Assembly: GCA_965216445.1 (NCBI GenBank)
Contig: OZ244166.1
Location: 1,284,013 to 1,348,012, forward strand
Source: Acidimicrobiia bacterium
Lineage (GTDB): Bacteria; Actinomycetota; Acidimicrobiia; Spongiisociales; ZC4RG35
Direction: 5' to 3'
Length of the DNA: 64,000 nucleotides
In this document: positions 1-64,000 of the stretch, one piece after another
How positions within the stretch are numbered: position 1 is the first letter of the stretch
Layout of the letters: every line of letters begins with the position of its first letter
The notes under the pieces: generated by a model
What the model saw: only the letters and a program-made list of their open reading frames with translations
The model's database searches: none
What the model was told of the DNA's origin: nothing
Program-made: the position numbers and the translations under genes

Positions 1-413
1 TGGTCATATCAGTTGAGGCCGGCCTTGGTTTCGACTCCGCACTGTCGCGGGTTGTCGCGACAGTGCCGGGGCCGCTCTCGGAGGAGTTCTTCCGAATGCT
101 CCAGGAGACGAGAGTTGGTGTCAGCCGTCGCGAGGCGATGCGCCACCTCATGGACCGGACCGACCTCGATGAGCTCCGCTCTTTCCTCCTGGCGATGATT
201 CAGGCCGAAGCGTTTGGTGTGACCATCGCCAACGTGCTCCGTGTCCAGGCCGACGAGATGCGGGTGAAGCGGCGTCAGCGGGCACAGGAGAAGGCCTTTG
301 CTGCACCCGTGAAGCTGGTTTTCCCGCTGGTGTTCTGCATCTTCCCTTCGTTGTTCATTGTCTTGTTGGGTCCTGCCGCGATATCGATCGCTGACGCTTT
401 CGCCAGCACTTGA
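1..413 (+). CDS. Tad / type II secretion system F-domain protein (TadB/TadC-like), C-terminal part; the 5' end lies outside the window
   Basis: The frame is open from the window edge. The translation ...[45 protein letters not shown]...[22 protein letters not shown] plus a terminal TM helix is typical of T2SSF repeats. Flp pilin genes lie 2 kb away. Confidence 0.7.
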
Positions 414-1756
414 TGCAAGAAGCGGACACTGACCGGGGTGGACGCTTCTCGCTAGCGCACCTGCTCCTCTTGGTGCCGTGGGTTGCGCTGGTGATCGATG
501 CGTGGTCACCGATTTCGGACAATTCTTTCCTGTGGCACATCCGGGCCGGCACGCTCCAGGCTTCAGAGGGGTCAGTATTGACCACAGACCCGTTTTCTTT
601 CACTGCAGGTGGAAACACGTGGCTCACGCAAAGCTGGCTGGCAGAGCTGGCTTATGCCCGTCTCGAGGATCTAGCGGGCCTCGACTTCGTTCCCTGGATG
701 CTCTTGACCGTCACCGGTTTGACGTTTTTTGGAGTCGGACTCATCGCCTATAAGGCCTCAGGCAGTGTGTTGGCGACAGCTGTGGTGCTACTCCTATCAA
801 CCGTTTCGTTGGTCAGCTTCTTGGTGCCGCGCCCAGTCATCTTCTCCTATTTGCTGTTTGTCCTCGTCATCCTGGCTTGGGAGCGACCTGGCGTTCGATG
901 GACGCTTCCTTTCCTGTTCTGGATATGGGCCTCGGTGCATGGGTCGTTTTTTGTAGGTCTCGCCTACGTCGGTCTACGGCTCATTTCCAAGAAGGAGTGG
1001 AAGGCCCTGCCTTTCCCGATAGCCGCCGGACTGGCGACCTTGCTCACCGCACATGGGGTGGGGATCCTCCGTATTCTCCTCGATTTCATGGCAGCCCGCC
1101 CCTATCTGAGTCTTCTGACAGAGTGGCGGACTCCGGAGCTGTTATCGCCGGTTTTCTTTCCGGTCTTTCTCGGACTGGGTTTGATCCTCTATGGAGCGAC
1201 GAAACAGAAAATCGGCCCGCTCGATCTGTTTGTCGTGCTCCCATTCCTGGCTCTGGGACTAACGGCGCTCCGTTCCGTGCCACCAGCCTGGATAGCGCTC
1301 CTGGTTCCCGTGAGCGTGAGCATGTCGGGTTGGGGGTCGAGGCTTCCAAAGAGATTCGGAACGGGCCCCACATTGGCTTTTGTGGCGTTGGTTGCTGTCC
1401 TGCCTTTCTTCCTTGCAGAAGCTGGCGGCCTTCGAGAAGGACGCTTTCCCGAAGAATTGGCCCAGAGCTTGGGGCCCGCACCCGTCTTTCATGACGATGT
1501 TGTCGGTGGCTACCTGATCTACGCCCAGGGACCGGAACTGCAGGTGTTCATTGACGATAGGGCTGAGCTCTATCAGCAAGGTATCGAGGAATTTGTAGAC
1601 ATCCGCAACGGACGTGAGCCTTGGGAGCCGGTTTTTGAAGAGTACGGCATTGGCCAGGCGTTATTGCGCGACGAGGAACCGATGGTTGGGTGGCTCGAGG
1701 AATCCGGGTGGCATGTCGCCGCAGAGGAGGAAGGGTTCGTGCTCCTCAGCCGATAA
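413..1756 (+). CDS. polytopic integral membrane protein of unknown function, about 10 TM segments plus a C-terminal soluble domain
   Basis: 447/448-aa ORF. The ATG at 413 overlaps the upstream TGA (TGATG). Long runs of hydrophobic segments; I recognise no diagnostic motif. Confidence 0.6.
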   Translation: MQEADTDRGGRFSLAHLLLLVPWVALVIDAWSPISDNSFLWHIRAGTLQASEGSVLTTDPFSFTAGGNTWLTQSWLAELAYARLEDLAGLDFVPWMLLTVTGLTFFGVGLIAYKASGSVLATAVVLLLSTVSLVSFLVPRPVIFSYLLFVLVILAWERPGVRWTLPFLFWIWASVHGSFFVGLAYVGLRLISKKEWKALPFPIAAGLATLLTAHGVGILRILLDFMAARPYLSLLTEWRTPELLSPVFFPVFLGLGLILYGATKQKIGPLDLFVVLPFLALGLTALRSVPPAWIALLVPVSVSMSGWGSRLPKRFGTGPTLAFVALVAVLPFFLAEAGGLREGRFPEELAQSLGPAPVFHDDVVGGYLIYAQGPELQVFIDDRAELYQQGIEEFVDIRNGREPWEPVFEEYGIGQALLRDEEPMVGWLEESGWHVAAEEEGFVLLSR

Positions 1757-1770
1757 ACGCCGACATCCGG

Positions 1771-2187
1771 CTAGAGACTCCATCGACGTTGCCAGCTCGG
1801 AGGTATCTCAAGATCAAGCCCGTACAGGTAACGGATGATCTGCCCCTGGTGCTGAACCTCATGGAGCAGCAGGTTTAGCACCAGCTGATGGTCAGGGTCG
1901 GCTTCTGCGAGCGCCGTAGCTAACCCGCGACTGGCTGTAAGCGCTTGCTCCAGCGGTTCGCGTTTTCCCCGATCGTCAGATGTCAAGGAACAGGAGAACC
2001 CCTGCCATTCGCCGCTCTCGAGGGCCTTGGTGACGCTTTCTCTAACACCAACGACACACCACAGCTGGTCCCAAAGCCGGTTGGAGGGGACGGGGAGTTT
2101 CTGGTTCAGCCCGTCATCAGAAAGGCTGGTGAGAAGGTCATCGTATAGGTCGAAGCTCTGATTCAAGCTTTTGATCGTGGGAGTCAC
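1771..2187 (-). CDS. DinB-superfamily-like protein
   Basis: 138-aa ORF. The C-terminal HEVQHQGQ motif and the size fit DinB_2-type four-helix-bundle metal-binding proteins. The assignment is tentative. Confidence 0.5.
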   Translation of the reverse strand: MTPTIKSLNQSFDLYDDLLTSLSDDGLNQKLPVPSNRLWDQLWCVVGVRESVTKALESGEWQGFSCSLTSDDRGKREPLEQALTASRGLATALAEADPDHQLVLNLLLHEVQHQGQIIRYLYGLDLEIPPSWQRRWSL

Positions 2188-2227
2188 GACCGCATTCTAC
2201 GACCTGCGTGGTCGACCGAATACGCAA

Positions 2228-2256
2228 GAAAAAGGGACCCACCGAAGCGGGTCCCC
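2228..2256 (-). terminator. rho-independent terminator downstream of the Flp pilin genes
   Basis: Read on the minus strand: GGGACCC-gcttcggt-GGGTCCC followed by TTTTTC, starting about 25 nt after the flp stop codon. Confidence 0.65.
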
Positions 2257-2279
2257 TAATCGTTAGTTATCGGACTGAA

Positions 2280-2456
2280 CTACTGGTCGAGACCAGAGCC
2301 GATCTCGCTGAAGGTCTCTGAGACCTGGTCACCGGCGAATGACACGGCGACGAGAGCGATGATGGCAATCAGTACAACGAGAAGTGCATACTCAACCATT
2401 GAGGCACCCTTCTCCGACTGAGTCCAGCTTGTTACCTTGGTCCACAAAGCAAGCAT
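2280..2456 (-). CDS. flp: Flp family type IVb pilin (prepilin), copy 1
   Basis: 58-aa ORF, below the ORF-track size cut-off. I translated it by hand: MLALWTKVTSWTQSEKGASMVEYALLVVLIAIIALVAVSFAGDQVSETFSEIGSGLDQ. It has the Flp processing motif G/ASMVEY followed by a hydrophobic helix. An AAGGAGG Shine-Dalgarno sequence ends 5 nt before the ATG. Confidence 0.85.
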   Translation of the reverse strand: MLALWTKVTSWTQSEKGASMVEYALLVVLIAIIALVAVSFAGDQVSETFSEIGSGLDQ

Positions 2457-2766
2457 GTACCCCTCCTTGGGTAGACTTTCTTGGACTTACACTGAGCAAA
2501 TTAGCTCTTGTGCTCTTACTCGCAATGGGTCTTTCGTCCCATCGCTATAAGCGTTTATCGGCCGCTACAGGATAATTCTTAATGGCTGAATCGTGGGTAA
2601 ATCGACCTATTTGCCGCCGAGTTCCACGTTGCGATGACCTGATAACTGGTCAACTTGGAAGCGATGGATCACCTGAGGATGTGTCGACCCGGAGGCGCGA
2701 CTACTGATAGAAATGCGGCGATTTGAGAAGTTCGAGCTGTTGCCCGGGCCCTGGAGATGATGCGAA

Positions 2767-2940
2767 TCAGGGTCCGGCGTTGACGAGGCCGGAGTTGATC
2801 TCGCTGTAGAGCTCCGATGTCTCCTCACCCATGAAGCTGACAGCAATGAGTGCGACGATGGCGATGAGCACGACCAGAAGGGCATATTCCACCATTGAGG
2901 CGCCTTTCTCGGTGTTGAGCCATTGCATAAGCTTGGTCAT
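2767..2940 (-). CDS. flp: Flp family type IVb pilin (prepilin), copy 2
   Basis: 57-aa ORF, not in the ORF track: MTKLMQWLNTEKGASMVEYALLVVLIAIVALIAVSFMGEETSELYSEINSGLVNAGP. It has the same G/ASMVEYALLVVLIAI core as copy 1. An AAGGAGA Shine-Dalgarno sequence lies upstream. Confidence 0.85.
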   Translation of the reverse strand: MTKLMQWLNTEKGASMVEYALLVVLIAIVALIAVSFMGEETSELYSEINSGLVNAGP

Positions 2941-3016
2941 AGGTTCTCCTTTACACCCATAAGGTTACGGCCGGGTGCGCGGTTTCGAGATGGGTCTACT
3001 GGCCCAATATCCTCTC

Positions 3017-3655
3017 CTACTTGGGGTTGGCAAATCCAAGGCGGATGGCCTCTATTGCCGCCTGGGTACGGTCTGCAACAGCCAACTTCTGGAAGATCGA
3101 AGCCAGGTGGTTCTTGACGGTCTTTTGCGAAATGAAGAGGCGCTCAGCTAATTCGTCTGTGGCGGAAACCCCTACTGCCAGGAGTTGCAGCAGCTCGATT
3201 TCTCGCGGGGTCAGGGCAGCAGCACCCGGGTCCAGTTGGGCCGACATATAGGCCTCGAGGGTCTTGTCGCGGGTTTCATCGTCGAGGTCGATGAGGATCT
3301 CACCCGCCGCGACCGCTCTGATCGCTGCCGCCAGTGTCGTCAGCGGCACACCTTTCGAGAAGAACCCCATAGCACCTGCGGTTTTCGCCCGTTCTCGCTG
3401 TTCCTCCGAAGCGTGCATCGAGACCACGATGGATCGGTGCCTCGTGCTCAATCGGGAAATGGACTCGATTCCATCGCCGCCGGGCATTTCGATATCGACG
3501 ACACAAACCTCAGCGGGTTGGCTTTCCAGTGCTTCCTCGAGATCCTGCCCGGAGTTGACAACGCCCACTACTCGGGCGTCAGGAAGCCCGTCAAGGGCCT
3601 GCGATAGGCCCTCTGCGAATAGTTTGTGATCATCTGCGACCATGACTCGAATCAT
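3017..3655 (-). CDS. NarL/LuxR-family two-component response regulator
   Basis: REC domain (MIRVMVADDH...DIEMPGGDG) plus a C-terminal LuxR helix-turn-helix (LTPREIELLQLLAVGVSATDELAERLFISQKTVKNH). I moved the start to the ATG at 3655, which forms an ATGA overlap with the kinase stop codon. Confidence 0.9.
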   Translation of the reverse strand: MIRVMVADDHKLFAEGLSQALDGLPDARVVGVVNSGQDLEEALESQPAEVCVVDIEMPGGDGIESISRLSTRHRSIVVSMHASEEQRERAKTAGAMGFFSKGVPLTTLAAAIRAVAAGEILIDLDDETRDKTLEAYMSAQLDPGAAALTPREIELLQLLAVGVSATDELAERLFISQKTVKNHLASIFQKLAVADRTQAAIEAIRLGFANPK

Positions 3656-5151
3656 TGGTTTCCCCAATCGACTTTTACGGTTGTACCCACACCGGGTTCT
3701 GAGTTAAACGAAATGCTTGCACCTATCTTTTCGGCACGTTCTCGCATCCCTGTAAGCCCAAAATGCCCTTCTGGCTCATATTCTGGATCGAATCCAATTC
3801 CGTTGTCGCTTACCGAACACGACCCAAAAGCGCGATCGACCCTCCCGGAAACGATGATTTTGTCTGCTTTGGAGTGCTGGTGGGCATTGCGCATCGCTTC
3901 GGTGAGGATTGACGTCAGATCACCGACTAGTGCAGGCCGTGGGGGTCGTCTTTCGTCAAGGTCGACGACTATCTCAGGATCACCGTCGAGCAGGGTGCTC
4001 GATTGCAGAATTCGGGCAGTGAGCGTGGGTCCTGGTGCGCTTCTGAGATCCGCCACCGTTTCCCTCACATCTTCCACCAGTTTGGTGACGTTGGAGCGAA
4101 GGACCATCAAGTCGGCAGCCAGTTCGGGCTGATCAGCCTGTTGCATTGCCGCCATATCCAACGAAAGGCCAAGTGAGGCGAGGGAAGGTCCGATTTCGTC
4201 GTGCATTTCCCTGGCGAGCCTGATTCTCTCCTCAGCCACGGCGGATCCGACGATCTCTTCGAGGAGCCTCAAGTTGGCGAAGGCGATGGCGACAGGGCGT
4301 ATGACCTTCTCCACCTCCAGCTCGTCATCTCGGGTGATGATGGTCGCGGTAGTCAATTCCAGCCTGCCGACGTCAGCGTCAACAGTCGCCAGAGGGAAAA
4401 CCCTCGTATAGCCGGACGGGTCGGGCACGCCGCGTGCGGCCAAAACCACCGGTCCGTCGCCATTGTCGACCAGGAGCTTCGCCGAAGAGCCCTCGAAGCG
4501 TGAGAGAAGACCGTCGAGGGTGGTGGCTCCAACCTCGACCGCATTCAGTCGACCGGCCGAGATATCTTCAGAGAGTTTCAGGAGGAGGCTGTGAGTCTCT
4601 TCGAGGGCCGCCAATTCCTGACGAGTTGTGCGACTAACGGACTCGAATTCGGTGGCCTGTTCGAACATGTCGTCGAGGAGGCGTCGTAGTGCTCCAATGA
4701 GTAGGACGAAAATGAAATAGAGAGCGGCTCCGGTGGCGACGCGACTTAGGGGAACCTCGGTCGGGAGGCTGATAAGTGCCAACAGGCCCGCGGAAAGGGC
4801 TCCCGTGGTAAACCCGGATCGAAACCCGCCGTGAATCGTCGCCAACATGGCTGGCCCCACGCTCAAGAGAAGATAAGGGCTGTTGGCTCCGCCTGTGAGT
4901 GTCAGGGCGACTGCTAGAAGAATCGCCCCAGACAGGGTTACAGCTTCTACCCCGAAGCGAATCCTGAACCATTCAAGGGGAATGGCGGCGGTTCCAACCA
5001 GGAATAGGGTCCCGATCGCGACGGCGATCAGGGACTGGGGGTTGCTTCCGTTGGTTCCGAGGTCAGCAACGATCCCGACGACCAGGGCAACCAGGAGACC
5101 GACCAGGATCGTTCGGTGGACCCGAAGTTCCCAGGGTGCAAATACGGGCAT
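3652..5151 (-). CDS. sensor histidine kinase (HisKA_3 / NarX-DesK type) with a multi-TM N-terminus
   Basis: 499-aa ORF. N-terminal TM helices, a central GAF-like region, the H-box EERIRLAREMHDEIGPSL, and HATPase motifs (NAHQHS, DNGIGF, GHFGLTGMRERA). Confidence 0.85.
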   Translation of the reverse strand: MPVFAPWELRVHRTILVGLLVALVVGIVADLGTNGSNPQSLIAVAIGTLFLVGTAAIPLEWFRIRFGVEAVTLSGAILLAVALTLTGGANSPYLLLSVGPAMLATIHGGFRSGFTTGALSAGLLALISLPTEVPLSRVATGAALYFIFVLLIGALRRLLDDMFEQATEFESVSRTTRQELAALEETHSLLLKLSEDISAGRLNAVEVGATTLDGLLSRFEGSSAKLLVDNGDGPVVLAARGVPDPSGYTRVFPLATVDADVGRLELTTATIITRDDELEVEKVIRPVAIAFANLRLLEEIVGSAVAEERIRLAREMHDEIGPSLASLGLSLDMAAMQQADQPELAADLMVLRSNVTKLVEDVRETVADLRSAPGPTLTARILQSSTLLDGDPEIVVDLDERRPPRPALVGDLTSILTEAMRNAHQHSKADKIIVSGRVDRAFGSCSVSDNGIGFDPEYEPEGHFGLTGMRERAEKIGASISFNSEPGVGTTVKVDWGNQ

Positions 5152-5175
5152 CCTTAGAGGCTACCGTGGATTCTC

Positions 5176-5778
5176 GTGACCTCTATGCACCAAAACTGGC
5201 TTCTGTCCGGAGGCATCGGCTCGGGAAAGTCTTCAGTGCGTCGCGCTCTGGAGACCCACGGTGTGGCGACCATCGATGCCGACTCGGTGGGCCACAAAGT
5301 CCTCGCGGTTGGGGGTGAGGCGACCGATGACATCGCGGCCACTTGGCCATCGGTAGTTGTAGAGGGTGTAATTGACCGGTCCCGTCTTGGAAAGATCGTC
5401 TTCTCAGACCCCGATGCGCTTCGGAAACTTGAATCGATAACTCATCCGTACATCTTTCGGATCATCAGCGAGAAAGTAGAAACCTCTCAGACTCCTGTAG
5501 TCGTCGAAATCCCGCTACTGATCCAGCCGTTTGCGTCACCGTGGAAGCGGATCGTCGTTGACGCGGATACCGAAACTCGTCTGGATCGAGCCGTCGGTAG
5601 GGGACTGGACGAAGCAACCGTCCGCGACAGGATGGCGGCGCAACCAACACGTGGGGAGTGGCTGGCCGCTGCTGATTTGGTGGTACCAAATAACGGAACT
5701 CTCGAGGAGCTCCAGCTAGCTACTTCGCAAATAGTGCCCTTGATCATTGGAGGAGGGGCCGGAGCCGGTCCCACCTGA
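5176..5778 (+). CDS. coaE: dephospho-CoA kinase
   Basis: P-loop LLSGGIGSGKSSV at the N-terminus, about 200 aa, and the conserved actinobacterial position directly upstream of uvrB. The start is GTG 5176 or ATG 5185. Confidence 0.85.
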   Translation: MTSMHQNWLLSGGIGSGKSSVRRALETHGVATIDADSVGHKVLAVGGEATDDIAATWPSVVVEGVIDRSRLGKIVFSDPDALRKLESITHPYIFRIISEKVETSQTPVVVEIPLLIQPFASPWKRIVVDADTETRLDRAVGRGLDEATVRDRMAAQPTRGEWLAAADLVVPNNGTLEELQLATSQIVPLIIGGGAGAGPT

Positions 5779-5826
5779 TTTTCTGTCGCCAGCTTTTCTG
5801 TCACTGGGGCGCGGTACCCTTGTCTG

Positions 5827-7833
5827 GTGCCAAAGTTTGAAGTCGTTTCTGAGTTCGCTCCAGCCGGAGATCAACCCAAAGCCATAGAGAAGCTTGCCGA
5901 TGGGATCAAGCGAGGAGATCGCTTCCAAACGCTGCTCGGGATCACCGGATCGGGGAAATCGGCGACCATGGCCTGGACGATTGAGCAGGTCCAGAAGCCA
6001 ACGCTGGTCATCGCACCCAACAAGGCACTCGCTGCGCAGCTAGCCAACGAGTTCCGACAGTTCTTCCCGCACAACAGGGTGGAGTACTTCGTCTCCTACT
6101 ACGACTATTACCAGCCAGAGGCGTACATGCCGCAGACAGACACCTTCATCGAGAAGGATGCAACGGTCAACGACGAAATCGACCGGCTCCGGCATGCTGC
6201 GACAGCCGGCCTCTTGGTCCGCGACGACGTCATCATCGTTGCCTCGGTCAGTTGCATCTACGGTCTCGGTTCCCCTGAGCAGTACGAGGGCCAGCTGTTG
6301 CGTTTGGTTGGCGGTGTGGAGTATCCAATGCAGGACGCCATCAAACGCCTTGTCGACATCCAGTACGAGCGCAACGAGGTCCAGCTGATCAGAGGCAAGT
6401 TCCGGGTCAGGGGTGACACCCTGGAGGTTTTTCCCTCTTACGAGGAGACAATTGTTCGGGTTCAGTACTGGGGTGATGACATCGAGCGAATCCTGCGATT
6501 GAACCCCGTTACTGGCGAGGTCATCGACGAGCTGTCCGAGCTTTTCATCTTTCCGGCCACTCACTATGTGACCGAGCGGGAACGGATGCTCAAGGCGATT
6601 GACAGCATTGAAACCGAGTTAGAGGAGCGCCTCGCTGAGTTCGAGCGCAAGGGCCAGATGTTGGAGGCGCAGAGGCTTCGGATGCGAACCAACTACGACC
6701 TGGAAATGATGCGGGAGGTTGGATTCTGTTCAGGTATCGAGAACTATTCGCGACATCTCGATGGGCGCAAAGAGGGCGAGGCGCCCTATACGTTGCTCGA
6801 CTACTTCCCCGATGACTACCTGACAATCATCGATGAATCACATGTGACGGTTCCCCAAATCGGTGGCCAGTTCTCGGGTGATCGGTCGCGCAAGGACGTT
6901 CTGGTCGACCACGGTTTCCGATTGCCGTCAGCCAAAGACAACCGGCCCCTGCGGTTCGATGAATGGTTGGACAAGGCAAATCAGGTTGTGTTCCTCTCTG
7001 CGACGCCGAGTGACTTCGAGGTTGGGCACAGCACCCAGGTGGTCGAGCAGATCATCCGTCCTACCGGATTGGTGGACCCCGAGGTGATGGTTCGGCCCAC
7101 CAAAGGTCAGATCGATGACCTACTCGGCGAGATACGGGAGCGTGCTGCCGCCGAGCAACGGGTTTTGGTCACCACCCTTACCAAGAAGATGGCTGAAGAC
7201 CTCACCGACTATCTCCTGGAGATGGGGGTGCGGGCCCGTTACATGCACTCCGAAATCGATACCTTGGAGAGAGTTCAGATCATGCGGGAGCTCAGGCTCG
7301 GGGACTTCGATGTCCTTGTTGGGATCAACCTGCTCCGTGAGGGTCTCGACCTCCCCGAGGTCTCGCTGGTGGCGATTCTCGATGCAGACAAAGAAGGATT
7401 CCTTCGGTCAGCTACTTCACTGATTCAGATAATTGGACGTGCTGCTCGAAACGTCGATGGTCAGGTGGTGATGTATGCCGACAATCTCACCGACTCCATG
7501 AAGAAGGCAATCTACGAGACCAACCGGCGTCGCGAGGTGCAGCGAGAGTGGAACGAGGAGCACGGCATCGACCCGACCACAATCCGGAAGACGGTCTCAG
7601 ACATCCTGGAGTTGGTCCAGAGTGAGGCTCCGGGCCCGGGACGGCGCCGGCGCGAGACCGAGGCCCGCAAACCTCTTGACCTCGAAGGCGAGGATCTCAC
7701 GAGACTCATCCTCAGCCTTGAAGAGGAAATGCACGAAGCAGCGAAGGAACTTCGGTTCGAATACGCCGCCCGCCTCCGCGATGAGGTCAATGAGCTGAAG
7801 CGGGAACTCCGCGAGGTAGCTGAGGCTGGCTAG
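5827..7833 (+). CDS. uvrB: excinuclease ABC subunit B
   Basis: 668 aa. N-terminal [17 protein letters not shown], Walker A GITGSGKS, helicase motifs, and the C-terminal UVR domain ([11 protein letters not shown]). Confidence 0.97.
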
Positions 7834-8977
7834 GCGGGTTGATCAGTCGCTCAGTGACGGCTGCTACGACAAACAGCGCAACACCGGCCTGGGTCAACCA
7901 CGGAATATCCGTTGGGACCATGAGTAGGAGCCCAGCCACGATGACGCCACGAGATGCCAGGTGGGTGGTTCCCTCGATCAGAATTGTCAGAACAAAAGGA
8001 ATCAAGAACAGCGCGTAGTGCGGCCAGGAGATTGGCACGAGGACCGTTGCCAACGAGAGAATCAGCAGGCCATCTACCGCGACGGAGTGATGGCGGCTCG
8101 AGACCCAAGCCAGGACACCAACCAGAGCCACGAGAACCACCGCTGCAAAAGCCAGAGGGTCGAAGCTGTCCAATATCGGATATCCAAAGGAGACGTTGAA
8201 GTCAGAGAATCCGAAATTTGACGTGGCGCTGAACAGGGCGTCAACTGCATCGACAAGACGAACCTCAGGCAGAAGCACCGGGCCCAGATTGAGAACGATA
8301 AGACCGAGGGCTGCAACGATGACCGTCCGCCATCGGCGTCGGACGGCGGCATAGACGATGAGGATCGCGGGAAAAACCTTCAACGTGGCTGCGAAAGCAA
8401 TAGGGACGCCAGCCCAACCCGAGTCGGATCGATCGGCCACAAGAACGTACCAAGCTATGAACAGCGCCACGATTGCAGACACGTTGCTGAATTTGAGGTT
8501 CCACAGCATCGGTGCGCACCAGGCCATGGCGACCGCGCTGAACAACCAGAGCGGATCGCCTCTCTTCCACAAAACTGTCCCAAGAATCGGGATTGTAAGA
8601 AAGACGGAGAGGAGGTTGTTCCATTGGGTGGCTTCCTCGATATCGAGGAGGGTCCAAGGGATGGCCAGAACAATGGCGCCGGGAGTGCGTGGGGTCCGGG
8701 TGGGTTCTAGCTCTGTTCCCGGTTCACCCGGTGGTTCGTAAGCGCCGGGAGCGTACTCATTCGTGAGGGAGTGAAGGTCACGGTATGGGTTATCACCGGA
8801 GAGCAGGGCATCGGCGACTATCCAGTCGTTCTTGATGTCTGCGAAGGACGGGTCGTAGTCAGAAAACCACCCGGAAAGCTGCATCGTTGACCAGAGAACG
8901 ACGACGATTGGGAGGAGTGCGACCAAAAGGAATGCCCGCGGGTCCCTGAACGATTTCGATTCCGGAGCAAGATGCAC
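7787..8977 (-). CDS. GT87/DUF2029-family polytopic membrane glycosyltransferase, paralog 1
   Basis: 396 aa, multi-TM. It shares family motifs with the next two genes: [15 protein letters not shown] in the first loop, TRTPRTPGA, and [17 protein letters not shown]. The 3' end overlaps the 3' end of uvrB by 47 nt (convergent genes). Confidence 0.7.
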
Positions 8978-9115
8978 GATGAAGAGCTTCGCACAACAAA
9001 TACAGGATCTGCTCGATTAGACCGATGTTTGATACTCGCGTCCTAGTCTTTTGGTCGTCTGGGAGCTGAATCTCGAACGCCGGTTTTCCCGGTGGGCTGA
9101 CCGTGGAGTGTAAAT

Positions 9116-10261
9116 GTGAATCCGGATGATCGATGGCTGATCCGACCGAGCGTCCTCTCGGCATTCGGCTGGGTACTTGTTGCGTTTGGTGTGGTCACGA
9201 TCGTTTTCTCCCTGATTCAGGGGCCGGCCTACGAGATTCCAGTTACCGACTTCGGTAGAGACCTCGTCGGGGCCGACCTAGCCCGGAACGGTCAGAGCCC
9301 CTACCAGGAGATTTCCGGGCTCCCGCCGACAGACGTAGTCGGAGGTGTTGGGACGGGAGATAGCTGGATAGCGCACTCGCCTTTGGCAATCTCCATGGCG
9401 CGCACGATGCTGGCGGTGTTCGACGCCAAAACCGCAGAAACAGTCGCCAAAGTCTTGGGCGTTGGCGTCCTCATTGGCATCCTCGTTTGGTTGATCTGGG
9501 GGAAAGGCGCGATTGGCAGACCGTGGGCATCAGCCATAGCGGGTTCGGTTGCTCTATTGATGGGCGTTCGTTCGGACATTTTTTGGATCCAGGGAGCGTC
9601 AATTGTCGCAATGGGCATGGTGGGTGTTTTGGCGTTGATCCACAGCGATCGGCGCCACATCGGACTGGTTCTTCTCGGGGTATTGGTGGCATGGCGGCCG
9701 TGGCTCGCTCCATTGGCGCTATTTCTCCCGAGGGGAAAGTCGGCATTGGTAGACGTCACGGTTGTAGGCGGAGTGGCCGTAACGGCCACTCTTGCAGCGC
9801 TTCCAGCAGTTGGTGGCTGGGAATCGCTCACTGACTGGATCACGGTTGCTCTGCCCGAAAACCTTGCCTTCTATCAGACCTACGAATGGAACCAAAGCGT
9901 GGTGAGCCCATACGTGCCCCCTAATATCGGGACTGGCCTCTACCTCCTGGTGCCACTCCTTTTGGCCAGATTTCGTAGACGCTTGGACGAGGCGGTCTGG
10001 CCACTGGTTGGAGCCCTGGTGGTCGTGGCAGTTTCTCCAATTGTCTGGTCCCAGTACTGGTTGGCGCTTGTGCCAAGCTTCATCTGGGGCCGGCAGCACC
10101 GGCCGGAAGCGCTAACTCTGATGTTCCTTGTGATGATGTGGCCGGTGGCCGAATCTTCGGCCAGCTTTGCGCGGCTGACTTCATATCTCGCCATTGCGAT
10201 TGGCTCATTTGTGGCCTTCTCGGTGCGCAGCCGATCTACCGAGTCAGTGCGTGTGGGGTGA
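9116..10261 (+). CDS. GT87/DUF2029-like polytopic membrane glycosyltransferase, paralog 2 (most divergent)
   Basis: 381 aa, multi-TM. Equivalent motifs: DFGRDLVGADLARNGQSPY and VAWRPWLAPLALFLPRGK. Transcribed divergently from paralog 1. Confidence 0.6.
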   Translation: MNPDDRWLIRPSVLSAFGWVLVAFGVVTIVFSLIQGPAYEIPVTDFGRDLVGADLARNGQSPYQEISGLPPTDVVGGVGTGDSWIAHSPLAISMARTMLAVFDAKTAETVAKVLGVGVLIGILVWLIWGKGAIGRPWASAIAGSVALLMGVRSDIFWIQGASIVAMGMVGVLALIHSDRRHIGLVLLGVLVAWRPWLAPLALFLPRGKSALVDVTVVGGVAVTATLAALPAVGGWESLTDWITVALPENLAFYQTYEWNQSVVSPYVPPNIGTGLYLLVPLLLARFRRRLDEAVWPLVGALVVVAVSPIVWSQYWLALVPSFIWGRQHRPEALTLMFLVMMWPVAESSASFARLTSYLAIAIGSFVAFSVRSRSTESVRVG

Positions 10262-10265
10262 ATCC

Positions 10266-11510
10266 ATGAACCGCATTGACCAACCTGAAACGGAGGTCGC
10301 ACGTAGTGAGCGGCTATCGCTGATGGCGTTCGTCTTTCTTGTTGTTGTCGCCATCTTTGGTGTGCTGACCTTCACCACCGAGGTCGATCCTGCGGTCACC
10401 GATGCGCGTGCAGACTGGATCGTGGCGACGGCGGCTGCCAATGGTTTAAACCCCTGGGCCGATCTTGAAATGTTGGCATCTTCGCTCGGAACCGAATACC
10501 TGCCCGTAGGACAAGCCGAGCTTGGCGACATCACCCGCGTCCACCCTCGGACCCCTGGTGCCCTTCTGATCCTGTGGCCGTTGACGGTCATCGACGCCGA
10601 CGCCGCCTACCCGGTCCTCGCCGGCCTTGGAGCTTTTGCCGTCCTAGTTGCGGCCATTCTCGTCGTTCCTAAGTTCGGGTGGGCGCCCAACTTTCTCGTG
10701 GAAGTCGGGTCAATAGTGATGATCTCCACAGGCGCTTACCTGTCGTCGGTTGAGTTTGGAACGCAATCCACGATTGTCATGATGTTGGTGGCGGTCGGCT
10801 GGGTTGCCAACAGGCGGGCCGACTCATTCGGTGGAGGAATGGCCCTCGGGCTTGCCATGACTTTGAAGCTGTTTCCCGCCCTGTTGCTGGTTCCCTTCGT
10901 CATGAAGGGAAGAATCCGGGCAGCTTCTAGTGCTGTTCTGGTGCTCGTCGGTTTGAACTTCGCCGGACTTGTGATTCTCGGTCTTAACGCCGCCGATGCT
11001 TATCGGTCGTTGTCCGTTGCGTCGGCGACGTGGATGGGATTCAGTGCAAATGGTTCTCTTGCGATGCCCCTGGTGCGGGTGTTGAACGTGCCCCCGGAGT
11101 TGACTGGCGTGGTCGTCGTGCTCCTAGCGGGATTCACAGCGTTTGCTGTCGCACGAGTTGCCACATTCGAGATGGCCGTGGCCATCACGGTGGTGCTGAG
11201 CATCCTCGGTTCACCCCTAGCCTGGCCGCATTACGACGTATTGGCGTTCGTAGTCATCGGAACGCTGTTTGCCCTGAACCGCAGAGTCGCAAATCAATCG
11301 CCAATTGTCGATGTCTTGTTGGGAGCATGGGTCCTGCTTCAGATGTTTACGCCTGCGATCCATGGCGCGCTACGGACAGACTCGTTCACCCCTTACGGCA
11401 CCATGTCCTTAGCTGGCAAGGTGATCTTGTTGGTAGCGGGTTTGCTGCTTGTTCGCCGGGAGCTGTCGTTCGGTAATCGTGCATCGCCAGCAACCATGCC
11501 ATCTTCGTAA
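10266..11510 (+). CDS. GT87/DUF2029-family polytopic membrane glycosyltransferase, paralog 3
   Basis: Motifs ADWIVATAAANGLNPW, TRVHPRTPGA and MTLKLFPALLLVPFVMKGR. I chose the ATG at 10266, 5 nt after the upstream stop, rather than the overlapping start at 10194 in the ORF track. Confidence 0.7.
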   Translation: MNRIDQPETEVARSERLSLMAFVFLVVVAIFGVLTFTTEVDPAVTDARADWIVATAAANGLNPWADLEMLASSLGTEYLPVGQAELGDITRVHPRTPGALLILWPLTVIDADAAYPVLAGLGAFAVLVAAILVVPKFGWAPNFLVEVGSIVMISTGAYLSSVEFGTQSTIVMMLVAVGWVANRRADSFGGGMALGLAMTLKLFPALLLVPFVMKGRIRAASSAVLVLVGLNFAGLVILGLNAADAYRSLSVASATWMGFSANGSLAMPLVRVLNVPPELTGVVVVLLAGFTAFAVARVATFEMAVAITVVLSILGSPLAWPHYDVLAFVVIGTLFALNRRVANQSPIVDVLLGAWVLLQMFTPAIHGALRTDSFTPYGTMSLAGKVILLVAGLLLVRRELSFGNRASPATMPSS

Positions 11511-11590
11511 ACATCTCAGCTGCAAACTTTGCTGTTCACCCGCTCCCAGGAAAGCCCGATAAGAACCAATATGCTGATCAGGCACCTCCT

Positions 11591-12985
11591 ATGAAAAAGC
11601 TCTCGGTATTGATGCCCGTTTACAACGAGTCCCGCACGTTGCGGACCATTGTCTCGCGTGTTCTCGATTCGCCAGTTGACCTCGAAATTGAGCTGGTCTG
11701 CGTGGACGATCACTCGACTGACGAATCACTCGCGATTCTCCGAGAACTGGCCGAAGCGGACTCGAGAATCCGAGTCATCGCCCAGCCCGAGAACATGGGC
11801 AAAGGCAAGGCGATTCGCACCGCCATCGAACACATGACGGGCGACATCGCAATAGTCCAGGATGCCGATTTGGAATATGATCCCAACGAGTATCCCAAAG
11901 TGCTCGGGCCGATCCTCAACGGGAACGCCGACGCCGTCTACGGATCTCGGTTCGCGTCCAGTGAGGTACGACGGGTTCTCTTCTTTTGGCACTCCCTCGG
12001 CAACAAGCTGCTCACAACTCTTTCCAACATGGCAAATGACTTGAACCTCACGGACATGGAGACTTGCTACAAGGCCGTTAAGGCTGACATGTTGAAGAGC
12101 CTCAGACTCACCAGTGATCGTTTTGGGCTCGAACCCGAGATCACTGCGCGCCTTGCTCATGCCGGCGCCAGGATCTACGAGGTTCCGATCAGCTACTACG
12201 GGCGAACCTACGCCGAGGGTAAGAACATCGGCTGGCGTGACGGTCTCGAAGCGCTCTGGTTGATCTTCAAATTCCGATTCATCGACAACAAGGCCACCAC
12301 TAATCCCGGCCATCTGACCTTGGAAAGCCTCGGTCTTACCCCTGCCGTCTCGAAATGGATGTTGGGGAACTTCACTCCCTACCTCGGCGACTCCGTATTT
12401 GAAGCGGGGTCCGGGTCCGGGAACCTGACTTCTCATCTCATCGGGAAGAAGTCTCTGACCGCGGTCGACATCGACCCGGTTCATGTTCGAGCCATCGAGA
12501 AACGATTTGGTCATCTCGAAAATGTATCGGCTTCGGTTGCGGACCTCGAGGCGCAATCCACCTACGAGGATGAGGCCTCGGTCGATTCCGTGGTGTGCAT
12601 CAACGTTCTTGAGCACATGGACAAGCCCGAGCTGGCTGTTGAGGGTTTCAGGAGGATTATCAGGCCCGGCGGCCATGCGCTGATCTTGGTGCCCGCCCAC
12701 CAATCGCTGTACTCGGCCGCGGACGAAGCGCTGGAACATCGTAAGCGTTACAGCACCGGAGAGGTTCGGGAATTGCTCGAAGCCTCCGGCTTCGAAGTTA
12801 TCAAATGCAACCAGTTCAATCGGCTTGGAGTTCTGGGCTGGTACACGAACAAGGTGCTCGGCCGAACAACGATTACGAAGTGGCAGGCGAGGGTGTTTGG
12901 GGTCTTGCTCCCGTTTGCAAAGCTGGTCGAGCGTTTGAAGTTCCTGCCCGGACTGAGTGTCGTAGCGGTCGCCCGACGTCCGTGA
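11591..12985 (+). CDS. bifunctional family-2 glycosyltransferase / class I SAM-dependent methyltransferase
   Basis: N-terminal GT2 signature (LSVLMPVYNESRTL, VDDHSTDES, QDADLEYDP). C-terminal methyltransferase motif I (FEAGSGSGNL) and the later RPGGHALILVP segment. Confidence 0.85.
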   Translation: MKKLSVLMPVYNESRTLRTIVSRVLDSPVDLEIELVCVDDHSTDESLAILRELAEADSRIRVIAQPENMGKGKAIRTAIEHMTGDIAIVQDADLEYDPNEYPKVLGPILNGNADAVYGSRFASSEVRRVLFFWHSLGNKLLTTLSNMANDLNLTDMETCYKAVKADMLKSLRLTSDRFGLEPEITARLAHAGARIYEVPISYYGRTYAEGKNIGWRDGLEALWLIFKFRFIDNKATTNPGHLTLESLGLTPAVSKWMLGNFTPYLGDSVFEAGSGSGNLTSHLIGKKSLTAVDIDPVHVRAIEKRFGHLENVSASVADLEAQSTYEDEASVDSVVCINVLEHMDKPELAVEGFRRIIRPGGHALILVPAHQSLYSAADEALEHRKRYSTGEVRELLEASGFEVIKCNQFNRLGVLGWYTNKVLGRTTITKWQARVFGVLLPFAKLVERLKFLPGLSVVAVARRP

Positions 12986-12989
12986 TCTG

Positions 12990-14078
12990 ATGGCCAAGAA
13001 GACCGCGCTCCTGGTTGGCGCCGTCGGTTTCCTGATTTCAGGACTGGTTGGCGTCAGAGTCCTATCAAACTCAGATTGGGATCCGACGATCTTTGCCGCG
13101 TTTGGCGAGGAAGCCACGCCGACTAGAGAGTATGCGGAAGAACGTCTGGGAGACGTATTCCTCCGACCGTTGCAGGGCCACGACGGAAAGTTCTTTTTTG
13201 TACAGGCGAACGATCCATGGGTACTCGACCCCGAAGCGAACGCTGAGATTCTCGATCGCCCCCTTTATCGGAGTCAACGCATGTTGTACCCGGTGCTGGC
13301 AAGCGCTGGTGGTGTCCTGGCACCGGAAGGGGTCGTGTGGGGCCTACTGGTCGTGAACCTGTTGGCGATGGGCATGGGCACCTGGGCTGTCGCTCTCCTC
13401 GCTGAAGAAATGGGTGGATCCTCTTGGTGGGGTTTGACCTTCGTATTGAACCTCGGATTTATCAGCGAAATGACCATTGACGGAGCTGGGATCGTTTCAG
13501 CGGCCGCCGCTTTCTTGGCCCTTGTGATGGTTCTGCGAGACCGTTTGGCTCCGGCTCTCGTGTTGCTTGCTCTGGCCGCCCTGTCGCGAGAAGCAATGCT
13601 CATCGCGGCCGCGGGAACCGCCTTCTGGCTGTGGCGAAAGGACCGCAAGAGAGATGCGGGCTTAACCTTCATCGTCCCGGTCGGCGCTGTTGGTCTGTGG
13701 GCGGTATATCTCCGGGCCATGATCAGCCTGGAACCTGGGGTCGACCAGGTGCAAGAGTTGGGTCTTCCTTTCGTTGGCTTTATCCAGGCCTTTGACAACT
13801 GGGTCAACGATCCGATGGATCTGATCGTGGGTGTCTCGATGATGGTGATGATGCTTCTTTACACCAGGAGAACGCTGATTTCGTCACAGCTGGTCGGGTG
13901 GGCGTTCCTGGGTTTTGTCCCACTGGGAATTCTCTTCACCAAACAAGTGTGGAACAGTTGGTTCGATATCTCTCGAGCCATTGGTCCAATCATTACTGCC
14001 TACGTCTTGCTCCTGTTTCTAGGAAGCAAGGTCGAGGAGCCAAGTCTCCTGGCGAAACGAACAAGTGTTCGATCCTGA
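12990..14078 (+). CDS. integral membrane protein, family A (paralog of 16966..17919)
   Basis: 362 aa, multi-TM. It shares [18 protein letters not shown] and [11 protein letters not shown] with the gene on the other side of uvrA (DGEVFAVLAADP, YRYSRI, GLPFVAYFQEP). Confidence 0.6.
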
Positions 14079-14118
14079 TCTGATTACACTGGCGTAACTC
14101 AGAAACCAGGCGGAGCAC

Positions 14119-16941
14119 TTGTCAACGGACTCGATCCTCATCAGGGGGGCTCGTGAGCACAATCTCAAGAATCTCACTGTCGAACTCCCTCGCGAAAAAC
14201 TCATAGTCTTCACCGGCATATCCGGTTCGGGTAAGTCGTCACTTGCATTCGATACGATTTATGCCGAGGGCCAAAGGCGTTACGTCGAATCGTTGTCAGC
14301 CTATGCCCGACAATTCCTCGGACAGATGGACAAACCAGATGTCGACTTCATAGATGGATTGTCCCCAGCCATCTCGATCGACCAAAAGACGTCTTCGAGG
14401 AATCCCCGATCCACAGTCGGAACGGTGACCGAGGTTCACGACTATCTGCGTCTTCTGTTTGCCCGGATCGGAATTCCGCATTGTCCCAACGATGGGACTC
14501 CGGTTGCACGGCAAACGCCGCAGCAGATCGTCGATCGCGTTCTCGAACTCGAGGAAGGGACACGGTTCCAGATCCTGGCTCCGATGGTTCGGGGTCGAAA
14601 AGGTGAGTTCGAAGGCCTATTGGAGGAGTTGGCACAGCAGGGATTCTCCCGGGTCAGGATCGACGGAGAAATTCGGGAGTTGACCGAAGAGATCAAACTC
14701 GATCGCTATTACCAGCACACCATCGAGGTGATCGTTGATCGGTTGGTCCGGAAAGATGGGATTGAAAGCCGTCTTACTCAATCGATGGAGACAGCCCTGG
14801 GGCTTGCCGATGGTGTGGCCGACATCGATATCACCGATGGGCCAACGTTGACATTCAGCCAGCATCTGGCTTGCCCAAAGTGTGGTCTCAGCTTCGAGGA
14901 CCTTCAGCCGAGAAACTTCTCGTTCAACAGCCCATACGGTGCTTGCACCGCCTGTTCTGGTTTGGGGACCCGATTCACAGTGGATGCCGAGTTGGTGGTG
15001 GGCGATCCTGACCTTTCGTTGGACGAAGGTGCAATTCCGATGTGGTCGTCGAATCGGATGCGCTACTACCACCGTCTCCTCACTGGACTGAGCAAAGTGT
15101 TCGGCTTCTCAATGTCGGAGCCGTGGAGCGAGCTATCCGACGATGTCAAAGAGAAGATCCTCTGGGGAACCGGTGAAGAGCGCATCACGGTCGAATACGT
15201 GAATCGTTTCGGTCGAAAACGAAAGTGGGATGCCCAGTTCGAGGGAGCAATTCCCTTCCTAGTCCGTCGTCACGAGCAGGCGGAGTCCGAATCAGCACGT
15301 GAGTACTACCAGGAGTACATGTCCATTGTTCCGTGTGACACGTGCAATGGGGGAAGGCTCAATCAGGTTTCACTGGCTGTGACGATCGCTGACAAGAACA
15401 TCGCGACCATCTCCGATATGAGTCTCGCTGAAGCTCACGAGTTCTTCGACTCGATCGAATTGACGGATCGGGACGCGACTATTGCTGAGCGGGTTCTCAA
15501 GGAGGTCCGGGCCAGGGTCAAGTTCCTTCTGGATGTCGGGTTGGATTATCTGACTCTGTCTCGATCGGCTGCGACGCTGGCTGGAGGCGAGGCACAACGG
15601 ATTCGTCTGGCGACGCAGATCGGTTCAGGGCTGGTTGGTGTCCTCTACATTCTCGATGAGCCGTCGATCGGTCTCCACCAGAGAGACAATCAACGGCTGA
15701 TCGAAACTCTGATCCGACTCCGTGACCTTGGCAATACGTTGATCGTCGTCGAGCACGACGAGGACACCATCAGAGTGGCAGACCACATTGTCGACATTGG
15801 TCCCGGCGCAGGCGAGCATGGCGGACACATCGTGGTTCAAGGTGATCTCGACACGGTTGTAAAAGCATCCGTCTCAATCACCGCCGACTACCTGAGTGGA
15901 CGCCGACAAATAGAAACGCCTTTGATCAGACGTCAGGGGAACGGGTCGGCAATCCGAGTCCTGGGTGCCACAGAGAACAACTTGACGGGTATCGATGTCG
16001 AGTTCCCCTTGGGGGTCTTCACTGCGGTGACCGGTGTTTCCGGTTCAGGGAAGTCAACTCTTGTGGAAGGAATCTTGTGGAAGGCTCTGGCTGGCAAGGT
16101 AAACCGGGCCCGTGTGGTACCCGGTCGTCACAAAAGGGTCGAAGGAGTAGACCTGATCGACAAGGTGATCGACATCGATCAATCACCGATTGGTCGTACG
16201 CCACGGTCGAATCCAGCGACTTACACCAAACTCTTCGACCACATTCGCACCCTCTTCACTCAGACCCAGGAGTCGCGGGCAAGGGGCTACAAACCCGGAC
16301 GGTTCTCCTTCAATGTCAAAGGTGGGCGCTGTGAAGCGTGCAAAGGCGACGGAACCATCAAAATCGAGATGCACTTTCTCCCCGATGTCTATGTCCCCTG
16401 TGAGACTTGCGGGGGCAAGCGGTACAACCGTGAGACGCTGGAGATCCTGTGGAAGGGTCACACGATTTCGGACATTCTCAATATGCCCGTGGAGGAAGCC
16501 CTCGAGTTCTTCGAGAACCAGCCCAAGATCGCCCGCATCCTCCAAACCCTTCAGGATGTCGGGCTCGGCTATGTTCGTCTCGGGCAACCGGCCACGACAC
16601 TCTCCGGTGGTGAGGCCCAAAGGATCAAACTTGCCTCTGAGCTGGGGAAGCGCTCTACGGGCAAGACCTTCTACATACTCGATGAACCCACGACCGGGCT
16701 CCACTTCGAAGATATCCGCAAGCTCCTTCAAGTGCTGCAACGGCTCGTGGACTCCGGAAACACAGTTGTCGTGATCGAACACAACCTGGATGTTGTGAAG
16801 TCGGTCGACCACGTCATCGACCTCGGGCCCGAGGGCGGAAGCGGTGGTGGCCGAATAGTCGCCACCGGAACACCTGAGGAAGTCGCCCAGGTGGGGGAGA
16901 GCTACACCGGGAAGTTCCTTCGGGAAATGGTTGGGGGATAG
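14119..16941 (+). CDS. uvrA: excinuclease ABC subunit A
   Basis: 940 aa. [11 protein letters not shown] at the N-terminus, two ABC modules (GISGSGKSS and GVSGSGKST; LSGGEAQR twice), and Zn-finger CxxC pairs. TTG start. Confidence 0.97.
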
Positions 16942-16965
16942 TCAGCCGGAGCCGATAATCCCTCG

Positions 16966-17919
16966 GTGAGGTTCCTCAAGGACGAGCGGGTAAGGACTGG
17001 ACTCGTGGTCGCGTTCGTGGTCATGGTCGCCGCTGTGACCCTCAGGTTTGCGATCAGCCAGCCAGACGACCGAATCCACTACGAAGTTGTTACCGAGCTG
17101 ACCGGGGTTGACTTTGGCGAATGGCCAGGCGTGTTCTACACCGGTGGTGGGGGCGATGGAGAGGTCTTTGCGGTTTTGGCGGCTGACCCACTCGGTCGGG
17201 GCCCGTCACAGGAGATTCCATCCGTCATATATCGATACTCACGTATTGGGTTTTCAGGTGCAGGGGCTATCGCCAGTTTGGGACAAGACAAGTTTGTCCT
17301 TCCGGCGTTGTTCTTTGTGGGGCTGTTAGCTGTTGGCGTCGTCGGTTTTTTCGCAGGTTTTCTTCGGGAGAGTCTCGGCGTCAGGAGTTGGCTGCTCGCC
17401 CTCAACCCCGCCTTGTACATTGGATTCGCGGGCGACACCGCTGAACCATTGGGTCTGCTGTTCCTCATCTGGATCCTGGTCAGTACGAGCCTGGTTGCCG
17501 CAGTGTTGCTTGGGGTCACTCGACCTACGTATGCCTCCGCCGTTTTGGGTAGGTGGAAGCAACTCGGTGCTGTTGCTGTGGTCGCAGTGGCAGTCCGAGT
17601 ATCCGCCGTTGCCATCTTCTCTGGATCCATCTTCGACTCTGCTGCTGAGGCCTTTGGTCTGCCGTTTGTCGCCTATTTCCAGGAACCGAGCTTGGTAGGC
17701 TTTTTGGTTCTTCTTGCGGGTGGAGCAACTCTTGTTTGGGGCATCATCAACCGCGACCTGGCTTGGATTGGCTCGGCGGGTTTGGTATTGGTTCTGGGAA
17801 CCGGAGTCACCAAGGATCCAATGAATCTGCTCCGTGTCGTGGCTGTCTTACCTGTTCTCTGGGCGTTTGGCGAGGGGTGGCGCCATGAGCTGGATAGTCC
17901 GATCGGACCAACTTCCTAA
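16966..17919 (+). CDS. integral membrane protein, family A (paralog of 12990..14078)
   Basis: 317 aa, multi-TM. It shares motifs with 12990..14078 (listed under that feature). Confidence 0.55.
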   Translation: MRFLKDERVRTGLVVAFVVMVAAVTLRFAISQPDDRIHYEVVTELTGVDFGEWPGVFYTGGGGDGEVFAVLAADPLGRGPSQEIPSVIYRYSRIGFSGAGAIASLGQDKFVLPALFFVGLLAVGVVGFFAGFLRESLGVRSWLLALNPALYIGFAGDTAEPLGLLFLIWILVSTSLVAAVLLGVTRPTYASAVLGRWKQLGAVAVVAVAVRVSAVAIFSGSIFDSAAEAFGLPFVAYFQEPSLVGFLVLLAGGATLVWGIINRDLAWIGSAGLVLVLGTGVTKDPMNLLRVVAVLPVLWAFGEGWRHELDSPIGPTS

Positions 17920-17973
17920 ACATCCGATCTCACCCTGCCGATGTAGCCTGTAGCCACTTTGGAGAATTCAGAA

Positions 17974-18960
17974 ATGTTTGACATGCGTCGTTCCGCTTTC
18001 GGCGGGTTTCGCGAATTGGAAGGGAAGCACGCTGTCGTCATGGGCGGTGCCGGCTTCCTCGGCTCTCACGTGTGCACCTGGTTGGTGTACTCCGGAGCCA
18101 GAGTCACCTGTATCGACAACTTGATCACCGGCAACGCCAACAACGTCGCCCACCTGATGGGTGATAAGAAGTTTCGACTCATCGACTACGACGTCACTGA
18201 CTACCTTCACGTTGACGGCGAAGTGGACTACGTCCTCAACTTCGCATCACCGGCTTCACCCGTCGACTACCTGAAGTGGCCGATTCATACCCTGAAGGTG
18301 GGTGCGTTCGGTACCCACAAGGGCCTGGGGCTTGCCATGCACAAGGACGCCACGTTTTTCCTGGCCTCGACATCAGAGGTCTACGGAGATCCTCTGGTCA
18401 ACCCACAGCCAGAAACCTATTGGGGCAATGTCAACCCCATTGGCCCCCGCGGTGTCTATGACGAGGCCAAACGTTTTGCTGAGGCACTGACACTTGCGTA
18501 TCAACGTGAGCATGGTGTCGACACTCGGATTGTCCGGATTTTCAACACATACGGTCCCAAGATGCGTCCCAACGATGGCCGGGCTATCCCCGCCTTCTTC
18601 AAGGCAGCGCTGGAGAACCGCCCCCTGCCAGTGTTCGGAGATGGTTCCCAGACCCGCTCTCTTTGCTATGTGGACGACGAAGTAGAAGGAATTCTCAGAC
18701 TCCTCCTCTCCGATGAGACAGGTCCCGTAAACATCGGGAATCCTGAAGAGGTGAGCATGCTGGAGTTGGCGGAAGCGGTCCAGGATGTAGTGGGCAACCA
18801 CCCAGGTATCGAGCTACAGCCGATTCCCGTCGACGATCCCAAGGTGCGCCGTCCTGACACCACCAAAGCCGAGGAAGTCCTGGGTTGGAAGGCGCAGATA
18901 AGTCTTCGTGAGGGTCTGGAACGCACTACTCCCTGGTTCCGGGAAGTTCTCGGCTACTAG
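17974..18960 (+). CDS. UDP-glucuronate decarboxylase (UDP-xylose synthase), SDR family
   Basis: Rossmann motif [16 protein letters not shown], catalytic YDEAKR, about 330 aa. I prefer the ATG at 17974, which has GGAGA 8 nt upstream, over the TTG at 17959. Confidence 0.85.
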
Positions 18961-18980
18961 CGAATCAATGATGGCGCTAT

Positions 18981-19003
18981 GTGCTAGCACCATATGATAT
19001 CAT
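18981..19003. promoter_or_regulatory. two perfect 10-bp palindromes (GTGCTAGCAC, ATGATATCAT) and a TATGAT -10-like hexamer immediately upstream of the antitoxin gene
   Basis: Read directly at 18981-18990 and 18994-19003. The position 7-29 nt upstream of the antitoxin ATG fits a toxin-antitoxin autoregulatory operator. No experimental support. Confidence 0.35.
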
Positions 19004-19009
19004 CAAGGT

Positions 19010-19219
19010 ATGGCGTCTACACGTACGACCTTCACTATTGATGAGCAACTAGCCAAACGAGCACGTGAGCTTGGGATCAACCTTTCTTCGGCCGCCCGGG
19101 AGGGTGTGGCGAATGCGGTTCGACTGGCTCTGGTCGAATCTGACCGGGAGGCCTACCACCAAAAACCTGAGGCACCGGACCGATTCTGGCAGGACGCCGA
19201 AGCTTGGGGCGATGAGTGA
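19010..19219 (+). CDS. type II antitoxin (ribbon-helix-helix / MazE-like)
   Basis: 69 aa. The N-terminal TTFTIDEQLAKRARELGINLSSAAREGV resembles an RHH fold. The stop codon overlaps the start of the MazF-like gene (GTGA). Confidence 0.7.
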   Translation: MASTRTTFTIDEQLAKRARELGINLSSAAREGVANAVRLALVESDREAYHQKPEAPDRFWQDAEAWGDE

Positions 19220-19530
19220 AACGTGGTGACGTTTGGCTGGCACAAGTGGGTCGCAAGTCCCGACCGGTTGTTGTCCTTACCCGTACCGGTGTGATCGACG
19301 TCCGAGCCTTGGTGACAGTTGCAGAAATCACCACCTCTGTACGCGGTATCGGAGCCGAGGTTCGCATCGACGGCGAGGCAATCGATCTCGACCGACGGTC
19401 AGCTGTCAACTGTGATGGTCTGCACACAGTCCCTCGAACTATGTTGACGACGCGTCTCGGGAATGTCGGGGGCGCCAAGTTGACCGAAATCTGTACTGCA
19501 GTTGGGTATGCATTGGGGTGCTCGGTATGA
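19216..19530 (+). CDS. mazF: PemK/MazF-family endoribonuclease toxin
   Basis: 104 aa. N-terminal KRGDVWLAQVG..RPVVVLT and the downstream beta-strand pattern are typical of MazF/PemK. Confidence 0.8.
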   Translation: MKRGDVWLAQVGRKSRPVVVLTRTGVIDVRALVTVAEITTSVRGIGAEVRIDGEAIDLDRRSAVNCDGLHTVPRTMLTTRLGNVGGAKLTEICTAVGYALGCSV

Positions 19531-19536
19531 GCGGCA

Positions 19537-20211
19537 ATGTCGTGGTCTGATTTGTCCCAATGGTGGTTGGAAGAGGTTTCGACCGACCCGGCATACGAAT
19601 CTGTTGTCACCCCGCTCCTCCTCGAGATCCTGGAACCCCGTAGTGACCTGGGGTATCTGGACCTGGGTAGCGGTGAGGGCAGACTCATGAGAACCCTTGG
19701 CGAGTCCGGTACCTCCGTGATTGGCATTGAATTGAACCGAGAATTGGCTCAACGATCGGCGACGTCCGGCCATGTCGTGGTCGATTCACTCCCCGACCTC
19801 GCCTCGATCGCAGAGAACGCGGTCGATGGGGCCTTTTGCGTTTTGGTGCTGGAGCACATCGCCGACGGAGACTCGTTCTTCTCCTCCGTTGCAAGAGTGG
19901 TGCGCCCCGGCGGGATCCTTGCCGTAGTGAGCAATCATCCGGCTTGGACGGCACCAGAATCCACTCCGATAACCGACGAAGATGGCGAAGTCTTGTGGCG
20001 ACCAGGTGGGTACTTCTCCGACGGTGTGTCAGATGTCCCCGCAGGAGACGCCCACATAACCTTTCACCATCGCAGCATGGCAACCCTGCTCAATGCGGCG
20101 GCCAATGTCGGCTGGTCCCTGGAAACGATGATCGAACGGCCCCATCACGAGATTGCTGATCAGAGTGGCATCCCTCGACTGCTCGCATGTCGGTGGCAGC
20201 TCGTACGCTGA
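19537..20211 (+). CDS. class I SAM-dependent methyltransferase
   Basis: Motif I YLDLGSGEGRL, then VLVLEHI and RPGGILAVV. It starts 6 nt after the mazF stop and ends 6 nt before uvrC. Confidence 0.8.
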   Translation: MSWSDLSQWWLEEVSTDPAYESVVTPLLLEILEPRSDLGYLDLGSGEGRLMRTLGESGTSVIGIELNRELAQRSATSGHVVVDSLPDLASIAENAVDGAFCVLVLEHIADGDSFFSSVARVVRPGGILAVVSNHPAWTAPESTPITDEDGEVLWRPGGYFSDGVSDVPAGDAHITFHHRSMATLLNAAANVGWSLETMIERPHHEIADQSGIPRLLACRWQLVR

Positions 20212-20217
20212 TCCTCA

Positions 20218-22044
20218 ATGTTTGAACGCCCCAAACCATCAGAGATCCCGGATCTGTCCGGTGCGTACATGTTCCGGGACAGGAACGGCCGGGTTATCTA
20301 CGTGGGTAAGGCCAAGAGCTTACGAAGTCGAGTGTCTTCGTATTTCGGTACTGGGTTGCACCCGCGTACCCAGACCATGGTTGACACGGCGAGGTCTGTC
20401 GAGTGGATAATCACCGACTCCGAGGTCGACGCTTTGATGTTGGAATACAACCTCATCAAACGTCACCGGCCGCGGTACAACGTCAAGTTGGTGGACGATA
20501 AGTCCTATCCCTACCTGGCGATCACACGGAGTCACGAATGGCCGCGAGCCCAGGTGATGAGAGGGAAGAAGCGTAAAGGGAACCAGTACTTCGGGCCATA
20601 TGCGCACACATACGCGATCAGAAAAACCCTGGACCAGCTTCTAAGGACATTTCCCGTCCGGACGTGCTCCAACGCAATGCTGGAACGACAGAAGGCGCAG
20701 AATCGTCCCTGTCTCCTGTTTCATATCGAGAAGTGCTCCGGACCGTGCATCGGGGAGGTCTCGCCCGAGGACTATCAGACGATGGTCGATGGCCTCGCCT
20801 CATTCCTCAGCGGTGACACCGAAGGTGTGATTTCCGAACTCGAGCAACAAATGTGGGAAGCATCCAAACGCCAGGAGTTCGAACTCGCCGCCCGTCATCG
20901 GGACAGAACCGAGGACGTGCGCAGAGCGATGCTCCGACAGGAGGTGGTGGCTGAAAAAAAGGAGGACTTCGATCTGATCGCTTTCCACGGTGACGAATTG
21001 GAGTCGGCATTCCAGATCCTCTATGTCCGTCAGGGTCGTGTCGTTGGCCGCAAGGGGACGGTCGTCGATCGGGTGGAGGAGCTGTCAGACGCCGAGTTGG
21101 TAGGCAGGATTGTTCGTGAGCTCTACGGGGACGAGGTACCCCCGAGAGAGGTACTGGTTTCGCTCGAACCCGACGAAGCGGAACTAATCCGCCAGTGGCT
21201 CAAAGAACGAAGGGGCTCGAACGTCAACCTGCGAGTGCCGCAGAGAGGTGCCAAGCGGAGATTGATGAAAACCACCGGTACCAACGCCGCTGAAGCCTTC
21301 GCCCGACATCGACTTCGGCGCCAGAAAGACCACAACGCCCGGGCCAAGGCCTTGCGTTCTCTCCAAGCAGAGCTTGGCCTCGAAGAGGCTCCCCTTCGTA
21401 TCGAAGCCTATGACATCTCCACCCTTCAGGGCACCAACACCGTGGCATCGATGGTGGTTCTGGAAGATGGGTTGCCAAAGACTTCGGAGTACAGGCGGTT
21501 CAAGATCCGGACCGTTCAGGGACAGGACGACTTCGCCTCGATGGAGGAGACGGTGCGAAGACGATTCCGCGCCTATCTGGCCGAGAAGGACAAGCCGATT
21601 GCTGAGCAGGGAAAATTCTCCTATCCACCTTCACTGATCGTCATCGACGGAGGGCCCGGCCAACTTGGGCGGGCTGTCAAAGTGCTCGACGAACTTGGCT
21701 TGGACATCCCGGTGATAGGGCTGGCCAAGAAGATGGAAGAGGTGTATCTACCCGGTCGACCCGAACCATTGCGTATCGCCCGAGACGCCGAGGCGCTCTA
21801 TCTGCTCCAGCAGGTGCGGGACGAAGCACACCGCTTTGCGATCACTTATCACCGGAACCTCCGATCCAAGTCGATGGTCGATTCGATTCTCGATGACGTT
21901 GCAGGGATTGGGCCGAAGAGGAAACGCGACCTGCTCAAAGAGTTCGGATCGCTCAAGAAGATAAGAGAAGCCTCAGTCGAGGATCTGCGTCAGGTCCTAC
22001 CGGAAGGCGTGGCAAATGACCTGTACGCTGTCCTGCACAGATAG
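20218..22044 (+). CDS. uvrC: excinuclease ABC subunit C
   Basis: 608 aa. GIY-YIG domain (GAYMFRDRNGRVIYVGKA), UVR domain, endonuclease V-like domain, and a C-terminal HhH2. Confidence 0.97.
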   Translation: MFERPKPSEIPDLSGAYMFRDRNGRVIYVGKAKSLRSRVSSYFGTGLHPRTQTMVDTARSVEWIITDSEVDALMLEYNLIKRHRPRYNVKLVDDKSYPYLAITRSHEWPRAQVMRGKKRKGNQYFGPYAHTYAIRKTLDQLLRTFPVRTCSNAMLERQKAQNRPCLLFHIEKCSGPCIGEVSPEDYQTMVDGLASFLSGDTEGVISELEQQMWEASKRQEFELAARHRDRTEDVRRAMLRQEVVAEKKEDFDLIAFHGDELESAFQILYVRQGRVVGRKGTVVDRVEELSDAELVGRIVRELYGDEVPPREVLVSLEPDEAELIRQWLKERRGSNVNLRVPQRGAKRRLMKTTGTNAAEAFARHRLRRQKDHNARAKALRSLQAELGLEEAPLRIEAYDISTLQGTNTVASMVVLEDGLPKTSEYRRFKIRTVQGQDDFASMEETVRRRFRAYLAEKDKPIAEQGKFSYPPSLIVIDGGPGQLGRAVKVLDELGLDIPVIGLAKKMEEVYLPGRPEPLRIARDAEALYLLQQVRDEAHRFAITYHRNLRSKSMVDSILDDVAGIGPKRKRDLLKEFGSLKKIREASVEDLRQVLPEGVANDLYAVLHR

Positions 22045-22087
22045 GTCCGATCCGGTTTAGCGATGCGTCAGGAGCCCGGGAGCGCAC

Positions 22088-22966
22088 ATGGCAATGGAAA
22101 ACGCCACGATTGAACATCCCCGAGTTCTTGTTGTCACCGGAATGTCCGGTGCCGGAAGATCATCAGCGGCCAAGGTGCTCGAGGATCTCGGATATGTTGT
22201 CATCGACAATCTGCCCCCGAGGCTTCTCGTGGAGGCTGTCAAGGCCCACGACATACCCGAACAGAACAAGCATCTAGCGGTAGTTGTCGACTCGCGCGGC
22301 GGCCTACCCATAGAAGAGCTCAGCAACGCAATCTTCGAACTTGCTCGAGCCAGCGTGACCAGTCGGATCGTCTTTCTGGATGCCGATGACGAAGTCATCG
22401 TCCGCAGATACGAGGAGAATCGTCGTCCGCATCCGCTGGGAGAGCCAACAATTTCTGCGGCAATCGAGGCAGAACGCGAAATGCTGGCGGACCTGCGGAT
22501 AGTCGCCGACTACTACGTCGACACTTCGTCGCTGAACATCCACGAGTTGCGGGAACAACTGAAGTCGATCTTCTCGCGCGATGACGAATCCAGTTCGATG
22601 AGAGTCTCGGTCAGGTCGTTTGGGTTCAAACACGGCAGCCCAAGAGATGTCGACTTGATGTTCGACGTCCGGTTCCTCCCCAACCCTCATTGGGTCGAAG
22701 AGCTGCGGGACAAGCGTGGCACGGATTCGGCAGTGAGTGAGTACGTGTTGGGTCGGGAGGGTGCCGAGGAGTTTGTTGACAAAGTCGAGGATCTCGTGAC
22801 CTTCCTCATCCCAAAATTCGAGGCGGAAGGCAAGTCTTATCTGTCTGTTGGGATTGGGTGCACTGGAGGACATCACCGCTCGGTTGCAATTGCTGAGGAG
22901 TTGGGGAAAAGACTCAACGGGCAAGACATCAGATCAGCCGTTAGACACCGCGATATCGACAATTGA
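22088..22966 (+). CDS. rapZ: RNase adapter / nucleotide-binding protein RapZ (YvcJ)
   Basis: VVTGMSGAGRSSAAKVLEDLGY P-loop, and FGFKHG..D..FDVRFLPNPHW in the C-terminal half. Confidence 0.92.
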   Translation: MAMENATIEHPRVLVVTGMSGAGRSSAAKVLEDLGYVVIDNLPPRLLVEAVKAHDIPEQNKHLAVVVDSRGGLPIEELSNAIFELARASVTSRIVFLDADDEVIVRRYEENRRPHPLGEPTISAAIEAEREMLADLRIVADYYVDTSSLNIHELREQLKSIFSRDDESSSMRVSVRSFGFKHGSPRDVDLMFDVRFLPNPHWVEELRDKRGTDSAVSEYVLGREGAEEFVDKVEDLVTFLIPKFEAEGKSYLSVGIGCTGGHHRSVAIAEELGKRLNGQDIRSAVRHRDIDN

Positions 22967-23934
22967 GGCCGCTAACCGAAGTTGCCATGGAGCCTCTGCT
23001 CCTCGACCCTGACGGTCCGAAGGTCGTCGCGATAGGGGGTGGGCATGGACAGGCCGCGGCTCTCGAAGCCATCCAGTGCTACGCCTCGGAGATCACGGCC
23101 CTGGTGACTGTGGCGGATGACGGAGGTTCGTCGGGGAGACTTACCGCGTTGGGCATCCCTCCGCCCGGTGACGTGCGGCGATGCCTTCTCGCATTGACTC
23201 CCGAGCCTTCGTTGTGGTCGGAGTTGTTCGCCCATCGTTTCTCTGAAGGTGACGTATTGGACCATTCTCTTGGGAATCTGATCCTGGCTGGTCTGTCCCA
23301 CATGTTTGGAGACTTTGAGACAGCGGTGTCTACGGCAGGACGTGTCCTCGGTGCCGTGGGAGACGTAATTCCTGTTGCTGCCGATCCTTTGACACTCCAT
23401 GCAACCGTGGACGGCAGGAACATCGAGGGTCAGGTGAAGATTGCAACGACCAGAGGGCGAATCGAAGACCTCTGGATTGAACCAGCCGACGCGGTGGCGC
23501 CCAGATCGGCGCTGGCGGCGATTTCGCAGGCGGATCAAATTGTGATCGGGCCGGGAAGCCTATACACGTCCCTGATTTCGGCTCTTAAGGTGAACATGCT
23601 GTCGGAGGCGATCATGAGTTCCTCGGCGCAGCGCGTGTTTGTTTTGAATCTGATGACACAAGACGGAGAAACCCTGGGGATGAGCGGAATTGACCATCTA
23701 AAGGCCCTTCAGCAACATGTCGGCGTGGAAGGGCCGGCCGTTGTCGTCGCCCATGAAGGCGATATCGAGGTACCGGAAGGACACAGTCGTTTGGAGATGG
23801 ATCAGACCACGGCGGCCGAATACGGTTGGCGTCTCGTCGTCGGGGACGTCTCGGACGACCATGCTGAATGGCCAGCTCACGACCCGATGAAGCTCGGCCA
23901 GGTCCTTTCAAATCTTGCGCGTGGGAGCAATTGA
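22963..23934 (+). CDS. yvcK: YvcK/CuvA family gluconeogenesis factor (CofD-like)
   Basis: VVAIGGGHGQAA, VTVADDGGSSGRL and GPGSLYTSL motifs. The start is uncertain: TTG 22963 (TTGA overlap) or ATG 22987. Confidence 0.9.
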   Translation: MRPLTEVAMEPLLLDPDGPKVVAIGGGHGQAAALEAIQCYASEITALVTVADDGGSSGRLTALGIPPPGDVRRCLLALTPEPSLWSELFAHRFSEGDVLDHSLGNLILAGLSHMFGDFETAVSTAGRVLGAVGDVIPVAADPLTLHATVDGRNIEGQVKIATTRGRIEDLWIEPADAVAPRSALAAISQADQIVIGPGSLYTSLISALKVNMLSEAIMSSSAQRVFVLNLMTQDGETLGMSGIDHLKALQQHVGVEGPAVVVAHEGDIEVPEGHSRLEMDQTTAAEYGWRLVVGDVSDDHAEWPAHDPMKLGQVLSNLARGSN

Positions 23935-23935
23935 G

Positions 23936-25081
23936 ATGTATCGGTATCTAACACTCGATCAGATTCCTGTCGCCGGCCTCAAAGTTCTGGTTCGCTCTGA
24001 CCTCAATGTTCCGCTCGATGCCGAAGGTGCAATCTCTGACGACCATCGAATCAGGGCTGCCATGCCTACGTTGGAACGGCTGGTCGAGTCAGGTGCCCGG
24101 GTAAGCGTCTGCTCCCATCTGGGACGACCCAAAGGCGAAGATCCCAGGTATTCGATGGAGCGCGTCGCCCGTCGCATGGCTCACCTTTCCTCAAACGAGG
24201 TCACCTTCGGTGAGAATTCTGGTGGTGAGATCCAGGTGCTGGAGAACACTCGGTTCAACCCGGGAGAGACAGCCAATGATCCCATCTATGCGGCTCGGTT
24301 GGCCAACAGTTTCGATCTGTTTGTCCAAGATGCTTTCGGGACGGTTCATCGCGCTCACGCTTCCACAGTTGGTGTGGCCGGGCTACTGCGGAGTGCCGCG
24401 GGCCCTCTTCTCGAGAAAGAGATGAACGCTTTCCGTCGTTTCACCGATGAGCCCGAGTCTCCCTATACCGTGGTACTTGGTGGAGCCAAGATCTCCGACA
24501 AGCTAGGCGTCATCAAGAACCTCCTCTCCAAAGTCGACCAAATGCTGATAGGTGGTGGCATGTGTTTCACCCTGTTGAAGGCGAGAGGGGAGCGTGTCGG
24601 TGCGTCGATGGTCCAGGACGAAATGCTTGAGGAGACGAAAGACCTTCTCGAGGGTGAGTTCGGCAAGAAGATCATGCTTCCGCTCGATGTTGTCGCTTCC
24701 AATTCATTCACTTCCACTGGCACCAACAGAATTGTTGATGTTCACTCCATGACCGAACATGAAATGGGGCTCGATATTGGGCCAGCAACATCGAACCTGT
24801 TTGCCGATATCGTTCGGCGCTCCAAGACGGTCTTCTGGAACGGCCCGATGGGTGTATTCGAGTGGCGGCCTTACCGACACGGAACGGAGCGGGTTGCCAG
24901 TGCGATGGCATCAACAGAGGGGTTCACGGGCGTCGGTGGGGGAGACTCGGCCGCGGCGATCAGGCTCCTTGGTTATGAAGAGCAGATTGACCATCTGTCG
25001 ACGGGAGGCGGTGCCGGATTGGAGCTCCTGGAAGGACGGGTACTGCCTGGTGTCGAGATCTTGAAGACGTGGGTGGAATAG
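23936..25081 (+). CDS. pgk: phosphoglycerate kinase
   Basis: LVRSDLNVPL, SHLGRPKG, and the C-terminal STGGGAGLELLEG. The ATG at 23936 lies 1 nt after the yvcK stop codon. Confidence 0.95.
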   Translation: MYRYLTLDQIPVAGLKVLVRSDLNVPLDAEGAISDDHRIRAAMPTLERLVESGARVSVCSHLGRPKGEDPRYSMERVARRMAHLSSNEVTFGENSGGEIQVLENTRFNPGETANDPIYAARLANSFDLFVQDAFGTVHRAHASTVGVAGLLRSAAGPLLEKEMNAFRRFTDEPESPYTVVLGGAKISDKLGVIKNLLSKVDQMLIGGGMCFTLLKARGERVGASMVQDEMLEETKDLLEGEFGKKIMLPLDVVASNSFTSTGTNRIVDVHSMTEHEMGLDIGPATSNLFADIVRRSKTVFWNGPMGVFEWRPYRHGTERVASAMASTEGFTGVGGGDSAAAIRLLGYEEQIDHLSTGGGAGLELLEGRVLPGVEILKTWVE

Positions 25082-25083
25082 TG

Positions 25084-25866
25084 GTGACGACTCCTGACCA
25101 AACAAGAGATCTGATCGTCGGCAACTGGAAGATGAACGCAACTCATCTCGACGCCATCCAGATGATCCAAAAGCTCTACTACAGGCTTGAGTCAGACGAT
25201 TACGACCGAGTCGATGTTGTGGTCGCTCCGCCGTTCACAGCCCTACGTTCGGCCCAGACTGTCATCGAAGCAGACCGGATGCTGATTCAGCTTGGCGCCC
25301 AGAACGTCCACTGGGAGGAGAAGGGTGCGTACACCGGAGAGGTCAGTGCTCAGATGCTCAATCGTCTCGCCGTCAGATATGTCATCGTCGGGCACTCGGA
25401 GCGGAGACAATTGTTTGGAGAGACCGACGAGTTGGTCAACAAACGGGTGAGGGCCACGCTCAAGGCAGAGATGTCTCCGATTGTCTGTGTAGGTGAAACG
25501 CTGGACCAAAGGGACTCTGGCGAAGCCGAAGAAGTTGTTACCCGTCAGCTGCGGGGATCGTTAACCCGACTTGCCGCGGATCAACTTTCGACGATTGTGG
25601 TTGCTTATGAGCCGGTTTGGGCAATTGGGACAGGAAGGACGGCCTCACCGGAGGACGCCGGATCCATGTGCTCAACCATTCGCGAGGTGCTCACTGACAT
25701 TGCAAACAGCGATGTCTCCCAGGGCATGAGAATCCTCTATGGAGGTTCGGTGAACGCCGGAAATGTAAGAGACATTATGGCGAAGAAACACGTGAACGGT
25801 GCCCTGGTCGGTGGGGCTTCTCTGGACCCGGACAAGTTCGCGGCGATTGTGAGGTACCGACTTTGA
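25084..25866 (+). CDS. tpiA: triose-phosphate isomerase
   Basis: GNWKMN, VGHSERR and [11 protein letters not shown] motifs. The start is ambiguous: GTG at 25081 or 25084, or the ORF-track start at 25069. Confidence 0.93.
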
Positions 25867-26606
25867 CCTACACTCTCATCCTGCTCCGTCACGGGCAGTC
25901 GCAATGGAACCTCGAGAACCTGTTCACAGGATGGACCGACGTCGGTTTGACCGACCGCGGTCGGGAAGAAGCGGCCAGGTCCGGGGAATTGATGCTCGAA
26001 GCGGGCCTGGCACCGACCAATCTGCACACGTCTTTGCTGAAACGCGCCATCCACACCGCTGAGATCGCACTCGATGTGATGGACCGGTCGTATCTCCCAG
26101 TACAACGTTCTTGGCGGCTCAATGAACGGCACTACGGGGCTCTGCAGGGATTAGACAAGAAGGAAACGGCGGAGATCCATGGAGCAGACCAGGTGCTGCA
26201 ATGGAGAAGGTCCTATGACACACCGCCACCAGCCCTCGAGCCTGACGACGACCGGCACCCGCGACACGACCCGAGATATTCGAATTTGGCGCCCGATGTG
26301 ATTCCGGCGACTGAGGCGCTGATCAACGTCGTCGACAGGATGCTTCCCTACTGGCACGATTCGATTGTGCCTGACCTCAGAGCAGGGAGGCTGCCACTGG
26401 TCGTGGCACACGGAAACTCGCTCCGTGCATTGGTCAAGCATCTCGATGAAGTGCCTACGGATGAGATCGTCGGTCTGAACATTCCGACCGGAATCCCTCT
26501 TGTCTATGAACTCGACGAGGACCTCAAACCGCTGAGCTCGCGGTACCTCGGCGATGCCGCAGCAGCCGAGGCTGCCGCAGCTGAGGTCGCTGGACAGGCC
26601 GGCTAG
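25863..26606 (+). CDS. gpmA: 2,3-bisphosphoglycerate-dependent phosphoglycerate mutase
   Basis: [12 protein letters not shown] catalytic His motif, RLNERHYG and AHGNSLRAL. 4-nt overlap with tpiA. Confidence 0.93.
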
Positions 26607-26647
26607 GCCTACTGGTTGGCCATACGACCCTGGTAGAGTGATACCGA

Positions 26648-26672
26648 CCGTCCGCACCCGGACGGTTTCTCT
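26648..26672 (+). terminator. weak hairpin with a T-rich tail after gpmA
   Basis: CCGTCCG-cacc-CGGACGG followed by TTTCTCT. The U-tract is poor, so termination may be partial. Confidence 0.35.
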
Positions 26673-26687
26673 AGGCACAAAGAAACT

Positions 26688-26927
26688 ATGTCAATTGTTG
26701 AAGCACTTCTCGTAATCGTCCACGTACTGCTCAGCCTCGCTGTGATCGCTTTGGTGTTGCTCCACTCGGGTAAGGGCGGAGGCTTGTCCGACGTCTTCGG
26801 CGGCGGCATGAGCACGTCGAACCTGGGCGGTTCAACGGTGGTCGAACGAAATCTGGACCGGCTCACATGGATCGTCGGGATCCTGTTCGGTATCAGCACC
26901 TTCGTTCTCACATTCGTCTTGAGCTGA
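26688..26927 (+). CDS. secG: preprotein translocase subunit SecG
   Basis: 79 aa, two TM segments, and the LLHSGKGGGLSDVFGGG signature. Confidence 0.9.
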   Translation: MSIVEALLVIVHVLLSLAVIALVLLHSGKGGGLSDVFGGGMSTSNLGGSTVVERNLDRLTWIVGILFGISTFVLTFVLS

Positions 26928-26960
26928 ACCGGCGATAAAATCGCTGCCAGCTCAAATCCT

Positions 26961-27046
26961 GTCGGAGTGGCGGAATTGGTAGACGCGCCAGGCTAAGGAC
27001 CTGGTCGGGAGTTTTCCCGGTGGAGGTTCGAGTCCTCTCTCCGACA
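26961..27046 (+). tRNA. tRNA-Leu (class II, long variable arm); the anticodon loop reads CTAAGGA, giving anticodon AAG
   Basis: I folded it by hand. Acceptor stem GTCGGAG/CTCCGAC. Three-bp D-stem around the AATTGGTAGA loop. Anticodon stem CCAGG/CCTGG (26988-92 / 27000-04). Variable arm CGGGA-gttt-TCCCG. T-arm GGAGG-TTCGAGT-CCTCT. Discriminator A. No encoded CCA. Confidence 0.9.
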
Positions 27047-27398
27047 CTGCGAGCCCAAACTTGGGCTCGTTTTGGACTTCTGGCTCCGCCGAAAGCTCGG
27101 CTCCACCAGAACTCCGACGGTCGCTGTCAAAAAGGTTGTCCTTCTAGGAACGGCGGTTCGAGTTCTCTCCCCGACACTGCGAGCCCAAACTTGGGCTCGT
27201 TTTGGACTTCTGGCTCCGCCGAAAGCTCGGCTCCACCAGAACTCCGACGGTCGCTGTCAAAAAGGTTGTCCTTCTAGGAACGGCGGTTCGAGTTCTCTCC
27301 CCGACACTGCGAGCCCAAACTTGGGCTCGTTTTGGACTTCTGGCTCCGCCGAAAGCTCGGCTCCACCAGAACTCCGACGGTCGCTGTCAAAAACGTTG
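27022..27398 (+). repeat. 130-bp tandem repeat, about 2.9 copies, whose first copy overlaps the T-arm and acceptor 3' end of tRNA-Leu
   Basis: The period is exactly 130: TTCGAG begins at 27027, 27157 and 27287. Copies 2 and 3 are identical up to 27393. Copy 1 differs only at 2 positions, both inside the tRNA-derived segment. Copy 3 diverges after GTCAAAAA. Confidence 0.97.
27050..27073 (+). terminator. intrinsic terminator directly after tRNA-Leu, with identical copies at 27180..27203 and 27310..27333
   Basis: cGAGCCCAA-ac-TTGGGCTCg followed by TTTT. It belongs to the 130-bp repeat unit and therefore occurs three times. Confidence 0.7.
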
Positions 27399-27424
27399 TC
27401 CTCATCGATTGCGACGATGCAACG
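27389..27424 (-). terminator. probable terminator of the convergent lipoprotein gene
   Basis: Read on the minus strand: CGTTGCATCG-tcgcaat-CGATG-agga-CAACG followed by TTTTT, about 35 nt after the stop codon at 27459. Confidence 0.45.
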
Positions 27425-27458
27425 CTTTGGTCCAAGCAGGAGACTGTTCCAAGCCCCG

Positions 27459-28781
27459 CTATCCCGGCAGGAACAGCCGGGAACGCGTTTGCACGATGTT
27501 CTGGTCACCGGATGACAAGTTGATTGCTACCAAGGCAATCTGATTTGGTTCAGGTCCCGGTGAGTCTCCAAGGCACGCCACTACCCAATCGGTGTCCGCC
27601 TCGAGACAGAGGACTGGTCCATCGAATTCCCACCGTCCGAGTTCGGAGCCGGAGGCGAAATCAACCGCAACGACTACCGGGCTGAAGAAGTGCGAGTATG
27701 CGGCGGCGTCGGCGTGGTCAACATACAGTAGGGTTTCGCCGTTGGCACTGATACGCGTGAAGCCGGCGTAGCCATCATTCAGAAGGTCGATTCCGTCACT
27801 ATTCACAATTGAAACCAGGTTGCCTTCGGCGTCGCCCACGGCGATAAAGGCTGATCCACCACGCTCCTCCATCCAGGAGTAGCCGCTCTCGGGAGCAGGT
27901 TCAGGCGGGGGAATCAGAGGGCTATCGGCGTCGCCGGTCACGACATCGATCATCGTCCATTTGTCGGGGTCAACGCAGTCGTCGAGAGTAAAAACGCTTC
28001 CGTTTCGTTCCAAAGGCTGGCTACATCCAGGCTCGTATGTCGTTAACGGATCGTCAATAGGGGTGGCGAGCAGGGTTGATGTGAACGGGTGGGATACGAA
28101 TGCCACTTGCCTCTCGATGGCGTATGTGTCCTTAGCCCACCAGTTGACCACCCAATGAGGCGAACCATCAACCCACGCCTCGAAGCCACTGAATCGCTCC
28201 ACAACAACACTGTCTGGGGGCCGGTCGCCAAATAAGTCGTTCACTATCGCGCCAGAGTCAGGTGACTGTTCCAGGGGTGGTAGCCCGGCAACAATCTGCT
28301 GTCCCTCAAAGGTGAACAGGTTGAGGAATGCCACCGCTCCAGATGCGCCGTGCGTCACCTGCACCGTAGATGCCGCCTGGCCGGTGCTGGGGTTGACGAT
28401 CCCCGGACCCTGGGCCTGGACTCCATAGGGCCCCTCACACGCGCCGCCGCGACAGAATCGCTCCAGAGTCTGGGCGTTTGTCTCACCAGGATCGCTGCCT
28501 TGAATCTGGATGCCATTGTTGTCAGCGCTGAACGCTGCGACATCCCAGGCCCCGGCTGCAAGGGCTGCGAGGTAGTTCTCGACGATCCGTTCAGCTTCAA
28601 CGTCGGTCCAGGCGATCTCCGTTTCGAACGTGGTAGATGGGGTCGAGAGGGTCGAGGTTGTAGATGAGGTGGCTTGCGACGCGACAACGGTCGGGTTGGT
28701 GGGTGTAGAAGTCGAGGTGTCTGAAGAACCGCTGGTGGTGCAGGCTGTGACGAAGATGAGAATCGGGATTAAGCGCCTCAC
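27459..28781 (-). CDS. lipoprotein of unknown function (Ser/Thr-rich linker plus a Cys-containing globular region)
   Basis: 440 aa. The signal peptide MRRLIPILIFVTAC carries a lipobox-like FVTAC. A 40-aa S/T/P-rich tract follows. I recognise no family. Confidence 0.7.
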   Translation of the reverse strand: MRRLIPILIFVTACTTSGSSDTSTSTPTNPTVVASQATSSTTSTLSTPSTTFETEIAWTDVEAERIVENYLAALAAGAWDVAAFSADNNGIQIQGSDPGETNAQTLERFCRGGACEGPYGVQAQGPGIVNPSTGQAASTVQVTHGASGAVAFLNLFTFEGQQIVAGLPPLEQSPDSGAIVNDLFGDRPPDSVVVERFSGFEAWVDGSPHWVVNWWAKDTYAIERQVAFVSHPFTSTLLATPIDDPLTTYEPGCSQPLERNGSVFTLDDCVDPDKWTMIDVVTGDADSPLIPPPEPAPESGYSWMEERGGSAFIAVGDAEGNLVSIVNSDGIDLLNDGYAGFTRISANGETLLYVDHADAAAYSHFFSPVVVAVDFASGSELGRWEFDGPVLCLEADTDWVVACLGDSPGPEPNQIALVAINLSSGDQNIVQTRSRLFLPG

Positions 28782-28824
28782 TCCACAGAAACGTACCCGA
28801 ACCGACGGTCGTTCCCTGTTGAAC

Positions 28825-30120
28825 TCACTCTCGTGTAAGTGAATTCAGCGAAGCCCCTTCGGGTTCCTTTTCGGTCTCGACACGCGGCCCGAAGGTGTCA
28901 CGCCAAACAACTGTTGTATATAGCCACAAAGCAACCCCAACGATCAAGAATGGGAAGGTTCGCGCCACTATCGGATACGTCTCCTCGCTGGATCCGAGCC
29001 ACGCGCCGACGAGGGCACCAAGGGGGAGAGTCGCCCATCCAATGGCTCGAGATGCGGTGATGACCCGGCCCAGCATTGACTCCGTCGCGTAGTGCTGTCG
29101 GATGGTGGCCAGCGCCACGTTGATGAACCCGACACCAATCATCCAACCGATCTGCAACGCGACGGTCAAGAAGCTGTACGTAGTGAACATCACCGCAGCG
29201 AGACATGCCCCGGTCAGGGTCATGCCAACTGTCATGGTCGCTCCTAGACCGATCCTCTGAATGAGACGTGGTGCCACGAGAGCGCCGATCACCCCACCGA
29301 CACCGAAGGCAGCCAGCAAGATCCCAATGGCAAGTTCGTCCTCGGTGCCAAAGACAAAGAAGGCGAGGACGACAAAGGTCCCTTCGACGAAACCAACAAC
29401 GAAGTTGGGTATGGCTGACGCAATCGTGGTGATCCGCAACCGGGGCTCCTGCATGATGTAGCGGATGCCGTTGGCTGCTTCGGTGAAGAAGCCCTGCCGC
29501 TCGTCGTGTTCCGGTCGATGATGCGCGACCCGACCAACCCAATAGAGGGACACTGCTGAGAGAACAAAGGTCAGGCCGTTGATGAAGAGACCAAAGGCGG
29601 GTGTGCCGGTACTGACTGCCATTACTCCAGCGGCCAGTGGCCCCAACGCGAAGTTCGCCTGCTGAGAGGCCGCGATGAACCCGTTTGCGTCAGCGAGCCT
29701 GTTTTCGGGGACGAGGGCGGGTACCAGCGAAAACAGGGCACCGTCGAACAGGGTGGTCATCGAGCCGACCAGGAAGGCGACGACAAACACAGTGTTGACG
29801 CCATAGGAGCCGATCGAGGCGGCGAGGTAGAAGAAGGCTGAGGCTCTGAGAAGGTCGGTCGCGATCATGATCGGGCGCAGATGCCACCGATCTAGTAGGA
29901 CCCCGCCGAGAAGGCCGACAATCAGTGTCGGACCGGTCTCCAGGGCGTATGTGATCGAAAAGTCCAAAATCGACTGACTTCCGGCCTGGTCGTGGATGTA
30001 GTCGACAAGCAGGGGCAGACTGAGAAAGGCGACATATGTCCCGAACTGGCTGACCGTCTGGCCGATCCAGAGGGCGGTGTATCGGGGCCCAAACGCGGTC
30101 AACGTACGTGAGGATCTCAC
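28825..30120 (-). CDS. MFS transporter
   Basis: 431 aa, about 12 TM segments. The N-terminal YTALWIGQTVSQFGTYVAFLSLPLLV is typical of the EntS/MFS_3-like subgroup. The substrate is unknown. Confidence 0.85.
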   Translation of the reverse strand: MRSSRTLTAFGPRYTALWIGQTVSQFGTYVAFLSLPLLVDYIHDQAGSQSILDFSITYALETGPTLIVGLLGGVLLDRWHLRPIMIATDLLRASAFFYLAASIGSYGVNTVFVVAFLVGSMTTLFDGALFSLVPALVPENRLADANGFIAASQQANFALGPLAAGVMAVSTGTPAFGLFINGLTFVLSAVSLYWVGRVAHHRPEHDERQGFFTEAANGIRYIMQEPRLRITTIASAIPNFVVGFVEGTFVVLAFFVFGTEDELAIGILLAAFGVGGVIGALVAPRLIQRIGLGATMTVGMTLTGACLAAVMFTTYSFLTVALQIGWMIGVGFINVALATIRQHYATESMLGRVITASRAIGWATLPLGALVGAWLGSSEETYPIVARTFPFLIVGVALWLYTTVVWRDTFGPRVETEKEPEGASLNSLTRE

Positions 30121-30183
30121 TGGCGGTCCACGATACCCGTATACCGCAATTCGTCCAGCACTTGTTAGCCTTTGCAGACCGAC

Positions 30184-30486
30184 ATGGCAGATTACAAAGA
30201 GATCCCACAGCTAAGCCGCGAACTTGTCGAGATGTCGAAGGACTATCTCAGACAAGAAACCATCGAGCCCGCCAAGGCGCTTGGCAAGCACGCCGGGATG
30301 GGGGTCGGGGGAGCAATCCTTTTCTCGCTGGGAGCTTTCTTCGCACTTCTTGGCGCATACTCCCTGCTCAAGATGGTTCTGCCAGATTCGGAATGGTACG
30401 TAGTTCTCGCCAGATTCCTCACTGCACTGCTAGGTGCAGGTGCAGCGGGTCTGGTCGGATGGAGGATGAGCATTGACAGTCAGTAG
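30184..30486 (+). CDS. small two-TM membrane protein, possibly of the Holin-X/DUF1469-like family
   Basis: 100 aa counted from the ATG at 30184. An amphipathic N-terminus is followed by two glycine-rich TM helices. The family assignment is tentative. Confidence 0.5.
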   Translation: MADYKEIPQLSRELVEMSKDYLRQETIEPAKALGKHAGMGVGGAILFSLGAFFALLGAYSLLKMVLPDSEWYVVLARFLTALLGAGAAGLVGWRMSIDSQ

Positions 30487-30667
30487 AGACGACCTCGAAG
30501 CAAAGGCCCGACAGCTGGTCGGGACCGTTGATGAGACCAGAGAATCAGCGAAAGAAACGGCGCTGATGACGGGTATTGCTCTTGTTGGACTCGTGGTTCT
30601 TGCCTTCTACATGGGCGGACGCCGCGGCAAGCGGAGCAAATCGATCGTCGAGGTCTACAAAGTCTAA
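30473..30667 (+). CDS. small single-TM membrane protein
   Basis: 64 aa. TTG start 6 nt after GGAGGA. One TM helix (LMTGIALVGLVVLAFYMGG) followed by a basic tail. Confidence 0.5.
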   Translation: MTVSRDDLEAKARQLVGTVDETRESAKETALMTGIALVGLVVLAFYMGGRRGKRSKSIVEVYKV

Positions 30668-30742
30668 GAACAACCGTTCCTGCACTGTGCAGAACCGGTT
30701 GTTTCCCGCACGTAATTGCACTGTGCAGGGCAATAGGGGCGG

Positions 30743-31000
30743 CTACGGCTTGACGACCTCGATTCGGGGGTCGCCCTTCTTGCGGTGTTGGATCACCAGG
30801 GTGGAACCCGCCGGCAGCTTCTTCCGGAAGATCAACTCTTTGCGGCTGGCCTTGTTGTCCCTCAGCCAAGCGAGTGCTGCGAGGGAGGCACCCATGTATA
30901 GATCCCGACGGTCGCCACGTCGGAGTCCTCTCCAAACGCGGTCGATTCCGGCTGCCTTCAACTCGGCTTCACGAAAGAATGTGCGCAATAACCTGTTCAT
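30743..31000 (-). CDS. hypothetical basic protein
   Basis: 85-aa ORF with no recognisable motif, convergent with the preceding genes. The coding status is uncertain. Confidence 0.4.
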   Translation of the reverse strand: MNRLLRTFFREAELKAAGIDRVWRGLRRGDRRDLYMGASLAALAWLRDNKASRKELIFRKKLPAGSTLVIQHRKKGDPRIEVVKP

Positions 31001-31129
31001 CTTCTACCGTGGACGAACCCTAGAACAGAAGTAGAGGATGCGAAACCAGAAATTCGTTCGAATAACCATTTGGGTCGTCGTTGTGGCGATGGTTCTGAGC
31101 CTGGCGGTCGCTGCGATCAGTCTCTTTTG

Positions 31130-31912
31130 ATGGCATTTGGTGAAGGTGACACTGCCCTCCTCATCGACTCCAAAGGTCGGAAGTTCCTCCTCAAACTCGA
31201 TCCGCATCGAACGTTTCAGTATCACCTGGGCTCGATAGCTCACAGCGACTTGATCGGTAAGGAGGACGGCTCCTGGGTCGTTTCATCCGGTGGCGGGAAA
31301 CTTCTTCTACTCCGACCTCGTCTTGCCGACTACATCCTCAAGATGAAGCGGAGCGCACAGGTTGTCTACCCCAAAGACATCGGCCCGATCGTGATGTACT
31401 CCGATGTCGGTCCGGGAATGAAAGTTCTCGAGGCAGGGACCGGTAGTGGTGCCTTGACCATGGGACTTCTGAGAGCCGTAGGGGAGACCGGAACCGTCGT
31501 ATCAGTAGACATCCGTGACGACCATCAGGCACATGCTCGGAAGGCGATCAAACGGTGGTTTGGGGAATTGCCCGCCAACCTCGACCTCCGAATCGGAGAC
31601 GTCGTCGACTTCGTGGAGGATTCGCAGCCAGATCGAATGATTCTCGATTTGCCTGAGCCATGGCGCGTCTTGGAGGCGGCAGCTGCACATCAGCCATCAG
31701 GCGGTGTGGTGACCTGTTACCTCCCCACTGTCCCTCAGGTCCAGCGGACGGTGGAAAGAGCAGAGGAGTTGGGTGTCTTTGTCGAAATCGAGGTTCGAGA
31801 GTTTTTGATGCGTGATTGGAGCGTCTCGGGTCGGAGCGTGCGTCCCGAGCACGGCATGATCGGACACACTGGCTTTCTGGTCTTCATGCGCAAGGTTGCT
31901 CGGCGCACCTGA
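31130..31912 (+). CDS. trmI: tRNA (adenine58-N1)-methyltransferase TrmI
   Basis: It aligns by eye with the mycobacterial TrmI family from FGEGD..LIDSKGRKF..GSIAHSDLIG through VYPKDIGPIV and LEAGTGSGALT. I set the start at the ATG at 31130. The position upstream of arc is conserved. Confidence 0.85.
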   Translation: MAFGEGDTALLIDSKGRKFLLKLDPHRTFQYHLGSIAHSDLIGKEDGSWVVSSGGGKLLLLRPRLADYILKMKRSAQVVYPKDIGPIVMYSDVGPGMKVLEAGTGSGALTMGLLRAVGETGTVVSVDIRDDHQAHARKAIKRWFGELPANLDLRIGDVVDFVEDSQPDRMILDLPEPWRVLEAAAAHQPSGGVVTCYLPTVPQVQRTVERAEELGVFVEIEVREFLMRDWSVSGRSVRPEHGMIGHTGFLVFMRKVARRT

Positions 31913-32014
31913 ATGGGACCGCTGTTGAGGGTCATGCCGTCTGGGTCCATCGGTCCTAGAACTAAACCCGACTGTTCGTATACTGCCTAGTGGCGACCAA
32001 CCAGGAAGGAAGCC

Positions 32015-33742
32015 GTGGACGAAAGACGTATGTCAGACGACGCAGCAGAGTTGCGTCGCCTGGTTCAGGCATTAGAAGAAGAGGTGTCGATTCTCCGTCG
32101 GCGTGCCTCTGATGCGCCCGAACTCATTCGTTCCCTCGAAACCGACCTAGCCAACACCAAAGAACGGCTTGACCGAGCAACGTCCCAAAACGACAAACTT
32201 GCTGCGGTCCTCGAAGAAGCGCGTCAGCAGCTCGGTGTGCTCCGCGAGGAGGTCGACAAGCTCACCTCGCCTCCCAACAACTTTGGATCGGTCCTCCAAG
32301 TCAACGTGGACGGGACGATCGACGTCCTCACAGGAAACAGAAAACTCCGGGTGGCTGCCCAACCAAACATCGAGGTCAAACAACTTCAGGTTGGCCAGGA
32401 AGTGATACTCAACGAAGCATTCAACATCATTGATGTGCGGGAGTTCGAACTGGCCGGAGATGTGGTCCGGATCAGGGAAACTCTCCCCGACAATCGCGTT
32501 GTGATCATCGCCCGGGCCGACGAAGAGAGTGTCTTGAGCCGCTCGGACGCCATGAAGGACGCCTACTTGCGGGCGGGTGACTACGTGCGCATCGATCCCA
32601 AGACCCGGCTGATTCTGGAGAAAATGGAGCGGCCTGAGGTTGAGGAACTGGTTCTCGAAGAGGTTCCCGACATCACCTACGCCGAGGTGGGCGGGCTTGC
32701 TGACCAAATCGAGCAGATCCGAGACACTGTCGAATTGCCCTACCTGTATCGAGACTTGTTTCGGGAGTACGAACTGGACCCGCCCAAAGGAATTCTGTTG
32801 TACGGCCCCCCAGGATGCGGAAAGACGCTGATTGCCAAAGCCGTCGCCAACAGTCTCGCCAAGAAGGTCTCGGAGCGGACCGGCAACCCCGACGTCCGCT
32901 CTTACTTCTTGAACATCAAAGGCCCCGAGCTGTTGAACAAGTGGGTTGGAGAGACGGAACGTCAGATCCGTCTCATCTTCCAGCGCGCCAAGGAGAAGTC
33001 TGACGAAGGCGTACCCGTCATCGTCTTCTTCGACGAGATGGACTCACTCTTCCGGACCAGAGGCACCGGGATCAGTTCCGATGTTGAGTCAACCATCGTG
33101 CCGCAGTTGCTTTCGGAATTGGACGGAGTCGAAGCCCTAAAGAATGTTGTCGTTATCGGTGCTTCGAACCGTGAAGACCTCATCGACCCGGCCATCCTTC
33201 GACCCGGGCGACTAGACGTGAAGGTCAAGATCAACAGGCCAGAACCCGACGCTGCCCGAGAGATCTTTGCGATCTATCTCAGTGATAAGACCCCCCTCGA
33301 CACCGACGGGCTCGCTGCACACGAGGGCGATCACCGGGCCTACCTCAAGAAGATCATCGATGAAACTGTCGAAGCGATGTACTCGGAGGACGACGAGAAT
33401 CGGTTCCTCGAAGTCACATATGCTGGGGGCGACCGTGAGGTGCTCTACTTCAAGGATTTCGCTTCGGGTGCGATGATCGAGAACATCGTGCGCCGCGCCA
33501 AAAAAGATGCTATCAAGCGGCGTATCGCCGGCGGAGAACCCGGTTTGAACGAAGCAGATTTGATCGCGGCGATCAAACAAGAATTCCGGGAACAGGAAGA
33601 CCTACCGAACACCACCAACCCGGATGACTGGGCAAAGATCTCCGGCAAGAAGGGGGAGCGGATCGTCTATGTCCGCACCCTCGTAGGCGGAGACGATGAG
33701 AGTCGCCTAATCGAGAGAGTCTCGGGCGGCCAGTACCTGTAA
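32015..33742 (+). CDS. arc: proteasome-associated AAA ATPase ARC/Mpa
   Basis: N-terminal coiled coil, OB domains, Walker A GPPGCGKT, and the C-terminal GGQYL proteasome-docking motif. The GTG start follows AGGAAGGAAG. Confidence 0.95.
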
Positions 33743-35211
33743 TGGCATTGCACAAGGTCTTAGGGACTGAGACCGAGTACGGGATAACTGTCAAGGGCGA
33801 ACCCGGCTTCAACCCCGCGGTGGCGTCCTCTCTGATAGTCAATAGCTTCCCCGGACGCAGAGTCCGGGTGCAATGGTCTTACGAGGGCGAGACTCCGGGC
33901 CGGGATGCCAGAGGTTTCGGTCATGAGACCTATGGGCCCCTGGATCCGGACAGCGCAGTTGTGAATTCCGTCCTGTCCAACGGGGCACGCATGTATGTCG
34001 ACCATGCCCATCCCGAGTATTCCGCTCCCGAGACCTTCGATCCCCTGGAAGCGGCTCTCTACGACAAAGTCGGCGAGTTGGTCATGCATCAGGCGGCGGT
34101 TGCCGCGCTTGAGAACTCCGGTACCACGATCTCGCTGTACAAGAACAACTCTGATGGAAAGGGGAATAGCTATGGGGCCCATGAGAACTATCTACTCTCC
34201 AGGGAGACGCCTTTTGGCGATGTGATCAGATACGCCATGACATTCATGGTCACCCGTCAGGTATTTACCGGTGCCGGCAAGGTCGGCTCGGAGAACGACA
34301 AGCCCAAAACCAACTTCCAGATCACCCAGCGCGCTGACTTCTTCGAAGAGCAAGTGGGACTGGAGACAACACTCAAGCGACCCATAATCAACACCAGGGA
34401 TGAGCCCCACGGTGATCCCTCAAAATACCGGCGTCTTCACGTGATAATCGGGGATGCCAACCTCTCCGAGACCCAGATCTTCCTGAAGTTGGGGACAACC
34501 GCCCTTCTGCTGGCTGCCCTTGAAGACGGAGCAATCCCTGATCCTCTCGATCTCGCCGATCCTGTTGAGTCGTGCTGGCAGGTCAGCCACGATCTCGACC
34601 TGAGTCGGCCCCTCAAACTCGATGGCGGTGGGACCGCCACAGCGCTGGAGCTTCAGGGCCGATTTCTCGAATGGTTGTCGAAATATGTCGAGAAGGAACT
34701 CGATGACCCCGTTTGGGACATGTTGGTTGACGAGTGGGAGCGCGTCCTGACGGGTCTCGAGTCAAACCCGATGGGGTTGGCTGATACCCTCGACTGGGTG
34801 GCCAAACGCAGAGTTTTCGAAGGCTATTTGGCTAGAGGCGGCGTTGACTGGGACAGCCCGAAATTAAAGGCATTCGATTTCCAGTATCACGATGTCGATC
34901 CGGAGCGAAGTCTCTACCAACGGATGGCACGGTCCGGCTCGTTCCGTCGTCTGTTCACCGACGAGCAGATCAAGGAAGCCGTTGTCAACCCACCTACGCG
35001 GACCCGTGCCTACTTCAGGGGACGTTGCGTCGATAAGTTTCATGAGTCGGTGGTGGCAGCGAACTGGGACTCATTGGTATTCGATACCGGCGAATCGCAT
35101 CTCAAACGAGTTCCTATGATGGAGCCGCTACGGGGTGCAGCCGATCTCGTCGGCTCGCTCATCGACGAGTCGGAAGATGCTGCTGATCTACTGAAGCGTT
35201 TAGGAGGTTGA
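33742..35211 (+). CDS. dop: Pup deamidase/depupylase Dop
   Basis: N-terminal GTETEYGI, the carboxylate-amine ligase fold shared with PafA, and the position between arc and pup. TAATG overlap with arc. Confidence 0.93.
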   Translation: MALHKVLGTETEYGITVKGEPGFNPAVASSLIVNSFPGRRVRVQWSYEGETPGRDARGFGHETYGPLDPDSAVVNSVLSNGARMYVDHAHPEYSAPETFDPLEAALYDKVGELVMHQAAVAALENSGTTISLYKNNSDGKGNSYGAHENYLLSRETPFGDVIRYAMTFMVTRQVFTGAGKVGSENDKPKTNFQITQRADFFEEQVGLETTLKRPIINTRDEPHGDPSKYRRLHVIIGDANLSETQIFLKLGTTALLLAALEDGAIPDPLDLADPVESCWQVSHDLDLSRPLKLDGGGTATALELQGRFLEWLSKYVEKELDDPVWDMLVDEWERVLTGLESNPMGLADTLDWVAKRRVFEGYLARGGVDWDSPKLKAFDFQYHDVDPERSLYQRMARSGSFRRLFTDEQIKEAVVNPPTRTRAYFRGRCVDKFHESVVAANWDSLVFDTGESHLKRVPMMEPLRGAADLVGSLIDESEDAADLLKRLGG

Positions 35212-35218
35212 GGAGCTG

Positions 35219-35407
35219 ATGGCAGAACAAGAGAGATCGCAGGAAAAGGGCCGCTCCCAGGAGGAGCAGGTCGAAGAGGTCGAAGCGGTCACTGAGACAG
35301 ACACAGATCTCGAGGCCCTCGACGACCTGCTCGACGAGATCGATGAGGTACTCGAGGAGAACGCCGAGGAGTTCGTCAAGAACTACGTACAAAAGGGCGG
35401 CGAGTGA
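35219..35407 (+). CDS. pup: prokaryotic ubiquitin-like protein Pup (C-terminal GGE form)
   Basis: 62 aa, highly acidic. DDLLDEIDEVLEENAEEFVKNYVQKGGE ends in GGE. GGAGG Shine-Dalgarno sequence upstream. Confidence 0.93.
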   Translation: MAEQERSQEKGRSQEEQVEEVEAVTETDTDLEALDDLLDEIDEVLEENAEEFVKNYVQKGGE

Positions 35408-36195
35408 TCAATAGCCAGGGAACTCCGCTTCCCTTGGATGCGCCAGCACCCGGGTCGAGCTTCACCGACCTCTTGGACTCAATGGGTGCCCTACCCAAAC
35501 TCAACTTTGCCGGGGAGAAGCCCTTGGGCGCTCCTGAAGGCACCACGGTGCTCGCGATGCGATATGACGGAGGAGTGGTGATGGCAGGCGATCGCCGGGC
35601 CACTGAAGGGCATCTGGTCGCTCACCGTAGGATCCGCAAAGTATTTGCGGCAGACCAGTTTTCAGCAGTGGCCATTGCAGGTACCGCAGGCCTCGCCATT
35701 GACATGGTAAAACTGTTCCAGGTCGAGCTGGAGCACTACGAAAAAATCGAAGGCGTACGTCTCTCTCTAGACGGGAAGGCCTCGTTCCTGGCACGCATGG
35801 TGCGTAACCAGCTCCCGATGGCTTTCCAGGGTCTGGTTGTTGTTCCGATGTTCGCTGGGTTCGATGAAAGCGAGGGGAAAGGACGCCTTTACAGCTTTGA
35901 CGTGGTTGGTGGTCGGTATGAGGAGATCGACTTCGGCTCGACCGGTTCTGGGTCGAGGTTGGCCAAGTCGTATCTTCGGACTGTCTACGAAGAGGGGATA
36001 GATGCCGACCAAGCTGCCGATTTTGCGGTGCGCGCCCTTGTGTCGGCATCGCAGGAGGACACCGCAACCGGTGGACCCGACCTGAGACGGGGCATCTTTC
36101 CCAACGTAGTCAGGATTGATCGGGATGGATTCCACGAGCTTTCCGATGAGATCGTCGGCGGGCTGGCCGAAGCCGCGGTGGAGTCGATCAGATGA
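35404..36195 (+). CDS. prcB: 20S proteasome beta subunit
   Basis: A propeptide is followed by G/TTVLAMRYDGGVVMAGDRRAT, which contains the catalytic Thr1. GTGA overlap with pup. Confidence 0.93.
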   Translation: MINSQGTPLPLDAPAPGSSFTDLLDSMGALPKLNFAGEKPLGAPEGTTVLAMRYDGGVVMAGDRRATEGHLVAHRRIRKVFAADQFSAVAIAGTAGLAIDMVKLFQVELEHYEKIEGVRLSLDGKASFLARMVRNQLPMAFQGLVVVPMFAGFDESEGKGRLYSFDVVGGRYEEIDFGSTGSGSRLAKSYLRTVYEEGIDADQAADFAVRALVSASQEDTATGGPDLRRGIFPNVVRIDRDGFHELSDEIVGGLAEAAVESIR

Positions 36196-36875
36196 CCATT
36201 CCTTTCTACGTCGCCCCCGAACAACTGGTCCGTGACAAGGCTGAGTTCGCTCGCAAAGGCATCGCAAGAGGACGATCGATCCTCGCGGTTGACTATGCGG
36301 ACGGTGTTCTGCTTCTTGCCGAGAATCCGTCGACGGCGCTCCACAAGATCTCCGAGGTCTATGACCGGATTGCCTTTGCCGGTGTGGGTAGGTACAACGA
36401 ATTCGAGACGCTGAGGAAGGCTGGGATCAGGCAGGCTGACCTGATGGGCTATCTCTATTCGCGAGATGACGTGACCGCTATGGGATTGGCCACACAGTTC
36501 GCTCAGACCATGGGTGTCATCTTCACCCGCGATCCCAAGCCATTTGAAGTTGAGCTGCTTCTCGCCGAAATCTCGCCTGATGGTCAGGAACATCGGCTCT
36601 TCCGGGTCACGTATGACGGGACCCTCTACGACGAACGTAACTTTGTCGCCATCGGGGGTAAGTCCGAGGAGCTCGAGCAGGCTCTCGCTCAAGTTTGGAG
36701 CTCAGGGATGGGTCTGGATGCGGCCCTCAGGGCAGGCCAAGAGGCGTTCCGAACAGCTGAGGGTCGAGATTCTGAGGGTTGGGAAGCGGCCGTCCTCGAC
36801 AGCTCGAACGGACGGCGGGCCTTCCGTCGCCTCAACCTCGGGTCGGAGTCCTCCGAAACAGCTTCCCCCGAATAG
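36192..36875 (+). CDS. prcA: 20S proteasome alpha subunit
   Basis: N-terminal MTIPFYVAPEQLVRDKAEFARKGIARGRS, typical of actinobacterial PrcA. ATGA overlap with prcB. Confidence 0.93.
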   Translation: MTIPFYVAPEQLVRDKAEFARKGIARGRSILAVDYADGVLLLAENPSTALHKISEVYDRIAFAGVGRYNEFETLRKAGIRQADLMGYLYSRDDVTAMGLATQFAQTMGVIFTRDPKPFEVELLLAEISPDGQEHRLFRVTYDGTLYDERNFVAIGGKSEELEQALAQVWSSGMGLDAALRAGQEAFRTAEGRDSEGWEAAVLDSSNGRRAFRRLNLGSESSETASPE

Positions 36876-36899
36876 CTCAACAGCGTTTAGCCTGCCCTT

Positions 36900-38255
36900 G
36901 TGGACCGGCGTATCTTCGGAATCGAAAACGAATATGGAGTGACGTGCACTTTGCGCGGGCAGCGGCGCCTCAGCCCTGACGAAGTGGCCCGGTACCTTTT
37001 CAGAAGAGTCGTGTCATGGGGCAGGTCCTCGAATGTCTTTCTCGAGAACGGAGCCAGGCTCTACCTGGACGTTGGCTCACATCCCGAATACGCCACGCCA
37101 GAGTGTGACGACCTCGAAGAGGTAGTTGCTCATGACAAGGCGGGAGAGCGAATCCTCGAGGGTCTCGTCCACGGGGCCGAGGAGCGTCTCGAGGAAGAGG
37201 GGATCCGTGGGGAGATCTATGTGTTCAAGAACAACACAGATTCGGCCGGAAACTCGTATGGATGTCATGAGAACTACCTGGTCAGTAGGCACAAGGACTT
37301 CCACAGGACGGTGGAGGTTCTGCTTCCGTTCCTGGTGACGAGACAGATCTATCTCGGCGCCGGCAAACTCACCCAGACTCCCAGGGGGACAACGTATTCG
37401 ATCTCACAACGAGCCGATCACATCTGGGAAGGGGTGTCCTCGGCCACCACCCGTTCGCGTCCGATCATCAACACTCGCGATGAACCCCATGCCGACGCCG
37501 AGCGGTATAGACGCCTTCATGTGATCGCCGGTGACTCCAACATGAGCGAGTACGCAACGTCGGTGAAGGTGGGAACCATGGTTGCGCTTCTCCAGATGAT
37601 TGAAAAGGATGTCGTATTCCGCGACCTGAGCTTGGAAAACCCCATCCGTGCCATCCGCGAGATTGCCCACGATCCGACATGTCGACGCAAGATTCGCTTG
37701 AGCAATGGACGGGAGCTTTCGGCGTTGGATATCCAGTGGGAGTACCTCGACCGTGCAATGCGTTTCTCTAGAACCCCAGGATTCCCACCGCAGGTGAAGG
37801 CGGCGGTCGATCGTTGGGAGACATTGTTGACCGGGCTCGAGAAGGACCCGATGACCCTCGATCGCGAAGTCGACTGGGTTTCCAAGTACCGACTTCTGGA
37901 GCGGTATCAGGCGAGACGGGGACTCCAACTGTCCGATCCGAGGCTTGCGATGATGGATCTGGCATATCACGACGTAAATCGTTCTCGAGGTCTGTTCTAC
38001 ATGCTCCAGTCGAAGGACATGATGGAACGTGTTGTGAGCGACGAGGCAATTGCCAATGCAGTGAGACGTCCGCCGCAGACCACGCGCGCACGGCTCCGCG
38101 GCGAATTCATCAAAGCGGCCAAAGCCAAGAAGCGAGACTTCACGGTTGACTGGGTTCACTTGAAGCTGAACGATCAGGCTCAGCGAACCGTCATGTGCAA
38201 GGACCCGTTCAAAGCATTCGATGATCGTGTGGACAAACTCATCGATAGTCTCTAG
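36900..38255 (+). CDS. pafA: Pup--protein ligase PafA
   Basis: [14 protein letters not shown] at the N-terminus. A paralog of Dop that lacks the Dop loop. 451 aa. Confidence 0.95.
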
Positions 38256-38306
38256 CGATCCAGATCCCAGTCGTCGAACCCCACCACAAATAGAATCGGG
38301 CGTCGA

Positions 38307-39227
38307 ATGCAGAATGTCATCGAACGTGTGCTGAACACGCTCATCTATCTCCTTGAGTCCGAGCGACCAGTCACCGCCGATGACATTCGTCGCACCGTGC
38401 CGGGTTACTCCGACCACAGCGACGAGGCCTTTCACCGGATGTTCGAACGCGATAAGGATGTATTGCGTCGGCTCGGAATCCCCCTCGAGCTGGTCGCTCT
38501 GGATGCATGGGAAGTTGACTTCGGGTACACCGTTGACCCTGAGAAATACGCCATAGACGATCCCGGGCTAACCACCGAGGAAAGGGCAGCCCTCTCGCTC
38601 GCCGCGCGGATGGTGCGTGTCGGCGGAAGTCATGCCGGTCTTGATGGACTTAACAAGCTGGGTGGCGTCGAACGTGGCGTCGGATTGGAGCCTTTCGGCG
38701 CCGATCTCGGATCCGAGGCCGAGGTGCTCGGGCAGCTGTTCGAAGCAGTATCCGGCCGTTGTCGGATTGAGATGAAATACCGGACCGCTTCGAGAACCGT
38801 TGAACCATATGGCGTGGCGTATCGACGTGGGCATTGGTATTTGGTTGGAGCGGTTGCAGGTGAAGAACGAATGTACCGCGTGGACAGGATCTCCTCTCTG
38901 AAACTCGGTGACTGTGGTGTCTTTGTGAGACCACGCGGGTTCGACATCAAGGCGGCCTTCCGGTCACATCCCTGGGAGTCGGGTCGCGACGAGGAGATAG
39001 TCGCTGAGGTTGTCTTCGATTCCGATGTCGCCTGGTGGGCCAGCAAGACCCTCGGTGTCAGCTACACCGAAGGTGCACTCCAAACCGAGATTCCGGTGTC
39101 GAACCGCGATGCCTTCATCGGTTGGATTCTCAGCTTCGGTCCCTCAGCCGAGGTGGTGGCTCCAGAGGACATCCGCCAAGAAATCCGATCACGTGTCGAG
39201 TCTGCACTGGAGCATGCCGGTCTATGA
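38307..39227 (+). CDS. pafB: WYL-domain transcriptional regulator PafB
   Basis: N-terminal winged helix-turn-helix plus a WYL domain (GHWYLVG). The position after pafA is conserved. Confidence 0.85.
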   Translation: MQNVIERVLNTLIYLLESERPVTADDIRRTVPGYSDHSDEAFHRMFERDKDVLRRLGIPLELVALDAWEVDFGYTVDPEKYAIDDPGLTTEERAALSLAARMVRVGGSHAGLDGLNKLGGVERGVGLEPFGADLGSEAEVLGQLFEAVSGRCRIEMKYRTASRTVEPYGVAYRRGHWYLVGAVAGEERMYRVDRISSLKLGDCGVFVRPRGFDIKAAFRSHPWESGRDEEIVAEVVFDSDVAWWASKTLGVSYTEGALQTEIPVSNRDAFIGWILSFGPSAEVVAPEDIRQEIRSRVESALEHAGL

Positions 39228-40153
39228 CCAGTCAACGAACCATCTCGCGGCTCTCGAGGATTCTCGGCCTGATTCCGTACGTATTGGCCAATCCCGGTGT
39301 GGATCTCGAGGAAGTCATGGAACGGTTCGGCTATAGCCAGGATGAGCTCACACGCGACTTGAACTCTGTCTTCGTTTGCGGTCTCCCCGGCTACGGGCCC
39401 GGCGATCTGATGGAGGCGTACATCGATGAAAACGAGGTGGTCATCGACTCAGCCGACTACTTCAGTCGGGCACCGAAGCTTTCGTCGGTAGAGGCTCTCG
39501 GCCTACTTGCTGCGGGATTGGCTGTGTCGGGGGCTGGGCAGGGTACCGAGGCCCTGGAATCAGCCATAGGGAAGCTGACGAAGGTCCTCCTACCCGAGGC
39601 CGATGAAGTGATCGACATCGACATCGCCCGGGCACCTGAAGAGATTTCGCTTCTTCGTTCAGCAATCGAAGAGTCGAAACCCGTCAGAATCCAATACCGC
39701 TCGCTGAGTCGCGAGGAGACGACGGAAAGAGTGGTTGAGCCCTGGGCGGTTTTCACGACCCTGGGCAACTGGTACCTGATGGGCCATTGTCGGATGGTCG
39801 ACGACACCCGAACGTTTCGCGTTGACAGGATACGAAGTCTCGACGTTTTGGACGAAGAGTTCCAGATGCCACGGTCAATCCCGGAGCCCGGAGTTGGATA
39901 CACGCCCTCCGATGGTGATGTGGCGGCCACAATCGATCTTTATCCGGCCGCGCGATGGGTCCTCGAGTACTACCCGGTGGAAGTGGTTTCTGAGTCAGAA
40001 AAGGCAACAAGAATAAGGTTTTCCTCTCCCGATCCGGAGCTCCCGGCGAGGTTGCTCATCCGTTTGGGAGAGACGGCGAAACTCATCAAGGGCGATGCGG
40101 TAAAAGACCGCCTCAATACCCTCGGGTCGGCCCTTGTCGCCAGGTATCAATAG
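39224..40153 (+). CDS. pafC: WYL-domain transcriptional regulator PafC
   Basis: HTH (ISRLSRILGLIPYVL) plus WYL (GNWYLMGHC). The ATG at 39224 forms an ATGA overlap with pafB. I regard the upstream extension in the ORF track as spurious. Confidence 0.85.
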   Translation: MTSQRTISRLSRILGLIPYVLANPGVDLEEVMERFGYSQDELTRDLNSVFVCGLPGYGPGDLMEAYIDENEVVIDSADYFSRAPKLSSVEALGLLAAGLAVSGAGQGTEALESAIGKLTKVLLPEADEVIDIDIARAPEEISLLRSAIEESKPVRIQYRSLSREETTERVVEPWAVFTTLGNWYLMGHCRMVDDTRTFRVDRIRSLDVLDEEFQMPRSIPEPGVGYTPSDGDVAATIDLYPAARWVLEYYPVEVVSESEKATRIRFSSPDPELPARLLIRLGETAKLIKGDAVKDRLNTLGSALVARYQ

Positions 40154-40235
40154 GGTCGTTCGACCTACCTATCTCCACTACAGGTTGCCGGTACCGGTGC
40201 CGATCACATGTGATATGGGTGACCGGAGAATCGGA

Positions 40236-40526
40236 ATGACGACCATCAAAACGACATGTGGCCATTGTGGCGACATTCATCTGACGCCAGACGACGTTGC
40301 ATTAGAGCTTCGTCCGGGTGGCAGGGAAGGCGATTACCGCTTTAGGTGCCCAACGTGTACCTCACAGCAGCGCCGACCGGCCAACTCACGAGTAGTCAGT
40401 GTTCTCCTCGCAACCGGAGTCGCGTATGAGGTCATCAATCCTGATCCGATCACCGAATCCGAGATCACGGCATTTGTCGACGCCCTCGAGCTGGAGCCTG
40501 ATCCGCTCCGACTCCTGGCCGGCTGA
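40236..40526 (+). CDS. small CxxC...CxxC zinc-ribbon-like protein, unknown function
   Basis: 96 aa from the ATG at 40236, with GGAGA 6 nt upstream. Cysteine pairs occur in TCGHCGD and RCPTCTS. A strong terminator follows. Confidence 0.5.
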   Translation: MTTIKTTCGHCGDIHLTPDDVALELRPGGREGDYRFRCPTCTSQQRRPANSRVVSVLLATGVAYEVINPDPITESEITAFVDALELEPDPLRLLAG

Positions 40527-40573
40527 TCTGAGGAAAACTGTCGACGGACGTTCCGGGCAGAGCCTCTGTCGAT

Positions 40574-40616
40574 GAGAAGTGGCGACTTCTGGGGGAGTCG
40601 CCACTTCTCCTTTTTT
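40574..40616 (+). terminator. strong rho-independent terminator
   Basis: A perfect 13-bp stem GAGAAGTGGCGAC / GTCGCCACTTCTC with a 10-nt loop, followed by C and then TTTTTT. Confidence 0.85.
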
Positions 40617-40635
40617 GCCCTCTACCATCGCCCTA

Positions 40636-41091
40636 ATGCTCCAAGGCGGCGAAATCCTCATCATTCTGGTTGTGGCACTGGTGGTCCTTGGTCCGGCGCG
40701 ACTGCCCGATGTCGCCCGAAAAGCGGGCAAGTGGGCAGCTGAGCTACGTCAGGCCGCAAAGGAGATCCGCCAGGGTCTCGAAGCTGAGGTAAGTGATCTC
40801 AAGGAAGCCTCAGAAGAATTCCGTGCCCTCAACGAAGAGATCAAAAAGCCTTTGGATGATGTCAAACGTGGTGTCGATGAGGTGGGGGTGAGCCGGTTGG
40901 AGTGGACGGGTCCCAAGCCAATATCGGGCCCGACTCCAGCCGACGCGATGGCTGACCTCGACAAGATCGAGGCCGGGTCGAAGGACCCGGATGAGGCTGA
41001 CGGATCCGACGCAGTTGAGTCAGACGAGACGGAACCTCCCGATGATGAAGGCCGGAGCTCCGACGAAGGCAACGTTGCGGGTGAAGCATGA
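40636..41091 (+). CDS. tatA: twin-arginine translocase TatA/TatB-family subunit with a long acidic tail
   Basis: MLQGGEILIILVVALVVLGPARLPDVARKAGKW is the TatA/B TM helix plus hinge plus amphipathic helix. 151 aa counted from the ATG at 40636. Confidence 0.85.
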   Translation: MLQGGEILIILVVALVVLGPARLPDVARKAGKWAAELRQAAKEIRQGLEAEVSDLKEASEEFRALNEEIKKPLDDVKRGVDEVGVSRLEWTGPKPISGPTPADAMADLDKIEAGSKDPDEADGSDAVESDETEPPDDEGRSSDEGNVAGEA

Positions 41092-41807
41092 TGACGGATG
41101 AACCCCAGTCGATTCTCTCTCATCTCGAGGAGCTTCGATGGCGGCTGGTGAAGATCGCAATTGCGCTGGTGGTTGCCGGCGGAATCGCATTGATCTTCGT
41201 CGATCAGATCACAGAGATTCTCGAGGAGCCCTTTTTCCGGGCTGCACCCGACTCCACACTTCAAACGATTCTTGTCGGGGAGCAGTGGGGGATTCTGATG
41301 AGGATTGGGCTGTTTGGAGGATTGATCCTGGGCAGCCCGGTCGTGTTGTATCAGATCTGGGCTTTCATCAACCCTGCCCTCACCAGCCGTGAGCGGAAGT
41401 GGGCGATCCCCATAGTGGCTGCGATGGTCGTTCTGTTCCTCGGAGGAGTTGTGTTTGGGTATTGGGCGCTTCCCCGAGGTCTCGAGTTTCTTCTTGGGAT
41501 ATTCGAGGGTGTGCGGACGGATCTCCAACTGGGTCAGTATTACTCGTTCACGCTCCGATTCCTTCTTGCGTTCGGTGTTGCATTTCTGTACCCGGTGTTT
41601 CTGTATGCGGCTGCGGCAGCCAATGTTGTCACCGCAGAGCAGCTGGCAAGGGGGCGACGGTGGGCTGTTGTCATCGTTGTAACAGGGGCAGCATTGATCA
41701 CACCCACTGGCGACGCGTTCACTCTGCTGGTGCTCTCAGTGCCGCTCTACCTGATGTACGAAGCGACCTATTGGCTGGTTCGGTTGACGCTACGACGGAG
41801 CGGATAG
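41088..41807 (+). CDS. tatC: twin-arginine translocase subunit TatC
   Basis: 239 aa, six TM segments. HLEELRWRL near the N-terminus. ATGA overlap with tatA. Confidence 0.93.
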   Translation: MMTDEPQSILSHLEELRWRLVKIAIALVVAGGIALIFVDQITEILEEPFFRAAPDSTLQTILVGEQWGILMRIGLFGGLILGSPVVLYQIWAFINPALTSRERKWAIPIVAAMVVLFLGGVVFGYWALPRGLEFLLGIFEGVRTDLQLGQYYSFTLRFLLAFGVAFLYPVFLYAAAAANVVTAEQLARGRRWAVVIVVTGAALITPTGDAFTLLVLSVPLYLMYEATYWLVRLTLRRSG

Positions 41808-44353
41808 TGAGCTATCGCCTCAACAGCTTCTGGGAGGATTTGCCGATTGTCCCGGACGAATTCCAGATTGAAGCGGGGGAGGCTCTCGAAGATGGGCATT
41901 CTGTCGTCGTGACTGCACCGACAGGGTCGGGAAAGACCCTGGTCGCAGATGCTGCCATCTTTCTTGCCAGACTCGATGGGAGACGAGTCTTCTACACGAC
42001 GCCCATCAAAGCTCTCTCAAACCAGAAGTACGCCGATTTCTGCGCCGCGCACGGAAGTGAGAATGTAGGGCTGCTGACCGGAGACAACGTCATCAACGGC
42101 GATGCCGATATCGTTGTCATGACCACCGAAGTTCTCCGCAACATGATCTATGCCGATGCGAGTCGGCTCGATCGCGTGGCGTATGTGGTTCTCGATGAGG
42201 TCCACTACCTGCAAGATCGGATGCGCGGGGCCGTTTGGGAGGAAGTGATCATTCATTGCCCGCTCAATGTGCGGCTGGTATGCCTATCGGCCACGGTCTC
42301 GAACAATGCCGAGTTCGCAGCCTGGGTCGGGGAGCGACGCGGCTCAACGCGACTCATATCGACTGAACATCGTCCAGTCCCGCTCGAGTCGATGTACATG
42401 CTCAAGGACAAGGTCGGTGACCACACGTTGCATCTGCTTCCCACCTTCGTCACCAGGGAAGGGAGGCGGCGGCCCAATCCGAGGATTGAACACATGCTCG
42501 GCTTGGAACGGGGGAGGAAGACTCGCTTCAAGACGCCCAACCGGGTCGAGACCACCACACGACTCCACGATGAGGGAATGCTGCCCGCCATCTATTTCAT
42601 CTTCAGCCGGGCCGGGTGTGACACGGCAGCCCGCCGGCTCGCCGATGCTGGAGTGAAGCTCACCAACTCGGCGGAGCGACGACGCATTGTCGAGATTGCC
42701 GAGACCAGAACGGCCCACATCGCAGATCGAGACCTCAAAGTCCTCGGCTACAACGAGTGGGCTTACGCACTCGAGCAGGGCATTGGATCACACCATGCTG
42801 GCTTGGTCCCTGCATTCAAAGAGACTGTTGAGGAGCTTTTCGAGTCGGGCCTGCTCAAGATCGTCTTCGCAACGGAAACTCTGGCTCTCGGGATCAATAT
42901 GCCGGCCCGCACAGTTGTCATCGAGAGTCTCTCCAGATACAACGGGGAGTCCCACGAGATTCTTCGTCCGGGCGATTACACGCAGCTAACCGGACGAGCC
43001 GGTCGGCGAGGAATCGATGTCGAGGGCTACGGTGTCGTACTCCACTCACAGTATGTGAGGTTCTCCAACGTCACCGATGTTGCCGCTGTGGGATCACATG
43101 CGCTGAAATCGAGCTTCCGACCGACGTACAACATGACCGCAAACCTGGTTGCGAAGTATCACAAGGAGCAGGCCGAGCAACTGCTCGCATCTTCGTTCGC
43201 CGCTTATCAGAGAGAGGGGGCGCGTCACGCAGCCGAGCGAACGATCGACGCGCTCGAAGCTCAGTTCGCTGCGGAGGTCGAGAAGGCAGAATGTGAACAA
43301 GGGTCGGTTGAGGAATACCTCGCTTTGGTCGAATCGGCTCAACCTACGCGCCACGCCGACAGTATCGCCTCGACGTTGTCGGAAGGAGCTGTTGTGGACG
43401 TTGCTGGCGGTGCCAGACAAGGCAGGTATGTGGTGTTGAAGAGGCTCGCCCGCAAGAACGGCGCCCGATACCTGGTCTTGTCAACATCCGGTCGGGTCTC
43501 GACACTTGGCTATCGGGAAATCGTTGCCGGCAGTACCCACGTAGGGTCTATGCGTCTCCCCAGACCGATGAAGCCACGGGACCGACGGTTTGCTCAGGAA
43601 ACACTGCGCCGATTGCGGAAGGTCCCAAGTGAACCGAAATCTACCTCGAGAACGCCGCCTAACCCTCTGACAAATCACCCTGTGGCGAGTTGCCCCGATG
43701 CCAAGAGGCACCTAGCCGCTGCGAGACAGGTCAAGCGTCTCGGTCGCAAATTGGAACAGCATCGGGCGAATCGTCGCTCCAGCGGTTTCGGTCTTGTCGA
43801 GGAGTTCCACTCCATCTCGGGTCTCCTGGAAGACATGGGTTATCTGGACGGGTGGGCACTCACGGCTCGGGGGGAAAGGCTTCGCGGTGTCTACAACGAG
43901 TCCGATCTGCTGCTGACCGAGTGCATGGAGCGAGGCATCCTGTATGGGCTCGAACCGCCTCAGCTGGCGGCTTTGTTATCCGTGTTCGTCTACGAACCCC
44001 GGAGCGATCAGGTCTCGCCTGCAAACTGGAGCACACCCGAGCTGCACGAGCGATGGAATCAGATAGAGACCGTTTGGGCCGACCTCGTCTCTAAAGAGCG
44101 AGAGGCAAAACTGAGTCCGACCCGAAGGCCGGACCCGGGTTTTGGAGAACAAGCGCGTCGCTGGGTGTCAGGCGAGGACTTCGACCAAATCACCACCGGT
44201 GCGATGGCACCCGGCGACTTTGTACGCGTTGGTCGCCAGCTTGTTGACCTGATCAAGCAAGTCCGCGACGTTTCCCCAGACATGTATACCGAGTGTCAAG
44301 CAGCATTGTCTGGACTCGATCGCGGTGTGGTTGCAGCACAAGGTGCAGCGTGA
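41807..44353 (+). CDS. helY: Ski2-like DEAD/DEAH-box helicase HelY
   Basis: It aligns by eye with mycobacterial HelY from FQIEAGEALEDGHSVVVTAPTGSGKT..FYTTPIKALSNQK. DEVH box. The GTG at 41807 overlaps the tatC stop. I regard the 984-aa ORF-track model as an upstream extension across tatC. Confidence 0.9.
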   Translation: MSYRLNSFWEDLPIVPDEFQIEAGEALEDGHSVVVTAPTGSGKTLVADAAIFLARLDGRRVFYTTPIKALSNQKYADFCAAHGSENVGLLTGDNVINGDADIVVMTTEVLRNMIYADASRLDRVAYVVLDEVHYLQDRMRGAVWEEVIIHCPLNVRLVCLSATVSNNAEFAAWVGERRGSTRLISTEHRPVPLESMYMLKDKVGDHTLHLLPTFVTREGRRRPNPRIEHMLGLERGRKTRFKTPNRVETTTRLHDEGMLPAIYFIFSRAGCDTAARRLADAGVKLTNSAERRRIVEIAETRTAHIADRDLKVLGYNEWAYALEQGIGSHHAGLVPAFKETVEELFESGLLKIVFATETLALGINMPARTVVIESLSRYNGESHEILRPGDYTQLTGRAGRRGIDVEGYGVVLHSQYVRFSNVTDVAAVGSHALKSSFRPTYNMTANLVAKYHKEQAEQLLASSFAAYQREGARHAAERTIDALEAQFAAEVEKAECEQGSVEEYLALVESAQPTRHADSIASTLSEGAVVDVAGGARQGRYVVLKRLARKNGARYLVLSTSGRVSTLGYREIVAGSTHVGSMRLPRPMKPRDRRFAQETLRRLRKVPSEPKSTSRTPPNPLTNHPVASCPDAKRHLAAARQVKRLGRKLEQHRANRRSSGFGLVEEFHSISGLLEDMGYLDGWALTARGERLRGVYNESDLLLTECMERGILYGLEPPQLAALLSVFVYEPRSDQVSPANWSTPELHERWNQIETVWADLVSKEREAKLSPTRRPDPGFGEQARRWVSGEDFDQITTGAMAPGDFVRVGRQLVDLIKQVRDVSPDMYTECQAALSGLDRGVVAAQGAA

Positions 44354-45234
44354 GCAAATGGATGGTGGCCGTCAACGCTGACGCAGGTCGTCGGAGTGTC
44401 AATGTGGACCGTTTGCGCAGCACACTCGACGGTGTGGGTCTCGACTACGAGCTGGTGATGCCGGTGGGTTCCGATGAAATGACAGCGGCGATCGTGACGG
44501 CCGTGAAGTCGGGACAGAACCACATCGCCCTTGTTGGTGGCGACGGGACCGTCAACCTCGCAATCAACGCATTGATGCCGCTGGATACGGGGACCCGGCC
44601 GGTAATTGGCATTCTTCCAGCCGGAACTGGATGTGACCTATTGCGCACATTCGGGATATCACAGAAGATCGAGGAGGCCGCCAAACATCTCGTAACCGAT
44701 GACGTATATGCGATCGACGTTGCAGAGATCGATGGCGAATGGGGCCGACGCCATTTCGTCAACGTTGCTCAGGCAGGGGTTGGTGCGGCCGCCGCTCAGA
44801 CCGCCCCAAAGATCAGCCGAAGATTCGGAGCATCCCGATACCCTGCAGCTTTCGCGGCGCGACTACCTCGATTCCCGAAGGCGGAGATCACGCTGACCAC
44901 CGACCGTCGAACCGTCGAGTCTGAGGCACTTGCTGTCATATTCGCCAACGCCCAATTCTTCGCTGGAGGTTGGAACGTGGCACCGCGGGCGACACTGATC
45001 GACGGTGTCCTGGATATCCAAATCATCGATGCTTCGAAGTCAAGAGCGCCAGCTTTGGTCCCAAAGGTGGTAAAAGGTACCCATCTGAGCGATCGCGCAG
45101 TCCGCAGACTGTCGGTTGCGGAGTTCGATTTGAAGGTGCGGCCCGTGTGGCCCGTGGAAGTTGATGGAGATTATCTCGGGAATACCGACATATCTGGACG
45201 GGTTGTCCCGGCCGCTATCAACCTAAAGATTTGA
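44350..45234 (+). CDS. diacylglycerol/lipid kinase family protein
   Basis: GGDGTVN catalytic-domain motif, about 295 aa. GTG start in a GTGA overlap with helY; ATG 44362 is an alternative. Confidence 0.85.
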   Translation: MSKWMVAVNADAGRRSVNVDRLRSTLDGVGLDYELVMPVGSDEMTAAIVTAVKSGQNHIALVGGDGTVNLAINALMPLDTGTRPVIGILPAGTGCDLLRTFGISQKIEEAAKHLVTDDVYAIDVAEIDGEWGRRHFVNVAQAGVGAAAAQTAPKISRRFGASRYPAAFAARLPRFPKAEITLTTDRRTVESEALAVIFANAQFFAGGWNVAPRATLIDGVLDIQIIDASKSRAPALVPKVVKGTHLSDRAVRRLSVAEFDLKVRPVWPVEVDGDYLGNTDISGRVVPAAINLKI

Positions 45235-45278
45235 GAGTTATACGTATACTCCCGGCGCTTGAGAGGGGTAATTGAAAA

Positions 45279-45737
45279 ATGGCCAAGAAAAAGACCTCAA
45301 CTGAGGTAGAAGAAGTTCTCGACGAAGTCGATCCCGACCTCGATGAAGACCTCGACGAAGACCTTGACGACGATGTCATCGAGGATCTGGACGACGTCAT
45401 CGATGATCTCGATGTGGACGTTGACATCGACGACGATGACGAACCTGAAAGTCCCGAGTCGGGTGGCGGAAAGGCCGACCAGGACGAAGAGACAACCGAA
45501 GCTCTCGAAGAATTGGAGACTCAGGAACTCCAGCTGCTCGAGGAGGAGAAAAACGACAATCTGCTGGTAGACGAGGTAGAGGAGCTGCGTGCCATCCGAC
45601 GCGAAGAACTCACCATGAACGTCGATACCCAATCACAACGCTCCGACGAATTTGTTTGCCAATCTTGTTTCATGGTGAAACGCACTAGCCAGCTGGCGAA
45701 TAAGCGAAAGAAGCTCTGCGCTGACTGTGCCGGCTGA
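45279..45737 (+). CDS. DUF4193-like protein (poly-acidic N-terminus, C-terminal CxxC..CxxC)
   Basis: 152 aa. An extremely D/E-rich first 100 aa are followed by EFVCQSCFMVKRTSQLANKRKKLCADC, which is typical of actinobacterial DUF4193 proteins. Confidence 0.7.
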   Translation: MAKKKTSTEVEEVLDEVDPDLDEDLDEDLDDDVIEDLDDVIDDLDVDVDIDDDDEPESPESGGGKADQDEETTEALEELETQELQLLEEEKNDNLLVDEVEELRAIRREELTMNVDTQSQRSDEFVCQSCFMVKRTSQLANKRKKLCADCAG

Positions 45738-46464
45738 TCGGGTCACAGTTGTCATTCCAACGTACAACGAGCGTGAAAACCTCGCTCACATCGTTTCGGC
45801 GGTAAGCCACCAGGGATACCGGATACTTGTCGTTGACGACAACTCGCCCGACGGGACGGGAGAACTGGCAAAACGGCTGAGCGATGATGACGCCAGAATC
45901 TCGGTGCTGCATCGCCGAGAGAAGGAAGGGCTGGGTCCGGCATACGCAGCAGGATTTGATCGAGCCATCGAAGATGGTGCAGAAATCATTGTCGAGATGG
46001 ATGCCGACTTTTCCCACGATCCCTCGGACCTCCCGCGTTTGGTTTCAGCGGTTGAATCAGGTGCCGACCTGGCGATTGGATCACGCTATGTACCGGGTGG
46101 TTCTACTCCCGACTGGCCCCTTTTTCGGCAACTCATATCCAGGGGAGGGAATGTCTACGCTCGGTTCATGTTGGGGATACCAATCCGTGATGCCACCGCC
46201 GGGTTCCGAGCCTTCCGGCGTGGAGCTCTTCAGACATTGCCATACCGCAAGGCTGAGGCCTCCGGATACGGGTTTCAGGTGGAGATGGCATGGCGTGCTA
46301 TCCAATCGGGTTTGACTGTGGTTGAGATACCAATTGCGTTTCATGACCGAGCACACGGGACCTCAAAGATGGGGTCGGACATCGTGAAGGAGGCAATGCG
46401 GTTGGTCACCAAGTGGGGATATGCGAGATGGAGCGAACGACTCAGGTTTTGGAAGAATGATTGA
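45727..46464 (+). CDS. ppm1: polyprenol-phosphate mannose synthase (GT2; Ppm1/Dpm1-like)
   Basis: VVIPTYNERENL, VVDDNSPDGT and MDADFSHDP motifs. 245 aa. Confidence 0.88.
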   Translation: MPADRVTVVIPTYNERENLAHIVSAVSHQGYRILVVDDNSPDGTGELAKRLSDDDARISVLHRREKEGLGPAYAAGFDRAIEDGAEIIVEMDADFSHDPSDLPRLVSAVESGADLAIGSRYVPGGSTPDWPLFRQLISRGGNVYARFMLGIPIRDATAGFRAFRRGALQTLPYRKAEASGYGFQVEMAWRAIQSGLTVVEIPIAFHDRAHGTSKMGSDIVKEAMRLVTKWGYARWSERLRFWKND

Positions 46465-46930
46465 GGCAAGGTTGGCCACACCGGTGGATGTCCCATCGTT
46501 GACAAATCTCTACCGGATGCTGGAGAAAGAGATGGTGGCGCTGCATCCGATGTGGCCCCTCGCCGACGGATTGAAGGAACCCGTTGAAGCTTCGCTTGCC
46601 ACATCGATCGGAGACCCGTCTCAGGTAGTGATAGTCGGGGAAATCGATGGGTACCCGTTTGGATTCCTGTTGGGCAAGGTCGAACCACTCCTTCCACAGG
46701 CACGTGGTGAGCTGGTGGGGTCGATCCGTCTGGTTTTTGTCGAAGAAGAAGCACGTCAAGTCGCGGTGGGCGAGGCAATGCGGGATATGGCCATGGACTT
46801 GTTCCGGGAAAAGGGCATCACGAAATTCGATGCGCATGTTTTGCCGGGTCACCGGCTCGCCAAGAACTTCTTTGAAGCGGGTGGTTTCAGTGCTCGTTCC
46901 ATCGTTATGCATCATGACGACCAGCGATAG
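46457..46930 (+). CDS. GNAT-family N-acetyltransferase
   Basis: 157 aa from the ATG at 46457. It has an acetyl-CoA-binding-like segment, VFVEEEARQVAVGEAM. Confidence 0.65.
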   Translation: MIEARLATPVDVPSLTNLYRMLEKEMVALHPMWPLADGLKEPVEASLATSIGDPSQVVIVGEIDGYPFGFLLGKVEPLLPQARGELVGSIRLVFVEEEARQVAVGEAMRDMAMDLFREKGITKFDAHVLPGHRLAKNFFEAGGFSARSIVMHHDDQR

Positions 46931-46934
46931 GACG

Positions 46935-47348
46935 ATGAGCGAGAGAGCGCGACCGGTCATTGCAACCGGGGTGGCAATTGTCGAAGGGGACGAGATACTC
47001 CTGATCCAGAGAGGGAGTGATCCGAACAAGGGTCTTTGGGCTGTCCCCGGCGGCAAGGTGGATTATGGAGAAACGCTTGCGGAAGCTGCCACCCGCGAAG
47101 TGAAAGAAGAGACCGGTTTATTGGTGAAGCTCGACGAGGTCATCTGGGTAGGGGAGTCGATCGGTGAGCATCACCACCTGGTTCTCATCGACTTTTTGGG
47201 GGAGGCCACTGGCGGTGAACTCGCCGCTTCCGATGACGCGGACGCAGCCTGCTGGGTACGCATCGAGGATGCGTATGAGCTCGACATGCCTCCAACTATG
47301 TATGAGCTGCTCGATGTTCTCCTCGAAATGTTGGATGACGATGAGTGA
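46935..47348 (+). CDS. NUDIX hydrolase
   Basis: Nudix box GGKVDYGETLAEAATREVKEETG. I set the start at the ATG at 46935. Confidence 0.88.
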   Translation: MSERARPVIATGVAIVEGDEILLIQRGSDPNKGLWAVPGGKVDYGETLAEAATREVKEETGLLVKLDEVIWVGESIGEHHHLVLIDFLGEATGGELAASDDADAACWVRIEDAYELDMPPTMYELLDVLLEMLDDDE

Positions 47349-48663
47349 AGTCATCGACCTCCTGGTTGAGCTGATTCGCAACAAATGCGTCAACGACGGC
47401 TCACCCGAGAGTGGGCATGAGTATCGGTCGGTTGCGACTTTGGTGGACTACCTCGGTGTAGAGGGCGAAGTAGTGGAACCCGCGCCGGGAAGGCAGTCTC
47501 TGATCTACCGAGTCCCCGGTATCGATCCTGGCGCACCATCGCTGGCGCTTGCCCCTCACCTCGACGTAGTCCCGGTGGAGCGGGAAGGTTGGTCGGTCGA
47601 CCCTTTCGCAGCGATAGTCGACAACGGTTGGGTGTACGGACGTGGGGCAGTTGACATGCTGAACGTCACTTCATCGATGGCGGTCGCCGCCAAACCGTAT
47701 ATAACCGGCGAGAAGAGACCTCGCGGAGATCTGGTGTTCGTCGCCCTTGCCGACGAAGAATCTGGCGGTACGTACGGTGCCAAGCCACTCGTGGAAGACC
47801 GCTGGAACCTCGTTGAGTCCGACTATCTCTTGACCGAGGTCGCCTACCCACCGGTCGATTCGAAGGATGGTCGAGCCATTCCTGTCGCAATAGGGGAGAA
47901 GGGGCCGTTCTGGACCAACCTAAAGGCTTCAGGGACACCGAGTCACGGTTCGGCTCCGTATGGGGCGGATAATGCCCTGAGGACGATGGTGGCAGCCCTA
48001 CACGGCATCTTCGAGACAGATGGACCAGTTGCCATAACCCCGGAGTTTGTCGAATTCGTAAGTTCGCTCGAGATCGATCCCGAGCTCGCCGATCAATTGA
48101 CGGATCCGGATCGGGTGGACAGTGCGATTGACTCAATCGCGGTGTCTGACCCTCTTTTTGCGAGGTACTTGCACGCCGCCACCCATCTCACGGTTTCGCC
48201 GAACAAGGCGAGGGCAGGTACGAAGACAAATACGATCGCCGACAAAGCGAAGGCGGAAATCGACATCAGAGCCTTGCCGGGCACGGGTCGAACTGACATT
48301 GATGTCTATCTCCGCAAAGCGATGGGATCGGCCAGCGACTCGATCGACCTCGAGCCTGTCATGGACTCCGAGGCAAACGTTTCGCCCAGGCCAACCCCTC
48401 TTTGGGAAGCGATCGCAGACTCGGTGGAAGCAATCGACGGGCACCGTCGCTTGCTTCCGTCCTTAATGACGGTGACGACAGATGCGAGGTTTTGGAGGGC
48501 AAGAGGCACAGTGGCATATGGGGTCGGGTTGTTCGACGACCAAATGACCTTTTCGGAGATGCTGTCACTGTTCCACGGACACGACGAACGAGTTTCGGTT
48601 CGTTCGGTGGAGCGCACCGAACTCCTCTACCGGGAGATATTCGATCGGTTTCTGACTCCGTGA
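47341..48663 (+). CDS. M20-family metallopeptidase (ArgE/DapE/CPG2-like)
   Basis: LAPHLDVVPV, the ALADEESGG metal-ligand motif, and a dimerisation-domain insertion. The ATG at 47341 overlaps the NUDIX stop codon. Confidence 0.85.
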   Translation: MSEVIDLLVELIRNKCVNDGSPESGHEYRSVATLVDYLGVEGEVVEPAPGRQSLIYRVPGIDPGAPSLALAPHLDVVPVEREGWSVDPFAAIVDNGWVYGRGAVDMLNVTSSMAVAAKPYITGEKRPRGDLVFVALADEESGGTYGAKPLVEDRWNLVESDYLLTEVAYPPVDSKDGRAIPVAIGEKGPFWTNLKASGTPSHGSAPYGADNALRTMVAALHGIFETDGPVAITPEFVEFVSSLEIDPELADQLTDPDRVDSAIDSIAVSDPLFARYLHAATHLTVSPNKARAGTKTNTIADKAKAEIDIRALPGTGRTDIDVYLRKAMGSASDSIDLEPVMDSEANVSPRPTPLWEAIADSVEAIDGHRRLLPSLMTVTTDARFWRARGTVAYGVGLFDDQMTFSEMLSLFHGHDERVSVRSVERTELLYREIFDRFLTP

Positions 48664-49439
48664 CCGATACGCCAGCCGTTGTCTGTGACCTGGATGGGGT
48701 GGTCTACAGGGGTCGAGAGGCGATACCCGAATCTCGTTCTGCCCTTGAACGATTACGCGAGGCCGGGCGTCCCCTGCTCTTCGCTACGAACAACTCCAGC
48801 CGAACACCTTCCGAGGTAGCAGAGAAGATCCGCAGCGTTGTTGGATTCGAAGTTCGGGTTGACGAGATCGCCACCTCTGCCCAAGCTGCCGCCAATCTGG
48901 TACCGCCAGAAACGACCACATGCCTGGTCGTCGGGGGTAGAGGGATTGTCGAGGCTCTCGAAGAAAGAGGGCTGAAGGTCCAGGACAGTGCGGAGCAAGC
49001 AGAATGCGTGGTCGTCGGCCTCGATCGAAACATCACCTACGAAAAGATCGCTGCGGCCGCCACCGCTGTTCGGCGCGGTGCGTACTTTGTGGCGACGAAC
49101 CTCGATTCGACGTTTCCGACCCCATCGGGTCTGCACCCTGGGGCGGGTTCCCTCGTCGCCTCCATCGCCACCGCAAGTGGACGGAAACCGGTTGTCGCCG
49201 GAAAGCCAGAGATCGCGATGATCGAGCTGATTCGAGGGCGGGGGGTGGACGAGGCGTGGGTCATCGGAGACCGCATGGACACAGACATTGCTCTCGCGAG
49301 CAACGCTGAAACCTGGAAGTCCATCCTCGTGCTCACAGGTGTGACCTCACGTGACGAAGACCACTCGGCTGCAGACCACGTGGTCGAAGATCTCGACCAG
49401 GCGGTGGGTCTTCTGTTGTCAGGCTCAGATCGGCAATAA
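48660..49439 (+). CDS. HAD-IIA family hydrolase (NagD-like)
   Basis: VVCDLDGVVYRG (DxDG nucleophile motif), FATNNSSRT, and GDRMDTDI. GTGA overlap with the preceding gene. Confidence 0.85.
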   Translation: MTDTPAVVCDLDGVVYRGREAIPESRSALERLREAGRPLLFATNNSSRTPSEVAEKIRSVVGFEVRVDEIATSAQAAANLVPPETTTCLVVGGRGIVEALEERGLKVQDSAEQAECVVVGLDRNITYEKIAAAATAVRRGAYFVATNLDSTFPTPSGLHPGAGSLVASIATASGRKPVVAGKPEIAMIELIRGRGVDEAWVIGDRMDTDIALASNAETWKSILVLTGVTSRDEDHSAADHVVEDLDQAVGLLLSGSDRQ

Positions 49440-49446
49440 TCGAGTC

Positions 49447-49590
49447 ATGAACATCTCCGACGAGACATTGGCCGCGATTGAAGAGAAGCTCAGCCTCCTC
49501 TCCGAACTTGATCCAGCCGACCTTCCCGAGCCTGCAGCTGAGCTGGCCGAACTTCTCAGCGCAGTCCTCGATGAGGTAGAGGCCACCTAG
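49447..49590 (+). CDS. small acidic hypothetical protein
   Basis: 47 aa counted from the ATG at 49447. It occupies the position of a small conserved ORF between the HAD gene and nadK in other actinobacteria, as I recall it. The evidence is weak. Confidence 0.4.
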   Translation: MNISDETLAAIEEKLSLLSELDPADLPEPAAELAELLSAVLDEVEAT

Positions 49591-49642
49591 TGGCGCATCT
49601 TGGTCGGTACGACGGAATAGCGACCCGGCGAATGCGTTCTGC

Positions 49643-50419
49643 ATGAAAGTCCTCATCCGAGCTCGACCCGGGCGATCTGAGATCGACACATTCTCGAAGC
49701 AACTGCTGGCTGTGCTGGCGGCCGAAGATGTTGCCGTCACCTCTACTCGGGAAGACGATGTTGATGTAGTGCTTGCCGTTGGTGGAGACGGAACGATGTT
49801 GTCCGCCGTCAGCGATGGTCTTGCTCTCGACGCACCAGTGTTGGGGTTCAATCTTGGGACTATTGGGTTTCTCACATCCGCCGAACCGGAGAATGTCCGA
49901 CAGGTTGTACGACGACTGACCGCTGGGGACTACCGCATCGAGTCGCGGATGACGGTGGAAGCAGAAGTCGCCGGATTCTCCGTCACCGGCGTGAACGACG
50001 TGGTGATCGAGAAGGTCGACAGTCAGCGACTGGTCGAACTGGCGGTCCAGATACAAGCAGTGGACTTTGTCACTTATCGGGCTGACGGGTTGATTATTGC
50101 CACTCCCACCGGCTCGACCGCCTACTCCTTCTCCGCCGGCGGTCCGCTCGTATCACCGAGATTGGATGCCTTCGTCTTGACCCCGGTAGCTGCTCACTCT
50201 CTCTTTTCCAGATCTATGGTCCTTCCGCCGGATCAAGAAATCGTCGTAAAGGTCAAGCGTGATCGCTCGGTGAAGGTCAGCGTCGACAAGACAAGTCTCG
50301 GAGAGCTTGGTGAGGGACAAACGGTCACCGTCCGCCGCGGTAGCCGTTCGGTCGGATTCATCACGTTGGAGCCCAAGTCTTTCCCCGGGCTTGTCAGAGA
50401 AAAGTTCGACCTGCCCTGA
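49643..50419 (+). CDS. nadK: NAD kinase
   Basis: GGDGTML motif, NxGxxGFL, and TPTGSTAYSFSAGGP. Confidence 0.92.
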   Translation: MKVLIRARPGRSEIDTFSKQLLAVLAAEDVAVTSTREDDVDVVLAVGGDGTMLSAVSDGLALDAPVLGFNLGTIGFLTSAEPENVRQVVRRLTAGDYRIESRMTVEAEVAGFSVTGVNDVVIEKVDSQRLVELAVQIQAVDFVTYRADGLIIATPTGSTAYSFSAGGPLVSPRLDAFVLTPVAAHSLFSRSMVLPPDQEIVVKVKRDRSVKVSVDKTSLGELGEGQTVTVRRGSRSVGFITLEPKSFPGLVREKFDLP

Positions 50420-52011
50420 TGCTTGAGCACCTGCGTGCAAAGAACCTGGGACTGCTTCGGGACGCCGCGATAGAACCGGCAGCGGGACTTACGGTGATAT
50501 CGGGCGAAACCGGCGCTGGCAAGACCCTACTTCTGGGAGCGTTGCGCCTCCTGATGGGTGAGCCAACCGAGCCCAAACTGGTAGGACCGTTCGCGGAGAC
50601 ATCCCAGGCCGATGGTGTGTTCTCTACGCCGGAAGGTGAATTCGGAGTTAGCCGGGTAGTCCCGTCATCGGGCCGGAGTCGTTCGTATCTTGATGGAGTG
50701 GTTGTCTCGGCGGCGGCTCTCACGGAACGTCTGATCAGCCACATTGAGGTCGTCGGCCAACACGACCAAATGGCGCTCAAGGGCTCGAGGTATGCACGCG
50801 AGCTTCTTGACGAGAATCTCAGCAAGTCGGGTCGCTCCGTCAAAGAGAAATACCGGGACCTGTGGGACTCGCTGGCTGCCCTCCGAGCCGAAGCAGAAGA
50901 GTTGGGCGGAACGCAGTTGGAACTGACCAGGGAACTGGATCTTCTCGAATATCAGACAGCCGAGATCGAGCAAGCAGGGCTTGCTCCCGGAGACGACAAG
51001 ATGCTCGAAGAGCAACAAGGAAGGCTCCGGAATGCCAACGAGATACGAGAACATCTCCATGCAGCACTCGAGGCGTCATCAGTGATCGACGCGGCTTCAG
51101 GAGAAATGGTCTCGCGACTGCGGAAGGTCGCCGCCCTCGATACGAGCGTGCAGGTTCTGGCTGATTCGTCGGAGGAGATAGCGATAGGTGCCGGAGAACT
51201 CGGCCGGGACCTCCAAGCTGCGATCGACTCCCTGGTCGATGATCCTGGCCGATTGGCGGAAATCGAGCACCGGCTCAACGCCATTGGTGACCTCAAACGA
51301 AAATACGGGAAAACCGTTGAGGAGGTGCTCCAGTTTGGGGTCGAAGCCGAACGCAAGAAGGAACACGTTCGGCACCTGCTTGCCAGAGGGAAGATCATCG
51401 GATCCGAGGTCGCAAGGGCCGAGTCAAGTCTCGGGGGGCTCGGGAACCAGCTGAGTAAAGCGCGAAAAGCGGTTTCGCGACGTCTCGAGAAGCAGATCCA
51501 ATCTCATCTTGGAGAAATTGCGTTGGAGTCTGCGACAGTTTCGATCAAAGTGGCACAGGGCGAGCCGGGTCCCACGGGACAGGACACGGTTGAGATCCTG
51601 TTCGCCTCGCACAAGGGACTCAAACCGGGCCCGGTGTCAAACGTTGCCTCCGGCGGCGAACTCTCCCGTCTGATTCTCTCTCTCAGTCTGGCGACCAGTC
51701 GTGGCAACGAAACGACGCTTGTCTTCGATGAGGTCGATGCCGGCGTCGGAGGTGCTACTGCCTTGGCGATGGCGAAGAAGCTGGCGGACCTGGCGGGCGA
51801 CCGACAGGTTCTTTGTGTCACTCACCTTCCTCAAGTCGCCGCGTATGCCGACAAACATTATGTGGTCGATCGAGACGGAGACCAGGCAACCGTCAGGCTC
51901 GCCGACGGCGTCGAGCGGCTCGAGGAACTCTCCCGCATGATCGCCGGGCTGCCGGAGAGCGATCGCGGGCAGGAGGCAGCTAGGGAACTGCTCGAACTGG
52001 CAGGCAAGTGA
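50419..52011 (+). CDS. recN: DNA repair protein RecN
   Basis: Walker A GETGAGKT, a long coiled coil, and the C-terminal ASGGELSR and FDEVDAGVGG motifs. TGATG overlap with nadK. Confidence 0.95.
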   Translation: MLEHLRAKNLGLLRDAAIEPAAGLTVISGETGAGKTLLLGALRLLMGEPTEPKLVGPFAETSQADGVFSTPEGEFGVSRVVPSSGRSRSYLDGVVVSAAALTERLISHIEVVGQHDQMALKGSRYARELLDENLSKSGRSVKEKYRDLWDSLAALRAEAEELGGTQLELTRELDLLEYQTAEIEQAGLAPGDDKMLEEQQGRLRNANEIREHLHAALEASSVIDAASGEMVSRLRKVAALDTSVQVLADSSEEIAIGAGELGRDLQAAIDSLVDDPGRLAEIEHRLNAIGDLKRKYGKTVEEVLQFGVEAERKKEHVRHLLARGKIIGSEVARAESSLGGLGNQLSKARKAVSRRLEKQIQSHLGEIALESATVSIKVAQGEPGPTGQDTVEILFASHKGLKPGPVSNVASGGELSRLILSLSLATSRGNETTLVFDEVDAGVGGATALAMAKKLADLAGDRQVLCVTHLPQVAAYADKHYVVDRDGDQATVRLADGVERLEELSRMIAGLPESDRGQEAARELLELAGK

Positions 52012-52056
52012 CAAACGTGGCGTCTGCGCATAGTGATGCTACGCTGGCATCCCGTC

Positions 52057-53772
52057 ATGGACGGGTCACTTTTTTCTCACGAATCGGCGCAATCTGGGCC
52101 GAATTCCGAAGCCTCTCAGCAAGGTAACCACACGAAGTACATCTTTGTCACCGGAGGCGTTGTCTCGTCGTTAGGCAAGGGAATCGCCGCATCTTCTCTG
52201 GGACGGCTACTCAAGGCACGTGGCCTCCGTGTGGTGAATCAGAAACTAGATCCATACATAAATGTTGACCCCGGGACGATGAACCCATTTCAACATGGCG
52301 AAGTGTTTGTTACCGATGACGGGGGCGAAACCGACCTCGACCTCGGACATTATGAGCGATTCACGGGGGAGAACCTCCGCCGCACGTCGAATGTGACCTC
52401 AGGTTCGGTCTATCTGAGCGTCATTCAGAAGGAGCGCCGTGGGGACTACCTCGGCGACACCGTTCAGGTGATCCCACACATCACCAACGAGATCAAAGAC
52501 CGGATTCACCGGGTTGGGGATCAGGGCGACATCGATGTCGTGATAACCGAGGTGGGTGGGACAGTTGGTGACATCGAGAGCCTCCCTTTCCTCGAAGCGA
52601 TTCGGCAGTACGGCAACGATGTGGGGCGCGACAACGTCTTGTTCATCCACGTGACTCTGGTTCCGTACATTTCGACGTCCGAAGAGCTGAAGACAAAGCC
52701 AACCCAACACTCGGTTGCCGAGTTGCGCAGCAAGGGAATCCACCCTGACGTGATCATCGTGCGCTCGGATCGCGAGATCGACGAAAACGTTGTTAAGAAG
52801 ATCAGTCTCTTTTGTGACGTAGAAACCAACGCAGTGATCGCGGCACCCGACGCCCGAGATATCTACGAGGTTCCGTTGGTATTGAACGACGGAGGCTTGG
52901 ACACCGTTGTGTGCAATCGTCTTGGCCTGGTCACCGGACCGCCAAACCTGGATAACTGGAGGTCCATGGTCGAGCAGGCGATGGGGGCCACGGACGTCAT
53001 ACGGGTCGGCATTGTTGGAAAGTATGTCGATCTGCCGGACGCCTACCTATCTGTCGCTGAGGCTCTTCGTCATGGTGCAGCTTCCAATGGGTTACGGCTA
53101 GATGTGAAGTGGGTTCCATCAGACGAGCTGACAGGTCTGCTCGCGGAGTCATATCTGGAAGATCTCGACGCAATTGTCGTTCCAGGCGGCTTCGGGTATC
53201 GCGGGGTCGAGGGAAAGATCCAAGCCATTCGGTACGCACGGGAGAACCAGATTCCGTTCCTTGGGCTCTGCCTAGGTCTGCAATGTGCAGTAATCGAATT
53301 CGCTCGAGGGGTGTTGGGCCACACGGACGCCAACTCGACAGAATTCGACGCCACAACACCTCATCCGGTGATCGACCTGATGGAGAGTCAAGAGGACGTC
53401 GAGGACAAAGGCGGCACTATGCGTCTCGGTCTCTACGCCGCGAAACTTGCTGAGGGCTCGATCGTGCGCGACCTCTATGGGGAATCTCTCGTATACGAGC
53501 GTCACCGGCACCGTTGGGAAGTAAACAACCGATACCGGAAAGATCTCGAGGCGGCCGGACTCCGACTTTCGGGACTGTCTCCCGATGACAACCTTGTTGA
53601 ATACATCGAATTGGTCGGTCATCCGTTCTTCGTCGCAACGCAGGCTCACCCCGAGTTTCGTTCGCGTCCCGACAATCCGCACCCACTGTTCGCAGGGTTG
53701 GCTAGGGCGGCAGCGCAAGTGGCCGAAGGTAAACCCGAGCGCAGCGCTCCAATCGATCTCTCGATTGGATAG
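52057..53772 (+). CDS. pyrG: CTP synthase
   Basis: [16 protein letters not shown], and the glutaminase motif GLCLGLQ. The only in-frame starts are GTG 52033, ATG 52036 and ATG 52057, so the start is uncertain. Confidence 0.95.
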
Positions 53773-53857
53773 GCTCCAGCCAGGCAATGCCGAGACTGTT
53801 CGTCAAGCCCGTCGATAAGCCCAGGTCAGAGTACGTCCCTGAGCGGGAGGATTAGTT

Positions 53858-54975
<1,118 letters not shown>

Positions 54976-54979
<4 letters not shown>

Positions 54980-55869
54980 GCGTCGCGGCGAGTCTCGCCT
55001 CTTCTCTCGATGAGTACCTGATCACGCTCCGGGTCGAGCGGGGACTAGCACGAAACACGATTGCGGCGTATCGGCGAGATCTCAATCAGTACCTGGATTT
55101 CGTCGGGGAAGCAGAGCCCGATCCAGGGGTTCTCGATCGGTTTGTGACTTCGCTGTCAGAATCTGGCCTGGTCAAGTCCACCATCTCACGGAAGATTGCT
55201 GCGGTCCGGGGATTCCACCGGTTCATGGTCGCTGAAGGCTTGCGAGATTCCGACCCGACATTGCTTCTGGAGGCTCCAAGAACGCGAGACTCCCTTCCAA
55301 AGGCGCTCAGCATCGACGAGGCGATTCGCCTGGTGCAGGCACCAAACCTCACAACCGCCAAAGGGAGGAGAGACTCCGCAGTTCTCGAGTTCCTTTACGC
55401 CACTGGAGCAAGGGTATCGGAGACCTGCGGGTGCGATTTGACCGATGTCGACCTGGTCGATCGCCTGGCGAAAGTGACCGGGAAGGGCTCCAGGCAGCGG
55501 ATTGTCCCGATAGGTGAGAAGGCGGTCGAGGCGATTCGGAGGTGGCTCGGCGACCGCCTCGATCTGGTGAGTCGCACCCAACAAGGAGACCCGCTATTCA
55601 CGAGTCTTCGTGGGAATCGGTTGAGTCGTCAAGCCGTGTTCGACATCGTCCGATACTCAGCTGAGAGTGTGGGAATAAGGCCGGAAAAGGTGTCGCCGCA
55701 TGTGCTGCGTCATTCTGCCGCAACTCACATGGTTGAGGGAGGTGCCGATCTGAGAACCGTTCAGGAAATTCTTGGCCACGCTACGATCAGCACAACCCAG
55801 GTCTATACAAGAGTAAGTTCGACACATCTCATGGAGATCTACGTCGAGGCACATCCGAGGAGTCGATGA
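54976..55869 (+). CDS. xerD: site-specific tyrosine recombinase XerD
   Basis: N-terminal SAM-like domain (LDEYLITLRVERGLARNTIAAYRRDL). Catalytic R..HxxR..Y residues lie in HVLRHSAATH..GH..TQVYTRV. The position downstream of pyrG is syntenic. GTGA overlap with ald. Confidence 0.88.
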
Positions 55870-56219
55870 GCACCGTTGACCTAGCCAAAGCCAAATCAGC
55901 CCTACTCAAAGAGAGGGCCCATCTCGTACACCAGCTCGAAGAGCTCGGTGCAGCTGAGTCCGGCGATCTACGGCCGGACCTCGACTTCGGCGATAGTTTC
56001 GCTGATGCCGGCTCAGTAACGGCTGAAAGAACCGAAGTTCTGGGACTGGTCGACTCGATCAAGGGCCAATTGGACGACGTTGACTCAGCCTTGGCTCATA
56101 TCGAAACCGGGGACTACGGGACCTGTGTCCGTTGCGGGAAAGACATTCCTCGGGCGCGCCTCGAAGCAAGGCCTGCATCTATTCTTTGCGTGGACTGCAA
56201 AACAGCGGCCGCAGGCTAG
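55866..56219 (+). CDS. TraR/DksA-family C4 zinc-finger protein
   Basis: A coiled-coil N-terminus is followed by CVRCGKDIPRARLEARPASILCVDC. Confidence 0.8.
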   Translation: MSTVDLAKAKSALLKERAHLVHQLEELGAAESGDLRPDLDFGDSFADAGSVTAERTEVLGLVDSIKGQLDDVDSALAHIETGDYGTCVRCGKDIPRARLEARPASILCVDCKTAAAG

Positions 56220-56222
56220 CCG

Positions 56223-56732
56223 GTGCCCGGCTCGCTGGGTCATCTGACCAGGCGCTTCTTCGACTACCTGGCGGCATCGCCACTAGACGACGCCGAAATC
56301 GAGACGGTGAGAACGTGGCTGGGTGACGCCGAGCAGAAGATCTTCTTCGAGCAGTCCTCCCGAGACCAGGCGCATGGCTTCTACGCAGCTCAAGTCGTCT
56401 ATGCCGATGGAGGCGGGGGACAATCCGCCGTCCGAGCGGCCCTGCTCCATGATGTTGGGAAGCGACATGCCTCTCTAGGCGTGATCGGCCGGGTTCTTGC
56501 TTCGTTGGTAATCAAACTCAATCTCCCGCTGACTCGCCGGATGCAGTTGTATCGGGACCACGGCCCGATAGGCGCCGAAGAGTTAAGACGGATCAATTGT
56601 GAAGAACTGGTGGTCGACTTTGCCCGGCATCACCATGCGTCGCGTCCGGATTCCATCGATCGCAAGGTGTGGGACCTGTTGCAAAAGGCCGACGAACCGT
56701 CAAATCCAGTAGTTGGCCTACAACGGAGATAA
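56223..56732 (+). CDS. HD-domain protein
   Basis: Contains AHG...LLHDVGK...HHH, the H..HD metal-binding pattern. 169 aa. Confidence 0.7.
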   Translation: MPGSLGHLTRRFFDYLAASPLDDAEIETVRTWLGDAEQKIFFEQSSRDQAHGFYAAQVVYADGGGGQSAVRAALLHDVGKRHASLGVIGRVLASLVIKLNLPLTRRMQLYRDHGPIGAEELRRINCEELVVDFARHHHASRPDSIDRKVWDLLQKADEPSNPVVGLQRR

Positions 56733-56744
56733 CCTACCCACCGA

Positions 56745-57506
56745 ATGACCTACCACGTCAAGACGTCGGTTTTTGAGGGACCGCTAGATCTGCTCCTACA
56801 GCTCATCAGCAAACACCAGCTGGAAATCTCAGCTGTTGGACTCGCTGACGTCGTTTCGGAGTACGTCCAGCTTGTTCACGAGATGCGCGACCTCGATCTC
56901 GAAGGAACGTCTGAGTTTCTGCTGATCGCGGCGACACTGATCCAACTCAAGGCACACTCCCTCTTGCCCCAAAAGTCAGCTTTCGACCTTGATGACGAAC
57001 TTCTCCTGCTCGAAGAACGAGACCGTCTGCTGTCGCGTCTGCTGGCATGTGTCACTTTCAAGGACGTTGCTGCGGTCCTCACACGGCGAATTCAGGAATC
57101 CAATCGGTTTGTCCCCCGTGTGTCCGGATTGGACCAACAGCTTCGAGTGCGTCCGGTATCCGTGGACCTACCTCTCGACGCAGTCGGTTTGGCGGGCGTT
57201 GCCAGCCGGGTGTTCACAAGGAGTCTCGAAGAGCCCGATTTGGATCACCTCGAGCTGGACCTGCCGTCGGTCGAGGCAGCGATCGATGAGCTGAGATCCC
57301 GAATATCTGACCTGGCAGTCGCTGACTTCGAAACTCTCGTTGACCACTGCGAACGCCCAGTAGAAGTGGCGGCGTACTTTCTCGCTCTCTTGGAGATGGC
57401 CCGTTGGGGCCTCATCGAAGTACATCAGGAGGATTGGCTGTCGGAGATCCTTGTGCGTCACATCAGCGATGCTCAGGTCGATCTCACCTCGGAGTGGGCC
57501 TCGTGA
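56745..57506 (+). CDS. scpA: segregation and condensation protein A
   Basis: FEGPLDLLLQLISKHQLEI at the N-terminus is the ScpA kleisin signature. Confidence 0.9.
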   Translation: MTYHVKTSVFEGPLDLLLQLISKHQLEISAVGLADVVSEYVQLVHEMRDLDLEGTSEFLLIAATLIQLKAHSLLPQKSAFDLDDELLLLEERDRLLSRLLACVTFKDVAAVLTRRIQESNRFVPRVSGLDQQLRVRPVSVDLPLDAVGLAGVASRVFTRSLEEPDLDHLELDLPSVEAAIDELRSRISDLAVADFETLVDHCERPVEVAAYFLALLEMARWGLIEVHQEDWLSEILVRHISDAQVDLTSEWAS

Positions 57507-58060
57507 CACCCAAGGCTGCGATAGAGGCAATCCTCTTCGTAACTGAAGCTCCGGTTCCATCGAATGAGCTGGCCGAAATTCTCGAGTTGCCGACGGCCGA
57601 GGTGGAAGCGTTGCTCGAGGAGATGCGCATCGACAATGAAAATCGTGAGTCGGGGTTGGTGGTGCGAGGCGTGGCTGGCGGATGGAGGCTCTACAGCCAT
57701 CCTGATGCCTACCCCTTCCTGGAGAGGTTTAGTTCGACGGCTACTGCTCGCCGACTGTCCCCGGCAGCAATAGAAACGCTCGCCGTCGTTGCCTATCGAC
57801 AGCCGGTCGCACGTAGTCAGATTTCCGAAATCAGGGGTGTTGATTCCGACTCCTCGATACGGACGCTGGAACGCCTTGGTCTCATCGAGGAAGCCGGACG
57901 TCTTGACCTCCCGGGGAATCCGGCGGTCTATGAAACAACTTCTCTGTTTCTGGAGAAGCTTGGGCTCGACAGCCTGGATGGACTCCCTCCGCTTGCGGAC
58001 CATGTCCCTCCTGCGCAGGCGCTCGATGGGCTCGAAGAATCTCTTCGGCTCGGCGGCTGA
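57503..58060 (+). CDS. scpB: segregation and condensation protein B
   Basis: AIEAILFVTEAPV, LSPAAIETLAVVAYRQPVARSQISEIRGV. The GTG at 57503 forms a GTGA overlap with scpA. Confidence 0.9.
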   Translation: MTPKAAIEAILFVTEAPVPSNELAEILELPTAEVEALLEEMRIDNENRESGLVVRGVAGGWRLYSHPDAYPFLERFSSTATARRLSPAAIETLAVVAYRQPVARSQISEIRGVDSDSSIRTLERLGLIEEAGRLDLPGNPAVYETTSLFLEKLGLDSLDGLPPLADHVPPAQALDGLEESLRLGG

Positions 58061-58065
58061 ATGAC

Positions 58066-58788
58066 ATGGCGGATCAGATCCGCGCCCAGAAGGCAATCGC
58101 ACACGCTGGACTGATGTCGAGGCGAGCTGCTGAAGAAGCAATTGCTGCCGGCCGGGTTGCCATCAACGGTCGCACTGCGATGTTGGGGGACAGAGTGGAT
58201 GTCGACTCCGATGTTGTCACCGTGGATGGCCTACCGATGCCGGTCAATCCCGACCTGGAAACACATCTCCTGTACAAGCCAGTTGGTGTGATCAGCACGT
58301 CATCCGATCCACAGGGAAGGAGAACCGTGGTCGATCTCGTCGGTAGCGAGACGCGACTGTATCCGATAGGCAGACTCGACGCGGACTCCGAAGGCTTGAT
58401 CCTGGTGTCCAACGACGGCAGCCTCGCTGAACGGGTCACCCATCCGCGATATGGCATCCGGAAGAAGTACCTTGCAGAGGTGGGTGGCAACTTTGGCCCG
58501 AAACATGCTCAACGACTGGCAAAAGGGGTTGAACTCGAAGATGGCCCGGCGCGGGCCTTGCGAGTGGTGGTCGTTGGGAAACACGGAAACAGAACCCACG
58601 TTGAGATTGTCATGGTCGAGGGGCGTAATCGTGAGATCCGGCGAATGTTGGACCAAATCGGATTTGAGACACTCCGCCTGGTGCGCACTGCGATTGGTCC
58701 CGTTGCGGATCCGAATCTCAGCCCCGGTAAGTCGCGGAGGCTGACGGCGAAGGAAGTCACGGAGCTGATGGCGGGGACACGGAAGTGA
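58066..58788 (+). CDS. rluB: rRNA pseudouridine synthase (RsuA/RluB family)
   Basis: An S4 domain is followed by the catalytic GRLDADSEGL motif. Confidence 0.9.
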   Translation: MADQIRAQKAIAHAGLMSRRAAEEAIAAGRVAINGRTAMLGDRVDVDSDVVTVDGLPMPVNPDLETHLLYKPVGVISTSSDPQGRRTVVDLVGSETRLYPIGRLDADSEGLILVSNDGSLAERVTHPRYGIRKKYLAEVGGNFGPKHAQRLAKGVELEDGPARALRVVVVGKHGNRTHVEIVMVEGRNREIRRMLDQIGFETLRLVRTAIGPVADPNLSPGKSRRLTAKEVTELMAGTRK

Positions 58789-60050
58789 GCGTGTATTCGA
58801 TCAGCCCGCCGCAGGCGATTGCTCCTTTCTCAATGCGACCGCCCGGGTCGAAGTCGCACACGATTCGGGCCCTATTCATGGCCGCAGCTGCTGAAGGGCT
58901 GAGTCATGTCGCTCACGGGCTCGAGGCAAGAGACACTGAGGCGGCTATCCGGTGTCTGCGCGGATTCGGCATCGGAGTGAAAGTGGATTCAGGGGGACCG
59001 TGGGAAATCGAGGGGCAAGCCGGAGAGTACAAAACCCCAGAAGATGAGTTGCTCGTGGGGGAGTCAGGTCTCACTGCGCGATTCGCCATGGCTCTAGCAC
59101 CGTTTGTTCCAGGCAGTTTTGTCATCCGGGGGAGTGGAAGGCTCCCACAGCGCCCAATGGGCGGTCTTTTGGAGGCACTGCGCAAAGAAGGTGTAACCGT
59201 TTCAGAGTCGCATCCGTGGCGTCTCGCAGGAGGGGCAGGGTTCGTGAGTCGTGAAGTCAAGGTGGATGCGTCTGAAAGCAGCCAGGTCGTTTCGGCGTTG
59301 CTACACGTAATGCCGCATGGAGGCGGGAACACGACGCTCCGACCTGTTGGCCTGAGCGGTTCGAACCGATATATCGACTTGACGAGACGGGTGATGGATG
59401 CGTTCGGTGTGGCCACGTCCTGGGAGGACCAGGCTTTCACCGTCCACAGCGGTCTATACCGGGCGACCGACTACGACGTACCTGTAGATGCTTCGGCTGC
59501 CGTCTACCCGGCGGTTGCCGCCGCGATCACGGCCAAGGAGGGGCGGATTATCGGTGACATGGCGGGTCATCCCGATCTCTTGATCTTCGAAGCCCTGGAG
59601 AGAATGGGTTGTGAGGTCACAAGAGAAGCAGAGTCCACTGTCGTAAAGGGTCCGGCAGTCCTGAGCCCAATTGACATGGATATGAGCGAAGCGCCTGATG
59701 CGGCGCTCGGTCTCGCAATCGCATGTGCCCGGGCCGACGGAACGTCTTCCATTGGTGGGCTTGGCAGCTTGCGATTCAAGGAATCTGATCGACTCCACGC
59801 ATTGGAATCCGAACTCAGTCGCTATGGATCACACGTTGTAGTCGACGGGGACACTCTCAGAATCCGGCCTGGTCGGGTGCGGCGCGAGGAACTTTGGAGT
59901 CATGGTGACCATCGGATGGCGATGAGTCTCTCTTTGCTCGGGCTCTGCGATGATGGTGTTCTCATTCGCGATCCAGGTGTTGTCGCGAAGACCTGGCCGG
60001 GTTATTGGGATTGGTTTCGGGACCTCGGACCTACGGTGTCTCCGGTCTGA
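58785..60050 (+). CDS. aroA: 3-phosphoshikimate 1-carboxyvinyltransferase (EPSP synthase)
   Basis: PPGSKSHTIRAL, LRFKESDR, and DHRMAMS motifs. 421 aa. Confidence 0.93.
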   Translation: MSVYSISPPQAIAPFSMRPPGSKSHTIRALFMAAAAEGLSHVAHGLEARDTEAAIRCLRGFGIGVKVDSGGPWEIEGQAGEYKTPEDELLVGESGLTARFAMALAPFVPGSFVIRGSGRLPQRPMGGLLEALRKEGVTVSESHPWRLAGGAGFVSREVKVDASESSQVVSALLHVMPHGGGNTTLRPVGLSGSNRYIDLTRRVMDAFGVATSWEDQAFTVHSGLYRATDYDVPVDASAAVYPAVAAAITAKEGRIIGDMAGHPDLLIFEALERMGCEVTREAESTVVKGPAVLSPIDMDMSEAPDAALGLAIACARADGTSSIGGLGSLRFKESDRLHALESELSRYGSHVVVDGDTLRIRPGRVRREELWSHGDHRMAMSLSLLGLCDDGVLIRDPGVVAKTWPGYWDWFRDLGPTVSPV

Positions 60051-60122
60051 TTTGAACGAACACTCAAGAAAGTTCTGGAGATTTCCCTCCCCAACGATCT
60101 GGATTTGCTAAGTTCTACAGCA

Positions 60123-60202
60123 CGGAGAGGTCTTCACCGGTCCTTTGCCCCCATTGTCCAGACAACCCCCATCTAGGACGCCCTTGGGCCGGTGACTCTC
60201 CG
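60123..60202 (+). ncRNA. candidate structured RNA element (C-rich) in the aroA-cmk intergenic region; the strand and any transcription are unverified
   Basis: A 14-bp helix read by hand: CGGAGAG(gtct)TCACCGG at 60123-60140 pairs with CCGGTGACTCTCCG at 60189-60202. It encloses TCCT/AGGA and TTGT-ccag-ACAA stems, flanked by two unpaired C5 runs. No homology search was possible. Confidence 0.3.
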
Positions 60203-60290
60203 CTCTGTGTTTGCGTACCCGATGATGTTCCCCATTAGCACGGATCGGAGGTGGCGTACGAGGTGGCGTTGTCTACCCTCCGGGATCGCA

Positions 60291-60938
60291 ATGGCGCGTA
60301 CCCTCACGATCGACGGACCTGCAGGCACGGGGAAGAGCACCGTTTCCCGCCTTGTCGCACAGCGCCTCGGTATTCCCCATCTTGACACAGGCGCCTATTA
60401 CCGGGCAGCGACCCTTGTCGCCATGCGCTCCGAGGTCGATCTTCAGGACGAACGAGAGGTAGGGCCGGCAGTAGCCCGCGCGTTCTTCGACCAAATCGAA
60501 GGCGCTATGTACGTAGACGGTGAGGATGTCTCACTGTTGATCCGGGACCCCGAGGTGAATCGTCACGTGTCGGTGGTCGCTGCATTTCCATCGGTTCGCC
60601 GCACATTGGTAGAACACCAGAGGAACTGGGTTGAAATGCAAGAGGGTGGTGCAATTGTCGAGGGGCGAGACATCGGTTCTGTTGTTTTTCCAAGTGCGCC
60701 CCTCAAGATCTATCTCGACGCCTCGGCGGAGGTACGAGCGAAACGCAGAGCAATTGAGACCGGCCAGGAGCCGAATCGAGTCCTCGAAGAACAAGGGCGT
60801 CGGGACCATTTGGACTCAACTCGAGCCGACTCCCCACTGGCCGTCCCGGAGGGGGCAGTGGTGATCGATACAGACTCGCTCACGATCGAACAGGTCGTCG
60901 AGGAGATCGTACGACGTGCATATGAGGCTTCGTTCTGA
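60291..60938 (+). CDS. cmk: cytidylate kinase
   Basis: IDGPAGTGKSTVS P-loop directly after the ATG at 60291. The upstream part of the ORF-track model has no Cmk-like sequence. Confidence 0.92.
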   Translation: MARTLTIDGPAGTGKSTVSRLVAQRLGIPHLDTGAYYRAATLVAMRSEVDLQDEREVGPAVARAFFDQIEGAMYVDGEDVSLLIRDPEVNRHVSVVAAFPSVRRTLVEHQRNWVEMQEGGAIVEGRDIGSVVFPSAPLKIYLDASAEVRAKRRAIETGQEPNRVLEEQGRRDHLDSTRADSPLAVPEGAVVIDTDSLTIEQVVEEIVRRAYEASF

Positions 60939-60960
60939 GCGCCCCTACCATGGGTCCGAG

Positions 60961-62010
60961 ATGACAGTCGAACGTGTACTGCTGGCGGAGCCTCGAGGAT
61001 TCTGTGCTGGCGTGGAGATGGCGATCAAGGCCCTCACCTGGATGACGAGGATTTTTGAACCGCCTGTCTATTGCTATCACGAGATCGTCCACAATGAATG
61101 GGTCGTCCGCGCCTTTGAGCAGGTCGGTGTGGTCTTCGTTGACGATATCGACGAAGTCCCACCTGGGGCACCAGTCATGCTGTCAGCACATGGCTCAGCA
61201 CCCGATGTCGTTGCGGGTGCCGGTGAACGAGCTGCCGTCGTCATCGACGCCGTCTGTCCTTTGGTCACCAAAGTGCACCACGAAGTGAAGACGATGTCCT
61301 CAAAAGGCTACGAGATCATCTACGTCGGACACGAAGGCCACGACGAAGCCGTTGGAACGGTCGCCGAGGCGCCGAAGGCGATAACCCTCGTCGAGCCCGA
61401 GACGGGGCTGGGGGATTACCAGCCAGCCGATCCCGAGCGGGTAGCTCTGCTCGCCCAGACGACATTGGGAATGCACGAATGGCGCCAGGTGATGGACGAT
61501 GCACGGGAGCGATTTCCGGAGTTGGCTACAGCGCGAAAGTCCGACCTTTGCTATGCAACAACCAACCGTCAGGGTGCTGTTGAGCAGCTAAGCGGGAAGT
61601 GTGATTTGATACTCGTCGTTGGTTCACATAACTCGTCGAACACCCAGGCCCTGGTGCGGGTGGCGACTGAGAACAACGTTGAGGCACATCGGATCGATTC
61701 TGCTGCAGACATCCAGGATGAGTGGCTTGCCGGCAAAGAAGTCGTGGGCCTGACGGCAGGTGCGAGTGCTCCTGATCACCTCATTGAAGAGGTCATCGAC
61801 CGGCTCAACCCGGCTTTGGGCTTTGAGCTCCTCAAAGTCACCGAAGAGGGTGAATACTTCCCGCTTCCGCCTCAGTTGCGTTCGTTCGTCACGACCCTCC
61901 AGCATCTTGTAGAAGCAGGTGTAACGGCCTCCGGTTCCGGTGGAGCCGGCTATCTGGAGAATGACCGGTCCTGGACCGCCTCCGAGGCGCTCAAGCTCAT
62001 AAGTAGCTGA
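60961..62010 (+). CDS. ispH: 4-hydroxy-3-methylbut-2-enyl diphosphate reductase
   Basis: MTVERVLLAEPRGFCAGVEMAI at the N-terminus, then AVCPLVTKVH and GSHNSSNT. About 35 aa of extra C-terminal tail. Confidence 0.93.
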   Translation: MTVERVLLAEPRGFCAGVEMAIKALTWMTRIFEPPVYCYHEIVHNEWVVRAFEQVGVVFVDDIDEVPPGAPVMLSAHGSAPDVVAGAGERAAVVIDAVCPLVTKVHHEVKTMSSKGYEIIYVGHEGHDEAVGTVAEAPKAITLVEPETGLGDYQPADPERVALLAQTTLGMHEWRQVMDDARERFPELATARKSDLCYATTNRQGAVEQLSGKCDLILVVGSHNSSNTQALVRVATENNVEAHRIDSAADIQDEWLAGKEVVGLTAGASAPDHLIEEVIDRLNPALGFELLKVTEEGEYFPLPPQLRSFVTTLQHLVEAGVTASGSGGAGYLENDRSWTASEALKLISS

Positions 62011-62012
62011 CC

Positions 62013-63326
62013 ATGAATTCGCTTCCTGTCGTTGCCGTGGTCGGTCGGCCGAATGTAGGTAAGTCGACCTTGGTCAACCGGATCATCGGGTCCCGGACAG
62101 CAGTCGTTGAGGAAAGCCCTGGTGTCACCAGAGACCGACGTCGTTTCGAAGCAGACTGGTCGGGGAGAGACTTCCTTTTAATCGATACTGGGGGTTGGGA
62201 GTTGAAACCCGGGACTGGTATCGACGAATCGATCAAACAGCAGGCGGAGGCGGCAGTTAGCGGTGCTGATGTTGTGGTTTTTGTTGTGGATGCCACGACG
62301 GCGTTGTCTGATGACGACACGGGAGTGATATCGGTGCTCCGCGGTGCGGGGGTTCCTGTAGTTCTGGCAGCCAATAAAGTGGACACGGCGGCCGCCGAAT
62401 CGGAAGTCGGTCACCTCTGGGGTCTCGGTCTATCTGAGCCGTACCCGCTGTCTGCTTACCATGGCAGGGGAGTAGGCGACCTCCTCGACCGCGTGGTCGG
62501 CTTCTTACCTGCTGAGCAGGAGGTGACGACTGCACCCAAGAGGACCCGCCTTGCAATCGTGGGTCGGCCCAACGTTGGGAAGTCCACGCTGTTGAACCGT
62601 CTTGTCGGCGAACAGCGTGTGATCGTTTCGGATGTTCCCGGGACGACACGAGATCCGATTGACGTCGACGTCGAGATTGACGGTGTGGACTACACGCTTG
62701 TCGATACGGCCGGAATACGTCGCAAACCACAGATAACCGAAGACGCCGACTTCTATGCGGTTGTCAGAGCTCGCGAGGCCCTAAAAGACGCCGATATCGC
62801 CCTGTTGATGGTCGACGCAACCGAGGGGGTGACCCACCAGGATCAGAGGATTGCGAAAGAAATCGTCGAGGCGGGAACCGGCCTGGTGATTCTGTTGAAC
62901 AAGTGGGACGCGATCGACGATGAACAACGAGCCGAAACCGAACAATCGCTACCCGATCGATTCGGGTTTGTGGAATGGGCACCAGTCATGCGGCTTTCGG
63001 CGGAGACCGGGGCACGTCTCAACAGGTTGGGTCGTTTGGTGGCACATGTCGCCGAGAGCCGGTATGCCCGAATCGGAACTGGCCAGCTGAATCGACTGGT
63101 CCGAGATTGGACTGCAGCGCATCTTCCGCCCGTGAGAAAGGGTCGCCGGCCAAAGATCCATTACGCGGTACAAGCCGGTGTGGCACCCCCGACATTCGTC
63201 TTGTTCCACTCTGGCGGCGATCTTGGGGATGACTACCTCCGCTTCCTGGAGAACAAGTTGAGAGATAACTTCGATTTCACCGGCAACCCGGTCCACATCG
63301 TCACCAGGAAACGGGAGCGTCGATGA
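62013..63326 (+). CDS. der: ribosome-biogenesis GTPase Der (EngA)
   Basis: Two tandem GTPase domains, each with GRPNVGKST, plus a KH-like C-terminus. Confidence 0.95.
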   Translation: MNSLPVVAVVGRPNVGKSTLVNRIIGSRTAVVEESPGVTRDRRRFEADWSGRDFLLIDTGGWELKPGTGIDESIKQQAEAAVSGADVVVFVVDATTALSDDDTGVISVLRGAGVPVVLAANKVDTAAAESEVGHLWGLGLSEPYPLSAYHGRGVGDLLDRVVGFLPAEQEVTTAPKRTRLAIVGRPNVGKSTLLNRLVGEQRVIVSDVPGTTRDPIDVDVEIDGVDYTLVDTAGIRRKPQITEDADFYAVVRAREALKDADIALLMVDATEGVTHQDQRIAKEIVEAGTGLVILLNKWDAIDDEQRAETEQSLPDRFGFVEWAPVMRLSAETGARLNRLGRLVAHVAESRYARIGTGQLNRLVRDWTAAHLPPVRKGRRPKIHYAVQAGVAPPTFVLFHSGGDLGDDYLRFLENKLRDNFDFTGNPVHIVTRKRERR

Positions 63327-63466
63327 CTGATCGGAATGAGGCCGAACTACAGGAAGATATCCCGACACCGTGGTCCTTCAGGATCATGGTTGTTCTGGTG
63401 GCCCTGTATCTGGGATGGCGTCTCGTGCAGGGCGTGGTGTGGCTGTTCCAGGCACTCGGCGGATAA
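63323..63466 (+). CDS. possible 47-aa single-TM protein translationally coupled to der
   Basis: Not in the ORF track. I translated it by hand: MTDRNEAELQEDIPTPWSFRIMVVLVALYLGWRLVQGVVWLFQALGG. The ATG overlaps the der TGA (ATGA). Confidence 0.4.
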   Translation: MTDRNEAELQEDIPTPWSFRIMVVLVALYLGWRLVQGVVWLFQALGG

Positions 63467-63485
63467 GACCGAGCACCTGGATCAG

Positions 63486-63560
63486 TCGGGCTGGGGAGAT
63501 TTGAACTCCCGACCTCCGGTCCCCCAGACCGGCGCGCTAACCAAGCTGCGCCACAGCCCG
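63486..63560 (-). tRNA. tRNA-Pro (anticodon GGG)
   Basis: The reverse complement CGGGCTG-TG-GCGC-AGCTTGGTTA-GCGC-G-CCGGT-CTGGGGG-ACCGG-AGGTC-GGGAG-TTCAAAT-CTCCC-CAGCCCG-A folds as a canonical 75-nt cloverleaf. Confidence 0.92.
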
Positions 63561-63650
63561 GAACTGGGGAAATCCTAGCTCGATCCGGGAACGAATCATC
63601 ATCGTTAAGTCACGCTGAACCGATGCCGATTAATTGTTGGGAGGTGTTCT

Positions 63651-64000
63651 TTGCCCAGCAAAACAATCCGGAGCTTCGGTGCGACCATTGCCCTCGTCGT
63701 TCTGGCGATGCTTGCCCTGAATCAGGCTCAAGCCCCTGGAGATTCGGCCGGAGTCGAGATCCAACCCACGCCTCCTACCACAGCATCCACCTCCGTAACC
63801 ACGGGGCCGACCGAGACATCAGATCGTGATCAGGAGCCCGATGAGCCCTTCACATACCGGGTAGGCGTTCTAGGCCTGCCAAGCACCTCGAACTACTGGT
63901 CCTATTTCGGGGGTTCACCAACGGTCTGGGATGCATATGTGCTGGCACCGACAAAGGCCACCCTGTTTCGTCTGGATCCACATACGTTGACCTTGGAGCC
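63651..64000 (+). CDS. secreted protein, N-terminal part (possibly an ABC-transporter solute-binding protein); it continues beyond the window
   Basis: The frame is open to the window edge, so it is absent from the ORF track. TTG start 6 nt after GGGAGG. The Sec signal peptide is LPSKTIRSFGATIALVVLAMLALNQAQA, followed by a T/P-rich linker. Confidence 0.5.
   Translation, partial: MPSKTIRSFGATIALVVLAMLALNQAQAPGDSAGVEIQPTPPTTASTSVTTGPTETSDRDQEPDEPFTYRVGVLGLPSTSNYWSYFGGSPTVWDAYVLAPTKATLFRLDPHTLTLE

What the first reader, a model, noticed from the sequence alone, without database searches (positions are those of the whole stretch)
27022..27398. 130-bp tRNA-linked tandem repeat (about 2.9 copies) fused to the 3' end of tRNA-Leu
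**Repeat geometry.** The last ~30 nt of tRNA-Leu (T-arm plus 3' acceptor strand) are the start of a 130-bp unit. The unit recurs at exactly 130-bp spacing, with TTCGAG at 27027, 27157 and 27287. Copies 2 and 3 are identical. Copy 1 differs at only 2 positions, both in the tRNA-derived segment. In copies 2 and 3 that segment can no longer form a T-stem.

**Contents of each unit:**
- the degenerate tRNA 3' fragment;
- an intrinsic-terminator hairpin, cGAGCCCAA-ac-TTGGGCTCg followed by TTTT;
- a 42-nt imperfect hairpin GGACTTCTGG-ctcc-GCCGA-aagc-TCGGC-tcca-CCAGAACTCC (27074-27115 in copy 1);
- an A5 tract.

**Why it is unusual.** The triplicated 'MDFWLRRKLGS...' ORFs in the track are only the repeat read in one frame. 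There is no integrase or other mobile gene nearby, and the array ends where the terminator of a convergent lipoprotein gene begins. The closest precedent I know is the E. coli tyrT operon. There, a 178-bp unit containing the tRNA 3' end is repeated about 3 times and gives rise to the rtT RNA.

**Possible roles (all inference):** a family of processed small RNAs released by tRNA-processing enzymes, a triple terminator or insulator, or scars of repeated att-site recombination.
Basis: partly seen in the sequence, partly recalled or inferred. Interest (0 to 1): 0.7.

Follow-up and report, generated by a model that had tools for sequence, protein, structure and literature searches.

The report
tRNA-linked tandem repeat after tRNA-Leu
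The last 22 bases of a leucine tRNA gene and its two-hairpin tail have been copied head-to-tail almost three times in an Acidimicrobiia genome; this is a real but probably functionless duplication of a kind long known next to E. coli tRNA genes, and it has arisen separately at the same gene in related bacteria.

Summary
A 130-bp unit lies at 27025-27402 in 2.9 copies (98% matches). It starts in the T-arm of tRNA-Leu(AAG) (26961-27046). Each unit holds a 22-nt copy of the tRNA 3' end, a GC-rich hairpin followed by T4, a 42-nt hairpin and an A5 tract.

Nothing suggests a mobile element:
- there is no integrase in the flanks;
- there are no phage, plasmid or viral-contig matches;
- there is no other copy in the window.

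Rfam finds only the tRNA.

Two other Acidimicrobiia lineages carry independent arrays at the same secG-tRNA-Leu locus. Their units are 95 and 104 nt, with different sequences and different left boundaries. Assemblies at least 99.97% identical upstream differ in the number of extra units (none, one, or one plus a partial unit). About eleven other lineages have no array.

The architecture matches the E. coli "tRNA-linked repeats" (tyrT/RtT, 178 bp x 3.1, checked here), but there is no homology to RtT.

Best reading: a recent local tandem duplication that was then expanded by unequal exchange or slippage. It is tolerated because the first copy keeps the tRNA intact and the extra copies lie behind a terminator. 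Any function, such as back-up termination or small RNAs, is untested. This is a new member of a known kind, of modest interest.

The parts
26688..26927 (+). secG, the gene immediately upstream of the tRNA
   Evidence: 79-aa ORF. Pfam SecG, E = 1.2e-19. The gpmA-secG-tRNA-Leu order is shared with all relatives fetched.
26936..26941 (+). TAAAAT, a -10-like hexamer about 20 nt upstream of the tRNA 5' end. It is the putative promoter of the tRNA itself (inference).
   Evidence: A TAAAAT, TAAACT or TACACT hexamer sits at the same offset in the window and in 11 related loci. The sigma-70 consensus scan did not call a full promoter.
26961..27046 (+). tRNA-Leu(AAG). It is intact, and CCA is not encoded (the sequence continues CTG).
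   Evidence: ARAGORN. Rfam RF00005, 55.4 bits. The 3' half is identical to the orthologous tRNA of relatives.
27025..27154 (+). Repeat copy 1. It holds the true tRNA T-loop and 3' strand (27025-27046), the trailer and the 12-nt junction.
   Evidence: TRF, the repeat finder and the register alignment.
27155..27284 (+). Repeat copy 2. It holds the degenerate tRNA 3' fragment (27155-27176, 20 of 22 identical), the trailer and the junction.
   Evidence: No T-stem is predicted.
27285..27402 (+). Repeat copy 3, partial at 118 nt. It is identical to copy 2 up to 27394, has G>C at 27395, and leaves the repeat after 27402.
27049..27073 (+). Hairpin 1 plus T4 (GCGAGCCCA-AACT-TGGGCTCGT, then TTT), a terminator-like element 3 nt after the tRNA end. 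Copies lie at 27179-27203 and 27309-27333.
   Evidence: RNAfold gives -16.4 kcal/mol. Inverted-repeat arms are at 27050-27069, 27180-27199 and 27310-27329. The consensus terminator scan did not call it because the tail has only 4 T.
27074..27115 (+). Hairpin 2, the 42-nt imperfect hairpin. Copies lie at 27204-27245 and 27334-27375.
   Evidence: RNAfold gives -20.4 kcal/mol. It folds the same way in every unit of the whole transcript. A second hairpin at the same position exists in relatives L001, L005 and L038, with different sequence.
27129..27133 (+). A5 tract. Copies lie at 27259-27263 and 27389-27393.
   Evidence: Read directly from the sequence.
27143..27154 (+). The 12-nt junction (filler) TCTAGGAACGGC between units. 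A second copy lies at 27273-27284, and it is absent after copy 3.
   Evidence: It occurs only twice in the window, even allowing one mismatch. It has no significant similarity to the tRNA 5' part or to the rest of the unit.
27403..27419 (.). Small palindrome CATCGATTGCGACGATG, which abuts the end of the array. It is the first unique sequence after the repeat.
   Evidence: Read directly from the sequence. It is not called as a terminator on either strand.
27459..28781 (-). Convergent 440-aa ORF with a lipoprotein-type N-terminus (…FVTAC). It is part of a variable stretch between tRNA-Leu and the MFS gene.
   Evidence: ORF. No Pfam family. The best homologue is 54% identical and lies in an unrelated context. 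Relatives carry other genes at this position.

Best explanation
This is a tRNA-linked repeat array. A local tandem duplication copied the segment that runs from the T-arm of tRNA-Leu(AAG), through its 3' end, into its two-hairpin 3' trailer.

**How the copies arose (inferred).**
- A first, non-homologous event joined the trailer back to the T-arm through a 12-nt filler. It left two base changes next to that junction.
- Later, unequal homologous exchange or replication slippage between the two 130-bp copies added the third unit, which is identical to the second.

**Why it is tolerated (inferred).**
- The first copy supplies the true tRNA 3' end, which is identical to that of relatives.
- The extra copies have no promoter and sit behind the first terminator-like hairpin. 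They would be transcribed only by read-through.
- When that happens, each unit offers the same hairpin-plus-T4 again, so the array acts at most as a series of back-up terminators.
- Duplications with one breakpoint inside the gene and the other downstream always leave one intact gene. This explains why such arrays are seen at tRNA 3' ends.

**Shown:** the anatomy, the intact first copy, recurrence at this locus, and differences in unit number between near-identical assemblies of a relative.

**Inferred:** the order of events, the recombination mechanism and the lack of a selected function.
For: **Anatomy.**
- Period 130, 2.9 copies, no indels.
- Copies 2 and 3 are identical, including the junction. 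Copy 1 differs only at two sites within 22 nt of the junction. If substitutions fell evenly over the unit, the chance that both land there is about 0.03.
- Copy 1 carries the 3' end seen in all relatives, so the changes are in the pseudo-copies.
- The pseudo-copies cannot form a T-stem, and ARAGORN and Rfam see a single tRNA.

**Independent arrays at the same secG-tRNA-Leu locus.**
- L041 and L040: the unit is 95 nt, made of 52 nt of trailer, 26 nt of filler and 17 nt of tRNA 3' end. Both are read through to the unique flank. L003 ends inside the array. L039 starts inside the trailer.
- L024, L027, L028 and L029: the unit is 104 nt and carries the last 58 nt of tRNA-Leu(GAG). L024 has one extra unit and L028 at least 3.2 copies.

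**Differences between assemblies.** L001, L040 and L041 are at least 99.97% identical over 3.56 kb upstream. They carry no extra unit, one extra unit plus a 51-nt partial unit, and one extra unit, respectively.

**Not conserved.** About eleven other lineages have no second tRNA 3' fragment.

**The trailer is local, not imported.** Relatives have the same two-hairpin layout directly after the tRNA.
Against: - The 12-nt (window) and 26-nt (L041) fillers are not what simple slippage or unequal crossing-over between short homologies produces, and I could not trace their origin.
- Arrays in 3 of about 14 lineages at one locus is frequent. The left boundaries fall in tRNA loops or stems (T-arm twice, anticodon stem once), which are also the classic crossover sites of tRNA-targeting integrases.
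- E. coli keeps 22 such repeats, and three of them give Hfq/CsrA-binding small RNAs (PMC8144298). Lack of function therefore cannot be assumed.
- No expression data exist for this organism.
- The differences among L001, L040 and L041 rest on short-read metagenome assemblies, which can collapse or extend tandem repeats.
Confidence: 0.6

Rival explanations
1. The array is a selected multiple terminator or insulator. Three hairpin-plus-T4 modules in series would stop read-through from a strongly transcribed tRNA gene into the convergent 440-aa gene. The extra units would be kept because a four-U terminator leaks.
For: - Every unit carries hairpin 1 (-16.4 kcal/mol) followed by T4, then hairpin 2.
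- The T-run is short, so the consensus scan does not call it.
- The downstream gene is convergent and ends 56 nt after the array.
- Dual terminators with a tRNA-linked repeat between them are described for E. coli rrn operons (PMC8144298).
Against: - Most related lineages manage with a single trailer. This includes lineages with a convergent downstream gene (L001, L038, L045).
- Near-identical assemblies of a relative differ in whether the extra units are present, which argues against strong selection.
- Duplicating the hairpins alone would achieve termination. The tRNA fragment and the filler have no role in this model.
Confidence: 0.15
2. The array is a functional small-RNA array like RtT/TLR. 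Read-through transcripts would be cut after each tRNA-like 3' end, or end at each hairpin. This would release structured RNAs of about 130 nt that act in trans or titrate processing enzymes.
For: - The architecture is the same as the E. coli tyrT repeats that yield RtT RNA.
- Three rrn-linked repeats in E. coli give Hfq/CsrA-binding small RNAs (PMC8144298).
- The unit folds better than shuffled sequence (z = -2.5 on the + strand, -3.4 on the - strand).
Against: - There is no Rfam hit other than the tRNA, even at E <= 1.
- The pseudo 3' ends carry two changes that abolish the T-stem and mismatch the acceptor strand. Recognition by RNase P or RNase Z as a tRNA-like substrate is therefore unlikely.
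- A terminator-like hairpin precedes every extra unit.
- The unit sequence is not conserved in any relative (blastn against all fetched loci), and the arrays are lineage-specific and vary between assemblies.
- According to PMC8144298, the tRNA-operon repeats of E. coli still have no known function.
Confidence: 0.1
3. The copies are scars of site-specific recombination. They would be attR-like remnants left by repeated integration, or by decay, of integrase-bearing elements that target the 3' part of tRNA-Leu.
For: - The repeat boundaries fall in the T-arm (window, L041) and the anticodon stem (L024 lineage). From my own knowledge (Williams 2002), these are the sublocations used by tRNA-targeting tyrosine integrases.
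- In the L024 lineage the extra unit looks like a whole tRNA copy. Its 5' 30 nt are diverged and its 3' 58 nt are identical (p about 0.001).
- Gene content between tRNA-Leu and the MFS gene varies among lineages.
Against: - The 'element' between repeats would be only 107 nt. About 95 nt of that is the host's own trailer, at 99-100% identity.
- There is no integrase in the flanks of the window or of any related locus.
- Neither the tRNA 3' part nor the junctions occur in IMG/VR viral contigs. The array has no match in the phage or plasmid collections.
- There is no distal tRNA fragment elsewhere in the window.
- There is no compositional anomaly.
Confidence: 0.07
4. The copy number is an assembly artefact. 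The repeat would exist, but the third unit (or the second) would come from mis-resolving identical 130-bp units.
For: - Copies 2 and 3 are identical over 243 nt, which is longer than typical short reads.
- Related short-read contigs break in or at such arrays (L003, L004, L006, L026, L030, L039).
Against: - The source contig is 2.61 Mb. That suggests long reads or a finished genome (inference).
- Three distinct junction types exist in the sequence: tRNA to unit, unit to unit, and unit to unique flank. At least two units must therefore be real.
- Comparable arrays are read through in independent assemblies of relatives (L024, L040, L041).
Confidence: 0.08

Closest known systems
E. coli tRNA-linked repeats (TLRs), with the tyrT-tyrV 178-bp repeats (RtT RNA, rttR, Rfam RF00391) as prototype. 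References: Egan & Landy 1978 and Rudd 1999, as summarised in PMC8144298.
   Same: - It is a non-coding tandem repeat directly downstream of a tRNA gene on the same strand, and the array overlaps the tRNA's own 3' end.
- There are about 3 copies of a unit of 100-180 bp.
- Every unit reproduces about 20 nt of the tRNA 3' end, starting in the T-loop region.
- I verified this for E. coli: period 178, 3.1 copies, and the last 19 nt of tyrV present in each unit.
- PMC8144298 describes 22 such repeats at ten E. coli loci, with 18-19 bp of each repeat's 3' end identical to the upstream gene's 3' end. For the tRNA-operon members it reports no known function.
   Different: - There is no sequence or structure homology. 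RF00391 hits the E. coli units at 133-137 bits and does not hit the window at E <= 1.
- The tRNA-derived part is 20/22 identical here, not identical.
- Each unit here carries its own hairpin-plus-T4 immediately after the (pseudo) tRNA end.
- CCA is not encoded.
- The host is an Acidimicrobiia bacterium (Actinomycetota), not an enterobacterium.
- Units are joined through a 12-nt filler.
E. coli rrn-operon TLRs rrA, rrB and rrF, which lie between the dual terminators T1 and T2 (PMC8144298)
   Same: The repeat lies after the first terminator of a stable-RNA gene, is reached only by read-through, and ends with a copy of the upstream gene's 3' end.
   Different: - Those are single units, conserved across Enterobacterales, experimentally transcribed and processed, and bind Hfq and CsrA.
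- The present units are not conserved in relatives, and their expression is unknown.
attL/attR direct repeats of integrative elements inserted in tRNA 3' ends (own knowledge: Williams 2002, Nucleic Acids Res, sublocation classes)
   Same: There are direct repeats of the 3' part of a tRNA gene, with boundaries in the T-loop or anticodon-loop region. The first copy completes a functional tRNA.
   Different: - There is no element and no integrase between or near the repeats.
- The repeated block extends about 100 nt beyond the tRNA into host trailer.
- No matching attP was found in the viral, phage or plasmid collections.
Tandem trnF pseudogene arrays in the plastid trnL-trnF spacer of Brassicaceae (own knowledge: Koch et al. 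2005; not checked here)
   Same: They are lineage-specific arrays, variable in copy number, of partial tRNA gene copies plus flanking spacer next to the functional tRNA gene. They are interpreted as products of illegitimate recombination and unequal crossing-over.
   Different: They occur in plastid genomes, the copies lie upstream of the functional gene, and they carry different parts of the tRNA.

Membership tests
tRNA-linked repeats (TLR class, as described for E. coli in PMC8144298) | The repeat lies immediately downstream of a tRNA (or rRNA) gene, on the same strand, within the stable-RNA locus. | tested here: met
   The array at 27025-27402 (+) overlaps the 3' end of tRNA-Leu at 26961-27046 (+). 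Co-transcription is inferred, not shown.
tRNA-linked repeats (TLR class, as described for E. coli in PMC8144298) | Each repeat ends with a copy of the last ~18-19 nt of the upstream gene. | tested here: met
   A 22-nt copy of the tRNA 3' end is present at 27155-27176 and 27285-27306.
tRNA-linked repeats (TLR class, as described for E. coli in PMC8144298) | That copy is identical to the gene's 3' end over 18-19 bp. | tested here: inconclusive
   In the window the copy is 20/22 identical, with exact runs of 9, 5 and 6 nt. In the related arrays it is exact: 17/17 in L003, L040 and L041, and 58/58 in the L024 lineage. The source paper gives no tolerance for mismatches.
tRNA-linked repeats (TLR class, as described for E. 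coli in PMC8144298) | The repeat is transcribed with, and processed from, the stable-RNA precursor. | not testable with these tools
   No expression data are available for this organism.
RtT RNA (Rfam RF00391) | A match to the covariance model at or above the gathering score (45 bits). | tested here: not met
   cmscan of 25000-29500 at E <= 1 finds only tRNA. The same library gives 133-137 bits on the four E. coli units.
Integrative-element attachment-site repeats (attL/attR) | The direct repeats flank an inserted element that encodes, or once encoded, an integrase. | tested here: not met
   The repeats are 107 nt apart. The flanking genes are secG and glycolysis genes upstream, and an ORF with no family, MFS, holin-X and TrmI downstream. 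The same holds in the relatives.
Integrative-element attachment-site repeats (attL/attR) | The sequence next to the repeated core is element-derived and recurs in phages, plasmids or viral contigs (attP). | tested here: not met
   There are 0 matches in IMG/VR for the tRNA 3' 20-mer and for three junction sequences. There is no blastn match in the phage or plasmid collections. The sequence next to the core is the host trailer itself.
Intrinsic (Rho-independent) terminator (applies to hairpin 1) | A GC-rich stem-loop followed directly by a U-run. | tested here: inconclusive
   The stem has 9 pairs at -16.4 kcal/mol. The tail is TTTTGG, only 4 T, which is below the scan's threshold of 5 in 8. 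From my own knowledge, short-tailed terminators are reported for Actinobacteria.
Dispersed intergenic repeats (REP- or MITE-like) | Many copies are scattered over the genome. | tested here: inconclusive
   There is no other copy in the 64-kb window. A genome-collection scan with a 20-mer of hairpin 2 found only 7 single hits in unrelated phyla, about the chance expectation, and did not find the source genome. The rest of the 2.6-Mb genome could therefore not be examined.

The most novel reading that the evidence does not exclude
tRNA-linked repeat arrays may be a convergent, selected feature of stable-RNA genes in distant phyla rather than a neutral by-product. On this reading a process tied to the tRNA 3' end and its terminator makes them repeatedly. 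Candidates are template switching at stalled forks in highly transcribed, hairpin-rich DNA, or an unrecognised site-specific activity at tRNA loops. Read-through transcripts of the units would be released as structured RNAs of about 100-130 nt that regulate, or buffer, tRNA 3' processing or termination. The Acidimicrobiia arrays would then offer an independent system for the question of what TLRs do, which has been open since 1978.
Probability: 0.1. Interest if true: 0.6.

Novelty: new member of a known kind. Interest (0 to 1): 0.35.

Why it matters
tRNA-linked repeats have been catalogued in E. coli since 1978. Most still have no function and no accepted origin.

This finding shows the same architecture in an Acidimicrobiia genome. 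It arose independently at least three times at one tRNA-Leu locus, and near-identical assemblies of a relative differ in unit number. That favours a general, recurrent duplication process at tRNA 3' ends over a lineage-specific functional RNA.

Practical consequences:
- such arrays break short-read assemblies exactly at tRNA genes;
- they create spurious ORFs;
- they can be mistaken for attachment-site scars of mobile elements.

If the units turned out to be expressed, they would give a second, unrelated system for asking what these repeats do.

Tried and rejected
1. **Other assemblies of the same species.** The exact SecG is not on record. The downstream ORF has no homologue above 54% identity, and that homologue lies elsewhere in its genome. 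Copy-number variation in the window's own species could not be tested.

2. **Dispersed copies.** That scan was therefore spent with little gain.

3. **Unbiased metagenome scan with the tRNA's variable-arm region.** It gave 9 loci, and none of the 8 new ones has an array.

4. **Possible attP in viruses, phages or plasmids.** Four IMG/VR pattern scans and two blastn searches were all empty.

5. **My impression that the junction fillers are degenerate tRNA sequence.** Shuffle tests reject this for the window (p = 0.76) and for L003 (p = 0.38). It holds only for the L024 lineage (p about 0.001).

6. **Filler templated from elsewhere in the unit, the right flank or the window.** No significant match was found.

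7. **Coding potential.** The 147-aa ORF across the repeat has no Pfam hit, and the period is not a multiple of 3.

8. **Foreign-DNA signature.** There is no GC or skew anomaly between 24 and 31 kb.

9. **Older primary papers on tyrT/RtT** (Bösl & Kersten 1991). They are not held in the library. Statements about Rho-dependent termination in tyrT were therefore left out.
Full report
**Observation.**
Tandem Repeats Finder reports 27025-27402, period 130, 2.9 copies, 98% matches, no indels, score 735. The repeat finder gives three copies at exactly 130-nt spacing.
- ARAGORN finds tRNA-Leu(AAG) at 26961-27047 (+), and Rfam's tRNA model matches 26961-27046 at 55.4 bits.
- The repeat starts at GGTTCGAG (27025), in the 5' strand of the T-stem. 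The last 22 nt of the tRNA are therefore the first 22 nt of copy 1.
- Copy 2 (27155-27284) differs from copy 1 at two sites. Both lie in the tRNA-derived part (C>T in the T-stem, T>C in the acceptor strand).
- Copy 3 is identical to copy 2 up to 27394, has one change at 27395, and leaves the repeat after 27402.

**Anatomy.** Each unit contains the following parts.
- The tRNA 3' fragment. The true T-arm folds at -5.5 kcal/mol. The pseudo-copies form no T-stem.
- Hairpin 1, three nt after the (pseudo) tRNA end. It has 9 pairs, folds at -16.4 kcal/mol and is followed by TTTT.
- Hairpin 2, the 42-nt imperfect hairpin, at -20.4 kcal/mol.
- An A5 tract.
- A 12-nt junction, TCTAGGAACGGC, that links one unit to the next. 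It occurs nowhere else in the window.

The consensus scan did not call hairpin 1 a terminator, because its tail has four T rather than five. The unit folds somewhat better than shuffled sequence on both strands (z = -2.5 and -3.4). The ORFs across the repeat are artefacts. 130 is not a multiple of three, and the longest one has no Pfam match. An Rfam search at E <= 1 finds nothing but the tRNA.

**Context.**
- Upstream lie uvrC, rapZ, a CofD/YvcK-like gene, pgk, tpiA, gpmA and secG, all on the + strand (Pfam labels from the syntenic relatives, and SecG).
- A TAAAAT hexamer at 26936-26941 sits about 20 nt before the tRNA. It is conserved in position in 11 related loci. I take it as the tRNA's own -10 element (inference).
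- Downstream, 56 nt after the array, a convergent 440-aa ORF with a lipoprotein-type N-terminus ends at 27459. It has no Pfam family.
- An MFS transporter, a holin-X-like protein and TrmI follow, as in the relatives.
- There is no integrase or transposase in these flanks, and base composition is flat.
- The organism is an Acidimicrobiia bacterium. The source contig is 2.61 Mb, and the closest gpmA in the database is 83% identical.

**Related loci.** This is the most informative result. I fetched the orthologous gpmA-secG-tRNA-Leu locus from about 14 lineages. Two of them carry their own arrays, with unrelated unit sequences.

*The lineage of L001.* Its tRNA matches the window's except at one variable-arm base, and its gpmA is 81% identical.
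- L041 reads: tRNA, 52-nt two-hairpin trailer, 26-nt filler, last 17 nt of the tRNA, the same trailer again, then the unique flank. This is a 95-nt unit.
- L040 has that plus a further 51-nt partial unit.
- L003 ends inside the second unit.
- L039 is a contig that starts inside the trailer and runs into the unique flank.
- L001, L002 and L018 have a single trailer.
- L001, L040 and L041 are at least 99.97% identical over 3.56 kb upstream. The array therefore differs between near-identical assemblies.

*The lineage of L024.* It has tRNA-Leu(GAG) at the same locus.
- The unit is 104 nt and carries the last 58 nt of the tRNA.
- L024 has one extra unit and reads through. L028 has at least 3.2 perfect copies before the contig ends.
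- There the 46-nt spacer is itself significantly similar to the tRNA 5' part (p about 0.001). The unit is therefore a whole tRNA copy with a decayed 5' third.

*The other lineages.*
- The remaining lineages, about eleven, have no second tRNA 3' fragment.
- Several short contigs stop exactly at the tRNA's 3' end (L004, L006, L026, L030). This would be expected if repeats or strain heterogeneity start there.

*Caveat.* These are short-read metagenome assemblies. The unit numbers, though not the existence of the junctions, could be affected by repeat collapse.

**The trailer is local, not imported.** Relatives L001, L005 and L038 have the same layout directly after the tRNA: a GC-rich hairpin, then a second hairpin with a T-rich 5' arm and an A-rich 3' arm. 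Their sequences differ. What was duplicated in the window is therefore this gene's own 3' trailer.

**Tests of a mobile or attachment-site origin.**
- The repeated block extends about 100 nt beyond the tRNA into host trailer, at 99-100% identity. The space between tRNA fragments is 107 nt.
- No integrase is nearby, in the window or in any relative.
- The tRNA 3' 20-mer and three junction sequences give no hit in IMG/VR. The array has no blastn match in the phage or plasmid collections.
- No further tRNA-Leu fragment lies elsewhere in the window, and tRNA-Pro at 63485-63560 has no such repeat.
- In favour of such an origin: the left boundaries fall in the T-arm (twice) and the anticodon stem (once), and gene content between tRNA-Leu and the MFS gene differs between lineages. 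The best homologue of the window's 440-aa ORF lies in an unrelated context.
- My impression that the fillers are degenerate tRNA sequence did not survive shuffle tests for the window or L003 (p = 0.76 and 0.38).
- I rate the scar model as unlikely.

**Comparison with what is known.**
E. coli "tRNA-linked repeats" number 22 at ten loci. Each ends with 18-19 bp identical to the 3' end of the upstream tRNA or rRNA gene. Those in tRNA operons have no known function. Three in rrn operons give small RNAs that bind Hfq and CsrA (PMC8144298, read).
- I checked the prototype directly. In MG1655 the array downstream of tyrV has period 178 and 3.1 copies. It overlaps the tyrV 3' end, and the last 19 nt of the tRNA recur at 178-nt spacing.
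- Rfam RtT (RF00391) hits the four E. coli units at 133-137 bits and does not hit the window.
- The window's array therefore has the TLR architecture but is not homologous to RtT. It also differs in having its tRNA fragment 20/22 rather than identical, a hairpin-plus-T4 in each unit, and a 12-nt filler.

**Most likely mechanism.**
- The first event was a non-homologous tandem duplication. Its left breakpoint was in the T-arm and its right breakpoint about 95 nt downstream of the tRNA. It produced a filler and two nearby base changes.
- Both changes lie within 22 nt of the junction. If substitutions fell evenly over the unit, the chance of that is about 0.03. This clustering, together with the fillers, fits a template-switching type of event better than clean slippage (inference).
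- Unequal exchange or slippage between the two 130-bp copies then made the third unit, which is identical to the second.
- Such duplications leave the gene intact, and copy 1 keeps the ancestral 3' end. They place the extra copies, which have no promoter, behind a terminator-like hairpin. They are therefore nearly neutral. This explains why they are seen at 3' ends, arise repeatedly, and come and go between strains (inference).
- Functionally, the extra units can at most add back-up termination.
- I give this reading about 0.6. The selected-terminator, small-RNA, att-scar and assembly-artefact readings get the remainder.

**Verdict.** The kind is already known, and this is a new member from a distant phylum. 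Its recurrence at one locus, and the differences between near-identical assemblies, are modestly new information about how such repeats arise. Interest 0.35.

Noticed in passing
window 27403-28824, compared with L001 6173-7763, L005 3314-4347, L038 4172-6110 and L024 1742-3875: The stretch between tRNA-Leu and the conserved MFS transporter gene carries different genes in each lineage. The window has a 440-aa lipoprotein-like ORF. L001 has a 169-aa ORF and a 269-aa Flp/Fap-like ORF. L038 has a polyketide-cyclase-like ORF and a Flp/Fap-like ORF. L024 has glyoxalase, MOSC and others. The best homologue of the window's ORF (54%) lies in an unrelated context in another 2.3-Mb genome (L046). No integrase is present in any of them.
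   Followed up: partly
L040 3765-3890: Beyond the 95-nt extra unit, this MAG has a further 51-nt partial unit (TCTCTCCTGAGCTGCGATCGGCGTG plus hairpin 2). Both fillers in this lineage begin with TCTCTC, the same bases as the tRNA's acceptor-proximal TCTCTCC. This hints at serial template switching.
   Followed up: partly
L024 1638-1741; L028 1155-1489: In the tRNA-Leu(GAG) lineage the 104-nt unit is a whole pseudo-tRNA. Its 3' 58 nt are identical to the gene and its 5' 30 nt are diverged. The spacer forms a perfect 8-bp hairpin (CCACTCCG-AG-CGGAGTGG) whose 3' arm equals tRNA positions 3-10.
   Followed up: partly
window 26936-26941, and the same offset in L001, L004, L005, L014, L020, L022, L024, L031, L038, L042 and L045: A conserved TAAAAT, TAAACT or TACACT hexamer lies about 20 nt upstream of the tRNA 5' end, just after the secG stop codon. 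It is probably the tRNA's own -10 element.
   Followed up: no
L004 (end 6171), L006 (end 1774), L026 (end 2451), L030 (end 1269): Several metagenome contigs terminate at, within or a few nt past the tRNA-Leu 3' end. Further arrays or strain-level heterogeneity may start there in those populations too.
   Followed up: no
window 22963-25081: The CofD/YvcK-like gene is followed directly by pgk. No whiA and no gap gene lie between them, unlike the rapZ-yvcK-whiA and gap-pgk-tpi arrangements I know from other Actinobacteria (own knowledge). The relatives fetched have the same order.
   Followed up: no
window 45336-45409 and 35330-35369: There are short tandem repeats with periods of 12 and 21 nt (GACCTCGACGAA x 2.9; a 21-mer x 2.0; another 21-mer x 1.9). 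The periods are multiples of three, so they are probably acidic peptide repeats within genes.
   Followed up: no
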